Shown here: positions 1 to 64,000 of the stretch, one piece after another
Numbering within the stretch: position 1 is the first letter of the stretch
Layout: the number at the start of each line of letters is the position of its first letter
NCBI GenBank assembly: GCA_963790205.1
Contig: CAWBNQ010000003.1
Location: 544,001 to 608,000 of the forward strand
Source: Nitrospirota bacterium
Lineage (GTDB): Bacteria > Nitrospirota > UBA9217
Reading direction: 5' to 3'
DNA: 64,000 bases
Notes under the pieces: model-generated
What the model saw: the letters and a program-made list of their open reading frames with translations, nothing else
Told to the model about the DNA's origin: nothing
Database searches by the model: none
Position numbers and translations under genes: made by a program

Positions 1-2
1 AG

Positions 3-3000
3 GGTATAGGTATAGGTTGGCGTGGGCGAAGAGGCAGGCGCCGACCAGTTGAACGTGGGCACGACAGCGCTCGGGACCGGATCGACGGTCATGTTCTGCG
101 CGAAGCTGTCGAGCACGGCCGTCACCGGCGTGATCAGTGTCTCCGTGGTGTTGTCGGCATAGGTGACCGCAAAAGTGTAAGTGTCTCCCGCGGAGGGCCT
201 GAAGGGACCGGTGCCGATATAAGAAGAGAATGTCCCGGGGTTGCCGTTTCCATCCCGTCCTATGTCCATCGGAACCGGGACATTCGGACCCGAGAGGAGG
301 GTAAGCTTTACCGGAAGCTTCTTCTGTCTGGTGGCCCCTAGCAGGAGAGTGTACCTGTCCTTCGTCCCATCAGTAGAATGGTTTGTGCCGGCCGCGGTCA
401 GGGAATTGGCAGCCAAAAGAGCGATGTCCTGCGTCGCGTCGGCATTGTTTATCGTGACCGGTATTTTCGCAGCGCCGTCGATCCCTATGCTCATGGCGCC
501 GACATTCAGGTAATCGTTTTGGAGCAAGTCGACGAAAGCAAAGGCCTGATAATTGCCGTTCGGAATTCCCGTTATGGTATAGGTGTAGCTCTGGGAACTT
601 GCCAGCGTTTCGAGCGGGGTGAAATAAATGCCGCTGTCGCCGTATACCCCGACATACAGCGGCTTGGAGTCCGGGACCGGCGCCGGCAGGGTGATCGTGC
701 CGGATACGCTGAAGGTCGTGCTGTTGTCCGTTGCGGCGGCGCCTATGGTTACGGGACCGACAACAGCGGACGCCGGGCTTTTAAAAGCTCTATCCACAGC
801 CGAGATCTGATAATAGAGCTGGGCGCCATCGCTAAGTCCTGTCTGGATAAAGACCTGCTGTCCGTAGGCGGGGACGGTGATGGTTGAACTAGTCACAAGA
901 GTCGAGTCCGTCCCCCAAGAGATTAGGTACGAATCCGCCATTTCTTTCTGATCAACGTACCGATTGGTGTTAATCGAATAATCGCCTTGCCACGTGATCA
1001 GCGCGGACGATTCGCCCGGGAACACCGCGAGTCCCTGCGGAGTTGGCGGAGCACTTGGAGCGCCCGGGTCGTACAGCGGGACAGTCTGGTTGATCAGATT
1101 CCCCGAGGTAACATTAACTTGAAGAGCGTGTAGATCGGTGGTATTCGGTTCATCCACATTCTTGGTTCCCCATCCGAGATTGTCCATCCTTGCAGTAAGT
1201 CTATACGTTCCCGGAGGAACGCCGTGGATCATGAACGTTCCGGGCGCAGCGATGCTCGTTGAAAGCCTAGTGGATCCGTCCAAGCTCACAACGCCGACGT
1301 AGATCCGTCCCTTCTTGGTCCCTTTGTAGCTCACGCTGCCGGAGACGTTGTACGCTATCTGAGCGCCAAAGTCCTGGGAGGCGCCCCCTCCGTTCACCGT
1401 TGTCAATGCGTTCGGCGGATAGAAGGCGGTGCTCGCACCCGCAAGCGACGGCGTCAGGGTATACGTGCCGTTCGGCACGCCCGTAAACTGATAAAAACCG
1501 TTCGTATCGGTCTTGGTCGTTTTTATGGGAGAGGAGTTGAGCGTCACCGTCATGCTCGGCAGCGGGAAGGTGGACGTGCCGGCGGAAAGGATATGGCCGG
1601 AGATCGTGAACGGGGCCCCCGTGGCAGTGGCAGCAAAGTTGACGCCGGTCAGGTTTGCTCCAGCGATGGTCTTGAGCGGGACCGCTGAGAAGAAATATCC
1701 CGCTGCGCCCGCGGAAAGCGTGTAAGTCCCGTTCTTGAGTCCCTTGATCGTGTAATTGCCCAGGGCATCGGTGGCTACCGTTGCCGGTAATGTCAGGGAC
1801 GCGCCGCTTACCGTGATGACTGTCCCGGCCAGGCCGATCGTGTTGAAGGTCGCCTTGCCCGAGATGCTGAAAGTTGTTCCGCTGCTTGTTGCTGATGCAA
1901 AGTTCACTCCGGTGGTGTCGGCGTTGACGAAACCGGCGCTGCTCAGAGGACTAAACGTATACCCCGTCTTTGCGGGTGTCACGGTGTAAAAGCCGGTGGG
2001 CAGATTTGCAAAGGAGTAGTTGCCGCCGCCATCGGTCATGACCGTGCCGCCGGTCGTGCCGGTAAGGGTCATCAAAACGTTGGTGCCGGTCGCGCCGCTC
2101 ACCGTGCCCGACAGGGTGTGCGCGGTCTCCGTGTATCCTGTGGCCGCAAAATTGGCCGTTGTAAAATTCGCTGTCGTGAGCGCTACATCGGTGACTGCGG
2201 GCTTGAATGCAAAAAGGCTCTTGGCCGCTGAAACCGTGTAGTTTCCCGGCAGGAGGTTCTTAAAAGTATACTTGCCGTTGATGTCGGTGACGATTGTGCC
2301 GGTATCGGCCCCGCCCAGGCTCATGGTGACGCCGGAGAGGGACTTGGCGTTCAGGGTCGCGACGCCGGAGATGGAGAAGAACGGCAGGATCGTGAAATTG
2401 GCGTCGCTCATGTCGGTGGCTATGATCGTGCCGGAGATATTCTTAATGTCCACTTTGACCTTGCACGCGGTCTTGAGGGCCGTCTGCGCGGGCACGGTCC
2501 AGGAATAAGTATAGGCATTAACACTCTGGGTCGGGGCGCTGCTTAAGGGACCCGTTGTGATTACGGTCCAACTGCTTCCGCCGTTTGTCGTGAATGATAC
2601 CGTGGCATTTTTCGCCGCGCTGTTCGAACCGTACATGGTGTAACCGATGGTCGCGGGGTTGGCCTTGGGGTTTACGATCTCCCCGCCATTCGGCGAGGTG
2701 ACCTTGAGCGCCTGGATGGTGAAGGGCGAGGCTGATATTGCGGTGCCCACGATCGCACCCAGGCCGTTGGAGGCCACGACCTTGATCTTTGCAGTGGCAA
2801 CATTGCCGGCCGGCGGCACGGGCACGGTCCATGAATAGTTCATGGTGAAACCCAGACCCGGCAGATTGCCGCCGCCCGGGATCGGCAGCCATGTTGTGCC
2901 GTTGTTCAAGGAGTAGAACAGGTTGTAGTTTTCAGCCGCAGCGGGCGCGTTCCAGGTGATGCCTGCCGTTGAACCGGCCCGGAGAACGTCTCCCGCATGG

Positions 3001-3554
3001 GGCGCTGTGATAGCGAGCGCGGTGTTCGGGCTCACCACGACCTTGTCGAGCCAGGCCGCGTCGCTGCCTTTGGTGATCGTCGCGTTCTTGGCGTATTTCC
3101 ATACGAGCGTATGGGTCCCGGCCGGAAGTGTGAACATTTTCTGCTGCCAGTTCACCGTGCCGCTTATCGTGCTCTTGAGGGAGCTGTCGAGGGAAAACGT
3201 TAAAGTGTCATAAGCAGGTTCGGAGGAGACTTGCTGGTAGAAGGAGAGGGATGCCGGTCCGGTCACGGTCGTCATGATCGAAGAATACATGCTGTTGCCG
3301 ATCGGACCGCTTTGGGCCGCCATGGCATTCGAGCCGCCGGGGTACCACGTCGCGGTCTCTGCGGACCAGAGTCCGGAGGCGGTCGAACTGGACGAAGAGA
3401 ACAACAGCGGCGTAATGCCGTCGGTCTGCATGGGATTGTCCAGCGCGTCCGCGAGTGGGTCCGCAGTAGCGCAGGTGATGACAGGAGAAATAAGGCAGGT
3501 CATGATCAGAAATGAAAACAGTGCAGCAAGCTTCCAACTATTCATGCGCGACAT
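3..3554 (-). CDS. Large secreted Ser/Thr-rich surface protein (carboxypeptidase-regulatory-like/SdrD-B-type beta-sandwich repeats, FN3-like domain); 3' end runs off the window
   Basis: Open frame read manually from ATG 3554 (MSRMNSWKLAALFSFLIMTCLISPVITCATA, signal-like) to the left edge. Repeated 'TDxxGxYxFxxLxxGxYTVT' units. Absent from the ORF track because it has no stop in the window. Confidence 0.85.
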   Translation of the reverse strand, partial: MSRMNSWKLAALFSFLIMTCLISPVITCATADPLADALDNPMQTDGITPLLFSSSSSTASGLWSAETATWYPGGSNAMAAQSGPIGNSMYSSIMTTVTGPASLSFYQQVSSEPAYDTLTFSLDSSLKSTISGTVNWQQKMFTLPAGTHTLVWKYAKNATITKGSDAAWLDKVVVSPNTALAITAPHAGDVLRAGSTAGITWNAPAAAENYNLFYSLNNGTTWLPIPGGGNLPGLGFTMNYSWTVPVPPAGNVATAKIKVVASNGLGAIVGTAISASPFTIQALKVTSPNGGEIVNPKANPATIGYTMYGSNSAAKNATVSFTTNGGSSWTVITTGPLSSAPTQSVNAYTYSWTVPAQTALKTACKVKVDIKNISGTIIATDMSDANFTILPFFSISGVATLNAKSLSGVTMSLGGADTGTIVTDINGKYTFKNLLPGNYTVSAAKSLFAFKPAVTDVALTTANFTTANFAATGYTETAHTLSGTVSGATGTNVLMTLTGTTGGTVMTDGGGNYSFANLPTGFYTVTPAKTGYTFSPLSSAGFVNADTTGVNFASATSSGTTFSISGKATFNTIGLAGTVITVSGASLTLPATVATDALGNYTIKGLKNGTYTLSAGAAGYFFSAVPLKTIAGANLTGVNFAATATGAPFTISGHILSAGTSTFPLPSMTVTLNSSPIKTTKTDTNGFYQFTGVPNGTYTLTPSLAGASTAFYPPNALTTVNGGGASQDFGAQIAYNVSGSVSYKGTKKGRIYVGVVSLDGSTRLSTSIAAPGTFMIHGVPPGTYRLTARMDNLGWGTKNVDEPNTTDLHALQVNVTSGNLINQTVPLYDPGAPSAPPTPQGLAVFPGESSALITWQGDYSINTNRYVDQKEMADSYLISWGTDSTLVTSSTITVPAYGQQVFIQTGLSDGAQLYYQISAVDRAFKSPASAVVGPVTIGAAATDNSTTFSVSGTITLPAPVPDSKPLYVGVYGDSGIYFTPLETLASSQSYTYTITGIPNGNYQAFAFVDLLQNDYLNVGAMSIGIDGAAKIPVTINNADATQDIALLAANSLTAAGTNHSTDGTKDRYTLLLGATRQKKLPVKLTLLSGPNVPVPMDIGRDGNGNPGTFSSYIGTGPFRPSAGDTYTFAVTYADNTTETLITPVTAVLDSFAQNMTVDPVPSAVVPTFNWSAPASSPTPTYTYT

Positions 3555-3825
3555 GGAGACCCCCTGAAGTGAGAGAAAGTATGGCGAGTAATGCCAAGGA
3601 AGTGACTTGCCGGGAAACGTTCATGGATATTGCGCGATTTTCGATTATGACGGTATAACGCGGCTGCACACATTTTTTTGTATATCATTTTTTATTTATT
3701 TGCTGCTAAAGAATGACGGCAATGTAACTCTCTCCTGATCGTTTGTAAATAGAAATCTTGCATCGCAGACCCAAGAGACAAATATGTTTAAATTTTGGGC
3801 GTTCCAATTTTAAACAGCGATCCTG

Positions 3826-3936
3826 GCGTTCTTTTACTGCGGACTCCACAACGGATTCTTTCCCATCTCGTTGAAAGGTCGCCGATATCTTGTCGCTGGA
3901 CTTCAAGGTCTTTAAAAAATCTGAAAGATCCTTCAG
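3826..3936 (-). pseudogene. Degenerate copy of the C-terminal PDZ tail of the peptidase at 9371-12760
   Basis: LKDLSDFLKTLKSSDKISATFQRDGKESVVESAVKER vs LKDFSDILKTLKPCDKVLVTFSRDGKDKAVETEVRGR (22/37 identical by manual alignment). Confidence 0.8.
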
Positions 3937-4084
3937 ATATAAAGTATAAAGCCAAGTTTGAACCAGCCCTTTCACCGGCAGTCCGCCTTGGGATACTAAA
4001 TACTATCCTATTATGAATATGTGATATGTCTGTCTTTGCCAGTGTTCTCGTGGCTGGTAAAAGGCGGGCATGCTCGCAAGACGC

Positions 4085-5779
4085 TCAGCGAACGATTTTT
4101 GTCTTTTCTTCAAGCTCCCTGATCCTGCCGGGCATGGCTGGAGATACTTCAGGGGAAAGAGTCATATATAAGCGGTAATAGGCGAGTGCTTGCACAAAGT
4201 CACCTCTCTTTTCCATCACCATTCCGATATTGTAATAGGGCATCGGATTCGCCGGATCTTTTTCAATTGCTGTTCTCCATGCGGAGACTGCCTTCTCGTC
4301 ATTCCCTTTAAGGAAATACACATTGCCGAGATTACAATGGGCGTCTACAAAACGGGGATTGATCTCGACCGCTTTCTCGTACAACGCAATGGCTTCGTCG
4401 TACCTTCCCATTGAAGCATAGAGGCCGGCCAGTGAATAGGGGGCCAGAGAAAAAAAAGGGGCGGATTCAATCGTTCTCTCGTACAATGCAATGGCTTGGT
4501 CATACCTCCCGTTTGAAGCAGAGAGGCCGGCCAGCGCATAGGTGACCGGATAAAAGCGGGGGGCAAATTCTACCGCCTTGTTGAAATAGGCGGCGTCATT
4601 TTTCCAGTAACGGGTGCGCGAGAAAGTGATCCCCGCGTGAATGATGATTAAGCAGGAGACGGCTGCGACGGCTGCACGGCGGTATTTCACAGCATCAAGA
4701 GCGAGTAGCGCAATAAGCGTGCAGAATCCAAAGGATGCAAGATTCAACAGCTTGTCAGCCATGAGGTATTCACCCAGACGGCCAATATTGAAGGTTACGG
4801 ATATCCAGACAAAAAACCAGAGATACCAGAAAAGATATTCTCTTTTTTTAAACCATAATAAAACCCCGAAAAACACCATCCCAAGAACGACAACGTAGGA
4901 AATCATCACTTCAGGGCTCACCCGGGAGAATAACTCGCTGGGATATATCGTAATGGGGGCATCGGGAAGAAAAAAAATCTTCACATATCGTTTAATGATG
5001 ACCGCAGTTGTATTGCACAGAGTAATCGGATCCAGGGCTGTCAAGGGGAGGGGGCCCACCACTGTTCTTCTTATGAAGAGAAATGCCGCGGCAATAGCAA
5101 AGAACGGCACTGTCCGGATGAATCTTCGCGCGTCGTTCTCTTTCCTGATGAAGAATTCATGGAGGACAATGATGACCGAAAGCAAAATCGCGCTTTCATG
5201 GCAAAAGAGGGCAAGAGCAAATCCTGCGTAAGAGAAGAAGTACCGCTTTTTGTGATACAGAAGAAGCGAAAGGAGAGACAGAAGAGCCGTTAATATATAG
5301 GAATCGGAATAGGCCCAGCTCACTGCCTCCACGCGGGCGGGATTTACCGCGTAGAGGAGCGCAGCAAGAAAAGCGGCTGTGCTATTGCCTGTAATCGCAT
5401 AGACAACAAAAAATCCGAGCACTACGGCCATTGCATTAAGAACAATATTGACCGCGTTATATCCGATCGGATTTGGACCGAAAACCTGGTATTCCAGGAG
5501 ATGGAGCGTCTTGGTAAGGGGACGATAGTATCTAAGGCTCTCCGTCGTCCTCACATCGATGGCGATATGTCGAAACATATCCTCGGAAAAATATTGAGGA
5601 AAATATTTAACGTCCCGAATGGAGGGGTCGTCCCGGAAGACGGTCGCCGCGTCCCATACGAAATCGTTTTGAATGGAATACGCGTACTGGAGCAATGCAA
5701 CCAAGGCTACGACGATTGCATACACGACTACTCGCTTATCAGCTCTTTCCGTTTCTTTTCCCATCATTGTAGCGATCAT
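4085..5779 (-). CDS. TMTC-like GT-C membrane glycosyltransferase with C-terminal TPR repeats
   Basis: Multi-TM N-terminus with FVWD, YYRPL and EAVSW motifs, followed by TPRs (YDEAIALYEKAVEINPRFVDAHCNLG). Confidence 0.8.
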   Translation of the reverse strand: MIATMMGKETERADKRVVVYAIVVALVALLQYAYSIQNDFVWDAATVFRDDPSIRDVKYFPQYFSEDMFRHIAIDVRTTESLRYYRPLTKTLHLLEYQVFGPNPIGYNAVNIVLNAMAVVLGFFVVYAITGNSTAAFLAALLYAVNPARVEAVSWAYSDSYILTALLSLLSLLLYHKKRYFFSYAGFALALFCHESAILLSVIIVLHEFFIRKENDARRFIRTVPFFAIAAAFLFIRRTVVGPLPLTALDPITLCNTTAVIIKRYVKIFFLPDAPITIYPSELFSRVSPEVMISYVVVLGMVFFGVLLWFKKREYLFWYLWFFVWISVTFNIGRLGEYLMADKLLNLASFGFCTLIALLALDAVKYRRAAVAAVSCLIIIHAGITFSRTRYWKNDAAYFNKAVEFAPRFYPVTYALAGLSASNGRYDQAIALYERTIESAPFFSLAPYSLAGLYASMGRYDEAIALYEKAVEINPRFVDAHCNLGNVYFLKGNDEKAVSAWRTAIEKDPANPMPYYNIGMVMEKRGDFVQALAYYRLYMTLSPEVSPAMPGRIRELEEKTKIVR

Positions 5780-5897
5780 GCAGCACCATGATCAATAAGA
5801 CATTCTTTGCAATTCAGCTATCGTACGAGCAAAATGCGTTGCGATCATTATCCGCACCATTTTGCGGATCATACGCAGGAAAACTGAGACGGTTGGT

Positions 5898-6689
5898 TTA
5901 CTTGGTCGCAACGAGAGCAATGTTCCATGCATAGCGTTTCACAAGAGGGGCCCGCTTCATGCATGCATCGTATTTTTCCAGCCGGAGATACAGCGGCCGC
6001 AACCGTTCTTCCTCGTAAATGATCTTTTTCCAGTAACGCTCTTTGTTCGGGTCAATACGTTCTATAAAGTAGAATTGAACAAATATCCACAACGTACAGA
6101 ACCAAAAAGTATCGTATTCGACATGTGAGAATAAGTTTCTCGCGACCTTGATAATATTGTAGTCAAGGGGCCTTTCATCCTCGCTCCGAACGTCCTTTGC
6201 GATCCTGCGGTATACATTGATTATCGGATTATGTTTTAACGGGTCCCAGAAACATGCTTTGCCTCCGGGCTTCAGCACCCGGAGCATTTCACGCAGTGTC
6301 GCCACGGGGCTTACGTGGTGCAGCAGATTGGCTGCATAGACGATATCAAAGGAACAATCGGGAAAATCAATGTTCATGGCGTTCATCACGTGCCCGTGGA
6401 CTTTTACGCCATACCGTTCGGCAAGTCTGAGGGCAATCCGTACCATGCCCGACGACAAGTCGGCTGCGACACACTCCGCGCCTTTCAGAGCGAAGTACAC
6501 GCTGCTCTCTCCCGCCCCGCAACCGAGATCAAGAATCCGTTTACCGTTCAGGTCCCCGAGCTTGCTTATAATGAACCGGTTTTCCGGACAGGTAGATCCC
6601 TCAAAATATTTTTCAACCTGAATCGATTCTACATCGATTTCCGACGACCATCGGTCATGATGCGCTTCTTCTCTCTCCAGGATTTTCAC
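5898..6689 (-). CDS. Class I SAM-dependent methyltransferase
   Basis: ILDLGCGAG motif I and LRVLKPGG. Start uncertain; GTG at 6689 chosen to avoid overlap with the upstream GT2. Confidence 0.85.
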   Translation of the reverse strand: MKILEREEAHHDRWSSEIDVESIQVEKYFEGSTCPENRFIISKLGDLNGKRILDLGCGAGESSVYFALKGAECVAADLSSGMVRIALRLAERYGVKVHGHVMNAMNIDFPDCSFDIVYAANLLHHVSPVATLREMLRVLKPGGKACFWDPLKHNPIINVYRRIAKDVRSEDERPLDYNIIKVARNLFSHVEYDTFWFCTLWIFVQFYFIERIDPNKERYWKKIIYEEERLRPLYLRLEKYDACMKRAPLVKRYAWNIALVATK

Positions 6690-6732
6690 GGGAATAGCGC
6701 TCTCGCTTTGTATGTCCCATTTGACATTCTTG

Positions 6733-7731
6733 TCATTGGCCCAGGATGTTGCCTGATAAGTCCACTTCCCTGATCGATTTGACTCCTTCATCAAAATTGA
6801 TATTTCTCGCATCGGAGAGCCAGTAGATCGGCCGCCGCTGTCCTTGTTCGAAAATGCGGCCGACATAAGAGGCGATGATGCCCAAACAAAAGATGATTAC
6901 TCCGGAGAAAAAGGTCAGGAGGATGATGATCGACGTCCACCCCTGCACCGTAATCTTAAAGATGAAATGGTCAACGAGCGCCTTGGCGAGATAGAGAAGG
7001 CTGATAAGCCACGAGAACACGGCAAACCAACTGATAACCTTAATAGGGGCCGATGAAAAACTCAGCACGGCATTTAATGCAAGTTTGAGCATTTTGCCGA
7101 ATGTATATTTTGTCGTTCCGGCGTACCGTGGATCGCGGTCATATTGCACGACACACTGCCGAAATCCGAGGGAGGCGAAGATGGCGCGCAGAAACCGGTG
7201 CTCCTCACGAAAACCTTGCACGGTCTTCAATACGGGCCGGGAAAAGGCCCTGAAATCACCGCTATTTTCAATTATATTGTCACCCGTCAGCCAGCGCATC
7301 AGCTTGTAGAAACCCCACGCCGTCGCAAGTTTAAACCCTGTTTCACCGCACCGGGTTCTCCTTTGCATATGAACGATTTGATATCCTTCCTGTATTTTCC
7401 CGATTATCTCCCTAAGTAGCTCCGGCGGGTCCTGCAAGTCGGCGTCTATGATGACAACTATGTCGCCATTCGAAAAATCCATTCCCGCCGTAATCGCGGC
7501 CTGGTGTCCCTGGTTTCTGGCGAAATGCAGGACCTTTACGCACCTGTCTTCGGTGGCAAGGGAGTTCAGAACCTCCGCAGTAGTGTCGAAGCTGCCGTCA
7601 TTGACGAACAGGAATTCGAACTCGTAGGCTGATAACTGCTTCGCCACGGCGGATACCCGCCTATAAAATTCCGGGAGTACTTCCGCTTCATTGAAGCAAG
7701 GCACAATGCACGAAATCTTCTTGAATACCAT
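6733..7731 (-). CDS. Glycosyltransferase family 2, polyprenol-phosphate glycosyltransferase type (GtrB/CsbB-like)
   Basis: IVPCFNE, VNDGSFD, IDADLQDPPE motifs and two C-terminal TM helices. Confidence 0.9.
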   Translation of the reverse strand: MVFKKISCIVPCFNEAEVLPEFYRRVSAVAKQLSAYEFEFLFVNDGSFDTTAEVLNSLATEDRCVKVLHFARNQGHQAAITAGMDFSNGDIVVIIDADLQDPPELLREIIGKIQEGYQIVHMQRRTRCGETGFKLATAWGFYKLMRWLTGDNIIENSGDFRAFSRPVLKTVQGFREEHRFLRAIFASLGFRQCVVQYDRDPRYAGTTKYTFGKMLKLALNAVLSFSSAPIKVISWFAVFSWLISLLYLAKALVDHFIFKITVQGWTSIIILLTFFSGVIIFCLGIIASYVGRIFEQGQRRPIYWLSDARNINFDEGVKSIREVDLSGNILGQ

Positions 7732-7901
7732 TGGGCAACCCTTCCTATTACTAATTTTATTTCATCACGGGCGTGTGATACTTAACGGGAAATAAAGTCA
7801 GCCAGAAGGTCTCTGCGCCAGAAAATAAACTACCATACTTTCGCCCTGTTTGCAATCTCGTAATAAAACCCCAGTAATAAAAAGCGAATTGATTCAAAAT
7901 T

Positions 7902-9203
7902 GATTCTTCCGGCTTTCCCGTGGGTAGAAATATGTGATAGGATGGTCGCCTGAGGAGGCGATCATGCAGGATACCGGACTTTATCAGCAATTGCTGGGAT
8001 TGAAGTCACCCTGGAGTGTCAGTCAAGTTGAACTGGATGTAAAGCAGCAGCGGGTAGATGTATGGGTGGAACATGAGAAGGACGCAGTATGGTCTTGTCC
8101 GGAATGCTCGAAGGAGTCGACGGTCTATGATCATGCCGAAGAGCGGTTATGGCGTCACCTTGACAGTTGCCAGTTCAAGACGTACTTGCATGCGCGTATT
8201 CCCCGCATAACGTGTGCAGAGCATGGGATTTTGCAGGTTCGGGTCCCTTGGGCGGAACCGAAGTCACGATTCACGGTTTTATTTGAGCGGTTGGCCATAG
8301 ATGTTCTTCGGGAGTGCGATATAACCGGGGCCACGAAGATCTTGCGGATAAGCTGGGACGAAGCATGGAACCTCATGGAACGCGCCGTAGAGCGCGGAAA
8401 GCTTCGGAAACAAGACCGCGTCGTTCCCCGGATCGGCGTCGATGAGAAAGCCATTGCCAAGGGTCATACATACCTGACGCTGGTAAGCGATATAGACGGA
8501 GGCACGGTAGAGCACATCGAGGATGACCGCAAACAGAGCAGTCTGGAGAGCTATTACAAGAGTCTGACGCCGGAGCAATTAGAAGGCCTCGAGGCGGTTG
8601 CAATGGACATGTGGGAGCCCTACCTTGAGGCGACGCGTGCCCATGTGCCTGGTGCCGAGAGCAAGATCGTTTTCGACCGGTTCCACATTATGGGCTACCT
8701 CGGGAAAGCGGTAGACACGGTACGAAAGCAGGAACATCGGCAGCGGATGAAAGAAGGTGACGAAACGCTCAAGGGGAGTAAGTACTTGTGGCTGTACAGC
8801 AAGGAGAACGTTCCGGAGAAACGCCGCAGGGAATTTGCCGCATTACAAAAGCTTGAGTTGAAGGTAGGACGCGCGTGGGCCATCAAGGAGACGTTTCGGA
8901 AGTTGTGGCATTACAACTATGCCGAGTCAGCGAGGAAATTCTGGAAGCGGTGGTATTTCTGGGCAACACACAGCAGGCTGAAGCCAATCATTGACGCAGC
9001 AGGAACGATCAAAAGACATATTGCTAACGTTCTGACTTATCTTCAGCACCGCATAACGAATGCGGTCAGCGAAGGGCTCAACAGCAAGATACAGACAATC
9101 AAAAAGATGGCCTACGGATTTCGGAACAAGGAACACTTCAAGACAGCAATTTACTTTCACTGCGGCGGGCTAGACATGTATCCATGCTAAACCCGGGAGA
9201 GCC
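7902..9203 (+). mobile_element. ISL3-family insertion sequence, 1302 bp, with 8-bp target duplication TCAAAATT
   Basis: TCAAAATT at 7894-7901 and 9204-9211. Imperfect terminal IRs GATTCTTCCGGCTTT / GGCTCTCCCGGGTTT. Confidence 0.93.
7964..9190 (+). CDS. ISL3-family transposase
   Basis: Zn-finger CPEC...CAEHG, IGVDE, AMDMW, FDRFH and SEGLNSKIQTIKKMAYGFRN motifs. Confidence 0.95.
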   Translation: MQDTGLYQQLLGLKSPWSVSQVELDVKQQRVDVWVEHEKDAVWSCPECSKESTVYDHAEERLWRHLDSCQFKTYLHARIPRITCAEHGILQVRVPWAEPKSRFTVLFERLAIDVLRECDITGATKILRISWDEAWNLMERAVERGKLRKQDRVVPRIGVDEKAIAKGHTYLTLVSDIDGGTVEHIEDDRKQSSLESYYKSLTPEQLEGLEAVAMDMWEPYLEATRAHVPGAESKIVFDRFHIMGYLGKAVDTVRKQEHRQRMKEGDETLKGSKYLWLYSKENVPEKRRREFAALQKLELKVGRAWAIKETFRKLWHYNYAESARKFWKRWYFWATHSRLKPIIDAAGTIKRHIANVLTYLQHRITNAVSEGLNSKIQTIKKMAYGFRNKEHFKTAIYFHCGGLDMYPC

Positions 9204-9370
9204 TCAAAATTAATGTTGCCCAAAGACATTGATCATTATAAACGGTCGTCATGTCCTGTTGTGGATTCCATGAAAAGATTCTTATGAGTAACGGTAATTT
9301 TACCGGAACAAACGAAGAGTATGTAAGGAAACGCAGACATCGCGAGAAGAAGAGAAAGTAACGTCCGGGA

Positions 9371-12300
9371 TTACCGCCCCCGTACCTCGGTCTCCACGGC
9401 CTTGTCCTTGCCATCCCTTGAGAAGGTTACCAAAACCTTGTCGCAGGGTTTCAAGGTCTTCAAGATATCGGAAAAGTCCTTGAGATTTGCGATTGCCGTC
9501 CTGTTTATCCTGATGATGATATCGCCCTTCTTCAAACCCGCGGCTTCGGCGGGCGACGCCGGCGCCACGCCGGAAAGCCTGACTCCTTTTCCCGCATACG
9601 CGAAATCGGGTATCGTCCCCAGACTGGCCTTGCGTTCGGTCATCGGCAGTGCCGATGACGGCTCGCCCGGCTTGAGCGTCGATGACAGCGGCCCTTCGCG
9701 GCTCGACAGATACTCGATGACTTCCCTGGTAACGGACGCGACCTTGACGAGCCCGGCGGGGTCGATCTTGTCCGCCGTGTCCGTCGGGCGGTGATAGTCG
9801 AGGTTCGGGCCGGAGAAGAGCTGCACCGCGGGTACGCCCGCTTCCTGAAAACTCTTCTGATCGCTCGAATCGAGCTCCTCCGAGACGGTCGCGATGTCCA
9901 CGCCGGTCACGAAGCCGGCCCCCCGGAAGATGCGCGCCCATTCCGTTGCCGAGCCCGCGCCCAGAATGAGGAGCTTGTTCTTTCCCAGTCTTCCGACCGT
10001 ATCGAGGTTCACCATGCCGATGCACTGAGAGACCGGGTAGCGTTTCTCGCTCTTCACGTACCAGGTCGAGCCGAGCTTGCCCTCCTCCTCCCCGGTGAAG
10101 GCGATGAATACGATGCTGCGGTCCGGGTCTGGATTTTCTTCTTTGAGCGCTTTTGCCAGCTCAAGCAGCACCGCCACGCCGCTTGCGTTGTCGTCCGCAC
10201 CGGGATGGATCTTGCCCCTGTCTTCCGGTCGTCCGATGGCCATGCCGAGCCCCAAATGGTCGTAGTGCGCGCCGACGACCACGCTTTCAGCCGCGAGTCC
10301 GGGTTTTTTGCCGGGCAGCACGGCGACGATGTTCGTCATTCTCATTTTGCCGCCGGGCCTTTCCCACCTTTGAAAGTAACCGTCATTGCCGCCGGGCGTG
10401 AGCCCGGCCTGTTTGAATTTTTCAGCGATGTATGCAGCGGCTTTATCTATCCCGGGAGATCCGAGCTCCCTGCCGTTCAACCTGTCGCTCGACAAGTATT
10501 GCACGGTCTCCATCATCCGCTCTCCGGAATAGACCGGGGGAAGAAAAGCCAACGCATCGCGGTGCGCGAGCTTTCCCCTCTCAACGCGGGACGCGGTCTT
10601 GTCCGGTCCCGGGAGGAAGGCGGTCATGGGAGAATCGACGACCTGCCATCTTCCCTCGGCAACGTTCACCGGCTCATCGCCTTCGAAAACAAGATAACTG
10701 TACTTGTGGTAATGCGGGAGCTTTCGCGCCAGGCCGGGCAGGGACCCGGGCCGGTCAACGGCGATGAACATCAGGGCCGAGTCCTTGTTCCCGGGGTTGC
10801 GCGCGGTCAGCACCACGGCATGATTCAATTTCGTGACCGCGGTTTTCCCGATCTTGAAGCCTGTCCGTGTGAGCGCGACCTCATAGCCGCTCCAGGCCGG
10901 GAGTGCCTTTTCGAGGAAACGGTTTTCCCATCCGAGAAGCGTCACGGCCCGGTCCGCGGGCAGCGCGTTCAGTTCGCTGTCGAGCCGGACCTGCACTTCA
11001 TCGGGCCCCGACCCTGAAAGAGCTTTTGCAAAGGCTTCGTATGCGTTGAGCGATTCCCGCGCGGCTGAAGCGGGAAGGACCACGAGCATCTTTTTGGCGC
11101 CCAGGGCCTGGCTTATGGCCGGCGGCAGCTCGTCCCGGTCGAGCCTCCGAAAGATGTCGAACTCGGGGTCAATGTCGATGCGGAGCGGGGGGCGGGGCAC
11201 GGCGAGGGTCAGAGAGAGCTTTTTACCGTTCATGTCCGCGACGGTCTGAAAAGCCCGCTCTTGACCTTCCATGGTCACGGCAACGGGGATGCGGAGATGG
11301 TACGCCGGGCCGGGCTGGACCTGATCGAGCTGAACGCTCACGACATAGCCTCCTCCGATCCTCTCCATCCTGGCATCGCCCAGGTGAAGCTGAGGCGCCC
11401 CGGTTCTCGTTACCCACTGGTTGAAGTCGAAGCTGAGGCTTTTCCCCGAGACCGTTTCGAAGCTTTTTTCAAGATCATCAAAGGTGGCAAGATGAAATTT
11501 GTTCTTTTGGTAGAAATCGCGGATCGCGGCGATAAAGGTCTTGTCGCCCAGCTCAAGCCGAAGCATGTGGAAGAACATGAGCACCTTGCCGTAGCCCACG
11601 GCCTCCGTTGACGGGCTGTGGCGCGACGTGAACTCCGTGAGCGGAAAGTCCCTGCCTCCCAGGACGTAATCGGCGTACTTCTGGAGCGTGGTCAGCCGGT
11701 AGTCCGCGCCCTTGCCCTGCTGCTCCTGCATGAGATGATCGGCAAGATACGCGGTGATCCCCTCGGACCAGTTGCCTTTCTCGTACACGGGATACACGCT
11801 GTTGCCCCACCAGTTGTGCAGGATCTCGTGGGGGTAGGAGGTATTGATGATGAAGGGAAGCCGGATGACCATGGGCCCCAAAAGCGTGAAGGACGGCATG
11901 CCGAAACCGGTTTCCCAGAAGTTCTCGACCAGGGCGAACTTCTTATAGGGATAAGGGCCGATGAGCTTGTCGTACATGGCGATATAGCGGACCGTGGCGT
12001 CGAGGTACCTGTTTGCCAGGCCGTCATCGGGAGTACGGAGGAACACCATGGCCGTGAGATTGCCAGATTTTTTTTCGTATGACCTGAATCGGGAAGCGAT
12101 CAGATAGATCTCTTCCTGGGGTTCAGGCGAGTCCCAGCGGACGTTGGTTAAGGTCCTGGTCTTCTTGTACAGCGCGCGGTTTCCCTGGCTTACACAGTCC
12201 CATCGGGCGGGCAGCTCTGCGGTAAGCGTGAAGGTCACGAAGTCCGTTTCAAACCGGGGATACCAGGCGGAGCTTCCGGCAAGATAAACGATGTCCTCGG

Positions 12301-12760
12301 TGATGGTCCCGGCGGTCTGGCCGAACCCCCGCGCCTGCTCTTTGCCGACCGGCTCTACGGGATGATAAATTGTTCCGGCGTACCGGATCGAGAAGGTACT
12401 GACGCCTGCCGGAAGCGTCACGACAAACGCTTCCAGGGGGACGGGACCCTGCAGGGCGGTTTCTTTCCTGATGCGCACCTCCGGGTCAAGCGGGGATGGT
12501 TTCAGTCCCGCGTGAAGCAGGAATCGTACATTCTCCTGATCAGGAGGGACGGTGATGGTGTCCGTCGCAGTCAGGCGATGCTCTGCGGGAGAGATGCTCA
12601 CCGTGAGGTCGTGGCGGATGGGTTCGGATGCGAGAAGCAAGGCGGGGATGAACATGACGACGATCAGAATGCAAAGTATGAAAAAAATGCGCCCTTGGCT
12701 GATCGTCATACCCGATAGGGCAGGAATCCGGTTTTTGTCGTTATCTGCAAAGGTCTTCAT
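9371..12760 (-). CDS. Secreted multidomain peptidase: M1 aminopeptidase + M28 peptidase + PDZ
   Basis: HEILH..E (M1); GAHYDHLG, GADDNASG and TGEE (M28); C-terminal LGTIPDF..PDZ. RBS-preceded ATG at 12760. Confidence 0.88.
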   Translation of the reverse strand: MKTFADNDKNRIPALSGMTISQGRIFFILCILIVVMFIPALLLASEPIRHDLTVSISPAEHRLTATDTITVPPDQENVRFLLHAGLKPSPLDPEVRIRKETALQGPVPLEAFVVTLPAGVSTFSIRYAGTIYHPVEPVGKEQARGFGQTAGTITEDIVYLAGSSAWYPRFETDFVTFTLTAELPARWDCVSQGNRALYKKTRTLTNVRWDSPEPQEEIYLIASRFRSYEKKSGNLTAMVFLRTPDDGLANRYLDATVRYIAMYDKLIGPYPYKKFALVENFWETGFGMPSFTLLGPMVIRLPFIINTSYPHEILHNWWGNSVYPVYEKGNWSEGITAYLADHLMQEQQGKGADYRLTTLQKYADYVLGGRDFPLTEFTSRHSPSTEAVGYGKVLMFFHMLRLELGDKTFIAAIRDFYQKNKFHLATFDDLEKSFETVSGKSLSFDFNQWVTRTGAPQLHLGDARMERIGGGYVVSVQLDQVQPGPAYHLRIPVAVTMEGQERAFQTVADMNGKKLSLTLAVPRPPLRIDIDPEFDIFRRLDRDELPPAISQALGAKKMLVVLPASAARESLNAYEAFAKALSGSGPDEVQVRLDSELNALPADRAVTLLGWENRFLEKALPAWSGYEVALTRTGFKIGKTAVTKLNHAVVLTARNPGNKDSALMFIAVDRPGSLPGLARKLPHYHKYSYLVFEGDEPVNVAEGRWQVVDSPMTAFLPGPDKTASRVERGKLAHRDALAFLPPVYSGERMMETVQYLSSDRLNGRELGSPGIDKAAAYIAEKFKQAGLTPGGNDGYFQRWERPGGKMRMTNIVAVLPGKKPGLAAESVVVGAHYDHLGLGMAIGRPEDRGKIHPGADDNASGVAVLLELAKALKEENPDPDRSIVFIAFTGEEEGKLGSTWYVKSEKRYPVSQCIGMVNLDTVGRLGKNKLLILGAGSATEWARIFRGAGFVTGVDIATVSEELDSSDQKSFQEAGVPAVQLFSGPNLDYHRPTDTADKIDPAGLVKVASVTREVIEYLSSREGPLSSTLKPGEPSSALPMTERKASLGTIPDFAYAGKGVRLSGVAPASPAEAAGLKKGDIIIRINRTAIANLKDFSDILKTLKPCDKVLVTFSRDGKDKAVETEVRGR

Positions 12761-12892
12761 AATTAGTTTTTCACTCCCCTTTGGTTGTTGGACAGTTTTC
12801 TTTTCCGATATCCTCTCCCCGCAAGAAGAGGGCGGGTGAAGGGTTCTCACTGCGACGCGCACGGCATAATTATAACACAATGGAATATCCTG

Positions 12893-12921
12893 TTGACACG
12901 CCATGGGACTCTTTCTATACT
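12893..12921 (+). promoter_or_regulatory. Sigma70-type promoter for the 12993 gene
   Basis: TTGACA-N17-TATACT. Confidence 0.65.
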
Positions 12922-12992
12922 CGGGGAAACAGGGCCGTCACCACGGGATGCAGAAGGAATCCGTAAATTATAAATAGTAGGGGAGGCAGGTC

Positions 12993-13445
12993 ATGAAAAG
13001 AATCGTTTTCGCAGTTGCTGTTGTGTTCCTCGTCGGCGCGCTTCCGGGCGTCGCCCGCGCCGATCTGGACGGCTTTCTTCAGAAGTTGAACGTGCAGGCC
13101 GGGGCCGATATGGGCAAGTACAGCGTCCAGCTGGCAGCGCAGTTCGGCGTGCCGCAGGCGCAGGTCACCGCCATCATCAGGAGAGTTGATTCCCCGGCCG
13201 ACGCCTTCATGTGCCTTCAGCTGGGCCGGATGACGAGGAAGGATCCCGAGAGCGTGGTGCAGATGTATCAGGGCAACAAGGGAAAGGGATGGGGCGCTAT
13301 CGCCAGGGAAATGGGCATCAAGCCGGGTTCGCCCGAATTCCACGCCCTCAAGCGCGGTGATTTCGCCTTGACCGGCCAGCCGGGAGGCGGCGCTGAGCAT
13401 GGACATGGAAAAGGCAGGGGCAGGGGGAGAGGTCGCGAAGATTAA
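12993..13445 (+). CDS. Conserved hypothetical secreted protein with Gly/His/Arg-rich tail
   Basis: Signal peptide, GWGAIAREMGIKPGSPEFHALK motif, GGAGG RBS. Confidence 0.8.
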   Translation: MKRIVFAVAVVFLVGALPGVARADLDGFLQKLNVQAGADMGKYSVQLAAQFGVPQAQVTAIIRRVDSPADAFMCLQLGRMTRKDPESVVQMYQGNKGKGWGAIAREMGIKPGSPEFHALKRGDFALTGQPGGGAEHGHGKGRGRGRGRED

Positions 13446-13643
13446 TCCGAGTTTCCGCGACGGGAAGTCCCCCTCTCCCTATGAGGAGAGGGGGTGAAAC
13501 AGGGACCGAGTGGAAGCCGGGACAAGGCCTGTGCCGAAATCGGGTTGTCAGCGGTCTCAAAAATGTGCGGATATTATTTTGGATCCAGGCCAGCGGGCAA
13601 ATGCCGCCTGACATCATGCCGGTCTTTTTTGCGTGATCCTCGT

Positions 13644-13681
13644 GCCCCCCCCCGATGAAGCCGGGGGGGGGCTTATTTTTT
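13644..13681. terminator. GC hairpin between convergent genes, probable terminator
   Basis: GC9...G9C stem followed by TTATTTTTT. Confidence 0.6.
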
Positions 13682-13685
13682 CATA

Positions 13686-15644
13686 TTAAATCGTCTTCGT
13701 TGCCTCGTTCGAGAAGCCGCTTTCATTGCCGGAGCTGTCGTAGGCCGTCACGACAAAATAGTAGGTACCCGGCGCGAGATTACTGACAACGTATGTCGTG
13801 ACATTTCCGACATTCACCACCGTAGTATAATTCCCCGATGATGTTCCCATGTAAACCTTGTAACCCGCCAGATCGGTCAGGGCTGTTCCATCGGTATTGG
13901 TCGTCGGGGCGTTCCATGACAAGGTTGCCGACCCTGTTGTGATCGCCGTAACGGTGAGTGCGGCAGTTGCCGAAACGCCACCCGAGGTCGCCGTGATCGT
14001 CGCAGTCCCGGCGGCCACCGCTGTTGCAAGGCCGTAAGAGCCTGCCGCGTTGCTGATCGTAGCCGCAGCTGTGTTGGACGAGCTCCAGGTCGAGGCTGCG
14101 GTCAGGTCCTGCGTAGTGCTATCCGAAAATGTTCCCGTGGCCTTGAACTGCTGGTTCGCCCCCTGGGCTATGCTTGCCGTGGCTGGAGTGACCGCAATCG
14201 ATACGAGCGTTGCCGGGGTCACGGTGAGGGTGGTCGATCTCGTTATGCTTCCCGACGCTGCCATGATCGTTGTTGAGCCTGTCGAGACCGAGGTGGCCAA
14301 TCCATTGCTGCCCGCAGCATTGCTGATGGTTGCAACGGCCGTGGAGGATGAGCTCCAGGTCACGGCTGCCGTCACGTTCTGCGTCGTGCCGTCCGAGTAA
14401 GTACCTGTGGCTGAGAATTGTTTGGTCGTCCCCTTGGCGACGCTCGGATTGATCGGGGAGACCGCAATGGACACGAGTGTCGCAGCAGTCACGGTCAGAG
14501 CGGTCGATCCTGATATACTTCCCGACGCTGCCGTGATCGTTGATGTGCCTGTGGCCAATGAGGTGGCAAATCCATTGCTGCCCGCGGCATTACTGATGGC
14601 CGCAACGGCAGTACTGGAAGAGCTCCAGGCCGCCACTGTCGTCAGGTTCTGTGTCGTACCGTCCGTGTAAGTACCTGTGGCCGAGAATTGTTTGGTCGTC
14701 CCCTTGGCTATGCTGGGATTGGTCGGGGAGACCGCAATGGACACGAGCGTCGCAGCAGTCACGGTCAGAGTGGTCGAACCCCCTATGCTTCCCAATGCGG
14801 CTGTGATCGTTGCCGATCCCGCGGCTACCGAGGTCGCCAACCCCTTGGAGCCGGCCGTATTGCTGATGGTTGCCGCTCCGGAATTGGATGAACCCCAGGT
14901 CACCGCTGTTGTCAGGTCCTGCGTCGTATTGTCCGAGTAAACTCCGGTTGCCTTGAATTGTATGGCTGTCCCGGCGGCGATGCCCGGATTGGTCGGGGTG
15001 ACCTGGATGGACACGAGCGTAGCCGGGGTCACCGAGAGCGTGGTTGATCCGGCGATACTTCCCGATGTGGCCGTGATCGTCGTCGATCCCGAGGCCACTG
15101 CGGTGGCCAAGCCATTACTGACGGTCGCCACTCCCGTATTGGATGAACTCCAGGTAACCGATGGGGTCAAATCCTGCGTCGTATTGTCTGTGAACGTTCC
15201 CGTTGCCGTGAATTGCTGTGCCGTCCCTTTGGCGATGCCGGGGTTGGTCGGGGTGACCGCAATGGACACGAGTGTTGCCGGGGTCACCGAGAGCGTGGTC
15301 GATCCCGATGTGCTTCCCGACGAGGCCGCGATCGTAGCCTTGCCGACAGCCTTGCCTGTTACATACCCCGCCTTGTTATCGACAGCTGCGACAGTCGTAT
15401 CGGATGAAGTCCAGGCTACTGATGCTGTGACGTCTTGTGTCGTGTTGTCCGAGTAGATGCCGGTCGCTATGAATTGTTGACCCGTACTTGCCGCTATCGC
15501 GGGGGAAGCAGGCGTTACCGAAATAGCTGTCAGTTGGGCTCCGCTGGAGGAAGCAACGCTGCTGACTCCGCCGGCCCCGCATCCTGCCAGGCCCGCAACA
15601 AATAACGATGCCAAAAGAATGAAGCAAGTTTTATTTCTCAGCAT
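13686..15644 (-). CDS. Lipoprotein adhesin with six Big_2 (Ig-like) repeats and a C-terminal FN3 domain
   Basis: Lipobox LAGC; six ~90-aa repeats (LVSIAVTP...F.ATGT.SD.TTQD.T..V.WSSS); FN3-like ATLSWNAP...YYFVVTAYD. Confidence 0.9.
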   Translation of the reverse strand: MLRNKTCFILLASLFVAGLAGCGAGGVSSVASSSGAQLTAISVTPASPAIAASTGQQFIATGIYSDNTTQDVTASVAWTSSDTTVAAVDNKAGYVTGKAVGKATIAASSGSTSGSTTLSVTPATLVSIAVTPTNPGIAKGTAQQFTATGTFTDNTTQDLTPSVTWSSSNTGVATVSNGLATAVASGSTTITATSGSIAGSTTLSVTPATLVSIQVTPTNPGIAAGTAIQFKATGVYSDNTTQDLTTAVTWGSSNSGAATISNTAGSKGLATSVAAGSATITAALGSIGGSTTLTVTAATLVSIAVSPTNPSIAKGTTKQFSATGTYTDGTTQNLTTVAAWSSSSTAVAAISNAAGSNGFATSLATGTSTITAASGSISGSTALTVTAATLVSIAVSPINPSVAKGTTKQFSATGTYSDGTTQNVTAAVTWSSSSTAVATISNAAGSNGLATSVSTGSTTIMAASGSITRSTTLTVTPATLVSIAVTPATASIAQGANQQFKATGTFSDSTTQDLTAASTWSSSNTAAATISNAAGSYGLATAVAAGTATITATSGGVSATAALTVTAITTGSATLSWNAPTTNTDGTALTDLAGYKVYMGTSSGNYTTVVNVGNVTTYVVSNLAPGTYYFVVTAYDSSGNESGFSNEATKTI

Positions 15645-15666
15645 TTAGTATTCCCTCCCTTTGTGG

Positions 15667-15700
15667 ACAAAAATAGCCGCCGGAAATATCTCCGGCGGCT
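15667..15700 (-). terminator. Intrinsic terminator, expression platform of the riboswitch
   Basis: AGCCGCCGGA-gatatt-TCCGGCGGCT followed by ATTTTTGT on the minus strand; overlaps the 3' P1 strand. Confidence 0.8.
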
Positions 15701-15776
15701 CGGCGGACATTGAATTCATGATTCGTTAGTCCCGTTGCTCTGCGTCCCAGGGTTTCCCCTGGTTTGCTCTGAGACA
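15687..15776 (-). ncRNA. GEMM-I (c-di-GMP-I class) riboswitch, A20 variant
   Basis: Minus strand reads UGUCUCAGAGCAAACCAGGG-GAAA-CCCUGGGACGCAGAGCAACGGGACUAA...AUGUCCGCCGAGCCGCCGGAGAUA: GNRA-capped P2, UAA/AUG receptor, P1 UGUCUC/GAGAUA. Confidence 0.88.
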
Positions 15777-15880
15777 GAGGAAGAATTAAAACGGCAGTAA
15801 CTGCCTAATTATTTGAAAAGATCGTGTGAGACTTTCGTATCGCGCTTGAAACAATATTACGGAGGTATAGGGGAAAAGTA

Positions 15881-15920
15881 TGTGATTCTGATTACATAGT
15901 ACTTTGTGATTCAAGTCACA
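15881..15920. promoter_or_regulatory. Two tandem CRP/FNR-family boxes
   Basis: TGTGA-ttctga-TTACA (15881-15896) and TGTGA-ttcaag-TCACA (15905-15920). Confidence 0.6.
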
Positions 15921-16170
15921 CGAATAAAGTGGCGGGCCTTTGCCGGTCATTCGGGTTGGTCATGTGCCGGGATAGAGGAGATTGCTGCTCGTCGAAATTT
16001 CAAGGGAGATGCCGACAGGAAGGACAGGCAATAATGTGTATTGCCTGGCAACGGGAAATGGCGTATTCAAGCAGCATCGTGTTCTTCGGGCCGTACCATG
16101 TGATTATCGGCGTGATTATCGGCCCGAAAGCGGCGTGATATGCTTGCGGGGGGGGGGGGGATAGGTGAAA

Positions 16171-16662
16171 TCAGTCGTGCGTCGCAACGGGCTTCAAGGC
16201 GTCGCCGCTGAACCGTTCGACGATCTCCAGCCGTTCGATGCCTCGTTCATCGAACTCTTCGGCATACCGCTCCTCGAAGGGGTCTACGAAGGCGTGGCGG
16301 TCCTCATGGCCCAGCAGGTCCAGTTTTTCATAGCCGCCAGCCTGACGGGCCGCGTCCCGCTCCGCAAACCGGACGATCAGTTCGTCCCAGAACGAAAGGT
16401 CGACGAACTCGTCGATGAATTCCAGGGAACGGGAGGTTTCTTCAAGCATCTTTGTCGGACGGTATTTCCCTCCCGCGGGGTCATACTCGATCAGGTCTCC
16501 GCGGCCTATTTCACGGGCGAGGGCGTAGAATTTCTGGATGATCACTTCCAACTTTTCAACGTGCGGGTCTACCTTGGTCTTGTGGGAGACGAGGACCCAG
16601 CTCGCGATGTGGAGTAGGTCGAGCAAATCGACATACTCTTCTTTCGTGATATCAATCTTCAT
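16171..16662 (-). CDS. Hypothetical acidic protein
   Basis: 163-aa ORF with AAGGA RBS and native-looking codon usage. Confidence 0.75.
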   Translation of the reverse strand: MKIDITKEEYVDLLDLLHIASWVLVSHKTKVDPHVEKLEVIIQKFYALAREIGRGDLIEYDPAGGKYRPTKMLEETSRSLEFIDEFVDLSFWDELIVRFAERDAARQAGGYEKLDLLGHEDRHAFVDPFEERYAEEFDERGIERLEIVERFSGDALKPVATHD

Positions 16663-16775
16663 GTATTCCTTTCGCTGTGGTTTCCATATCGGCTCAAACA
16701 GTCAGTTTAAACGGTTTGAACCGTTCAAACGGCTGAAGCAGCGTGTCCCTCCGCGGTTACAACCCTTCTGCCGGA

Positions 16776-17170
16776 TCACTCAACCCAGTCCGCGATGAAG
16801 ATGTCCGTCTTGTGCGGCTTTTGCGGGTTGCGGTTCGAGGCCCAGGCCAGTTTTTTCCCATCCGGCGAGAACATGGGGAAGCTGTCGAAGACGTTGTTAT
16901 AGGTCAGCCGCGTAAGATTCGTGCCGTCCTCGTTGATCAGGTAGAGCCCGAAGTTGTGGCCGTAGGCCTTGATGTCCGGTCGCCAGTCGTCCCTGTTGCT
17001 TGCTAAGATGATCCGTTTCCCGTCCGGCGAGAACCACGGGCCGCCGTTATAGCCCATGCGGTCGGTCAAGCGCCGCACGTTCGACCCGTCGGCATTCATG
17101 ATATAGACATCGAAATTCCCCTCGCGCTGCGACCCGAACACGATCTGCTTCCCGTCGGCAGAGACGAACG
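16776..17170 (-). pseudogene. C-terminal half of a TolB-like PD40 beta-propeller gene
   Basis: FVSADGKQIVFGSQR, WFSPDGKRII, FPMFSPDGKKLAWASNR...IFIADW; no own start codon. Confidence 0.85.
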
Positions 17171-17302
17171 AAGGTTCGCATAGGCATCTGCAGGGAGCTC
17201 GATTCTCAAGGAAAAAAAATCGTATTCGCTCGCATTCCCCGCAAAAGACTGCGGGCAATGTGCTTACTCCAGAATTCGTTATCTCACGGGGGTATCAAAT
17301 CA

Positions 17303-17789
17303 ATGAAAAACGCGCTCTCTGTTCTCTTCATGATTTTTCTCATCTCAGGATGCCCCGGCAAGCATTCGGGAACCGGCCATACTGGCGGAGCCGGCATCGA
17401 GCGCCATTTGAAGAACGTGACCCAACTCACCTTCGACAGCGACAACGGAGAGGCATACTTCTCCTGGGACGGAAGGAAGCTCATCTGGCAATCCAGCCGG
17501 GCGGATACGCCTGCGACAAGATCTGGACCATGAACATCGACGGCTCTGACAAGCGCATGGTAAGCCCCGACCACGGCGCGCAGACGTGCTCCTTCTTCTT
17601 CCCGGGGGACCAGAGGATCGTCTTCGCTTCGACAAGCCACTTTCCCGGCGACTGCCCGCCGAAGTCGAAGACGCCCGCGGGCGTGCGCTACGTTTGGCCG
17701 CTCTACCCCTACAATATTTTCACGGCAAAGGTTGACGGCTCCGATCTCAAAAGGATCACCGACAATCCGAAGTACGACGCCGAACCGTT
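17303..17789 (+). pseudogene. N-terminal half of the same TolB-like lipoprotein, inverted and frameshifted
   Basis: MKNALS...ISGC lipobox, QLTFDSDNGEAYFS, frameshift near 17501, ends at ITDNPKYDAEP. Confidence 0.85.
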
Positions 17790-17908
17790 TACTGCAGGGA
17801 GCTCAATTATATATGTTTGGACCTGTTCTGTAAAGCATCATCAGGTTTCAGTATGGAATTCGGCTATACTTTTATGAGAGAGCGAACAGAAAAACGGTAA
17901 AAAATCGG

Positions 17909-18661
17909 ATGAGCTATTTTCTGCAACAAACCGCAGCAAAAAAACCGGCATCGGCTGCAGTCCCCGTCTTTCACGTACGCGGTCTCACGAAGATCTACGA
18001 GATGGGCGAGGTGAAGGTGGCGGCATTGCGCGGCGTGGATTTCGATCTTCTTTCCGCCGAGCTGATCGTGCTCCTGGGGCCGTCGGGGAGCGGAAAGTCC
18101 ACGCTTTTGAACATTCTGGGCGGGCTCGACACAGCAACGGAGGGAGAGGTGATCTATTGCGGAAAGGACCTCACGCGCGCCACGGAGCAGGAGCTCACCG
18201 AGTACCGGCGGTTCCATGTGGGCTTCGTGTTCCAGTTCTACAACCTGATCCCGAGCTTGACCGCCCGGGAGAACGTTGCGGTGGTGACGGAGATCGCGAA
18301 CAACCCGATGCGCCCTGAGGACGCCCTTGCCGTCGTCGGCCTCGCGGAGCGGCTCGACCATTTCCCGGCGCAGCTTTCGGGCGGCGAACAGCAGCGGATC
18401 GCCATTGCCCGGGCGATCTCGAAGAACCCCGAGGTGCTCCTGTGCGACGAGCCCACGGGCGCCCTCGATTCCCAGACCGGGATCGTCGTTCTCGAAGCGC
18501 TGGAGCGGGTGAACCGCGAGCTCGGGACCGCCACGGTCATCATCACCCACAACGTCGACATCGCGGCCATGGCGGACCGCGTAGTCCATCTCTCCAACGG
18601 CCTCATCGCTGAAACTGCGAGGAACGCGAAGAGAAAGCCGCCGAGGGAGCTGCATTGGTAG
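17909..18661 (+). CDS. ABC transporter ATP-binding protein (LolD/MacB type)
   Basis: [28 protein letters not shown]. Confidence 0.95.
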
Positions 18662-18670
18662 GGCATTTAT

Positions 18671-18740
18671 AGATTGTCGATTGTTGATTGTAGAGTGAGG
18701 ATCAAGTGAGTTTTTCAATCAACAATCATCGATCAGCAAT
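18671..18740. repeat. Intergenic heptamer-repeat palindrome
   Basis: GATTGTC GATTGTT GATTGTA ... CAATCAA CAATCAT CGATCAG; a related heptamer run lies at 21116-21152. Confidence 0.6.
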
Positions 18741-18746
18741 GATCTT

Positions 18747-21110
18747 ATGAAGGCTTTGGACAAAAAACTCTGGCGCGACCTCTGGCAGATGAAGGGCCAG
18801 GCCCTGGCGATCATTCTCGTGATCGTGAGCGGCGTTGCCACTTTTGTCATGTTCATCAGCACCATGCACTCGCTCAACATGACGCGGGACGCCTTTTACC
18901 GCGATTTCGGGTTTGCCGAGGTCTTCGGCTCCCTCAAGCGCGCGCCGGAAAGCCTGAAGGAACGCATTCGCGAGGTCCCGGGAGTGAACCTCGTCGAGAC
19001 GCGTGTGGCAGCCGACGTGAAGCTCGATATCCCGGGGTACAACGAGCCGGTCACGGCCAGGCTCGTGTCCGTGCCGGACATCGGAAAGCCTCTCCTGAAC
19101 CGGCTGTACCTCAGAACCGGCAGGATGGTCGATCCCTCGAAGGACAACGAGGTGATCGTGAGCGAGGCGTTCGCCCAGGCCCACCAATTCAGGCCCGGCG
19201 ATTCCTTCGGCGCGGTGATCAACGGCAGGTGGCGGACCCTGGTCATCACCGGCATAGCGCTTTCGCCGGAGTTCGTTCTACAGGTAAGGCCCGGAGGCAT
19301 CAGTCCCGACTTCAAGCGTTACGGCATTCTCTGGATGAGCCGCAAGGCCCTGGGCACGGCCTACGACATGGACGGCGCGTTCAACGACGTGGTGCTCTCG
19401 CTCTCTCCGGGCGCCAAAGCTGACGACGTGATCCTGCGGCTCGACGCCATTCTCGACCGCTACGGCGGTCTCGGCGCCATCGGCAGGAAGGACCAGATGT
19501 CGAACCGGTTCCTGTCCGAGGAATTCCGCCAGCTCCAGCGTTTCGCCGAGATTTTTCCAATGATCTTCATCGGCGTCGCTGCCTTTCTTTTGAACGTGGT
19601 CATCAGCAGGACCGTGAGCACCCAGCGGGAGCAGATCGCGGCCTTGAAGGCCATCGGCTACAGCAACCTCGATGTGGGCATTCACTACGTCAAGCTCGTG
19701 CTTGTGATCGTCGTGATCGGCGTTGTTGCCGGCACGGCGGTTGGTGTCTGGATGGGCAAGGGCCTGGGGCGGATCTACCTGGAATTCTACCGGTTTCCCG
19801 GTCTTACGTTCGAACTGAACCCTGGCGTCGTGGCCGCTGCAGTGTTGATCACGGCGGGTTCTGCGCTTATGGGTACGCTCCGGTCGGTCCGGCAGGCGGC
19901 GCTTCTTCCTCCAGCCCAGGCAATGAGGCCCGAGCCGCCCTCCAGTTATAAGACATCGTTCCTCGAAAAGATCGGCCTCATCCCCATCCTGTCCCAGCCT
20001 TCGCGGATCATTCTGCGGAACCTCGGGCGGAAGCCCGTCAAGGCCCTTATGTCAGTTGTAGGCATTTCCTTTGCCTGCGCGATCATGATCACGAGCGGGT
20101 TCTTCAGCGATTCGATGGACTTCATGGTCGATGTGCAGTTCCGCCAGGCACAGCAGGAGGACATGACCGTTACCTACACCGAGGCCGCGTCGCGCAGGAC
20201 AATATACGAACTGAAGGGGCTCGCGGGCGTGGAACATGTCGAGCCGTTTCGAGCTGTACCGGCCCGGTTCCGTTTCGGCCATCGCACCTACCGGACCGTG
20301 ATCCAGGGGTTCGACCCCGGGACGAAGCTCCATCACCTGCTCGACATGCAGTTAAAACCCATCACCCTGCCGCCCGACGGCATCGTGCTGACCGACTATC
20401 TTGCGAACATGCTCGGCATCAGGGCCGGAGACATGCTGACCATCGAAGTGCTCGAGGGAAACCGTCCAATCCGCCAGGTCCCGGTGGTCGCCCTGGTACG
20501 GCAGTATATCGGGGTCATGGGATACATGGACCGGTCGGCCCTCAACCGTCTGATGCGGGAAGGGGACCTGGCGTCGGGCGCCTACCTGACCGTGGACAGC
20601 GCAGAGCAAGCGCGCCTTTACCGGACCCTGGTCGAGATGCCGCGAGTGGCCGGCGCGGTGGTCCGGCTGGACGAGATCAGGAATTTCTACCAGACCCAGG
20701 CGGAATCCATGCTCTTCTTCACATTCATCGCCACCCTTATGGGCGGGACCATCGCCTTCGGCGTGGTGTATAACAGCGCGAGGATATCCCTGTCCGAACG
20801 GAGCCGCGAGCTTGCAAGTCTCCGGGTGCTGGGCTATACGCGAGGCGAGATCTCCTATATTCTGCTGGGCGAGCTCGGCCTCCTGACGCTGGCTGCACTG
20901 CCGTTCGGATTCATCTTCGGCAGGATGCTCTGCAGTTACATCACTCATGCGATAGAGTCGGACCTCTTCCGCGTTCCCGTGGTGCTCCATGCCTCGACCT
21001 ATGCCCTGGGCGCGGCGGTCGTACTCGTATCGGCGTCCGTGTCGAGCCTGATCGTCCGGCACCGGCTGGACCACCTGGACCTCGTGGGAGTGTTGAAGAC
21101 GAAGGAATGA
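18747..21110 (+). CDS. ABC transporter permease (FtsX/MacB-like, duplicated)
   Basis: Two FtsX-type units (QREQIAALKAIGYS; ERSRELASLRVLGYT). Confidence 0.93.
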   Translation: MKALDKKLWRDLWQMKGQALAIILVIVSGVATFVMFISTMHSLNMTRDAFYRDFGFAEVFGSLKRAPESLKERIREVPGVNLVETRVAADVKLDIPGYNEPVTARLVSVPDIGKPLLNRLYLRTGRMVDPSKDNEVIVSEAFAQAHQFRPGDSFGAVINGRWRTLVITGIALSPEFVLQVRPGGISPDFKRYGILWMSRKALGTAYDMDGAFNDVVLSLSPGAKADDVILRLDAILDRYGGLGAIGRKDQMSNRFLSEEFRQLQRFAEIFPMIFIGVAAFLLNVVISRTVSTQREQIAALKAIGYSNLDVGIHYVKLVLVIVVIGVVAGTAVGVWMGKGLGRIYLEFYRFPGLTFELNPGVVAAAVLITAGSALMGTLRSVRQAALLPPAQAMRPEPPSSYKTSFLEKIGLIPILSQPSRIILRNLGRKPVKALMSVVGISFACAIMITSGFFSDSMDFMVDVQFRQAQQEDMTVTYTEAASRRTIYELKGLAGVEHVEPFRAVPARFRFGHRTYRTVIQGFDPGTKLHHLLDMQLKPITLPPDGIVLTDYLANMLGIRAGDMLTIEVLEGNRPIRQVPVVALVRQYIGVMGYMDRSALNRLMREGDLASGAYLTVDSAEQARLYRTLVEMPRVAGAVVRLDEIRNFYQTQAESMLFFTFIATLMGGTIAFGVVYNSARISLSERSRELASLRVLGYTRGEISYILLGELGLLTLAALPFGFIFGRMLCSYITHAIESDLFRVPVVLHASTYALGAAVVLVSASVSSLIVRHRLDHLDLVGVLKTKE

Positions 21111-21163
21111 TTGTATTGCGAATTTCGGATTGCGGATAGCTGATTGCGGAATGAGGTGATTCG

Positions 21164-22363
21164 ATGAAAGCTCAAACTCGCAGAAGCATATTTGTCGTCA
21201 CCGTCGGAGTTCTCGTCGCGCTTGCACTCGTCTACGGGTTCATGCCAAAGCCCGTATCCGTGGATGCGATAGCGGCCCGGCGCGGGCCTTTCCGGGTCAC
21301 GGTGGAAGAAGAGGGAAGGACGCGGGTGAAGGACCGCTTCGTTGTCTCGTCGCCTGTTCCGGGGTATCTTCAGCGGATCGATCTCGAGGTGGGAGATGTT
21401 GTCAGCAAGGGTCGGCGGATTGCCGTGCTCGAACCGCTCCGCTCCACGGTCCTCGATCCCCGGAGTCGCGCAGAGGCGGAAGCTTCAGCAGCGTCGGCAA
21501 AGGCGGTGCTCGACGCGGCGAAAGAGAAAGCGCGCGCAGCCATGGCCGATGCTGAATATGCCCGCGAGCGAAACATCCGCATGAAGAAGCTGGCCGGGGG
21601 CGGCTTCATCTCGAGGGATGATCTCGAACAATCGGATTCGGAGGCCAAGAAGGCCGAGGCAACGCGGCTTTCCGCGGAAGCGGCGGTGACAGCGGCGGCG
21701 GCCGATCTTGAGCGGGCGCAAAGCGTGCTCCGCTACTCGGCGGCCGAGCATGAGCCGGGCGGCGGAAAGACCGTCATCGTGCATGCGCCGGTGAGCGGCA
21801 GGGTCTTGAAACTGCACCGCGAGAGCGAAGGCGTGGTGAATTCGGGAGACCCGCTCGTGGACATCGGCGATCCCCGCCTGCTGGAGGTCAAGGCCGAGGT
21901 GCTTTCAGCCGACGCGGTAAAGATCAGAAAAGGCACGCCGGTGGTCTTCGAGCGCTGGGGAGGGGACAAGCCGTTGTCAGGCAGGGTGGGGGTCGTGGAG
22001 CCCGCCGGGTTCACGAAGATATCGAGCCTGGGCGTGGAAGAACAGCGCGTCCTCGTGATCGTGGACTTTACCTCGCCTGCCGACGTCTGGGAAGGGCTCG
22101 GCGACGCATACCGGCTCGACACGAGCTTCATCATCTGGGAGGGGAAAGACGTGCTCCAGGCGCCGGCGAGCGCGCTTTTCCGAAAGGGTGAAGACTGGGC
22201 CCTCTTTACGATCGAGAACAAGCGTGCGCGCCTCCGGACGGTGGAGGTTGGCCATCGGAACGGCTTGAGCGCCGAGATCCTCTCCGGCCTCAAGGAGGGC
22301 GAGATGGTCGTCGCCCATCCCGATGATGAGGTCAAGGACGGGGCGCGGGTGAAGGTGCGGTGA
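21164..22363 (+). CDS. Efflux periplasmic adaptor (HlyD/MacA-like membrane fusion protein)
   Basis: N-terminal TM, lipoyl-hairpin segments, SSLGVEEQRV motif. Confidence 0.92.
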   Translation: MKAQTRRSIFVVTVGVLVALALVYGFMPKPVSVDAIAARRGPFRVTVEEEGRTRVKDRFVVSSPVPGYLQRIDLEVGDVVSKGRRIAVLEPLRSTVLDPRSRAEAEASAASAKAVLDAAKEKARAAMADAEYARERNIRMKKLAGGGFISRDDLEQSDSEAKKAEATRLSAEAAVTAAAADLERAQSVLRYSAAEHEPGGGKTVIVHAPVSGRVLKLHRESEGVVNSGDPLVDIGDPRLLEVKAEVLSADAVKIRKGTPVVFERWGGDKPLSGRVGVVEPAGFTKISSLGVEEQRVLVIVDFTSPADVWEGLGDAYRLDTSFIIWEGKDVLQAPASALFRKGEDWALFTIENKRARLRTVEVGHRNGLSAEILSGLKEGEMVVAHPDDEVKDGARVKVR

Positions 22364-22485
22364 ATATATCAGCAATGAAATATCGGATTTTTTTCTATCC
22401 ACAGACCTTATGATTAAAAAGGCAAGTCTGACTTAAGGTATATTAGGTCTATCCCGGACCAAAATACACCAAAAGGAGACTTGCC

Positions 22486-23556
22486 ATGAATAACGTTAGC
22501 AGACTCGATTTCACTGGTCAACAAATTTATGTCGGTATGGACATTCATAAGAAAAGTTGGAGCATCAGTATTTTTACCGATCAGTTCGAGCATAAGACCT
22601 TTTCACAACCTCCGGAGGTCGGGGTGCTGGTAAACTATCTCAAACGCAATTTTCCGGGTGCAGCCTATAAGTCGGTCTATGAGGCCGGTTACTCCGGTTT
22701 CTGGATACATGACCGGCTTCAGGAGCGAGGCATACAATGTCTCGTGGTCAATCCGGCGGATGTGCCCACAAAAGACAAAGAGCGCGCAGGCAAGACCGAC
22801 CGGGTGGACTGCCGCAAGCTAGCCCGGAGCCTCAGAAACGGCGACATCGAAGGGATCTATGTCCCTACGCGACCAAAAGTCGAGGACCGCAGCCTCCTTC
22901 GTACTCGAAATAGCATGGTAAGGAAACAAACTCGCTGCAAGAACCAGATCAAGTCGATCCTGAGCTTTTACGGTATCGACATACCGGACGATTTCATCAA
23001 CGGTTACTGGTCCAAACGCTTCATCAATTGGATCGAGTCCGTACAAATGGAGCGGGCCAGCGGCAACCTATCACTCAAGATACACTTAGACGAGCTTAAG
23101 CATCTTCGGCATATCATTGCCGAGATGAACCGGGCGATCCGCGCCCTGGCCAATTCGGACGACTATCGGAACAATGTCCGGATACTTAAGACCGTGCCGG
23201 GAATCAGTACCTTGACCGCGATGATGCTCTTGACGGAGCTGTATGACATCAATCGTTTCAAGACGCTCGACAAACTCTGCAGCTACGTTGGCCTTATCCC
23301 CGATACCGATTCCAGCGGGGAAAAGGACCTTAAAACCGGCATGACCGGCAGGCGGAACGCCCAGCTTCGCTTCGTCTTGATCGAAAGCGCTTGGACGGCG
23401 GTGCGAAAAGACCCTGCCCTAATGATGGCGTTCAATGAGCTGTGCAAACACATGACAAAGACCAAAGCTATCGTTCGGATCGCCCGGAAGCTGTTAAACC
23501 GCGTCCGGTACGTTTTAAAGAACCAACAAGAATACACTACGGCGGTTGTTCAATAA
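22486..23556 (+). CDS. IS110-family transposase/recombinase
   Basis: DEDD RuvC-like residues (GMDIH, YEAG, KTDRVD) and C-terminal GLIPDTDSSG serine motif. Confidence 0.95.
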   Translation: MNNVSRLDFTGQQIYVGMDIHKKSWSISIFTDQFEHKTFSQPPEVGVLVNYLKRNFPGAAYKSVYEAGYSGFWIHDRLQERGIQCLVVNPADVPTKDKERAGKTDRVDCRKLARSLRNGDIEGIYVPTRPKVEDRSLLRTRNSMVRKQTRCKNQIKSILSFYGIDIPDDFINGYWSKRFINWIESVQMERASGNLSLKIHLDELKHLRHIIAEMNRAIRALANSDDYRNNVRILKTVPGISTLTAMMLLTELYDINRFKTLDKLCSYVGLIPDTDSSGEKDLKTGMTGRRNAQLRFVLIESAWTAVRKDPALMMAFNELCKHMTKTKAIVRIARKLLNRVRYVLKNQQEYTTAVVQ

Positions 23557-23579
23557 AAAACCGATATTTATAGCCGATC

Positions 23580-23760
23580 TTAAACCCGTGTTTCACCGTG
23601 GGTATCGTCTTGCGTAATCTACAGCGGATCGAAAGATGCCGTCTGTGCTTCCACAGACTACGAACCCACGCCTTCATAATTAATCAAGGCAATGCAGCGT
23701 TTTCTTCATCAACGAAGACTGTCTGCTCATAGAAGATTGGGTTTGAAGATTGCGTTCGCT
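23580..23760 (+). ncRNA. Predicted bridge/seek RNA of the IS110 element
   Basis: Target guides TGCGTAATCT (23611-23620) and TCCACAGA (23650-23657) flank a hairpin; donor guide CATAGAAGA (23728-23736). RNA ends are approximate. Confidence 0.75.
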
Positions 23761-23825
23761 ATAAATCGCTCCTTAATAAAAGAGATGCGTTTATGCCAAA
23801 AGAAAGACTTGCTTTTTAACATAGA

Positions 23826-23904
23826 AGATTACTCAGATTGCACAGATTAATGAGGCCGGAATTTTTGGGTTTTAAATCTGCGTCCGTCTGCGAAATCTGC
23901 GGAT
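23826..23904. repeat. REP-like palindrome (CAGATT/AATCTG units), right part of the IS110 target
   Basis: AGATTACTCAGATTGCACAGATT...AATCTGCGTCCGTCTGCGAAATCTGCGGAT; pairs with ATCCACAGA at 22397-22405. Confidence 0.75.
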
Positions 23905-23935
23905 AGATCGGCTTTTCGCGTTTTTGCCTCATCCT

Positions 23936-24397
23936 ATGCCCAAGACCAGCGCAGGTATTTTATTATATAAAGGAAAGGACGACGAGCTTCGGGTCTTCCT
24001 CGTCCATCCCGGAGGGCCGTTCTTCGCGAAAAAGGACGAGGGGGCCTGGTCCGTGCCGAAAGGAGAGCTCGACGAGGGCGAGGATGCGCTCGCCGCGGCC
24101 CGGAGGGAATTCGAGGAAGAGACCGGATGCGAGCTGGAGGGAATGTTCGTCCCGCTCTCGCCAATCACACAGAAGGGCGGCAAGATCGTCCTTGCCTGGG
24201 CAGTTGAGGGTGACTGCGACGCTGACGCGATCAGGAGCAACACCTTCGCGCTCGAATGGCCGCTAAAGTCGGGCAGGATGCAGGAGTTCCCGGAAGTGGA
24301 CCGGGCGGGATGGTTCACGGTCGAAGAAGCGAAAAAAAAGATCAATCCCGCACAGGCAGCGCTGGTGGATGAGCTGCTGAGTACGCTGACAAACTGA
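23936..24397 (+). CDS. NUDIX hydrolase
   Basis: Nudix box PKGELDEGEDALAAARREFEEETG; VHPGGPF. Confidence 0.92.
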   Translation: MPKTSAGILLYKGKDDELRVFLVHPGGPFFAKKDEGAWSVPKGELDEGEDALAAARREFEEETGCELEGMFVPLSPITQKGGKIVLAWAVEGDCDADAIRSNTFALEWPLKSGRMQEFPEVDRAGWFTVEEAKKKINPAQAALVDELLSTLTN

Positions 24398-24427
24398 TCA
24401 AGATTCAAAGCGATCGAGGTAACGCTC

Positions 24428-24682
24428 ATGTGTAGAAACATCAAGACCCTTTTCAACTTCGAACCGCCTGTGACGGACGAAGAGATTCGCGGGGCCTCAC
24501 TGCAATTCGTGAGAAAAGTAAGCGGCTTCAACAAGCCCTCGAAGGCCAACGAAGCCGCATTTCTTGCGGCTGTTGACGAGGTGGCGGCAATTACCAGAAG
24601 TCTTCTGAGCTCGCTTGAGACGAACGCACCGCCGAGGAACCGTGCAGAAGAGGCTGCCAAAGCACGAGCACGCGCTGTTTAA
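24428..24682 (+). CDS. DUF2277 family protein
   Basis: MCRNIKTLFNFEPP..EEI..ASLQFVRKVSGF signature. Confidence 0.88.
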   Translation: MCRNIKTLFNFEPPVTDEEIRGASLQFVRKVSGFNKPSKANEAAFLAAVDEVAAITRSLLSSLETNAPPRNRAEEAAKARARAV

Positions 24683-24761
24683 AGGTTTTCTACGTGAACA
24701 GCTTTCCATCGATCCCACATTCGGGCGGGGAGCGTCCAGCAGCGTTTCTTCCCCGACAGAC

Positions 24762-24904
24762 TAGCGTAGTGCGTCATAAATCTCTTTACATAGGTGGTCA
24801 TTCTGAGCGCGGTGAAGAATCACGCATTTTCAAATCGTTGCAAGACCCTTCACTTCGTTCAGGGTGACAACTTAAGCTAAAGAAGCGTTGGAAACGTTAC
24901 ACTA
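24762..24904. repeat. MITE/REP-like composite palindrome
   Basis: Internal GTCATTCTGAGC..GAAGAATC / GACCCTTCACTTCGTTCAGGGTGAC hairpin; imperfect outer IRs TAGCGTAGTG / CGTTACACTA. Confidence 0.6.
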
Positions 24905-25573
24905 ACAATAGTTCAACCCCGCCACGTACGAGCCGTCTTCCCGCTGCCGGACCCAGCGAACTGTCGCGGGACGGCACGGGCGCACGGGCCCCGAATCAAC
25001 GCAAACCCGCTGTTCTCTGATCAGCGGAGACTTCAACTCGAGGCAGAGGCCCGACTCGCTCACATTGAGCGCGGCCCCCTCCAGAAGCTCCTCGTTGTGA
25101 CCTACCATACGGGCCATTGCGCGGGAAAGGGGACGGCGCACTTCCTTTCTCAGGGCGGGCAGCGGGCTCGAAAGGTCGGTCCGTTCTCTACACGTATTCA
25201 GCCACTGTCTTATCTCAGAGAAGCGGAGCGGTTTCTGGAAAAAAATATATCCCATACCCTCTATTTCCTTCCGCAGCGCGTCGTCGCCATGGCCTGATAT
25301 CAAGGCCTTGTTCTTGAGCGGCAGCGCGCAGCCCATCTTTACCTGTTCCCGCAGCAGTTGAAGCCCGTTCATGCCCGGCATCTTGTAATCCGTGATCAGA
25401 ACGTCCACACAGGGGGAAAGGGCGGGGCAGGAATGCGAGCAATGGTCATAGGTCGGGCATACGACGGGTTCCCCGTACGCGAGCACCTCGCAATCTTTGC
25501 CGGAGAAGAACTCCCTGAAGAGTGAAAGGATCGGCTCTTCATCATCGAAAACGAGCATGCGCAGCTTTCTCAT
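24902..25573 (-). CDS. Response-regulator receiver domain + PilZ domain protein
   Basis: VFDDE, ITDYKMPGMNG, FQKP; then RKEVR and NVSESG (PilZ RxxxR, D/NxSxxG). Confidence 0.85.
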   Translation of the reverse strand: MRKLRMLVFDDEEPILSLFREFFSGKDCEVLAYGEPVVCPTYDHCSHSCPALSPCVDVLITDYKMPGMNGLQLLREQVKMGCALPLKNKALISGHGDDALRKEIEGMGYIFFQKPLRFSEIRQWLNTCRERTDLSSPLPALRKEVRRPLSRAMARMVGHNEELLEGAALNVSESGLCLELKSPLIREQRVCVDSGPVRPCRPATVRWVRQREDGSYVAGLNYC

Positions 25574-25907
25574 ATCAGGCTCCTTTTTGGAACGATCCTG
25601 CGTACGGCGGTATGGCGGCCGCCGCGCGCTGCGCAGTCGTCACTTTTGCGCGTTCCCGCATTCAATCCAGAATTATGGACATTATTCGATAATAAGTCAA
25701 TGGAACACTGTGCAATAATCTTCAAGATAATAGTCGACGCCGGAGGTAAATCAATAGTACTATTTTCGATTCTCTTCAACCTTTTGTGAAAAGCGCAGCA
25801 TGAACACGGGGTACAGCGCGAAAAAACAAGAGTGGTTTTTCTCAAAGCCTGCTATATTCATAGGACAAGAGGCTTGCCTGAACTTTACTTTAGGGGGGGG
25901 ATCGTCC

Positions 25908-26705
25908 ATGTCTTCTCAAATGCCCGTACTGTTCATCGGTCATGGCTCGCCGATGAATATCATTCTGGAAAACGACTTCACCCGGAGTCTCGTTGCACTG
26001 GAGAAAAAACTGCCGAGACCGAAGGCCATTATGGTGGTGTCCGCGCACTGGCTTACGAACGGCACCTTCGTGACCTGCACGAAAAAGCCCGCGACCATCT
26101 ACGATTTTTACGGTTTTCCCCAGGAGCTTTACGAGATGGACTACCCCAGCCCCGGCGCTCCTGACGAAGCGCGGCTGGCCTGCGAGGCGGTGAGGAAAGT
26201 TGCTGTCGCCTGCGACCGGGAATGGGGGCTTGACCACGCGTCATGGGCGATCCTGAAGCATATGTATCCCATGGCCGACATCCCCGTGTTCGAGATGAGC
26301 CTCGATTATTCGTTCAACGACTGGCACCCGAAGCCGCTCCAGTATCACTACGACCTCGCGGCGGAGCTTGGCGCACTGCGAAAGCATGGGGTGCTGATAA
26401 TCGGGAGCGGCAACATCGTGCATAACCTCAAGCTCATAGACTTCGAGAACATGGACGCGGGACCGTATGACTGGGCGATGGAATTCGACAGCCAGGTCAA
26501 AGACCATCTGCTCCATCGAAACCACCAGGGTCTCATCCGCTATCAAAGCAACGGGAAAGCATCGGCCCTTTCCGTGCCGACGCTCGACCATTACCTGCCG
26601 ATGATCTATGCACTCGCCTTGCAGGAGAAGAACGAGCCCCTCACGTTCATTCACGAAGGATTTCAGAACGCCTCAATCTCAATGCGATGTTTTCAGATCG
26701 GATGA
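25908..26705 (+). CDS. ygiD: 4,5-DOPA extradiol dioxygenase (LigB family)
   Basis: LFIGHGSPMN, SAHW, GLDHASW, GSGNIVHNL, PTLDHYLP. Confidence 0.9.
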   Translation: MSSQMPVLFIGHGSPMNIILENDFTRSLVALEKKLPRPKAIMVVSAHWLTNGTFVTCTKKPATIYDFYGFPQELYEMDYPSPGAPDEARLACEAVRKVAVACDREWGLDHASWAILKHMYPMADIPVFEMSLDYSFNDWHPKPLQYHYDLAAELGALRKHGVLIIGSGNIVHNLKLIDFENMDAGPYDWAMEFDSQVKDHLLHRNHQGLIRYQSNGKASALSVPTLDHYLPMIYALALQEKNEPLTFIHEGFQNASISMRCFQIG

Positions 26706-26755
26706 CCGGGCGCGTGTGCTGGTTTTCATCACACTCGGTATACATCATGCCTGGT

Positions 26756-28489
26756 TCATTCGCGAAGACCGCCTTGTGGGACATATCGTAAAAGTACATA
26801 GTCTCCTTCACGCAGAACTATTTCGAGTGGAAGACGAGGAAGATCACCGAGCTGTGTCGTGAAAGCCACGAGCAGGCAGGGGAAAGAACTTGTGACGAAT
26901 CGTTGAAATTCTTCAGGGCGGCTCGCATCGATGTATGGCCGGCCGCTGTAAAAAGAGATGGAAGGACGGTTGATCAAACTATAAACAGGCTCTGCAGGAG
27001 GAACGGCGTGGATTTGAGCGGCAATTTTCAGCACCGGCCCCTGCAGGAGATTACCTGCAAAGGGCGCCAAGGTCCACACCAGGGACGTCTGGACGAGAAA
27101 CCCGAACAGGACGACCAGCATCGGGATGACAACAGGACGGACACGGGTGATGAATCTCAGGAGCAGGAAAAGAGCAACAGCAATAAGCGCGCCTGCAATG
27201 GGCATCCCATATGAGGCATGAAGCCCCTGGGAGAAGACCGCCACTGCGCGGGGATGCTTGAATAGGTGTGCCAGGTGCGGGTAGTACGCTGGCAGGAACA
27301 AAAGCCCCGATGCCAGGGGAAGACAAAGAACGAGCGTCACCAGGGACGCTGCGCGGGTCCATGCGGGCGAAGGCGATTGCCGGTCCCAGGTGACGGCGAG
27401 CCCGAGCGCCATGGCCGGATAGACGCTCGATATATAATGCGGTAATTTTGTTCTTGCCAGGGTAAAAAGGAGAATGACGGCAACTGTCCAGACCAGGCCT
27501 AGGCGGGAGAGTTCATCGGTCCCATCTCTTTTCGTCCACCGTGCGATTGTCTGTTTCACCCACCACGGAAGCCATGCGATCCAGGGCAGGGTGCTCGGAA
27601 TGAGGACTGCGAGATAGTAATACCAGCCGCCGCTGTGCCCTTCCAGGGGATGCAAGAAGCGGTACGCATTTTCCCGAATAACGAACTGCCCGAGAAAACC
27701 GAAACCATAGGTGATGGTAACGAGCGCGTACCACGGCAATGCTCCCAGGAAGAACGCCGGGACGCCGACGTTCCAGGGAAAACGGCGCAGGCAGGCGGCG
27801 AGGTCTTTTGCCATCAATCGGTCGAGGCCGACGACCATTGCCGGGATTACCATGCCTATCGGGCCTTTGACGCTCACTGCGATCCCAGCGGCAAACATCG
27901 CCAGGAAGGCGTCGCGCTGTTTTCTACTGTGCCGCCATAGAAAGAAGCTCAGTACGGAAACCGTGATGAAAAAATTCAACGCGGCATCCAGGATCGCGGC
28001 ATGGGCCAGCAGCGCGGGCATGAGCATGCTGAGGTAGATCAAGGAAGCTATCCGTCCCGTCTGAGGCCGGCTTAAGCACCGTCCCGCGCGCAGTAAAAAA
28101 AGGGCCAAGGCAAGGGTGAAGAGGGCCGACGGCAGCCTGGCTGCAAATGCATTTTTACCGAAGAGTGCGAAGGAGGCGTTCATACAGTAATACAGGAACG
28201 CGGGCTTGTCATAATACGGCTGGCCGTTCAGGGTGGGAAGAAGCCAGTTTCCGTTGTTCATCATCTCTACGGAGGTCTGGGCGTAGGAGGCCTCATCGTA
28301 ATCAAAGAGCGGCGCAATGCCCAGGCCCGCAAGGGTCAGGACGGTCCAGAGCAGAACGAGCGCCGCAAACGCGGGAACGGATGGGCGGGAATCGAAAATC
28401 GGTCTGAGCATGCCGGTCATTCCTGCAAGGACCTGCTGCGGGTATGATGAAAGAGGGCCATGTCTTATTTCCCGGATGTTTGCTGTCAT
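26756..28489 (-). CDS. ArnT/PMT-family (GT-C) glycosyltransferase
   Basis: DYDEASYA, YYDKPAF, ARLPSAL, VKGPIG, TKLPHY motifs; multi-TM. Confidence 0.88.
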   Translation of the reverse strand: MTANIREIRHGPLSSYPQQVLAGMTGMLRPIFDSRPSVPAFAALVLLWTVLTLAGLGIAPLFDYDEASYAQTSVEMMNNGNWLLPTLNGQPYYDKPAFLYYCMNASFALFGKNAFAARLPSALFTLALALFLLRAGRCLSRPQTGRIASLIYLSMLMPALLAHAAILDAALNFFITVSVLSFFLWRHSRKQRDAFLAMFAAGIAVSVKGPIGMVIPAMVVGLDRLMAKDLAACLRRFPWNVGVPAFFLGALPWYALVTITYGFGFLGQFVIRENAYRFLHPLEGHSGGWYYYLAVLIPSTLPWIAWLPWWVKQTIARWTKRDGTDELSRLGLVWTVAVILLFTLARTKLPHYISSVYPAMALGLAVTWDRQSPSPAWTRAASLVTLVLCLPLASGLLFLPAYYPHLAHLFKHPRAVAVFSQGLHASYGMPIAGALIAVALFLLLRFITRVRPVVIPMLVVLFGFLVQTSLVWTLAPFAGNLLQGPVLKIAAQIHAVPPAEPVYSLINRPSISFYSGRPYIDASRPEEFQRFVTSSFPCLLVAFTTQLGDLPRLPLEIVLREGDYVLLRYVPQGGLRE

Positions 28490-28591
28490 TCAATACGATT
28501 CGTTGTGTATCACCCCGCTGGCGAAAAAGGCGGCAAAATACCGGTCGCAATAACGATAAAGAGTATGCCATACTCTCTTTATCACGTATAT

Positions 28592-28620
28592 ATTATTAGC
28601 TCTCTTGCTCGTATTGTCAA
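28592..28620 (-). promoter_or_regulatory. Sigma70-type promoter for the ArnT-like gene
   Basis: TTGACA-N17-AATAAT on the minus strand. Confidence 0.5.
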
Positions 28621-28783
28621 TCCAGCAAAAACAGTAATTCATTTGGTATACTAAACTAACTGCAAGTTTTTCGTTGGAATGGCGCTCTGTTATTTGATTA
28701 AAATGAATAAACCTTGTTTTCTTTTAGGAGTCAAACATCATACCAGGGTACTCAATAAAATAAAATTAAGGAGGGTTTTAATT

Positions 28784-29341
28784 ATGAAGTACAAAAGTAT
28801 GATATATCTTTCGGTCATGATCATTGTCGGTCTTTTCCCCCTGTGGGGGTGTCCGAAAAAAATGGAAGTGGCGTCGGCGCCTGAATCAAGCAAAGAGGCC
28901 GTGACCGCGCCTGCTACGACGGAGGCCGCTTCGACTCAAGCCGCGCCTGCAACCACAGCGCCTGAGGTAAAGTCGGAGGAATCGAAGGAGCGCGCAGCAG
29001 TATCGGAGGCAGGACTGAAGCCGATTTATTTTGACTTTGACAAGTCTTTTATACGCGAGGACGCAAGGCCGGTCATGCAGGCCAATGCCGAATGGCTTAA
29101 GGAGAACCCGAACGTCAAAGTAAGGATCGAGGGCAACTGTGACGAACGCGGCACCATCGAGTATAATCAGGCATTGGGACAGCGGCGCGCTGTAAGCGCA
29201 AAGAAGTATTTGACCGACATGGGCGTGTCTTCCAGCCGCATCTCGCTGATCAGCTACGGCAAGGAGAAACCCGTCTGTACGGATCATAACGAAACCTGCT
29301 GGCAGAAAAACAGGAGAGATGACCTTGTAGAGACCAGGTGA
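28784..29341 (+). CDS. pal: Peptidoglycan-associated lipoprotein (OmpA domain)
   Basis: LWGC lipobox; IYFDFDKS, IEGNCDERGT.EYN.ALGQRRA, SYGKEKP, NRR. Confidence 0.92.
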   Translation: MKYKSMIYLSVMIIVGLFPLWGCPKKMEVASAPESSKEAVTAPATTEAASTQAAPATTAPEVKSEESKERAAVSEAGLKPIYFDFDKSFIREDARPVMQANAEWLKENPNVKVRIEGNCDERGTIEYNQALGQRRAVSAKKYLTDMGVSSSRISLISYGKEKPVCTDHNETCWQKNRRDDLVETR

Positions 29342-29594
29342 CAACGGTCAAGAAGCGTTTACTCAAAAAATGATCGCGACATCGTTTGCTCCAAACGTCA
29401 GGTTTATGTATTACGGCGATGCCGCGACCCGCATCATCTGTTTTGTAGATGATAGAGGTATTCTTTGACCTGGATCGTATCTCGGAAGAGTTTTGACTTC
29501 TGCTGGATATGTTGATAATATCGGGAAACGCTCAAGAGTGATTTGAAATCCATTATCCTACGTTTAGCGTAATGGTAATTTAAGGAGGTCATCA

Positions 29595-31058
29595 ATGAAA
29601 ATGAAGAGGAAACACACGTTACTCCGCAACTATCTTGCTTTATCCGTAGCTCTTTTGCTGACAGCGAGTTTTTTCACGGCCGGCATGGCTTCAGCCAGGG
29701 AAAAGATCATTTCGCAGGAATCAATAAAAACGCTCGGCAGATTAAGCGACGCCCTGGCTGAGGTGGCCGATACCGTGCGCCCTGCTGTCGTGAACATATC
29801 TACGACCTCGGTCGAGACCATGGAAGAAAACCCCTTAGGCGGTATGTTCAACGACCCCTTTTTCAGGCACTTTTTCGGCGACCAGTTCGGGGGCGGGCGT
29901 CCGGAACAAAAGCGAACATTCAAATCATCGGCCCTCGGCTCCGGGGTGATCGTGTCGGGGAACGGTTATATATTGACGAACAACCACGTGGTAAAGGGCG
30001 CAGAGGAGATCAAGGTCATTCTCTACGACAAGCGTGAATTCAAAGGCAAGGTCGTCGGCACCGACCCCCGAACGGACCTCGCCGTGGTCAAGATCGATGC
30101 GAAGGACCTGCCGACCCTCTCGTTCGGCGACTCCGGCAAGCTGAGGACCGGCGATATCGTCCTGGCGATCGGCAATCCCTTCGGCCTGAACCAGACCATC
30201 ACCATGGGGATCGTGAGCGCCGTGGGCCGTTCCAACATCGGCCTGGCCGATTTCGAGGACTTCATCCAGACCGATGCGGCCATCAACCCGGGCAATTCCG
30301 GGGGCGCCCTGGTGAACGGCAGGGGGGAGCTTGTGGGGATCAATACGGCGATTTTTTCGACCAGCGGCGGATACATGGGGATCGGGTTCGCCATCCCGTC
30401 GGACATGGCGAAATCGGTCATGGACAGCATCATTAAATACGGCAAAGTGATCCGCGGCTGGCTTGGCGTAAGCATTCAGAACCTTACCCCGGAGCTTGCC
30501 AAACCGCTGGGGATCAAGGAAACGGAAGGCGCCCTGATAGCGGGCGTCGAAAGCGGCAGTCCCGCGGACAAGGCGGGCCTGAAGCGGGGCGATCTTGTCG
30601 TTGAAATGAACGGCAAAAAAATTACCGATGTGACGAACCTCAGGAATACGGTCGCAGCAACGGCGCCGGGAACACGGGTCGATTTCAAGATCATCAGGAA
30701 CGGCAAGGAACAGACGATTGCGGCGACCCTCGGCGAGTACCGGGAAAAGAAGATCATAAAGAAGACGGAGTACGACAATGCGCTCAAGGGAGTAACGATC
30801 CAGGAGCTTACTCCGAGCCTGCGGGACAAGCTCAACCTGCCGGAGGATATGACAGGCGTCGTGGTCACCGCCGTCGGGTCGGACAGCCCGGCCCAGGGGT
30901 TGCTGCAGGCGAACGACGTGATCCAGGAAGTGGACCGCAAGCCGGTCCGGAGCGCGCAGGAGTACGAGGAGCTCGCTTCCAAGATCGGCAGCCACGACAC
31001 GGTCCTCCTGCTGATCTACCGGGACGGCGGGTCGGCCTATCTTACGATACAGCCATAA
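29595..31058 (+). CDS. DegP/DegQ (Do) serine endoprotease with two PDZ domains
   Basis: TNNHVV, TDLAV, DAAINPGNSGG. Confidence 0.95.
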   Translation: MKMKRKHTLLRNYLALSVALLLTASFFTAGMASAREKIISQESIKTLGRLSDALAEVADTVRPAVVNISTTSVETMEENPLGGMFNDPFFRHFFGDQFGGGRPEQKRTFKSSALGSGVIVSGNGYILTNNHVVKGAEEIKVILYDKREFKGKVVGTDPRTDLAVVKIDAKDLPTLSFGDSGKLRTGDIVLAIGNPFGLNQTITMGIVSAVGRSNIGLADFEDFIQTDAAINPGNSGGALVNGRGELVGINTAIFSTSGGYMGIGFAIPSDMAKSVMDSIIKYGKVIRGWLGVSIQNLTPELAKPLGIKETEGALIAGVESGSPADKAGLKRGDLVVEMNGKKITDVTNLRNTVAATAPGTRVDFKIIRNGKEQTIAATLGEYREKKIIKKTEYDNALKGVTIQELTPSLRDKLNLPEDMTGVVVTAVGSDSPAQGLLQANDVIQEVDRKPVRSAQEYEELASKIGSHDTVLLLIYRDGGSAYLTIQP

Positions 31059-31143
31059 GGCATGGATCATCGCCCTTTCTTCCTCTTGAAGGTTGACAAG
31101 GGGTACTGTCAAAAGTTTCATGAAAAAAGAGAGGCAAAGCATG

Positions 31144-31390
31144 AAACCACACCCTGCACTCGCGCTGAGCACTCGTAAACGCCGGGCGCAGGCAGAGGGC
31201 ACCGAGGAGTGCCTGGGTAAAACCCAAACACGTTGAGTTTCTTTATCAATAAGATGCTCTGTGTTCTCGTGGTTTAAATGACAAGACAAAACAAACGGAG
31301 CAGGTAATAAAAAGAGCGCAGAGGGGGAGGGAGGACACAGAGGAAGTTACCACCATACATTCAAGACCTTCTCTGTGCGCTCTGTGGTTA
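31144..31390. repeat. Degenerate REP-like palindromes (ACCACAGAG/CTCTGTG family)
   Basis: CACAGAG...CTCTGTGTTCTCGTGGTT and CTCTGTGCGCTCTGTGGTT; similar units at 57970-58036 and 60717-60780. Confidence 0.5.
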
Positions 31391-31427
31391 ATTCCTGACA
31401 TTACGTGACAAGGTAGAAGGAGTTCGT

Positions 31428-34091
31428 ATGAAAAAAGAAATTGCGCGCTTCGTATGCGGAGCGATCGTAGGGTTCCTGCTGTTGCCGGTGCCGTCGCGGG
31501 CAGCCGCTGGAGCTGATGTTGTCCGCGCGACCCTTGCGAACGGTCTGCGCGTGGTGATCGTGCCGAATGACCTGGCGCCCGTGGTCACGACGGAAGTGAA
31601 CTATCTCGCGGGTTCGAATGAAGCGCCCGATGGCTTTCCGGGAATGGCTCATGCCCAGGAGCATATGATGTTTCGCGGCAGCCCGGGGCTCAACGCCGCC
31701 CAGCTTGCGAACATTATCGCCTTGATGGGAAGTGATTTCAACGCAGACACGCAGCAGACCGTGACCCAGTATTTTCTTACGGTGCCCAGGGATGACATCG
31801 ATGTTGCGCTGAAGGTAGAAGCGGTGCGCATGCGCGGCGTCCTCGACTCAGAAGAGCTTTGGGCGCAGGAGCGAGGAGCAATCGAGCAGGAGGTGGCACA
31901 GGACCTTTCGAATCCCGAGTACGTTTTTTATAACCGGCTTCTCGAGAATATGTTCAGCAATACGCCCTATGCCCACGATGCCCTGGGCACGCGGCCTTCG
32001 TTCGAAAAGACGACCGGTGCAGTGCTCAAGAAATTCTATGACACATGGTATGCACCGAACAATGCCATTCTTATTATTGCGGGAGATGTAGTGCCGGCCA
32101 GGACCCTGGAAAAGGTGAAGGAACTGTTCGAATCGATCCCCGCGAGACCCTTACCGCCGCGCCCGGAGATTCACCTTGAGGCGCTCAGGCCTACTTCGAT
32201 CAAGCTCGATACCGACCTGCCCTATGGACTTGCCATCGTGGCATTCCGCTTGCCCGGCTACGACAGCCCTGACTATGCAGCGGGGCAAATCCTGTCTGAT
32301 GTTCTGGACAGTCAGCGGGGAAGTCTCTATGAGCTGGTCACAGAAGGAAAAGCGCTCTTCACCGGATTCGACGGCGAGTCTCTTCCCAGGGCGTCGTTCG
32401 GGTACGCTACAGCGGCATTTCCCTCCGGAGGGGATGGTTCTGCACTGGTCGCCACAATAAAAAGCATAGTCGCTGATTATGCGAAAAAAGGGGTTCCGGC
32501 CGACATTGTCGAGGCGTCAAAACGCCATGAGGTCACGGACGCCGAATTTCAGTCCAACTCCATTTCCGGGCTCGCCGCAGTTTGGTCCCAGGCGCTAGCG
32601 GTGGAGGGCCGCTCCTCTCCTGATGACGATATCGCGGCGATCAAAAAAGTGACCGTGGCAGATGTGAACCGCGTTCTCAGGGAATACCTCGTGAATGATA
32701 CCGCGATTACAGCCGTTCTTACACCGCGCCCCTCGGGGAAGCCGGTGTCAGCAAAAGGATTTGGCGGCAAGGAATCGTTCGCCCCGGCGAAGACCACCCA
32801 TGCCGAACTTCCTGATTGGGCGAAAAGGGTCGCATCATTGCCCGGCGTCCCGGTTTCAAGAGTCAAACCCACGGTCTCTACATTGCCCAATGGTATCCGC
32901 TTGATCGTTCAACCGGAAAATGTCAGCCCTACAGTAACCGTCATGGGGCAGATCAAGAACAAGCCGGAGCTCGAGGAACCCGCGGGAAAAGAAGGGGTCG
33001 CCGATGTTCTGCAAGGCCTGTTTTCTTACGGCACGACATCCCTCGACAGGCTTGCGTTTCAGAAGGCACAGGACGACATCGGAGCAAACATTTCGGCCGG
33101 CACGAGTTTTTCGCTCAGGGTTCTCTCAGACCAATTTGACCGCGGCATGGCGCTTCTTGCCGACAATCTGCTGCACCCCGCCCTTCCTGATTCCGCGTTC
33201 GAGACCGTGCGGCAGGAAAAATTAAGTTCTTTGCCCGGCCTGCTTAGAAGTCCTTCTTATATTTCACGGCGCGCACTGCGTGAAGCGCTCTATCCCAAAA
33301 ATGATCCATCGCTCCGTCAGGCCTTGCCCGAGACGGTAAGCAAGCTGTCGTTGCAAGACGTCAGGTCTTATTACGATACGGTCTTTCGCCCCGACCTGAC
33401 GACGGTCGTTGTCATCGGTCGGATAACTCCCGAGCTGGCCAGGGGCACAATTGAAAAGTATCTCGGTTCATGGAAGGCGCACGGCAGCAAACCGGAGACG
33501 GACCTCCCTCCGGTGCCGCCAAACAAGCCATTTTTAGCCGCGGTGCCCGATGCAAGCAGGGTCCAGGATCAGGTTACCTTGGCGGAGACGATCGGCATCA
33601 CGCGTTCCCACCCGGATTATTACAAACTTACGCTCGGCAACCATGTGTTGTCAGGCGCATTTTACGCTTCCCGGCTGTACCACGATCTGCGAGAGCAGGC
33701 CGGCCTGGTCTACACGGTAGAGTCCTTCATCGAAGCGAGAAAGACCCGCTCGCTTTTCGGGGTCTTCTTTGCCTGCGATCCTCCGAACGTAGCCAAGGCC
33801 CGTGCCATGGTGGAACATAACCTGAGAGCAATGCAGACTGCCCCTGTTACGCAAGCTGAATTGCTGCAGGCCAAAATCCTGCTCTTACGGCAACTGCCCC
33901 TTTCAGAAGCGAGCACGGACAGTATCGCGGGCGGAATGCTTGCCCGTTCCGAGGAGGGTTTGCCTCTGGACGAGCCTGTGCGGGCTGCCGAACAGTACCT
34001 GCACCTTACGTCGAAACAGGTGCAGAAAGCCTTTGCCAAATGGATCCGGCCCGCGGGGTTTGTTCAAGTGACTTTTGGGCCGAACCCATGA
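31428..34091 (+). CDS. M16 (pitrilysin-family) zinc protease, secreted
   Basis: GMAHAQEHMMFRGS (HxxEH), two M16 halves, signal peptide. Confidence 0.92.
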   Translation: MKKEIARFVCGAIVGFLLLPVPSRAAAGADVVRATLANGLRVVIVPNDLAPVVTTEVNYLAGSNEAPDGFPGMAHAQEHMMFRGSPGLNAAQLANIIALMGSDFNADTQQTVTQYFLTVPRDDIDVALKVEAVRMRGVLDSEELWAQERGAIEQEVAQDLSNPEYVFYNRLLENMFSNTPYAHDALGTRPSFEKTTGAVLKKFYDTWYAPNNAILIIAGDVVPARTLEKVKELFESIPARPLPPRPEIHLEALRPTSIKLDTDLPYGLAIVAFRLPGYDSPDYAAGQILSDVLDSQRGSLYELVTEGKALFTGFDGESLPRASFGYATAAFPSGGDGSALVATIKSIVADYAKKGVPADIVEASKRHEVTDAEFQSNSISGLAAVWSQALAVEGRSSPDDDIAAIKKVTVADVNRVLREYLVNDTAITAVLTPRPSGKPVSAKGFGGKESFAPAKTTHAELPDWAKRVASLPGVPVSRVKPTVSTLPNGIRLIVQPENVSPTVTVMGQIKNKPELEEPAGKEGVADVLQGLFSYGTTSLDRLAFQKAQDDIGANISAGTSFSLRVLSDQFDRGMALLADNLLHPALPDSAFETVRQEKLSSLPGLLRSPSYISRRALREALYPKNDPSLRQALPETVSKLSLQDVRSYYDTVFRPDLTTVVVIGRITPELARGTIEKYLGSWKAHGSKPETDLPPVPPNKPFLAAVPDASRVQDQVTLAETIGITRSHPDYYKLTLGNHVLSGAFYASRLYHDLREQAGLVYTVESFIEARKTRSLFGVFFACDPPNVAKARAMVEHNLRAMQTAPVTQAELLQAKILLLRQLPLSEASTDSIAGGMLARSEEGLPLDEPVRAAEQYLHLTSKQVQKAFAKWIRPAGFVQVTFGPNP

Positions 34092-34407
34092 AAGCGTAAC
34101 CGCGAATAAAAGAGTTTGGAATGATACACGCCCAAGTATCAGTTTCAAACAAGTACTCCTGGGCATGATAGGCATTACGCTTCTTTCGCTTCCTCTGCCC
34201 GTCTGAGGGACCGGGGCACAAAACGAACCAATCGGTTGACGCTGTTGTGCGCGAAATCGTTTATGCATACCGTGGATAGCCGGTACGGGAGAATATTCAC
34301 GCGCTCTCCGCGACTTTGGTTTGATTGACCATTTTGGAATTGAGAGCTATCATATGAATTGGCAGTAGCGAATAGCACGCTCTTCAGCGTGAAAGGAGGT
34401 GCGGATC

Positions 34408-34806
34408 ATGATCCGTAATATATTTACGAAAAAAGGATCGGCCAAGGCGGCAATGCTGCTGACCGGGCTCGTTGTTCTGGTCGCTGCCGCGCTTATTGTG
34501 CTGTCCTTTGCCAATACGGCCTTTACCCGGGGAAGCATGCAAGCGGGAGAAAAGGTCGCCCTTATTAAAGGAGAGGTTGTGGCCATAGATACCGTGAGAC
34601 ATTTAACGGTACTGACCGTTCAGTCCGGCGAGATAGGCCAGTTCCCGAATGATCAGATGCACATCTATTTAAATCCGAATACTATGGTGAAAATCTGCAA
34701 AGCAACCGAACCTGCTAAAGACATAAAGGTCGACTATAATGCGACCATCAAGTATCACGAGTTAGGCGGCTTGGCCGTTGCCAACAGCGCTTCAGAGCGC
34801 TGCTGA
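34408..34806 (+). CDS. Hypothetical exported protein
   Basis: AAGGAGGT RBS, N-terminal TM/signal, followed by a terminator. Confidence 0.7.
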   Translation: MIRNIFTKKGSAKAAMLLTGLVVLVAAALIVLSFANTAFTRGSMQAGEKVALIKGEVVAIDTVRHLTVLTVQSGEIGQFPNDQMHIYLNPNTMVKICKATEPAKDIKVDYNATIKYHELGGLAVANSASERC

Positions 34807-34820
34807 GAATGTTTCATCCC

Positions 34821-34862
34821 GAAAGGCTCCGTACCTGTGTACCGGTGCGGAGCCTTTCTTTT
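34821..34862 (+). terminator. Intrinsic terminator
   Basis: GAAAGGCTCCGTACC...GGTGCGGAGCCTTTC followed by TTTT. Confidence 0.75.
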
Positions 34863-35175
34863 GCGATAAACGCGGTGAGGCGTATTGTCGATACTCCGGC
34901 GGTCCTTCCTCGGTGGCGCTCGGCGCTTCGGCCCGTAACGAGCGCCCCCCAGCTCAAATGAAAAATACTGTCATTCCTGAATCGCATGCATGATGCAGTG
35001 CGTCTGACGACACCATGTTCGCGCCGGATCAGAAGCACAATAACAATATCCAGGCAGGTCAACAGCAGCAAAAAAGCGCCGAATGGATCGCTGCAAGGGT
35101 CGGCAAAATTCAGGAAGACCGTCTCAGGAGCGGCTGCGACGCGATTGCGCACAGTTCGGAAGGCAGGAAGATTCG

Positions 35176-37578
35176 TCAGTCCTCTACGACCGTGACCGAG
35201 TAGTCCACGCCTTCCCATTTATTCTGATCAGGCCGGTAGATCGTGAATAAGATCATGCCGCCCGCGGAAAGGTCTTTCGAAGGCAGGTCCGTCACATGAA
35301 CGCCGAGTCCGGTATCGCGCGTCTCGCTGTCCTTTGCCGTCCGCCAATAGTCCGCGCTCCAGTGGACCACGGCCGCCTGAAGTGTCTCAATGCGCAATAT
35401 CCTGCCCGCTTTCATGGTGCGGATCTTGTGATTATAACGCCAGAGGGAGTGGAGAGGCCCTCTCTTCTCAACCTGGTAGCGCTGTACGGTCTGGGGAGGC
35501 ATGCCGAAAACCCTGTTGTCGCGGAGGGAGCGGAGCAGCATCACGTATTCCGCGTGGGCCCACACGAGCGGCATGGCAGAGCCGGACGGCCTGCCGAAAA
35601 AAAGTTCCCGCCCAGGAATGTCTGCCGCGTCCCATATCTGCTCGGGGATGAGACCTCCTGCATTGGCCGTGGATGCTAATGCACGAAGAAGCCTTTCCGC
35701 CCCGCTCTTCCTGCCTGCGGCAAGCTCATAGTGCGCCCGCTCGCCCGCAATCAGGGGCCATGCCCTTCCGATACCGGTCCCGTCAAAAGGAGAACCATCG
35801 CCATGCTCGCCGTACCCGTCGTCATTATACCGGCGCCAGAGAGAGCCATAGGGCATATCCACTTTGAGCAGCGAATCGATGACCCTCACGGTGTTCAGAA
35901 TCCTGGGATCATCTGCTCGCCGGAGACCGAAGCGGACGAGCGCGAGGGCATCGGGACTCACGATCGCCGAAGCGGGCAGGCTGCTCTGGCCCGGGGGCCG
36001 GTTCTTGATCGTGACAAAACCTCCGGCCGGCGACGATGCGTCGGAGACCTCGGGAGGAGCGATCCGCACATAGTAGCCCTTTACTCCCGTCTTTTTTGCA
36101 AGGTCCGTCCCTTTCACATAGATCCACTGTTCGATGCTGTCGTTCCAGAAGTCCGCCGTTTCCCGCAAGTATGCAGCAACTTCCGGCTCATGATTGAGCT
36201 CCGACAGATCGGCTGCGCAGAGCAGGGCCGCGATCTCCGCGGCAAGGGTGAAGGGAGAGTAGCCCGGGTCCTCCTCCCACCGGTCCTGCTGCGTCACCGG
36301 ACCGTTTTGGACGATGAAGGACGCAGCCCGTTTCACCATGGGCCACAGCCGCTGCTGCTCCCCCTGGTCAAGCGCTTGTTCCCGCCTCGCAAGATCAACG
36401 AGGAGGATCGGGAGCGCTGTCTCATCCATCTGGATGCCGCCCCAATAGGGACTGCCGTCGAGCCACATGTTCTGGGGCCAATGGCCGTCCGCTTCCTGCG
36501 TGGACTGAAGATAATGGAGCACTCTTCGCGCGTCCTCATGCGCTCCTGCCGCCAGGAGCCCTGATGCGGTTTCCACAAGATCACGGGGCCAGGCAAGATG
36601 GTACCCTCCCAGATCGTCGTCGCCCTTGGAAAAACCCCAGGGCACCGAGAGGCTCGCGATCAAACCTCCGGGAGAGTTCTTGGCCTCGTGGGTCCGCATG
36701 ACTGCCGTGCTGGTCCGGTAGAGAGCGTCCTGTCCGTCTCCGCCAAGCGGAAGCAACGTCTGCTGCCATGCTTGCCACTCGTTGACATAATCCTTTTTTG
36801 CGCGTTCGAATCCGTCGGACAGACTCGCCAAAGCCCGGTTTCCTGCTTCGGCAGCATTCCTCCCGAAAGCGAGAGCAAGCGTAAATGCTCCCTGTGCAGC
36901 TTGCATATCGATCTCTCCGATGAGCGCGATATTCCCGTTCTCTGCCCGATCATAGGTCCAGGTCATCTGTTTATGCTGTGAAAGGTCCTGCCATCCGTCG
37001 GACGCGCCGACAAAGCCTGCGGACCTCTTGAGCCATGGCACCGAGCAGGCAAGAGCAAGCGTAATCCCCGCCCGTTCGGCAAAAAGCATCGGCACTCCCT
37101 TGTAGTCGCCGAGCCAGCCATTGTTTCCCCATCCCCCATTCGCGATGTGCGGAGCGAGCAGCGTGTAGACATGGTATGTTTCCAAGGACCCCTGAAGCGG
37201 CATGAAGCGCGTCTGCTGCAGCAGTACCTCGCGCCAGGAGTCGGTCAATACCTCTTTCTCGATCCGGTAGCGGCCGTCCTCGCTCGTATTCTCAATATGA
37301 TAAGCAGGGACCCCCGGAGCGAGTTGAGCAATGGAATGCCGCGTACTTCTTTTCTCGTCGGAGAAATATTCCGCGCCGTCCGTAACCAGCATTCCCATGT
37401 CGCGGGTGCATGCCTGGTCCATACGAGGATAGTAGATTTCGTTCATTATGCCGTGGCTCACGGTGAACCAGACGCGGCTTGCGGGGTTCAGGGACGCGCC
37501 GACGCCGTCCTTTGCGCTCGACGTCCAGCGCGGCGGAATCCCGGGCCAGCCGGGAGCGTAACGATATTCTTTACTCAT
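35176..37578 (-). CDS. Glucan 1,4-alpha-glucosidase / glucoamylase (GH15, glucodextranase-N)
   Basis: GGYHLAWPRD, QMDE, QDRWEE, GLIPEQIW, SAMPLVWAHAEY. Confidence 0.93.
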   Translation of the reverse strand: MSKEYRYAPGWPGIPPRWTSSAKDGVGASLNPASRVWFTVSHGIMNEIYYPRMDQACTRDMGMLVTDGAEYFSDEKRSTRHSIAQLAPGVPAYHIENTSEDGRYRIEKEVLTDSWREVLLQQTRFMPLQGSLETYHVYTLLAPHIANGGWGNNGWLGDYKGVPMLFAERAGITLALACSVPWLKRSAGFVGASDGWQDLSQHKQMTWTYDRAENGNIALIGEIDMQAAQGAFTLALAFGRNAAEAGNRALASLSDGFERAKKDYVNEWQAWQQTLLPLGGDGQDALYRTSTAVMRTHEAKNSPGGLIASLSVPWGFSKGDDDLGGYHLAWPRDLVETASGLLAAGAHEDARRVLHYLQSTQEADGHWPQNMWLDGSPYWGGIQMDETALPILLVDLARREQALDQGEQQRLWPMVKRAASFIVQNGPVTQQDRWEEDPGYSPFTLAAEIAALLCAADLSELNHEPEVAAYLRETADFWNDSIEQWIYVKGTDLAKKTGVKGYYVRIAPPEVSDASSPAGGFVTIKNRPPGQSSLPASAIVSPDALALVRFGLRRADDPRILNTVRVIDSLLKVDMPYGSLWRRYNDDGYGEHGDGSPFDGTGIGRAWPLIAGERAHYELAAGRKSGAERLLRALASTANAGGLIPEQIWDAADIPGRELFFGRPSGSAMPLVWAHAEYVMLLRSLRDNRVFGMPPQTVQRYQVEKRGPLHSLWRYNHKIRTMKAGRILRIETLQAAVVHWSADYWRTAKDSETRDTGLGVHVTDLPSKDLSAGGMILFTIYRPDQNKWEGVDYSVTVVED

Positions 37579-38680
37579 GGGACCACTCCAATACGACTTT
37601 GATCTCATCCGCTTCATGACGCGTTAATGCAAGTTGAAATTCCGCAAAGGGTCGGCGATGTGAAATGAGGCGCGTCACATGGTCTCCCCAGGCAAGCCGT
37701 GCGCGAACGAGGTCGTCAACAGCCATTTGAAAGTGATCGCGGGAAGCGTTCACGCTTCCGATCATCACCTGATTTCCGAGCACGAGCCTTCGTATCAAGT
37801 CTGCGCCGTCGAGCTGGAGAGGCCGGTCTCCGCCGGGAATGCCGGTGAGCACATAGACGCCGTTCTTGCCGAGCGCGTCGAGCAGGTTGAATTCGAGCGC
37901 GGCAACGCCTGTCGCCTCAAGGAGCAAATCCATCTGCCCCAGTTCGCGTTCGACCTTGTCAGGAGGGATTTTCCGGCCGTCCACGTACGAGCCGCCAATA
38001 TGAGCGAGCCATTGCGGACGGGCGCTGTCCGCGTCCACGACATCGAGGCCGTAGACCTTTGCCCCGCGAAGGCGCAAAGCGACGGCCGCCAGAAGCCCGA
38101 TTGGGCCGAGGCCTGCCACGAGGCAGCGGCGGCCGTAGAGCCAGTTGGGCGTTGCGGCAGCTTCAGGCAGGCGTGCTGATTGGATGCGGACAGACTCGTC
38201 GATGGCCTTCTCGGCAACCGAGAGCGGCTCGGTAAGCACGCCTACCGGCTCAAGATCGGCGGGCACGCGGACGACATACTGCTCCCTGTCCACGGCAAAT
38301 TCAGTCTGATACCCGTCCATGCCCCAAATGCCCCGCTCATGATAGTTGCCGGTAAGACACATGTCCGAGCGATTCATCAGGCAGGGCAGGCATTCACCGC
38401 ACCCGCGGCGTACCGTGAACACGGCATAGTCGCCGGGCTTCACCCGGGTCGCGGATTTTCCTGTTTCTACGACCCGGCCGAACATCTCGTGGCCGATCAC
38501 AAGCTCTTTTCGACCTTGCGGGGCCATGGCCCGTCCCCCTGAAGTCTCTTCACGGTCTGTGCCGCAGATGCCCACGCGAAGAATCCGCACTTTCACGTCG
38601 TCAAGAGAAGTGATGGCCGGTTCGGGAAGATCGGTCAGCCTGATCGCAGGTGTGCCGGGTGTAAGAGCGACTGCTTTCAT
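37571..38680 (-). CDS. Zn-dependent glucose 1-dehydrogenase (MDR family)
   Basis: GICGTDRE, IGHE, TVRRGCGEC..C...RSDMC, GLGPIG, GSVNAS. Confidence 0.88.
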   Translation of the reverse strand: MKAVALTPGTPAIRLTDLPEPAITSLDDVKVRILRVGICGTDREETSGGRAMAPQGRKELVIGHEMFGRVVETGKSATRVKPGDYAVFTVRRGCGECLPCLMNRSDMCLTGNYHERGIWGMDGYQTEFAVDREQYVVRVPADLEPVGVLTEPLSVAEKAIDESVRIQSARLPEAAATPNWLYGRRCLVAGLGPIGLLAAVALRLRGAKVYGLDVVDADSARPQWLAHIGGSYVDGRKIPPDKVERELGQMDLLLEATGVAALEFNLLDALGKNGVYVLTGIPGGDRPLQLDGADLIRRLVLGNQVMIGSVNASRDHFQMAVDDLVRARLAWGDHVTRLISHRRPFAEFQLALTRHEADEIKVVLEWSHE

Positions 38681-39942
38681 TAATGTACCTCCTTGCGTTC
38701 CTGAATTGCCGGATGGGAATTGAATCGTGTAATAATGAGCACAATAAAACCGGCGCCGACTCCGATTATTCCCATGATGGGAATTGCGACATAACCCCAC
38801 AGATTCGCTGCCCATCCTCCCAGGATGGCACCGATGACGCCGGACAGCGAGGTAACAGCGTTAAAGATGCCCATCCCTTCTCCTTCGTTTTCCGGGGAAA
38901 GGGAAGCGACCAGTGCCGTGCTGCTCACGCTGAGCAAGGACCATGCAAGAACGACAAAAAGAAAGAACAGCATGGCGAGCCATCCTCGTCCGCCGAGCTG
39001 CGCGATTGCAAGAACAGTCAGCACAAGAAAAGCAGTAATACGCAGGGCAAGTGCGTCCCGAAGTATCGGCAGCGGCCCTCTCCGCGCAGACCATTTTCCC
39101 GCCGGCGCATACAGGATGAGTCCCAGCCCAGCGGCCAGGGCGTATCCTGTCGACGACAGTCCCGGCAGAACCCCGTATACCTTCTGCATCAAAACGGGAT
39201 AGAAGGAAAAAAATGCTGCACTGCCTGAAAAGCTCATTAGCCAGGCGATCAAAAAAAGACCGAAGGGCGTCCTGAAAGGCGCGAAAAACGTCCTCATGCC
39301 CTGCAAGGTCAGATGGTGGTAAAGGTGCTGGGGAGAGCCGGCAGGCCACTCGGCATGGTGCGCGGGGAGTGAGAGAACAGGCCGGCGCTGCAGGAGGACA
39401 CCCGGCTTCGACCGCGTTCCGAACGCGGCCGGAATGATTGCAGCGATTCCTATCCCCCCGGCAAGCCAAAGACCGAATTCAGGCTCGCTCTGGCCGATCA
39501 CTCCTGCGAGCGCCAGTCCTATGACCTGACCGCCGCCGTAAAAGGTCTGGAGCCAGCCGATGCGCGCGTCCCACTCTGACTCCGGATGGACCTCCACGAT
39601 AAAGAGGTTCGCGACCGTGGAAGCTGACGCCAAACCGATGCCCGATATGAGCGCCAGCCCTGTCCGGTGTACAAGCGACAAGGTGAACGGGAAGACGGTT
39701 GCGCCGAGAGCTGTCCCGAGAAGGCCTCCGATGAGCAGCTGTCGGTGCAGCCGGAAACGGTCGGCAATCCCGCCCCACACCGGCGCGGTGAGGCCTCCCA
39801 GGCTGAATGCCGCCATGACAAGGCCGATGTCCGCGGCCCCGCTTGTCCGGCTGACAACAAGGGGCAGAAGGAGGGGGATCAGACCGGCGGCGGAAAACCC
39901 AAGCAATGCGTATGAAATATACCAGCTTTCAACCCACTTCAT
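38680..39942 (-). CDS. MFS transporter
   Basis: About 12 TM segments; WGGIADRF motif A. Confidence 0.88.
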   Translation of the reverse strand: MKWVESWYISYALLGFSAAGLIPLLLPLVVSRTSGAADIGLVMAAFSLGGLTAPVWGGIADRFRLHRQLLIGGLLGTALGATVFPFTLSLVHRTGLALISGIGLASASTVANLFIVEVHPESEWDARIGWLQTFYGGGQVIGLALAGVIGQSEPEFGLWLAGGIGIAAIIPAAFGTRSKPGVLLQRRPVLSLPAHHAEWPAGSPQHLYHHLTLQGMRTFFAPFRTPFGLFLIAWLMSFSGSAAFFSFYPVLMQKVYGVLPGLSSTGYALAAGLGLILYAPAGKWSARRGPLPILRDALALRITAFLVLTVLAIAQLGGRGWLAMLFFLFVVLAWSLLSVSSTALVASLSPENEGEGMGIFNAVTSLSGVIGAILGGWAANLWGYVAIPIMGIIGVGAGFIVLIITRFNSHPAIQERKEVH

Positions 39943-40209
39943 ACAATTACCCGATGCCTTTCTTATAGAATTATATATCCATCTCTCTCTTCTTTCGCAG
40001 GGACCTGCCCTGCGCATCGCCATAAATGAACGCAAGAGGGAATGACCGTTTTGTGAAGATCGGCATCCGCGGGAGAGGCCCTGCCGAGGAGGTGCAATAC
40101 AGCCTCTGGAAATCCGCGGTGATCAAACCGGATGCTTCGCTATTCTCTGCTCTGCGGATCGTATAAGATATGGCCATCTTTTGCAGAGATGTGAACGTTG
40201 CGGTTTTGC

Positions 40210-40584
40210 TTATTCCCGTCGGGAGCTGTGAGGCTTCCTGATCTCGGCGGCGTCGGTAGTATTGAACGTGTAGGAGGTTACGACGTTGTTTGCATCAAAT
40301 CGGACTACAAGGTCTTTAGTTCTCGCCTCTCCGAACGCGCTGTAGTGGTAGCTCCCGTATGTCCAGGTCGGCTTGCCGTCGTCGATTCCCACCCTCCAGG
40401 GCCGGCCGAACATGTCCTGGATCTCAGCCTGGGTCGTTTTTCCTATCTGGATATCATATACTTTCGACGCGGGAAAATCGTGACCGATGGTCGCACATGC
40501 TGAGAGAGAAAGGATAAGGCTGACAACGAGTGCAAGTCCTATCGCTGTATGAGCCTTCTGCGCATTATTGTCCCCGATTGTCAT
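40210..40584 (-). CDS. BamE/SmpA-domain lipoprotein
   Basis: LSAC lipobox; IQIGKTTQAEIQDMFGRP, WTY, LVVRFD. Confidence 0.8.
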   Translation of the reverse strand: MTIGDNNAQKAHTAIGLALVVSLILSLSACATIGHDFPASKVYDIQIGKTTQAEIQDMFGRPWRVGIDDGKPTWTYGSYHYSAFGEARTKDLVVRFDANNVVTSYTFNTTDAAEIRKPHSSRRE

Positions 40585-42007
40585 TGCTGTTTTTCCCTCC
40601 TTCTCTTTTGATCTCGACTTCTTTTAGAATTATATCGCTTATTGGCTCATACTTCCCGCCGAAATGGTGTCCGCCGGGCATTGGAATGACCTTTGCCAAG
40701 CCCGGCCCCAGCAGGGGGCACAGGCTCCCCGCTTCTTCTGTCCCATACAAACAGATCACCTTTCGGTTTCGAAGCTTTTCGACTTCGGGCAACACCGGTT
40801 TTGCGCTCCCCCCTCCCGATTCGCCCAGCCACTCCGTGAGATGAAACTTGAACTCCGTTTTCCTGCCAGGTCCCAGGAGGACGATCTCACGCACCTGGTG
40901 AAGGAGGTCCGACGGCAAACGGTTCGCCATGAAGGGAAGCACCTCTGCGCCCAGGGAATAGCCGATAAGCAGAACATATTTTTTATTCCAGGTACGCTGA
41001 TAGTGCCGCAGAATCCTGGCAAGGTCTTCCGAAGCGCCCTCGGGCGTGCGCCTGGTCCAGAAATACTGAAGGGCGTTCAGCCCGACTACCGGGATCCCGC
41101 GTTCCGCGAGTGCACCCCCGACTTCCCGGTCCAGGCCGGCCCAACCGCCGTCGCCGGAGATGATAACGGCGAACAGGTCCGACCTGTCACCGTGCGCCGG
41201 GACCTCCACGAGGGGCAGGTCGTCCAGTAGGCCGCTCGCGACCCTTGTTGTTCCTTCTCCGGCCGCGAGCCGGTCAAAGGTTTTGTTAAGTTCCGGGAGC
41301 CGGTTCCTTTCCGCGGAAAATCCGCGCCCCACTTCCGAAAGGAAAACAATGTTCGCATCAGGAACGTCGCGCACGAACGAGCGTACCTCTGCATTGCCGC
41401 AGCCCCTGTCGATCGCGCCCTCCAGGACAATCCAGTGCCCCGAAAGTTTCCGGCTCGGCAGGAACACGGTCCTCTTGTTGTCGAGATCATGCTTCGATAC
41501 AAGCCCATAGCCTTGGCACAGGGGTTTCCTGATCAAGAGATCCGGGCAGAACTCCATGCTGATGCCTCCTTGAAAGGTATTCGGCGGGGCCTGGGCCAGC
41601 ACGGCATAGACCAGCGCTGCTCCGGATGCGTAGCCTGCAAGGATGGGGAGCTTATACTGCGGGAGGTCCAGCCTTTTCTGCACATACTTGCTCAGGGCCT
41701 CGAAGTCCGCCGCCGGGTACAGGCATCTCCCTTCGGATGATTCGAGGCTGTGCAGGTAACGCGTAAGGTCCACACCTGCGACAACAACGCCGGACCTGCT
41801 GAGGCTGTGGGCCATGTCCACCACTGCCTTGTTCCATCCGCCGTCCCCGGAGATGAAGAGCGCTATCGCGCGTGGCTGCGCTTGCGCCCGGTACAGGAGC
41901 ACCCTTCCGAAGGGCCCGAAGGTAAATGATTCCTCATCAGCAGGAGCCACGCCACGGCAACACAGGACCAGGGTTGCAACAACAAAGATAATACATAACC
42001 GGTTCAT
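40565..42007 (-). CDS. acvB: AcvB/VirJ-family lysyl-phosphatidylglycerol hydrolase
   Basis: Two alpha/beta-hydrolase halves with SGDGGW, IGYSLGAE, GGHHF; directly downstream of mprF. Confidence 0.85.
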   Translation of the reverse strand: MNRLCIIFVVATLVLCCRGVAPADEESFTFGPFGRVLLYRAQAQPRAIALFISGDGGWNKAVVDMAHSLSRSGVVVAGVDLTRYLHSLESSEGRCLYPAADFEALSKYVQKRLDLPQYKLPILAGYASGAALVYAVLAQAPPNTFQGGISMEFCPDLLIRKPLCQGYGLVSKHDLDNKRTVFLPSRKLSGHWIVLEGAIDRGCGNAEVRSFVRDVPDANIVFLSEVGRGFSAERNRLPELNKTFDRLAAGEGTTRVASGLLDDLPLVEVPAHGDRSDLFAVIISGDGGWAGLDREVGGALAERGIPVVGLNALQYFWTRRTPEGASEDLARILRHYQRTWNKKYVLLIGYSLGAEVLPFMANRLPSDLLHQVREIVLLGPGRKTEFKFHLTEWLGESGGGSAKPVLPEVEKLRNRKVICLYGTEEAGSLCPLLGPGLAKVIPMPGGHHFGGKYEPISDIILKEVEIKREGGKNSNDNRGQ

Positions 42008-44559
42008 TTTTTGAGTGCTCCCATCAGGCCGCCGGATATGAGGGACGCAAGGTTCGTCAGAATGCGGGGCAGCAGAAAGATCCGGGGAAAGACGATATAT
42101 TTCGGTTCCCAGAGCGGATCGAATTGTTCCTTGAACTGCCGCAACCCCTGGAAGTTATAAAAATGTTCGCCATGCCGAAAGATCTGCGCACCAAGGCGGT
42201 TCCAGACCGGCGCCAATGCCCGGTCCTCGAATCCGGCAAGGGGCGCCATACCGAGGTTGAATTGGCGATATCCCTGTTCCTTGCCCCAGAGCATCAGTTC
42301 CGCGAAGAGGAATTCCATGATCCCGTCCAGGGAACCTGGAACATGACGCATCAGGTCGATAGAAAGCTCCTCCTTGCCCGCTCCAGGCCAGATATTGGAA
42401 AAGGCGATGATGCCCCCTTCCTTTCTGACCAAAGCAATGGGAAATTCCCGCAGATAAGCATCGTTGAAATTCCCGAGGGAGAAACGTTTCTCCCGCGTGT
42501 TCTTGGCAGCAAGCCAGGCATCGGAGATGACTTTGAGTTCGGGCAGCAGCGCAGGCACCTCCGCAGCCGGCATGACCGAAAATACAGCGCCCTCACGCAT
42601 CGCGCGCCGATGTACATAGCGCAGGTCTTTCCTGCCTCTGCCCTCCAGGGAGAAGTCCGGCAGAAAAACTCTCGCCTCCTCGCCGATCTTCAGTGAAGTA
42701 AGTCCGAGGTCGATGTAGAGATAGAGACTGTTTTTTCCGGCTTCGTAGAACGCCGGCCATCCTCCCTGCCGGTCGCACAGCTCCCGAAAACTCCAAACCA
42801 GGTCCTTCCAGTCTTCTTCGCGGCCCATCGGGTCGCCCATGGCGATCCAGCTCCTTCCCTCCACGCCGTACATGATAAATGAATCGCCGCTCCCGCCGAA
42901 TAGAAACCTCTTGTCTCCGAGGAGACCAAGGTACGCCCTCGTATCCTTGCTCGCTATGATTACCGCGCGTGCCTTGCCCAGATCCTGGTCCCCGGCAACG
43001 GCCGTTTCCAACGGCATCGGCCGAAGAAGCCGCGTGATGCCGGCGATGACCGAGAAGCAGATTACGCCGACGCTCGCCCGCAGGAACCGCGATGCGTCGC
43101 CTTTAACGGTGAACTGCCACCACAGGTCCTGGGAATATTCCACGTGGCGATAGGCAAAGAGCCCCAGCCAGATCGATCCGGCCAGGACTGCAATGATGGA
43201 CATGATCCATCCCGCTGAAAAGCTTTGGCCCAGGAGCGAAGCGCGGCGGTAGAAAAACCGTTTGGACGGCAGCAGGGCGCCGAGGATGATCGCCAGGATT
43301 AATGCTTCTTCGTAATCAAAGCCCTTGAACAGAGAAAAGAGAATGCCCGCGCCGAGGAAGACGATCGTAAGATGGTATGCGGCATCCAGCCTTCGCTGAA
43401 TCCCCCGCGCCAGGAGCACCAGCGCGACGCCGCACAGGCTGCCGAGAAAGTGTGAAAGTTCGAGAAGAGGCAGCGGCAGGATGTTCTTTATCCATTGCAG
43501 CCGCGCAGGAAGCTCCGGCGTCGCGCCGGAGAACAGAAGCAGCGCGCCAGACGCGAAGATGATCACGGAAAGGACCCGGGGAGCAATTGCAGCCGCACCC
43601 TGTCCCATGACCCTGGCCAAAGCCGCAACTCGCATTTTAGCCGAAACCATTTCATAGGCGCCGAGCATGACCGCGGCAGCGATGAGCGGCAGGAGATAGT
43701 ATATCCCCCGGTATAACAGCAGGGCGCCCATAGTCTGTGATATTGTGGGCCCGGGAGGGTGGAGCAGGAGGAATACGGTCTCAAACACGCCGAGACCGCC
43801 CGGGACCTGGCTCACCAGGCCGGCGGTCTGAGCCAACAAAAAGACACTGTAAAAGAGCGGCAGTGAGAAAAGGTCCGCGTGAGGGAGAAGAACGAACAGT
43901 ACGCTTCCGGCCAGGAGCCAGTCGAGAGACGATACCGCGATCTGCGCCAAAGACAGCCCTGCCGAGGGAAGAGGTATCTCGCGATGCCCGATCATGAGGG
44001 GCTTCCTGCTGGCTGCGCTCCAGGCTATGTATGCGGCTGCTACGGCAAGAAAGAGGATGCCCAGCGGACGCGCGGAGACGATAGGCAGTCTCAGCGGTGA
44101 CGGCAGTGCGACCGGCTCGACCACGAATGCGATGCCTCCTACCGACAACAGCCCCAGCCAAAGCGTCAGCGTTGAAAAGGCAACCATCTTCGTGACATCC
44201 AGGACCGACAGGCCCCACGACGTGTACAACCGGTACCGCACGGAGCTTCCCGCAAGCATGGACATTCCTATGTTATTGCTGAAGGCATATCCGATGAATG
44301 ATGCGAACGCGATTCTTCCGTACTCCAGATTGCGGCCGACGTATCGGAACGCCAGGGCATCGTATCCCGTGAGGACAAGATAGTTCAGTGTTGTCAGCAG
44401 CACAGAAGCGATCAAGCCGAGGGCCGGGACGGCGCGCGCCTCTAAGGCGATATCCCTGTAGTGGTATTCGGACAACGCGCGGTGGAGGAACCAGAGGGCG
44501 ACGAGGAAAAGCACGAGACCCAAGAGAGCCCATAACAGGTTTGCAATTTTTCTGTTCAT
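42004..44559 (-). CDS. mprF: Bifunctional lysyl-phosphatidylglycerol flippase/synthetase
   Basis: VPGGLGVFE, LELSHFLGS, EKRFSLG, IDLMRH, NLGMAPL, FYNFQGLRQFKE. Confidence 0.95.
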   Translation of the reverse strand: MNRKIANLLWALLGLVLFLVALWFLHRALSEYHYRDIALEARAVPALGLIASVLLTTLNYLVLTGYDALAFRYVGRNLEYGRIAFASFIGYAFSNNIGMSMLAGSSVRYRLYTSWGLSVLDVTKMVAFSTLTLWLGLLSVGGIAFVVEPVALPSPLRLPIVSARPLGILFLAVAAAYIAWSAASRKPLMIGHREIPLPSAGLSLAQIAVSSLDWLLAGSVLFVLLPHADLFSLPLFYSVFLLAQTAGLVSQVPGGLGVFETVFLLLHPPGPTISQTMGALLLYRGIYYLLPLIAAAVMLGAYEMVSAKMRVAALARVMGQGAAAIAPRVLSVIIFASGALLLFSGATPELPARLQWIKNILPLPLLELSHFLGSLCGVALVLLARGIQRRLDAAYHLTIVFLGAGILFSLFKGFDYEEALILAIILGALLPSKRFFYRRASLLGQSFSAGWIMSIIAVLAGSIWLGLFAYRHVEYSQDLWWQFTVKGDASRFLRASVGVICFSVIAGITRLLRPMPLETAVAGDQDLGKARAVIIASKDTRAYLGLLGDKRFLFGGSGDSFIMYGVEGRSWIAMGDPMGREEDWKDLVWSFRELCDRQGGWPAFYEAGKNSLYLYIDLGLTSLKIGEEARVFLPDFSLEGRGRKDLRYVHRRAMREGAVFSVMPAAEVPALLPELKVISDAWLAAKNTREKRFSLGNFNDAYLREFPIALVRKEGGIIAFSNIWPGAGKEELSIDLMRHVPGSLDGIMEFLFAELMLWGKEQGYRQFNLGMAPLAGFEDRALAPVWNRLGAQIFRHGEHFYNFQGLRQFKEQFDPLWEPKYIVFPRIFLLPRILTNLASLISGGLMGALKK

Positions 44560-44837
44560 GATTGATATAATTTTACAAGATTTTTCGTTGAGCTGCCTGA
44601 AGATACTGCTAGGGTATGAAGTAAAATAAGAACTAGCCATAAAAAATTTATTTTTGATATTTAATGCAACCTTGATCAATTTTCGGTTCTTACAGGCTTG
44701 GCCCTGGAAGTTGTGAAAGAAGTACATTTTTCGCGCTATAATCGAATGAATAACTTGTCGTTGTTGCGATAGGCAGAGAGCGGGGTAAATGTCGATGACA
44801 GTCGTTGCAGGGCGTTCTACTAATACTTGAGGTAGCA

Positions 44838-45983
44838 ATGGGCATCGTTCGACACTTTCGCAGTGATGCACGGCGAGCACGGGACGCGCAAAAATGCCGC
44901 CACCTTAGGAGAGCGGCAATGCTCCTTGTTACAGTTCTCAGCGTGACCGGAGCTATTCCGGCTTCCTCCGTGAAACAGTATGCTCAAAAGAATCTCGCGT
45001 CCGACGTTGCCGGAGTGGGCCTGACGGTGAATTCCACCCTCGTGAACCCCTGGGGCCTGGCGCAATCGCCTTCGGGTCAATGGTGGATCGCAAACAACGC
45101 TAAAGGCGTCATCACCCTCTCTACCGGGAAGGGGCTGGCTTATCCCGTATCGGCTCCGTTGATCATCACCGTGCCATTGCCTCCAGGCACGACCGGCATG
45201 CCGTCAGCACCGACCGGCATCGCGCTGAACAGCACCGCCGATTTTATCGTGGGTCCGGGCAAGCCGGCACAGGTCATCTGCGTGACGGAAGACGGGACCA
45301 TATCGGGCTGGAACCCGGAAGTGGACAAGTATCATGCTGTTCTCGCTGTGGATAAATCGACGCAGGCTGTTTACAAGGGGGTGGCGCTCGGGCAGGCGCG
45401 GGGCCGGAATTATCTTTATGCGGCGAACTTCTGGGCCGGAACGATCGATGTCTTCGACGCCTATTTTCATCAGGTGGACCTTCCGGACGGCGCATTCGTA
45501 GACGGTCTGCTCCCGGGGAACTTTGCTCCTTTGAATGTGCAGAACATCAACGGAAAAATCTATGTTGCCTACGCTCAGCAGGACGTGGACTCCTATGATC
45601 CGGTGCGGGGCGCCGGGCTCGGTTATGTAACGGTTTACGACGAAGACGGCAAATTGATCACAAGGTTGAAGTCCGGGCCGGAGTTGAATGCCCCCTGGGG
45701 TATGACCCTGGCACCACGGGGATTCGGCAAATACGGCAATATGCTGCTGGTCGGTAATGCAGGGGACGGCACGATTGCGGTTTATGATCCGGCTACCGGT
45801 GAATTTAAAGGACGTCTCGAAGGAATGAAGGGAGACCTCATTACGATCCAGGGGCTGCGCGGTATAGCTGCAGGAAACAATGCGTCGGCGGGTTCTCCTG
45901 CAGCGGTCTATTTCTGCGCAGGCATCGACGAGGGGGAGCACGGGCTCTTCGGATTACTGAAGCCCGGCCCTCCGTCCAAGTAA
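44838..45983 (+). CDS. TIGR03118-family secreted beta-propeller protein
   Basis: LVNPWGLA, PTGI, TEDGTISGW, AVYKG, LNAPWG, LLVGN, HGLFG. Confidence 0.85.
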   Translation: MGIVRHFRSDARRARDAQKCRHLRRAAMLLVTVLSVTGAIPASSVKQYAQKNLASDVAGVGLTVNSTLVNPWGLAQSPSGQWWIANNAKGVITLSTGKGLAYPVSAPLIITVPLPPGTTGMPSAPTGIALNSTADFIVGPGKPAQVICVTEDGTISGWNPEVDKYHAVLAVDKSTQAVYKGVALGQARGRNYLYAANFWAGTIDVFDAYFHQVDLPDGAFVDGLLPGNFAPLNVQNINGKIYVAYAQQDVDSYDPVRGAGLGYVTVYDEDGKLITRLKSGPELNAPWGMTLAPRGFGKYGNMLLVGNAGDGTIAVYDPATGEFKGRLEGMKGDLITIQGLRGIAAGNNASAGSPAAVYFCAGIDEGEHGLFGLLKPGPPSK

Positions 45984-46033
45984 AGGGAATAAGTCCAACA
46001 GGCGCAGGTACGACCTGCGGAAAGGAGACGGCA

Positions 46034-46492
46034 ATGAAAAAAAGAGGGGCGATCATTGCGATCATTTCGATCATCAGTCTTGTTGTGGCGGCAGAATCGT
46101 TCGGTCAGCGCGGGATGCACTGGAGAGGCGGCGGCGGATGGGGGATGGGTTCCCAGTACGGCAGAATGTACGATCCCAAAACCGTCGAGACGATCAGCGG
46201 CGAAGTGGAGCGCGTCGACACGATCACTCCGATGAAAGGCATGTCCGGCGGAGTGCATCTCGTGGTAAAAACAGACAAGGAGTCGATTTCCGTTCATCTC
46301 GGTCCCGCATGGTACCTGGAGAATCAGGACGTCAAGATACAACCCAAGGACAAAGTGGAAATAACCGGCTCCCGCATCACCTTTGACGGAAAACCGGCGA
46401 TCATTGCCAAGGAAGTGAAGAAGGGTGACGAAGTGATGAACCTTCGCGATGACAAAGGCTATCCGGTCTGGAGCGGCTGGAAGAGGAGATAG
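46034..46492 (+). CDS. Secreted OB-fold-like protein (MamS/MamX-like domain)
   Basis: YDPKTVETISGEV, VHLGPAWYL, ITGSR, LRDDKGYPVW. Confidence 0.7.
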   Translation: MKKRGAIIAIISIISLVVAAESFGQRGMHWRGGGGWGMGSQYGRMYDPKTVETISGEVERVDTITPMKGMSGGVHLVVKTDKESISVHLGPAWYLENQDVKIQPKDKVEITGSRITFDGKPAIIAKEVKKGDEVMNLRDDKGYPVWSGWKRR

Positions 46493-46734
46493 GGGTTGAA
46501 GGGTTTTGCGGAGAACCTGTGTCGATGGTTCTCCGTTTTCCTTCTTGTAAATACTTCAGAGACTCTCCTCCACTTCTCTTTATGAAAGAGGGACATTCCT
46601 TGCTTCAGGAAAGAAGGGTAGGAGGTATTTCATGATAAATGGATGTTCAAACTACTGCGAGGTAGTTTCTAACGATTTGATTTCACTGTAACGTACAAAA
46701 AAATGTGAAAAGAGAGAGAAGTCGAGGTAACCAA

Positions 46735-47397
46735 ATGATCCCGCTAAAGGATATTGACCGCAGGCCCTCGCGCTTTCCGGTGATGACGAGCCTTATCATC
46801 GCGGCGAACACGCTCGTGTTTCTGCTTGAACTGGTGAATGGCAATGCTTTCATCGAACGGTGGTCGCTCGTTCCGTCGGAGATCGCATCCGGAAGAGACC
46901 TGATCACCGTTGTGACCGCGATGTTCATGCACGGCGGTCTGCTGCATATCGCGGGCAATATGGTGTTTTTCTGGGCATTCGGACCGGAGGTTGAAGACAT
47001 GATGGGGCGGGCGAGATATACCGCGTTCTACCTGTTGGGAGGACTGGCGGCATTCGGAGCCCAGGTTGCGCTGAATCCGGATTCGCAGGTGCCCACGCTT
47101 GGAGCGAGCGGCGCCATAGCGGCGGTCATGGGCGCCTTTCTCATCACGTTTCCCCGCGACAGAATCCGCACACTCGTGTTTCTCGGATTTTTTGTGACTA
47201 CTTTTCTTGTCCCGGCAATCGTGCTGGTGGGGCTCTGGTTTCTCCTGCAGATAGTAAGTGAAGCCGGCACGCTGGCGGAAAGTCAGACGAGTGGTGGAGT
47301 AGCGTATGCGGCTCATATCGGAGGCTTTATATTCGGCCTGGCCTTTGCGCGTTTATTTGAGGGCCGCCGACCGGGCAGACAGACTCAAACGATCTGA
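46735..47397 (+). CDS. Rhomboid intramembrane serine protease
   Basis: MFMHGGLLHIAGNM, GASGAIA, AYAAHIGG. Confidence 0.93.
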   Translation: MIPLKDIDRRPSRFPVMTSLIIAANTLVFLLELVNGNAFIERWSLVPSEIASGRDLITVVTAMFMHGGLLHIAGNMVFFWAFGPEVEDMMGRARYTAFYLLGGLAAFGAQVALNPDSQVPTLGASGAIAAVMGAFLITFPRDRIRTLVFLGFFVTTFLVPAIVLVGLWFLLQIVSEAGTLAESQTSGGVAYAAHIGGFIFGLAFARLFEGRRPGRQTQTI

Positions 47398-47460
47398 TGC
47401 CGATGGTTCTTCCGTTACGCGGACCTTCACTTGCGGCAGGCGACATCGGAGAAAATTGTG

Positions 47461-50451
47461 ATGCTACGAATTAAAATAGTACGGATTTTATTTTTTATCC
47501 TTGCTCTGATTCTGTATAAGACTGACGTGTATGCTGCGAAGGAAAGACCCGGGCAATCGCTCCCGATCTACCGCCTCGCGGTTTCGTTCGATTTAAAAAA
47601 CGGTCTTGTGAGGGGCTCCGCGTCGATTACCGCGCCTGAAGCCGGGACGACAATGGTTTCTCAAGGCAATCTCAGGATCACCTCGGTCATGCTGAACGGA
47701 TCGCCCATACCGTACGGAGCAAAAGACAACGTCTTCAAGATAAGGGCCAAAGAAACGCTCGAAATACAGTACGAGGCGACATACAGGGGAGACGGAGGAA
47801 ATCTCGAGAATCCAGGCGTGGTGCAGGCCGGTCTCGTGAGCGACAGGGGCATCTCGCTCACGGGCAACTGGTACCCCGCGATCGAGGGACTTGCTTATTA
47901 TAAACTCACTGCTCTCGTTCCGGGCCATTTCATCGCCGTATCCGAGGCTGATGAAATTACTGCGCGGGAGACTGCATCCGGGAAGGAGTATTCCTTCAAT
48001 TTTTCTCATCCTTTGTCCGGGGTGGATCTCGTTGCGGGCAACTACCGGGAGATCAGGGACACCGTGGACGGCATCGCTGTCTATACCTACTTTTTCCCCG
48101 AAGACGTCTCCCTTGCCGCCGACTATATCAGCCACGCGAAGAAATTCCTGAAACTGTACCAGGAGCTGCTCGTTCCCTATCCCTACAAAAGGTTCTCCGT
48201 CGTGGAAAACATCCTGCCTACCGGTGAATCGATGCCCACCTTCACGCTCCTCGGGCAGGAGATCATCCGCCTTCCTTTTATACCCGAGACCTCGCTCGGT
48301 CACGAGATCACGCATCAATGGTTCGGCAACTATGTCTATGCCGACTTCAACAAGGGCAACTGGCTGGAAGCGATCACGTCCTATCTCTCGGACCATTTAT
48401 ATAAAGAACAGGAGGGCAAGGGATGGGAGTACCGCAAGAACATCATGATCGAGTTCCAGAGCTATGTCCACCCTGGAAACGATTTCCCGCTGAGAGAGTT
48501 CAGGGAAAGGACGGGCCGCGCGTCCATGGCCATCGGTTACGGCAAGGGCGCGATGCTTTTTCACATGCTCGAAACCATGGTGGGAAGAGAGACGTTCTTA
48601 AAATCCGCGAGAAGGCTTGTCACGGACCACGAATTTCAGGAAGCATCATGGGCCGATATAGAGAAAGTTTTCGAGCAGGAGTCCGGCAAAGACCTTGGTT
48701 GGTTTTTCAAGGAGTGGCTCGACCGCAAGGGCGTTCCTTCCTGGGAAGTGCGGAATCCCGGAGCACGGGTTTTAGAGGGGGTCCCTGCCGCTGCATTCGA
48801 GCTTCTGCAAAAAGGTGAGGCGTACAAAATCGAATTGCCCGCGAAAGCGGAAGACGCCCAGGGCGAAGTGAAGCAGACGCTTGCTGTCGATAAAGAGCGG
48901 CAGTATTTCACGATCGTGTCAAAAGTAGTCCCCACCGCCCTCATTTTGGACCAGGACTATGATGTCATGAGAGCGCTCACTTCCGGGGAATTCCCTCCTG
49001 TTATCGCTCGCCTGCTCGGGGATAAAAAAAAGCTTCTCGTTTATCCTGAAAAGGAGAAAGAAAAATACGCCGGGTTGATAGAAATTTTCAGGAGTGAGGG
49101 ATTCATCGTGAAGGAGCAGGAACAGGTGAACGACGACGAGATCCGAGACTCCTCTCTCCTTATTCTGGGCGACAGTCCTGTATGGAAGAGACTCTTCGGT
49201 TCAGCCGGAGAAAAAAGGCCGGGATTCCATCTCTTCGTCAGAAACAATCCCCTCAATACGTTAAAGGTCGCAGTCTCTGTTCGTGCCGATTCGAAAGAAG
49301 AGGCCGATCTCGCCGCGGAAAAGATATTCCACTACGGAACGTATTCGATGCTTCAGTTCGAAAAAGGGAAAAATATCGCAAAGGAAACCGCTGAAACAAG
49401 CCGCGGCATGGTTTTCAATATCAGCGAACCGGCAGCGGGGGTCGAGCCGAAAAAGACCTCAAATCTCGCCGAAATCATCGATACCATTGCCGGCAGCCCT
49501 CTTATCCTGATCGGAGAGCGGCATACCAATTACGAAGACCATAAAGTGGAGCTCTCGGTGATCATGGGCCTTCATGAAAAAGGGAGAAAATTCGCCATAG
49601 GGATGGAAATGTTCCAGGAGCCTTTCCAGAACGTGGTCAATGAGTATCTTGCCGGGTCCATCGATGAGCGGCAGTTTCTCAAAAAGACGGAATATTTCAA
49701 GCGCTGGGGATTCGACTACAATCTGTACCGGGAGATCATCGAATTCGCCCGGGCCAAGGGGATCCCGATCGTGGCGCTCAACCAGAGGACCGAGATCATG
49801 GACAAGGTGGCCATGGGCGGGCTCGATGCGCTTTCACCGGAAGAACGGAAGGAGATACCTCAGGACATGAACATGGCGGATGAGCCTTATAAAAAACGCC
49901 TGAGAGCGGTCTATGAGGACCATCCCCCGGGTACGACCTTTGCGAACTTTTACCAGTCCCAGATACTCTGGGATGAGACCATGGCGCACTCTGCGGCGCG
50001 GTTCCTCGAGGAACGGCCCGATTACCAGCTTGTGGTGCTCGCCGGGGTCGAACACATCATGTACGGATCGGGGATCCCGAGCAGGGTCCACCGGCTTACC
50101 GACAGGGAGTATTCGACCCTTATCAACGGCTCATTCGACAGCGGCATCGGCACCTATGTGCTCTTTCCAAAACCCCTCGATCCTCCCTTTACTCCGAAAC
50201 TGGGCGTGATCGCGAAGGAATCCGGCGGCAGGGTGGCGATCGTTTCTTTTCCGGATGAGAGCGCCGCATTGAAAGGCGGGCTCAAAGAAGGGGACATCAT
50301 CACTTCCGTAGACGGATGGAGGATAGAAACCGTTTCCGATATCAAGATAGCTCTCTTGGATAGGGAGCCGGGCCAGACGGTAAGCGTGAAAGTCATAAGA
50401 AAGAACTTTTTCCTCGGATCGAGGGACCTTGAATTTCACCTCGAACTCTGA
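47461..50451 (+). CDS. M1 aminopeptidase + ChaN-like + PDZ fusion protein
   Basis: HEITHQWFGN..E; IGERH, IGMEMF, W.FDY.LY, Q.LWDETMA, LAG..H (ChaN); C-terminal PDZ. Confidence 0.85.
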   Translation: MLRIKIVRILFFILALILYKTDVYAAKERPGQSLPIYRLAVSFDLKNGLVRGSASITAPEAGTTMVSQGNLRITSVMLNGSPIPYGAKDNVFKIRAKETLEIQYEATYRGDGGNLENPGVVQAGLVSDRGISLTGNWYPAIEGLAYYKLTALVPGHFIAVSEADEITARETASGKEYSFNFSHPLSGVDLVAGNYREIRDTVDGIAVYTYFFPEDVSLAADYISHAKKFLKLYQELLVPYPYKRFSVVENILPTGESMPTFTLLGQEIIRLPFIPETSLGHEITHQWFGNYVYADFNKGNWLEAITSYLSDHLYKEQEGKGWEYRKNIMIEFQSYVHPGNDFPLREFRERTGRASMAIGYGKGAMLFHMLETMVGRETFLKSARRLVTDHEFQEASWADIEKVFEQESGKDLGWFFKEWLDRKGVPSWEVRNPGARVLEGVPAAAFELLQKGEAYKIELPAKAEDAQGEVKQTLAVDKERQYFTIVSKVVPTALILDQDYDVMRALTSGEFPPVIARLLGDKKKLLVYPEKEKEKYAGLIEIFRSEGFIVKEQEQVNDDEIRDSSLLILGDSPVWKRLFGSAGEKRPGFHLFVRNNPLNTLKVAVSVRADSKEEADLAAEKIFHYGTYSMLQFEKGKNIAKETAETSRGMVFNISEPAAGVEPKKTSNLAEIIDTIAGSPLILIGERHTNYEDHKVELSVIMGLHEKGRKFAIGMEMFQEPFQNVVNEYLAGSIDERQFLKKTEYFKRWGFDYNLYREIIEFARAKGIPIVALNQRTEIMDKVAMGGLDALSPEERKEIPQDMNMADEPYKKRLRAVYEDHPPGTTFANFYQSQILWDETMAHSAARFLEERPDYQLVVLAGVEHIMYGSGIPSRVHRLTDREYSTLINGSFDSGIGTYVLFPKPLDPPFTPKLGVIAKESGGRVAIVSFPDESAALKGGLKEGDIITSVDGWRIETVSDIKIALLDREPGQTVSVKVIRKNFFLGSRDLEFHLEL

Positions 50452-50529
50452 AACGAATGTTCGCGTCGTTGTCAGGTTTTCGGGAAAGCCAAAAACTGAA
50501 AAAATCAATAACCCAAGGAGGATGATGTC

Positions 50530-51375
50530 ATGAACACCGGCCAGTCCTGTCCCGTATCAAAACTAGAAAAATTGCTCGTAGCAACAGACCGTTCGATGTT
50601 CAGCGAGGGCGCGATAACCGCGGCGATAACCTTTGCAAAGCACTGTTCGAGCAAGCTCTATGTCATGACGGTCGTAGAAACGAATCCGGAATACGAGACC
50701 GCCGGCGCGGAGCTTCTGCAGAAGGAAACGGAAGAGGCCGCCCGCTACCTTGCAGCCCTCAAGGCGAGGGCGCTGGAAGAGATACCGTCCTGCGAGACGA
50801 TTTTTCGCCGCGGAGACAGCGCCTCTCGGCTTATTGTTGAAGAGGCGGCGCAGAAAAAAGTCGACATGATCGCGGTCGGCAGGCGCGGCCGGCACGGGCT
50901 GGAGAAGGTCCTCCTCGGCAGCGCAGCCGCGAAGATCATCGGCCACGCACCGTGCAAGGTACTGGTTGTTCCCCGGGCGGCAGGGATCGAGTTCAAGAAT
51001 ATTCTGGTCGCAACGGACGGCTCGGAGCACGCCCGCACAGCGGCCGCGGAGGCGATCGAGATCGCAAAACGCTGCGGAAGCCGGCTGACAGCTATTTCCG
51101 TGGCTCACTTGGAAGCCGAGAGGGAAAAAGCGCGGGCGAATGCCGGCGATGTCGTGCTGTCGGCGCAGCAGGCCGGTATCAATGTCGAGACGATGGCCCT
51201 TGTCGGGAAACCCCATGAGACCATAGCCGGGACCGCAAAAAGCATGGGTGTCGATTTGATCGTCATGGGCGCGTACGGGAGAACGGGACTCAAGAAACTC
51301 CTGATGGGGAGCACGACGGAAAAGGTGATCGGGCTGGCGGGCTGCGCCGTTCTGATCGCAAAGACAGCGCAATAG
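50530..51375 (+). CDS. Universal stress protein (tandem Usp)
   Basis: LLVATD, GRRGRHGL..LLGS, GAYGRTGLKKLLMGS. Confidence 0.92.
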   Translation: MNTGQSCPVSKLEKLLVATDRSMFSEGAITAAITFAKHCSSKLYVMTVVETNPEYETAGAELLQKETEEAARYLAALKARALEEIPSCETIFRRGDSASRLIVEEAAQKKVDMIAVGRRGRHGLEKVLLGSAAAKIIGHAPCKVLVVPRAAGIEFKNILVATDGSEHARTAAAEAIEIAKRCGSRLTAISVAHLEAEREKARANAGDVVLSAQQAGINVETMALVGKPHETIAGTAKSMGVDLIVMGAYGRTGLKKLLMGSTTEKVIGLAGCAVLIAKTAQ

Positions 51376-51383
51376 GAGCGGGC

Positions 51384-53810
51384 ATGAATTTAACATCGAA
51401 AAGTACATCCGACTATAAGGGCCTCTCCCCTGAAGAGTCGCTTCAGCGCCTGGAGACATCCAGAAATGGTCTTACGCAGTCTGAAGCGGTAAAGCGGCTC
51501 GAGACGTTCGGGTACAACGAAATTGTCGAGAAAAAGAAGAACCCTGTCCTCGAATTTCTTCTGCGCTACTGGGGACCCATGCCGTGGCTATTGGAGCTGG
51601 CCATGGCCCTGTCTTTCATATTGAGCCATTATCTTGAAGGGGTGATCATTTTTATACTCCTCACGGTCAACGCTGTCATCGGCCACATGCATTCACGCGG
51701 CTCTCAAAAAGCGGTGGAGCTTCTCAAGAAAAAGCTGGCAATCAAGGCGAAGGCCTTGCGGGACGGGAAATGGGGCATGCAAGAGTCGCGAGAGCTCGTG
51801 CCCGGAGACATTATCTCCGTCGGGCTCGGGGACATCGTGCCGGCCGACGCCAAAATCGTGAGCGGGGGGCTTTCCGTCGACGCCTCGGCCCTGACCGGGG
51901 AGTCCCTGCCTGTGGAGACACATGAATCGGACATCATTTACTCAAGCGCTGTCGTGCGGAGGGGTGCAGCGAGGTGCGTCGTGGTCAATACCGGCGCGCA
52001 CACGTACTTCGGAAAGACCGCGGAACTGGTCAACATAGCCAAGCCCAAGTCCCACCAAGAGGCTGTGATGATGGCCATGGTCAAATATATGATGTACTTT
52101 GGCATAACCGCGTTGGTTCTTGTTCTCGCCTATGGTCTGCTCGCGAATTTGCACGAACACCTCGTCACCGTGCTGACCCTGGCCGTGATTTTTCTCATGG
52201 GCGCGGTCCCCGTGGCCCTTCCGGCGGTGCTCACCATCGTCCAGGCCGTGGGTGCAATGGAGCTTGCCAAGAAGGGTGTGCTGGTGACCAGGCTCGATTC
52301 GATCGAGGATGCGGCTTCCATCGACGTTCTTTGCTTTGACAAAACAGGGACTATAACTCAGAACAGGTTGTCGGTTGCCGATGCCGTTCCGTTTTCCGGG
52401 TTCCGAAAAGAAGACGTCGTCGTCACGGCCGCGTTAGCGTCTCAAAAGGAAGGCATGGACCTCATAGACAGCGCGGTCCTTGAATATGCCAAAACCACGG
52501 GCGCAGAACTCAAGCCCTTTCATCAGCTCTCGTTTAAGCCCTTCGACCCGTCGATCAAGAGAACAGAGGCAATCGTCGAAGTTGCAGGAAGGCGCTTCAA
52601 AGCCGTGAAAGGCGCGGCCCAGGTGGTCATGTCCCTGTGCCGGGACATGGACCAAAAGACGCGAGAGAAGGCGAACGGAACGATCGAGGAGTTCTCGCGG
52701 AACGGATACCGGACGATAGCGGTCGCGCGGTCGGGAGATGATGGATTGGATGATCTCAAATTCGCGGGCTTGCTGCCCATGGCGGACCCGCCCAGGCCGG
52801 AATCAAAAAGCATGATAGAGCAGGCGAGAAAACTGGGGATCAAGCCGATAATGCTTACCGGCGACAGTATGGCCATAGCAAAAGAAATAGCCGGTCAGGT
52901 AGGGATCGGGAGCAACATTATCCGGATGGCGGACATCCAGGGCTTGAGCGAAGAGGAGCAGGTCAAAATCGTGGGAGAATCCAACGGGTTCGCTGAGATC
53001 TATCCCGAGGACAAGTACAAAGTCGTGAAGCTCCTCCAGTCGCAAGGCCACATGGTGGGAATGACCGGAGACGGGGTGAACGATGCGCCGGCGCTCAAAC
53101 AAGCGGAGATGGGAATCGCGGTCAGCAACTCGACCGATGTGGCAAAGGCGTCCGCAAGCGTGGTCCTGACCGAGCCGGGGATCGGCGTGATCATCAATGC
53201 GGTGACCATCAGCAGGCAGACCTACCAGCGGATGCTCACCTGGGTCCTCAATAAAGTCACGAAGGTCATAGAATTCGTCGGGCTGATCACCCTGAGCTTT
53301 TTCTGGCTCCACGATATCGTGCTTTCCCTCCTGGGCATGTCGCTGCTCGTGTTCGCGAACGATTTCGTGACCATGTCCCTGGCGACCGACAGGGTGACCT
53401 CTACGCCCAATCCGAACATATGGAACGTCAGGAACATTACGCTGGCGTCGCTCGTTCCCGGCATGCTCCTGGTCGTGGAAGGCCTGCTCGTGATCCTCAT
53501 GGGGAAAAACTATTTTCATCTTGCATGGGAACAGCTGCGCACCCTGGTCATGCTGAACCTGATATTCAACAGCCAGTTCAGGGTATTGATCGTGCGGGAG
53601 AGGCGGCACTTCTGGTCGTCCTTGCCGGGCAGGGAATTGCTGCTCCTGAGCACGGCGACCATCATCGGATTTGCGCTCCTGGGCGTGTACGGCATCTTTG
53701 TCCCGTCCCTCGCTCCCTCCCAGGTCCTCGCGGTGCTGGGGTTCTCAATAGTCTTTACGCTCGGCATAGACTTTCCCAAATACTATTTGTTCAGGAGGTT
53801 CGGATTATGA
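51384..53810 (+). CDS. Plasma-membrane proton-efflux P-type ATPase (type IIIA)
   Basis: WGPMPW, LTGES, VPVALP, DKTGT, KGA, MTGDGVNDAPALK; AND in TM6. Confidence 0.9.
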   Translation: MNLTSKSTSDYKGLSPEESLQRLETSRNGLTQSEAVKRLETFGYNEIVEKKKNPVLEFLLRYWGPMPWLLELAMALSFILSHYLEGVIIFILLTVNAVIGHMHSRGSQKAVELLKKKLAIKAKALRDGKWGMQESRELVPGDIISVGLGDIVPADAKIVSGGLSVDASALTGESLPVETHESDIIYSSAVVRRGAARCVVVNTGAHTYFGKTAELVNIAKPKSHQEAVMMAMVKYMMYFGITALVLVLAYGLLANLHEHLVTVLTLAVIFLMGAVPVALPAVLTIVQAVGAMELAKKGVLVTRLDSIEDAASIDVLCFDKTGTITQNRLSVADAVPFSGFRKEDVVVTAALASQKEGMDLIDSAVLEYAKTTGAELKPFHQLSFKPFDPSIKRTEAIVEVAGRRFKAVKGAAQVVMSLCRDMDQKTREKANGTIEEFSRNGYRTIAVARSGDDGLDDLKFAGLLPMADPPRPESKSMIEQARKLGIKPIMLTGDSMAIAKEIAGQVGIGSNIIRMADIQGLSEEEQVKIVGESNGFAEIYPEDKYKVVKLLQSQGHMVGMTGDGVNDAPALKQAEMGIAVSNSTDVAKASASVVLTEPGIGVIINAVTISRQTYQRMLTWVLNKVTKVIEFVGLITLSFFWLHDIVLSLLGMSLLVFANDFVTMSLATDRVTSTPNPNIWNVRNITLASLVPGMLLVVEGLLVILMGKNYFHLAWEQLRTLVMLNLIFNSQFRVLIVRERRHFWSSLPGRELLLLSTATIIGFALLGVYGIFVPSLAPSQVLAVLGFSIVFTLGIDFPKYYLFRRFGL

Positions 53811-54206
53811 TGATAATGAGGCCGGGAACATTCCTGCGACTTATCCTTACGCCCGGTCGCTTGTACTGTGCATCATGAAAGGTACAGCAGACTCTCTCAA
53901 TTTAGTCGCAAACAAAGTGAACACTTGGAAATTTGAAGCCTTATTACCTGTATTACTTTTATTTTGAGATGAGTTTCATTATTATTATTTTTTAGTTGAC
54001 AGGCAGCACTCTACCAGCACTCTACCCTAATATTTGAAACAGCTTGTTGTAGTAGTCGGTCCAGGCGCGGAGGGTAAGAGCGTTTGCATTAAAATTTCAA
54101 AAACCTTCACGCACTTTCAGGGTTTCCCCCCGGCAACCGTACGTTTTTTAGGCCATGGCAGTTCACTCTCATTGCCCTTCCGGCTTGTACGATTCAAAGA
54201 TTACTA

Positions 54207-55088
54207 TTACGCTGCCTGGGCTGTGGCCTCTTTCCATTCGCCCGCAACCTCCTTAACAAAGTCCTCGAAACTGTGCGGCTTGCGGCCGAGGAGCCTTTGC
54301 TGCCTTTCCAGGTCGGCCGCGCTGGCAGCCATCCCGTGGTCCTGGTAGAACTTGTACATTACCCGGTAATCACGGACCTTCCATTCCGGCATGACGTTCC
54401 TGACCCGCTGCACCCACGCATCGAGGTCGTTGCCGCCGTAGCGGACGTCTCTGCCGACGTATTGGCTGTAAATACGGGCGATATCAATGCCGGTCAAGGT
54501 GTCCGGACCGTGGAGCGCAAGGGTCTGTCCCTCAAAGCCCGGCTTGGTCAACGCATTCACGGCACACTCGGCGATGTCCCGTACATCGACACGGTTCAAG
54601 CCGATCTTGCCGATGGGGGGCAGATATATGCCGTACTGCATGATCATGTCCTTCAACGCCAAGTCGTTCTGGAAGAAGTTGTTCGGCCTCAGGATCGTGT
54701 AGGCGATGCCGGACTCTTTTATGGCGTTCTCGACCGGTATCTTGCTGCCGAAGTGCGGGATGTGCGTCGACCCCTCGGGCATGGAGACCGACAGGTAGAC
54801 GATCTTCTTGACGCCGGCTGATTTGGCCGCCTCAACAGCGGCTCGGCCTTGACTGGTCTCGCTCGGGCCCACGGTATTGACCAGGAACACGCTGTCTGCG
54901 CCGGGAAAAGCAGAGGAAAGCGTGTCCGGATTATCCAGGTCCGCGAGGCGTCCTTCGACTCCCGACGGCAGTCCCTTGAGCTTATTAACTGAGCGGGACA
55001 TGCACCGCACATTGACGCCCTGGGCCGCAAGTTTTTTCATGACCACGCTGCCAACCGTTCCGGTGCAGCCGATAACCAGTGTTTTCAT
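54207..55088 (-). CDS. NmrA-family / atypical SDR NAD(P)-binding protein
   Basis: VIGCTGTVGS, HFGSK, LRPNNFFQN, VDVRDIA. Confidence 0.9.
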   Translation of the reverse strand: MKTLVIGCTGTVGSVVMKKLAAQGVNVRCMSRSVNKLKGLPSGVEGRLADLDNPDTLSSAFPGADSVFLVNTVGPSETSQGRAAVEAAKSAGVKKIVYLSVSMPEGSTHIPHFGSKIPVENAIKESGIAYTILRPNNFFQNDLALKDMIMQYGIYLPPIGKIGLNRVDVRDIAECAVNALTKPGFEGQTLALHGPDTLTGIDIARIYSQYVGRDVRYGGNDLDAWVQRVRNVMPEWKVRDYRVMYKFYQDHGMAASAADLERQQRLLGRKPHSFEDFVKEVAGEWKEATAQAA

Positions 55089-55181
55089 GGATTGTCCCTC
55101 CTTCATTGTACGCATAGTAGATCTTTTCACTTTCGTGTAAAAAAGTTTGGAACAGGTTGATTGATGCGCCTCTCTATAAAA

Positions 55182-55210
55182 AGTATTGCACGGTATTTTC
55201 AGCCTGTCAA
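55182..55210 (-). promoter_or_regulatory. Sigma70-type promoter for the NmrA-like gene
   Basis: TTGACA-N17-AATACT on the minus strand. Confidence 0.5.
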
Positions 55211-55394
55211 ATCTACAGAACGGGTAGAGACGATGTGCTGTAGCGTAATACTTTTATCATATAGCAGGAAGGGGCAACTCAGTAAGAATGCGAACGCCGA
55301 GTTCGGCCAAGCCATTTGGCGCACAGGACTTATCCTGAGTATTTAAAAAATGGAATAGACCTCTTTGCAGGATTCATGAGAGGAAGGGTAGAAG

Positions 55395-55446
55395 AAACGG
55401 CGTGGAATTGAAAGGAAGTCCGCCTTTAAGCAATTCCACGCCGTTT
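55395..55446 (-). terminator. Hairpin downstream of the second pal gene
   Basis: AAACGGCGTGGAATTG...CAATTCCACGCCGTTT, 16-bp stem. Confidence 0.65.
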
Positions 55447-55457
55447 GTGATGCGCTG

Positions 55458-56003
55458 CTAGTCGTTTACCGCGACGAGATCATCGCGCCGGTTTTTTTGC
55501 CAGCACTCCTCAGTGCTTTCCGTGCAGACCGGTTTTTCTTTACCATAGCTGATGAGGGTAATGCGTTTGGCCGAAATTCCCAGGTCTGTGAGGAATTTTT
55601 TGGCGCTCGAAGCGCGGCGCTGTCCCAGCGACTGGTTATATTCTTTCGTTCCTCGCTCGTCGCAATTCCCTTCGATCCTTACTTTTACCGTCGGATTCGC
55701 CTTGAGCCACTCGGCGTTCACCTTCATTACCTCCCGGGCGTCGTCACGGACAAAAGATTTGTTGAAATCGAAGTAGATCGGCTGGATGCCCGACGACGCC
55801 GTGGAGGATCGCTCGGCCGGTCCCCCTTTTGCCTGGGTACCCGTTTCCGAACTTGCGGCCGGTTTCTGATCGCCGCTCTGAACGGCCCCCCCGTTCGATG
55901 CTTCCGGTGTGGCAGTAATCTGAGCATTCTTGGGGCAGCCCCATAGTGTAAGCGAACTCGCCAGTAGAATGAATGTATAGTGCAGTATTCTGGGATGTTT
56001 CAT
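55458..56003 (-). CDS. pal: Peptidoglycan-associated lipoprotein, second paralogue
   Basis: LWGC lipobox; IEGNCDERGTKEYNQSLGQRRA, SYGKEKP. Confidence 0.9.
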   Translation of the reverse strand: MKHPRILHYTFILLASSLTLWGCPKNAQITATPEASNGGAVQSGDQKPAASSETGTQAKGGPAERSSTASSGIQPIYFDFNKSFVRDDAREVMKVNAEWLKANPTVKVRIEGNCDERGTKEYNQSLGQRRASSAKKFLTDLGISAKRITLISYGKEKPVCTESTEECWQKNRRDDLVAVND

Positions 56004-56177
56004 GTAGGTCTCCTTATTCTTTAATATATTTTATGAAAAAAGACAGCGATTTCCAAGATCCCTCCGCGCGGTCGCTTGCAGAGACCGACTGTTGACACTA
56101 AACCACTGTTCTGGAATGTGCTCAAGACTAACGTTCCGGCGGTACGGATATGTGAATCTGTCGGTGAAGTGGGAAAA

Positions 56178-56642
56178 TCACCCCAAGGGGGGAGAATGGC
56201 CTGCGTATACCGTGGAGAAGCCCTCCCGAGTGCCGTGAAACGCAACGTGCCCGGCAATCCGGCAGCCGGTTAGGACGGGAGGCGTATAATGGTCTTTCGG
56301 GATTGATGCCGTGTCGAACAACAATAGTTTTGCTGCCGCGTTTTCCGGCAGGAGCGCGCGCTTTTTCTTGATTATAACGGTATCGCCGGTGTGGTCCGGT
56401 TCGGTCTCCGCCGGCGAAGCAACATTCTCCATGACGAGTTCCCACAGGAAAAGACGGATATGTTTTACGACAGGAGATGCCGGGCTTGACTCACGCTTGT
56501 TTTCGAGGTTTTTTTGTTCTAAAAACGTATAGGTAAGGGGAGATATCGCGTAGACGATATAATAGAGAAAGAAAAGAAGCGTGAACAGTCGTTTTTTCCC
56601 GAGAGAGAAAGTCATCATACCATGGACCCAATGACGCATCAT
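56178..56642 (-). CDS. Hypothetical membrane-anchored protein
   Basis: N-terminal TM and C-terminal GHSPP; co-oriented upstream of pal. Confidence 0.6.
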   Translation of the reverse strand: MMRHWVHGMMTFSLGKKRLFTLLFFLYYIVYAISPLTYTFLEQKNLENKRESSPASPVVKHIRLFLWELVMENVASPAETEPDHTGDTVIIKKKRALLPENAAAKLLLFDTASIPKDHYTPPVLTGCRIAGHVAFHGTREGFSTVYAGHSPPLG

Positions 56643-56700
56643 GTGCCTGAAATAAAAGTCATGCTAGCAAATCGTGGCCGGCTTGTCAAGAAAGCAATGA

Positions 56701-57026
56701 TCACAGCATCGCCCGCACGCTCATCGTCGCTGCGGATCAGATGATGTCCATCGGGACCAGGAGGTCGCAGGTGGAGTCGAAGAGCAGGTCCGCGCGGGCC
56801 GGAAACTCCTTGTCTTCCAGCCAGAGCGAGAGGATGACCGGGACCTTCGGCCGGGGAAAAAACGAAGGGCCGCGTCCCCAGGATTTACAAGCTCACCGCC
56901 GAGGCTTTCCCCTTTATCGAGAAATCCTGCCTTGTTCCTTCCGTGTTTCCCTGCCAGCGGCTCCAGCGGCAGAACCTGCGAGCCTTTCGTGAAGATATCT
57001 CTTCCCCTGATGTTCCGAAGTTTCAA
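56701..57026 (-). pseudogene. DUF3786-like gene remnant
   Basis: IFTKGSQVLPLEPLA...GDAALRFF, frameshift, then PKVPVILSLWLEDKEFPARADLLFDSTC..PMDII*SAATMS..ML*; no 5' part. Confidence 0.65.
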
Positions 57027-57397
57027 CAGACTGCGGTGCAGGAGAGGTTCCTGGAGTTTGCAGGCACCATATAGCTGCGATTTGCTCGCAATGATGACAA
57101 AAAAAATAGAAATCTGCTCATCTTTTATCAGCTTTCATACTATCAGATTCTTTTCTGTTTTCAAAGGAGAATCATGTTCCATATTTAAACACTCAAATTT
57201 TTAGTCAGTTTCCGTTGAACCTATTGCATTATCATTAGTTGTATTGCATTTTCGGCCCGTAAACAAAGGTTCAATCCCATTTTTTATCAGCTGCCGTGAA
57301 TTGATTTTAATATGCAGTGCTCATCTGAGTTCAAATATGAAACGTGACAATTATTTGTAATTTTAAAATTAATTAATAAAAACAATATATTATATAT

Positions 57398-57413
57398 TGG
57401 CATCCATGTTGCT
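57398..57413 (+). promoter_or_regulatory. Sigma54 (-24/-12) promoter
   Basis: TGGCATCCATGTTGCT (GG-N10-GC), preceded by an AT-rich IHF-like tract. Confidence 0.75.
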
Positions 57414-57453
57414 TTAGTAATATCAGCATTTCAAGCTAAGGAGGCCTCTTAAT

Positions 57454-57951
57454 ATGGGAAAGAGACAGTTGTTGTTCGTCACTTACGGCGATGAGAACCT
57501 CGAGGAAGGGGTCTCGTACGCTATCGAGCTTGCGAAGGCGATGTACGAGGATATCACGCTGCTGCTTGTCCAGAAGAAGAACAATCTCATGGAGAAGCTT
57601 GGCAATCTGATGACGGCCGTGAGCTTTGCCGAGGCGGATGACCATGAAACGGCGCGGCAGATCATGGCCGGCGGCTCTCAGGACGGGCACGAGAGATTGG
57701 AGAGGAAGCTCGCAGAACTCGCGGAGCGCTGCAAACGGGAAGGGGTCCAGGTTAACGTGCAGCATACGGGCCTGGACGCTGTAGCGGGCATCCGGACGTT
57801 TCTCCGGGAGCACACGGGGATTGACAAAGTCGTTCTGAGCCCGGTGGTGACTGAGGCGGGCAATGTTACCGCCAAGGACCTGAACCGGCTCGTGCGCACG
57901 GCGTCCCGGCCGATCGTGACCATGACCCGGCAGGCCTGTGTTGTCGGGTAA
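57454..57951 (+). CDS. Usp-like hypothetical protein
   Basis: LLFVT..YAIELAKAM, VVLSP, SRPIVTM (Usp-type fold pattern); AAGGAGG RBS. Confidence 0.7.
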   Translation: MGKRQLLFVTYGDENLEEGVSYAIELAKAMYEDITLLLVQKKNNLMEKLGNLMTAVSFAEADDHETARQIMAGGSQDGHERLERKLAELAERCKREGVQVNVQHTGLDAVAGIRTFLREHTGIDKVVLSPVVTEAGNVTAKDLNRLVRTASRPIVTMTRQACVVG

Positions 57952-58080
57952 TTGTAAACAAAAACTTTTTCACCGCAGAGAACGCAGGGAACCGTTTATT
58001 TTTGTTTTACCTCAGACGTCCTCCGCGAGCTTTGCAATAAACTAAAAGCGTCAAATAAACCATACGAAAAGGAGCATGCG

Positions 58081-59007
58081 ATGTACCTGTATCTACCTGT
58101 AGCATTGACCAGCATCAACATCTTGATCCCTGTGGGGCTTGGGCTTGCCGTGGGCCTGCTGTCCGGCCTCTTCGGCGTGGGCGGCGGATTCCTGATGACC
58201 CCGCTCCTCATCATGTTCGGCATTCCCTCGACCGTTGCAGCAGCGACCGATTCGAACCAGATTGTGGCGGCCTCGACCTCCGGGACCTATGCGCACTGGA
58301 AGGTCGGGAACGTTGATTTCAAGATGGGGCTGTACCTTCTCGTCGGCGGTTTTATCGGCGGCATAGTCGGGGTGCAGGTCATCAAGGTCCTCCATGCCAT
58401 GGGCAATGCCGATTTCGTCATCAAGATGACCTATGTGTTTATGCTCGGCATCGTCGGCGTCTACATGTTCATCGAGAGCCTCCAAAGCATGAGAAAGAAA
58501 AAGACCGCCGTGGTGGAGAAGAAAAAAGAGGAGAAAGAGTCCGCCGTGGGCAGGTTCCTCAAGTCTCTGCCGCTTCAGACGCATTTTGAAAAATCGGGCA
58601 TCACCCATTCGGTCCTGGTCCCCATAGTCCTCGGCGGGTTCGTGGGCGTGCTTGCCGCCATCATGGGCGTGGGCGGCGGGTTCCTCATGGTGCCGATCAT
58701 GGTCTACATGCTCCGGATGCCGATGCACGTGGTGGTCGGGACGAGCCTGTTCCAGATCCTGTTCACCTGCATCGAGGTAACGTTCCTCCAGGCCTATACG
58801 AACCACAGTGTGGACTTTGTCCTTGCCGTACTCCTGCTTCTGGGGTCCACGATCGGGGCGCAGGCAGGCGCGGTCATGGGAAGAAAGCTCAAGGCCGAAC
58901 AGCTCAAGATCCTCCTCGCGGGGATCGTGCTCGTGGTGACCGTGAAGATCATCTTCGAACTGACGCTCGCACCGTCATTACTTCTCTCTCAGGCAGGAGG
59001 ACACTAA
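58081..59007 (+). CDS. Sulfite exporter TauE/SafE family permease
   Basis: SGLFGVGGGFLMTP and AIMGVGGGFLMVP repeats; VVGTSLFQI. Confidence 0.92.
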   Translation: MYLYLPVALTSINILIPVGLGLAVGLLSGLFGVGGGFLMTPLLIMFGIPSTVAAATDSNQIVAASTSGTYAHWKVGNVDFKMGLYLLVGGFIGGIVGVQVIKVLHAMGNADFVIKMTYVFMLGIVGVYMFIESLQSMRKKKTAVVEKKKEEKESAVGRFLKSLPLQTHFEKSGITHSVLVPIVLGGFVGVLAAIMGVGGGFLMVPIMVYMLRMPMHVVVGTSLFQILFTCIEVTFLQAYTNHSVDFVLAVLLLLGSTIGAQAGAVMGRKLKAEQLKILLAGIVLVVTVKIIFELTLAPSLLLSQAGGH

Positions 59008-59843
59008 TGCATATCCATTTACATTCGCTCCTGATTCATTATGCCAGGTTTTTTGGCAGTACGCGGTTTTTAAGCACGTTGATTCTCATGTTGGTGTTTT
59101 CACTGTTCCAGTTCGCCAGCGCAAAACCGGCATCGGCAATGCTGACAGCTAAGGCGAACCATGATCACATCACCATCGATTTCTTCTATCACGGAAGCAC
59201 CGTAAGCGTAAAGGGCGAGTCTGACCCGGGCGTCGATCTCGTCATCAAGATGACCTCTCCCGAGGGGCATCAGGTCCTGAAGCAGAAAGGGAAGGTCGGA
59301 GGACTTTTGTGGATGAATGTGGGACAGCTCAAGTTCGAGCAAACGCCCAACTTCTACGCCGTGTACAGCACAAAGAAGCTCGATGAGATATTGAACAAGG
59401 AAGAGCAGGAAAATTATGTCATCGGCTACCCGGCGCTTGAAAAGCACATTACGGTAACTCCGGTAAACGGCGAAGAAGAGAAAGCTAAGTGGTTCGATGA
59501 ATTCGTCAAGTACAAGGAGGAGTCCAGGGTGTATGCAAACTCCTTCGGGAAAATAGAGACAAAGGTGAATGCCCAGGGGCAGCAGGAATATTTCATCTTG
59601 ACCGATTGGCCTTATCAGGCTGCCCCCGGCGATTATCTGGTAACGGTCTATGCAGTGAAGAAGGGGAAGGTTGTGGAACAGGCTGAGTCGAAGGTGAACG
59701 TCGAACAGGTCGGCGTGGTCAAAACACTCGCTACCATGGCTAAGAACAGCGCTGCGTTCTACGGACTTCTCTCGATCGGTATCGCGCTCGGCGCCGGCTT
59801 CGGCGTCGGCCTGGTGTTTAGGAAGGGCGGAGGTTCTCATTAA
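59007..59843 (+). CDS. TIGR02186-like membrane protein (TauE partner)
   Basis: I.IDFFYHG, KGKVGGLLWMN, PNFY, C-terminal TM; overlaps the TauE stop codon. Confidence 0.8.
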   Translation: MHIHLHSLLIHYARFFGSTRFLSTLILMLVFSLFQFASAKPASAMLTAKANHDHITIDFFYHGSTVSVKGESDPGVDLVIKMTSPEGHQVLKQKGKVGGLLWMNVGQLKFEQTPNFYAVYSTKKLDEILNKEEQENYVIGYPALEKHITVTPVNGEEEKAKWFDEFVKYKEESRVYANSFGKIETKVNAQGQQEYFILTDWPYQAAPGDYLVTVYAVKKGKVVEQAESKVNVEQVGVVKTLATMAKNSAAFYGLLSIGIALGAGFGVGLVFRKGGGSH

Positions 59844-59845
59844 GC

Positions 59846-60709
59846 ATGTATAAATCAATTATCGTTGGATACGACGAGTCGCTTTCGAGCAAGGCCGCGC
59901 TCAAGGAAGCGTCGCTCCGGATAAAGCGGCAGGGCGGTACGCTGGTCCTCGTCCATGCGGTGTATTTCGATCAGGAGGAGTTCGCGATCTTGCCGTCACA
60001 GATGGAAAAGCGTTTTGAATTCGGTACCCACGTGTGTCTCCAGGCGAAAAAAGACCTTCATGATGAATTCGGGTTGAACGGCAGCGTCGAGTCGTTTGTA
60101 TGCGAGGGCGAGCCGCCCGATGTTATCGTTGAAACGGCCCAGGGAAAGAAGGCCGATCTCATCGCCCTCGGCACCTACGGCAGGAAGGGACTCAAGCGCC
60201 TGCTAATGGGCAGCGTGACGTCGCAGGTCATTTTGAACTCGCCCTGTGATGTTCTAGTGGTCAAAAATCCCTGCGAGAAGTGCGCAGGCGCCTATGGATC
60301 GCTCCTCGTTCCATTCGACGGGTCGGACACCAGCAAAAAAGCGCTGGTCCGGGCCTGCGAGTTGTCAAAAAGCGACGGCTCGGAGATTTCGGTCCTGTAT
60401 GTGATCCCGCGCTATGAGGAAATGATGGATTTTTTCAAGACTGAAACCATCAAGAAGAGCCTCTATCAGGAAGCGGAAAAGATCGCAGAAGGGGCCAAAA
60501 AAATCGCGGCCGCGCAGGGGACGCAAATCAAGGCAGTTGTTCAGGAAGGCCATGCGGGCGAGAAGATCGTGGAGATTGCTGACAAGCTCAAGAACGACCT
60601 GATCGTCATGGGGACCCACGGCTGGCGGGGCATGGACAAAGCGATCCTGGGAAGCACGACGGAGCGGATTATTGCGTACGCATCGTGTCCCATATTGATT
60701 GTCAGATAA
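59846..60709 (+). CDS. Universal stress protein (tandem Usp)
   Basis: GTYGRKGLKRLLMGSVT; GTHGWRG..AILGSTT. Confidence 0.92.
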   Translation: MYKSIIVGYDESLSSKAALKEASLRIKRQGGTLVLVHAVYFDQEEFAILPSQMEKRFEFGTHVCLQAKKDLHDEFGLNGSVESFVCEGEPPDVIVETAQGKKADLIALGTYGRKGLKRLLMGSVTSQVILNSPCDVLVVKNPCEKCAGAYGSLLVPFDGSDTSKKALVRACELSKSDGSEISVLYVIPRYEEMMDFFKTETIKKSLYQEAEKIAEGAKKIAAAQGTQIKAVVQEGHAGEKIVEIADKLKNDLIVMGTHGWRGMDKAILGSTTERIIAYASCPILIVR

Positions 60710-60808
60710 CAAAATTAACCACAGAGGATGCGGGAGGCCGGGGAAAGGCGCTTACTTGTTTGATTTATCGTCTGTGGTGAAGATATTCTTTATGAGGAGT
60801 GCAGCGAT

Positions 60809-61231
60809 ATGAAAGGCTATAGAAAAGTATTGATCGCGCTAAACGGCTCAAAGGAAGTTCTGCAGCAGGGCATCAGGCTTGCCCGGGACGAGAAGACCTG
60901 GATCACCGTGGTAAAGGTCGTTCGGCCGTTCGACGGAGAGCTGAACCTCACGGGCATAAAAAACCTGAACGACGTGCTCGATGACGGCGGAACCGCGGCC
61001 GTCAGGGAAATCAACAAGACCGCCGAATACGAGGGCGCCCTGGTGAAGACCAGGCTGGAGCAGGGCGACGTGCCGCAGCGGATCGTGGAGGTCGCGGAAG
61101 AGGAAAAGTGCGATCTCATCATCATGGGCTCGAAAAAGAAAAAGGGCATCCTGAGCAGGCTCTTCGGCGACCACGTGGTGGAAAAGGTCATCGACCGCGC
61201 CCCGTGCCCGGTGTTCGTCGTCGGGATATAA
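60809..61231 (+). CDS. Universal stress protein
   Basis: [23 protein letters not shown]. Confidence 0.9.
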
Positions 61232-61269
61232 ATTACTATTTATCAGCATTGAAAAAAGGAGTATTAATC

Positions 61270-61455
61270 ATGGAAGGGTTATTTCAGCCTTTGCATCTGA
61301 TCGTTATTCTATTCATTGTATTGATCATCTTCGGCCCGGGTAAGCTCCCGGAGTTCGGAGAAGGCCTTGGGAAGAGCATCAAGGCCTTTAAGAAGGCCCT
61401 GAGAGAGGGACAGGATTCATCGGTGATAGAGCACAAGGAAGAGAAAAAATCCTGA
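61270..61455 (+). CDS. tatA: Twin-arginine translocase TatA/E subunit
   Basis: [34 protein letters not shown]. Confidence 0.92.
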
Positions 61456-61744
61456 TCTCTGACGTTAAAATAAGCAGTAATAAGCAGTAAGATGAATGGT
61501 GGGAAGATTGTCAGCTTTTTCAATGCAGCGATTCTGCTGCGATGGAGAAAGGTCTTCCCATAGCAACATCCTATTATTCCAGCAAGGTATGACGCTGTCG
61601 AGGGCAATTGCCGGCTCGGCAAGAAGTTGTAATATATCACAGACTGAGGGGAAAGGTCCTCAAGAATTGCGCGAGAAAAGGATATTTTTGGATTATGAAG
61701 TATCGCTTTGGCTTTCGTAACTGTCTTCAGGACGTTAGTATAGA

Positions 61745-63394
61745 ATGTCAGACGCTATTCAACTGAAAAAAAAGTTTAATCGGCTAGTAAGAAGAGGAAT
61801 TCTGACCGATGGTGAATTAGAGGGCGCTGTAAAAGAATCAAAAACCTCTGGTAAATATCCTGAGGATTGGTTCATAGAAATAGGCGTGCCCAAGCACGAG
61901 ATCCTTTTCTGCCTGTCCGAACACTACGGGCTACCCTTCGTAGAATATGATGAAAGCGTTATTGCCGCTTATCTCCTGATCATCCGTTTGGACATGGAGA
62001 AACTGAAACAGGCTCTCTGGTTTCCGCGATCGGTCAGTCAGGACCGGGCCGAAGTGATCGCATACCGCCCCGACGATCCCCAGGTAGTCGGCGATATAAA
62101 AAAGACCTTGGGCGTTCACCATATCGATTTTATTGTTGCCCTTCCTGCTGACATCGTCCGCATCATCGAGCACAATTTTGACGTTAATCCCTCGTTTTCC
62201 TTCTCAGGGGGAAGAACGCCCCTTGCGCGAGTGAGGACTTATTTCGCTTACCGGCGGTCGACCTATGCTCATTATAGGACGTTATATGCCAAGGGAAGGA
62301 CCGGCCTTGCGTTTATCAGGACCGGTGTTTCCTTCATCGTTATTGCGCTTTTGTTCCTGAGAGTGTTTGGCATAGGAGCTTTGACCGTCATGGAGGCGCC
62401 GCTCCTTATCGTCGGCGTTATCATGCTCTATGACGGGCTTAAATGGTATTTCCCTGCGCGAAGAATAGCGAAAAAACCGATCATTTCCACGTGCACCGAG
62501 CCTTCCTGGGGAGCCTGCGTGCTGGAGGAGTCGATGTCCGAAAAAGGGGCCCCTATTTTCAACCGCGGCGGCATGGTCAAGGGCGCAGAAGCGCTCCGGG
62601 CGGGGTGGGAGTATCTTTCTCCGGTCATGCGGCGCAGGTTTCTTGCTTCCGACAGAACGGACATGGCAGAGGAACGGACCGCTCTGGCGGGCCACAGGAC
62701 CAAACTGGCGCGTGCCCGGACAGGGCTTGCCTTTACGCGGACGGGAATTGCCTTCATCGGCCTGGGCGTTGGTTTGTTCCGGCAATTTCACGCCAGCAAG
62801 TGGACGCTTCTCGACCTATCGCTCGTCGTTACAGGGCTGTTGATGTCTGCGGAAGGTTTCTACTGGTATTTGGCCGGAAGACGGTCCGGCATAGAAAGCT
62901 TTAAATCTGTGATCAACGCGGTTAATAAAGAAAGCATCTGGGACAGGGTATTCCCGCTCCGGCATAACCGTCAACAGGACAAGGCCGGTCCCCCGGTTCG
63001 CGCTTCTCATTTGCCGGGCATATGGGCCACTACCGGGCTCGCTCTCGAACGGACCGTTCTCGCGGACCGGCGATGCGTGATGGCCAGGCTGCGCTCGGTT
63101 ATGGCAGTCACGCGGACAGGCCTGGCATTTGTCCGGACGGGCATGAGTATTACTTCTGTTGGCGCGGGTCTCATGGTGTACTTCGGCACGGCATCGGCAG
63201 GCTGGACGCTCTTTAATGCGGTGATGATCTTCACCGGCCTTGCGTTGATTGCCGATGGGTACTATTGGATCGTTCCGACCGAAAAAATGAGAGCGCAATA
63301 CCCCTATTGTTACGGTGATATGGAGATAACCCTTCCCGATTACGGCGTACCGACGAACAAATGGGGAACGGTTTTTTTTAGTCAGTATGAATAA
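61745..63394 (+). CDS. MshEN/T2SSE_N-like domain fused to three DUF202-like membrane units
   Basis: N-terminal LVRRGILT..EL..A...LSEHYGLPFVEYD..P; three (RTxLAxx)n-RTG units, each followed by two TMs. Confidence 0.75.
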   Translation: MSDAIQLKKKFNRLVRRGILTDGELEGAVKESKTSGKYPEDWFIEIGVPKHEILFCLSEHYGLPFVEYDESVIAAYLLIIRLDMEKLKQALWFPRSVSQDRAEVIAYRPDDPQVVGDIKKTLGVHHIDFIVALPADIVRIIEHNFDVNPSFSFSGGRTPLARVRTYFAYRRSTYAHYRTLYAKGRTGLAFIRTGVSFIVIALLFLRVFGIGALTVMEAPLLIVGVIMLYDGLKWYFPARRIAKKPIISTCTEPSWGACVLEESMSEKGAPIFNRGGMVKGAEALRAGWEYLSPVMRRRFLASDRTDMAEERTALAGHRTKLARARTGLAFTRTGIAFIGLGVGLFRQFHASKWTLLDLSLVVTGLLMSAEGFYWYLAGRRSGIESFKSVINAVNKESIWDRVFPLRHNRQQDKAGPPVRASHLPGIWATTGLALERTVLADRRCVMARLRSVMAVTRTGLAFVRTGMSITSVGAGLMVYFGTASAGWTLFNAVMIFTGLALIADGYYWIVPTEKMRAQYPYCYGDMEITLPDYGVPTNKWGTVFFSQYE

Positions 63395-63998
63395 TGAACT
63401 TTTGAACATGAATAATAAAGATCTGACCAATGCCCACGTGCGGAGAGGCCCGGAGTTATCCTTCCTCGTTGAGCGCGGGTTTTTAGACCGACAAGCGCTT
63501 GAGGAGGCGTCATTCGTCGCCCGGGCGCGGGGGATTGACCTCGAGAAGCTTCTGCTTGCGGAATACGGCGTGCCCAAGCTCCGGCTGCTTGAGGCCCTTG
63601 CCGCGTATTATCAATGCTCATTCATTGAATATGATGAACGTCTCCCCATCCCGTCCGAGCTTCTGACCGGTCTCAGCGCTGATGCGCTTTCAACGAACCA
63701 ATGGATGCCCGTCATCAAAGAAAGCACCGGCACGGTGGTCATCGCGGCGAGAAACCCTGATAGCCCCGCCATGAGGGAAGATGTAAAAAAATACGTAAAG
63801 GCCGAGCGATATGAGTTCCGGGTCACCCTTGATTTCGATATACAGTGGTTTATTCAGGATTATCTTCATGCCAAGCCGGGTTTATTGATAGGTACGGAAC
63901 GGACGGGACTCGCGTACTGGCGCAATACCATGGCCCATTGGAGGACGAGGCTCGCCTGTTACCGGACCGACCTCGCGAGCGCCCGGACCGGTCTTGCC
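63387..63998 (+). CDS. Second MshEN-DUF202 paralogue, truncated by the window end
   Basis: Read manually: LVERGFLDRQALEEA...LAAYYQCSFIEYDE...ERTGLAYWRNTMAHWRTRLACYRTDLASARTGLA; ATG overlaps the upstream stop. Confidence 0.75.
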   Translation, partial: MNNELLNMNNKDLTNAHVRRGPELSFLVERGFLDRQALEEASFVARARGIDLEKLLLAEYGVPKLRLLEALAAYYQCSFIEYDERLPIPSELLTGLSADALSTNQWMPVIKESTGTVVIAARNPDSPAMREDVKKYVKAERYEFRVTLDFDIQWFIQDYLHAKPGLLIGTERTGLAYWRNTMAHWRTRLACYRTDLASARTGLA

Positions 63999-64000
63999 TT

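Follow-up and report, generated by a model that had tools for sequence, protein, structure and literature searches.

An IS1111-type element and its recombinase

The window analysed here is a stretch of 64,000 nucleotides from contig CAWBNQ010000003.1 of a Nitrospirota bacterium (assembly GCA_963790205.1). Its plus strand holds an insertion sequence of 1423 bp (22403..23825), with a gene for an IS110-family DEDD recombinase of 356 amino acids (22486..23556) and, downstream of the gene, a predicted bridge/seek RNA (23566..23766). The insertion site of this copy is intergenic. ABC-type transporter genes and a HlyD-family gene lie upstream (17909-22363), and a NUDIX gene and a DUF2277 gene lie downstream (23924-24682).

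The extent of the element was set from the sequence that the genomic copies have in common (22406-23825), which diverge beyond the guide-matched flanks. The ends follow a convention of a 7-nt left extension, AG included, and a 3-nt right extension (22403-22409 and 23823-23825), which leaves zero target duplication and corresponds to the 7+3 rule described for IS1111-type ends (PMC11187229). Next to the extensions, direct reading of the sequence reveals subterminal inverted repeats at 22410..22428 and 23806..23822, which pair with two 1-nt bulges. Non-coding DNA beside the gene amounts to 269 nt on the right versus 83 nt on the left. The first-pass annotation had carried the element on to 23904, which is too far: its true end is 23825, and 23826-23907 is target repeat.

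The recombinase was identified by domain profiles and by alignment to the IS621 and ISCro4 chains. Both PF01548 and PF02371 score over their cut-offs, NF033542 gives 210 bits (cut-off 140), and D19, E66, D105, D108 and S277 line up with the IS621 catalytic motifs, so that the DEDD RuvC-like domain and the PF02371 domain with its catalytic serine, as in the IS110 family, are both present. The description of the element as intact holds, since the reading frame and the catalytic residues are whole. Other traits of the family are likewise found: a specific target, one orientation, a short core and no true duplication. Judged by its anatomy, the element is an IS1111-type member of the IS110 family.

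A predicted two-loop RNA with four guides

The predicted RNA (fold z = -3.5, covarying consensus stems) consists of an outer stem around a target-binding loop and a donor-binding loop, both built on one common stem motif. In the target loop, guide 1 (23611..23620) is complementary to the right target flank, core included, as judged by the match and by covariation. Guide 2 (23650..23658) comprises the left target flank (23650-23654), an invariant AG (23655-23656) and a handshake AC (23657-23658) that matches the left end of the element. In the donor loop, guide 3 (23686..23692), assigned by covariation, is a short left-end donor guide, AAGGC, and guide 4 (23728..23737) comprises the right donor end (23728-23733), an invariant AG (23734-23735) and a handshake AT (23736-23737) that matches the target. 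The left-end donor arm ACCTT (22405..22409), also assigned by covariation, is shared, with bases 1-2 pairing with the target-loop handshake and positions 2-5 with the short donor guide. Guide 1 stands ahead of guide 2, that is, the top-strand match comes before the bottom-strand match, which is the order given for the IS1111 group in PMC11187229.

Every string quoted in the first-pass annotation was found where it had been placed (23611-23620, 23650-23657, 22398-22405, 23728-23736 and 23681-23689, together with the hairpin 23621-23646, the right end 23820-23828 and the right flank 23826-23835), and the match lengths of 9/10, 8/8 and 9/9 are correct. The partner donor guide, which had been read at 23681-23689, stood only in part. 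AAGG(C) at 23686-23690 is supported and the rest of that register is without covariation: only offset 2 of the guide 3 alignment beat permutation, and offsets 0, 1 and 3 gave no excess (19,954, 18,473 and 2,221 of 20,000 permutations). The two core-facing bases of guide 3, AA, are unpaired with the core, and guide 3 complements the core in just 2 of 63 RNAs. One IS621-type trait, core pairing by all four guides, is thus absent, and another, handshake dinucleotides that pair with the other DNA after exchange, is present.

Whether the guides lie in loops depends on the fold considered. In the consensus of 63 RNAs, which has three conserved stems, all four are unpaired; 98% of 1005 cells in the stems pair, both sides have changed in 10 of the 16 pairs, and no slid control exceeds 50%. 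In the single-sequence fold, in contrast, guide 2 and the partner donor guide end up paired. In the ensemble of the naked window RNA the mean unpaired probability is 0.20 for guide 2 and 0.03 for guide 3, and opening all guides at once is predicted to cost 9.5 kcal/mol over the minimum. With guides 2 and 3 predicted to be hidden in the RNA on its own, selection of the open form would fall to the protein. An Rfam scan of window 21000-25500 at E up to 1 returned no match, and no stand-alone RNA copy without the gene was detected in the genome at E 1e-3.

Guides covary with their DNA partners

Homologue scans yielded 63, 79 and 16 loci. Among homologues with at least 50% identity, 89 had a detectable RNA region, 65 once near-duplicates were taken out, and 63 entered the RNA alignment (L036 and L171 were left out). 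Their ends were called independently of the guides; a few right ends in this set are mis-called, the effect of which is dilution only.

Both target guides agreed with their own flanks far more often than after permutation. Guide 2 matched the left flank at 4.10 of 5 positions versus 1.63 permuted (n=51) and guide 1 the right flank at 6.02 of 7 versus 3.36 (n=55), neither value being reached in 20,000 permutations. Covariation of guide 2 was confined to positions -1 to -5, and pairing past 5 nt was rejected, with nothing at positions -6 to -8. The donor loop behaved likewise: guide 4 matched the right end at 2.80 of 3 positions versus 2.29 permuted (n=60; 0/20,000), and guide 3 matched the left end by a small margin, 4.14 of 6 versus 3.80 (n=56; 0/20,000). 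Handshakes covaried too, in the target loop with the left end (1.98 of 2 versus 1.66 permuted; n=56; 0/20,000) and in the donor loop with the target (0.80 of 2 versus 0.53; n=56; 0/20,000). A target-loop handshake that reads the target rather than the donor gave no signal (6,596 of 20,000).

These permutation tests count related elements as independent. As kin are not independent, 24 disjoint nearest (sister) pairs were taken, which reduce the kinship effect and do not remove it. At guide positions that differ within a pair, guide 2 gave 68 own-target matches versus 9 swapped and guide 1 gave 108 versus 6, or 176 versus 15 summed. The nearest full-length relative (L094, 87%) differs in guide 1, and its target differs to match. 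By permutation and by sister pairs alike, guides vary with their own targets across homologues, and in sequence terms the element is naturally reprogrammed.

The donor-loop results bear on a model taken from seekRNAs, in which the target loop, processed to an RNA of about 80 nt, is sufficient and the ends are recognised mainly by the protein through the inverted repeats; the donor loop would then be accessory, or used for excision only. An 82-nt seekRNA is reported as enough for movement of ISEc11 (PMC11187229), long inverted repeats exist in the window element, and guide 3, a short guide unpaired with the core, is sequestered in the predicted fold. Yet covariation with the partner DNA is seen for both donor guides (3 and 4) and for the handshake of the donor loop, whose stem is conserved as strongly as that of the target loop; together these indicate that this loop is under selection for DNA pairing. 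We regard a target loop acting alone as unlikely.

Copies occupy a host repeat

The genome contains six full copies of the element with 0 differences over 1420 nt and two additional halves (G000:C11:1-727 and G000:C3:1073733-1074430) that jointly cover it and may stand for a seventh copy. From its sequence, the element is recently multiplied and recently mobile. The right half, on C3, adjoins a terminal 12.6 kb of unrelated DNA, one section of which is 79% similar to C1:812157-814824; this junction suggests a rearrangement or a mis-assembly.

In the window, the left part of the target repeat arm lies at 22394..22402, of which TCCAC (22398-22402) is the part read by guide 2. The target core AG (23826-23827) and the remainder of the two-armed CAGAT repeat occupy 23826..23907, as defined by the copies and a repeat profile. 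Across the genome, the seven left junctions are preceded by TCCAC (three), TCCGC (three) or CACAC (one), right flanks start with AGATTAC in 7/7, and a single repeat-arm orientation is found in 7/7 junction pairs. All other copies therefore lie within the same CAGAT repeat family, and together with the guide-target covariation this bears out the proposal of the first-pass annotation that the element is programmed against a CAGATT-type repeat family. Its suggestion that the single guide mismatch reflects the repeat consensus was also borne out, with the consensus G in 5/7 occupied right flanks and 12/16 strict-pattern arms; as five of the seven right flanks match guide 1 in full, the mismatch in the window is a property of that repeat copy. 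With the copies removed, 12 genomic sites differ by at most one base from the 15-nt target that the guides define, versus 0.3 expected.

A profile of the repeat recovered 16 loci, mostly of 80-100 nt. Of 41 genomes searched, 16 contain its motif (13 of 24 in the same family), with 0 control hits. One genome (G005) has 203 matches to the motif and no close transposase (best E 6e-10). Since the motif is found in other genomes, including one that lacks a close transposase, the repeat is a host family exploited by the element. A tie between the CAGAT repeat and GxxExxY genes was unsupported: 4/5 motif-bearing genes have no upstream CAGAT unit, and such genes never have more than one unit on either side.

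Target choice might also need the hairpin structure of the repeat, beyond guide pairing. As a single strand, the reconstructed window site forms a hairpin of -13.5 kcal/mol, 13 of the 16 repeat loci are two-armed, and a preprint on ISPpu10 describes recognition of sequence plus structure (10.64898/2026.03.19.712850). Against this, a lone degenerate arm holds one copy (G000:C1:805789), occupancy is 7/13 for arms with the guide-matching A and 0/7 for those with T, and many homologues lie at sites without an evident repeat. A structural requirement of this kind strikes us as improbable.

Last, the matches could be chance or relics of captured flanks with no role as guides, as they are short and in 3000 base shuffles of 23557-23790 arose singly 25, 9 and 4 times (0.1-0.8%) and jointly 0 times, but covariation refutes this reading almost entirely: four guides at fixed places in a conserved fold track their own DNA partners in 51-60 elements, and sister elements with altered guides have altered targets.

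Asymmetric cores at the two junctions

The AGA/TCT core of the first-pass annotation was not upheld. The base after AG on the target side varies (A 30, G 17, T 8, C 4 in 59 homologues with a called right end), and the common core is AG. In the window, the core at the left junction is AG at 22403..22404 (CT on the minus strand), which covariation and junction counts indicate to be donor-derived. We counted junctions in 72 distinct elements with both ends, of 74. The left core was AG in 72/72; the right core was AG in 60, GG in 11 and AA in one. Nine of the 11 GG-junction elements have GG spelled out in guide 1, and empty copies of the commonest GG-junction target have GG in 16/20. As the left AG is constant and the right core follows the target, the left AG appears to be supplied by the element; this places the ends at 22403 and 23825, in line with the 7+3 rule.

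Such asymmetry agrees with a product set by a single exchanged strand. A product of this kind was seen in vitro for CazIS110-1 (10.1101/2025.10.25.684509) and has been suggested for IS621. Both top-strand integration by CazIS110-1 and half-match recombination (10.64898/2026.08.31.748434) are described with one dominant strand, predicting the left-AG/right-GG junctions found here; that evidence is in vitro and from other elements, whereas ours consists of natural junctions only.

Proposed mechanism

On the anatomy, copy number, target specificity, covariation of guides and handshakes with DNA and junction asymmetry described above, we consider it highly probable that the window holds an intact, recently mobile IS1111-type element that uses IS621-like bridge-RNA chemistry on the strand opposite its gene. 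With the circle, promoter activity, RNA binding and order of cleavage taken from published systems, the reaction may run as follows. The element ends would join to form a circle, creating a -35/17 nt/-10 promoter from which the recombinase gene and the RNA beyond it would both be transcribed. Guides 1 and 2 of the target loop would open one arm of the host CAGAT repeat, and the donor loop would hold the joined ends through guide 4, with help from the short guide 3 and probably from contacts between the protein and the inverted repeats. Cuts would be made beside the core in the minus strands, the CT-carrying ones, which would then be swapped. Handshake bases would form two pairs before exchange and four after, favouring insertion; more handshake pairs after exchange are said to have this effect in PMC13626964. 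The swapped strand would set the final sequence, with the donor core on the left and the target core on the right.

The predicted circle-junction promoter has a -10 box TATGAT (22409..22414), proposed from sequence, and a -35 box TTGCTT (23809..23814) inside the right inverted repeat, 17 nt apart once the ends are joined. At the level of sequence, 72 of 75 elements have -35 and -10 boxes 17-18 nt apart when their ends are joined. A promoter and terminator scan of the linear element gave one weak internal match versus 2.1 expected and 0 terminators. No end-to-end circle joint appeared in four runs (two DNA and two RNA libraries), all available as contigs, which drop rare forms; in one RNA library, contigs of relative elements span the RNA region, which is no proof of transcription.

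More tentatively, and as a possibility that we rate below even, the bridge reaction of this clade may be asymmetric: three guides pair with the core and the fourth is a stub, a single strand sets the product, extra target loops in a Bacteroidota sister clade give one recombinase two target programmes, and the reversed guide order of IS1111 is IS621 geometry on the other strand. If this is true, the target core need not equal the donor core, and the natural junctions would be population-scale in vivo evidence for one-strand insertion.

Relation to known systems

The window element has features in common with ISEc11, ISKpn4 and ISPa11, as described by Siddiquee et al. 2024 (PMC11187229): the downstream non-coding region, subterminal inverted repeats, 7+3-nt extensions, junction promoter, guide-match order, G-L-x-P----SG motif and natural reprogramming. 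A repeat as target is like ISPa11 in the same source. Unlike these seekRNA elements, it has a second loop with donor guides that clearly covary. With IS621 and ISCro4, as presented by Durrant et al. 2024 (PMC11208160) and Hiraizumi et al. (PMC11208158, PMC13626964), it shares two pseudo-symmetric internal loops, a 2-nt core reading CT on one strand, a core at the 3′ end of the guides, a REP-like target and handshake dinucleotides that pair after strand exchange, handshake guides having been described for IS621 (PMC11208158). It differs from them in that the RNA lies in the right end, CT is read on the strand complementary to the coding strand of the gene, the equivalent of the LDG is about 5 nt and off the core, and the inverted repeats are long. 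Plus-strand AG is minus-strand CT, the IS621 core; so read, guide 1 would by analogy be the LTG and guide 2 the RTG.

The element is a clear fresh example of a mechanism described in 2024 and not a new system. A bridge RNA is predicted for 93% of IS1111-type elements (PMC11208160), and REP targeting and natural reprogramming are already published (PMC11187229). Its value is as a clean, recently active, naturally reprogrammed case on a branch far from tested bridge recombinases, in which all four guides and the two handshakes can be read, along with dozens of naturally occurring guide-target pairs. It bears on whether IS1111-type elements use the donor loop and on whether the product of insertion is set by one strand or by both; most useful to specialists are the junction asymmetry and the stub donor guide. 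Among the papers listed by literature searches aimed at these points, titles and the opening lines of abstracts mention neither core mismatch and handshakes in IS1111 nor extra target loops.

The protein itself stands apart. Its likeness to the IS621 and ISCro4 chains (PDB 8wt6, 9t56) is weak, with E about 1e-6, its identity to ISEc11, IS4321, IS5075 and IS5708 is just 21-25%, outside their clade, and at 356 aa it is longer than the 330-350 stated for the IS1111 group. In both trees (28 and 19 rows), which do not include IS621 and ISEc21, it lies on a branch apart from the tight ISEc11/IS4321 clade; one clade with ISEc11/IS4321 was rejected at the borderline (p-AU 0.0485, 19-row quick tree). 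The element is IS1111-type in anatomy yet, by the trees and this borderline result, no member of the ISEc11/IS4321 core clade. The nearest named branch in both trees is that of ISEc45 (support 92/90 and 90, unstarred), with identity to ISEc45 itself of only 26%. By supplement column order in PMC11187229 this branch also holds ISCARN28 and ISAzs32, for both of which bridge RNAs are drawn in PMC11208160. None of six clade protein motifs occurs in the ISfinder set of the PMC11187229 supplement, and among the matches listed in the table of Durrant et al. (PMC11208160) the motif-bearing Bacteroidetes rows have no ISfinder name; motif searches of these two supplements thus found no ISfinder-named member of the clade.

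Further observations

Two further IS110-family transposases, 24% and 27% identical to that of the window, are present in the genome in two copies each (G000:C1:496675, C1:230706, C2:81259 and C5:26460). The guide-2 region (23650-23664) is within two mismatches of the element's own 15-nt target, which makes self-insertion there conceivable; none was seen.

In 4 of 19 Bacteroidota-type homologues (35-39% identity), the usual two-loop RNA has upstream of it one more stem-loop, which is complete, resembles a target loop and differs in its guide bases (L063:2545-2850, L064:1490-1790, L065:1474-1790 and L076:1518-1717, the last truncated by a contig end). It could be a second target programme. In the same sister clade, right flanks of L056-L085 mostly have GTT-purine motifs about 6 nt beyond the core, which we take to resemble integron attC ends. 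In L105-L119, L137, L141-L145 and L160, and in L032-L040 and L049, the left end reaches about 250-300 nt or the right end about 465 nt, and the RNA is the same. One homologue (L046) is flanked by a direct duplication of about 69 bp, either an assembly artefact or an unusual insertion.
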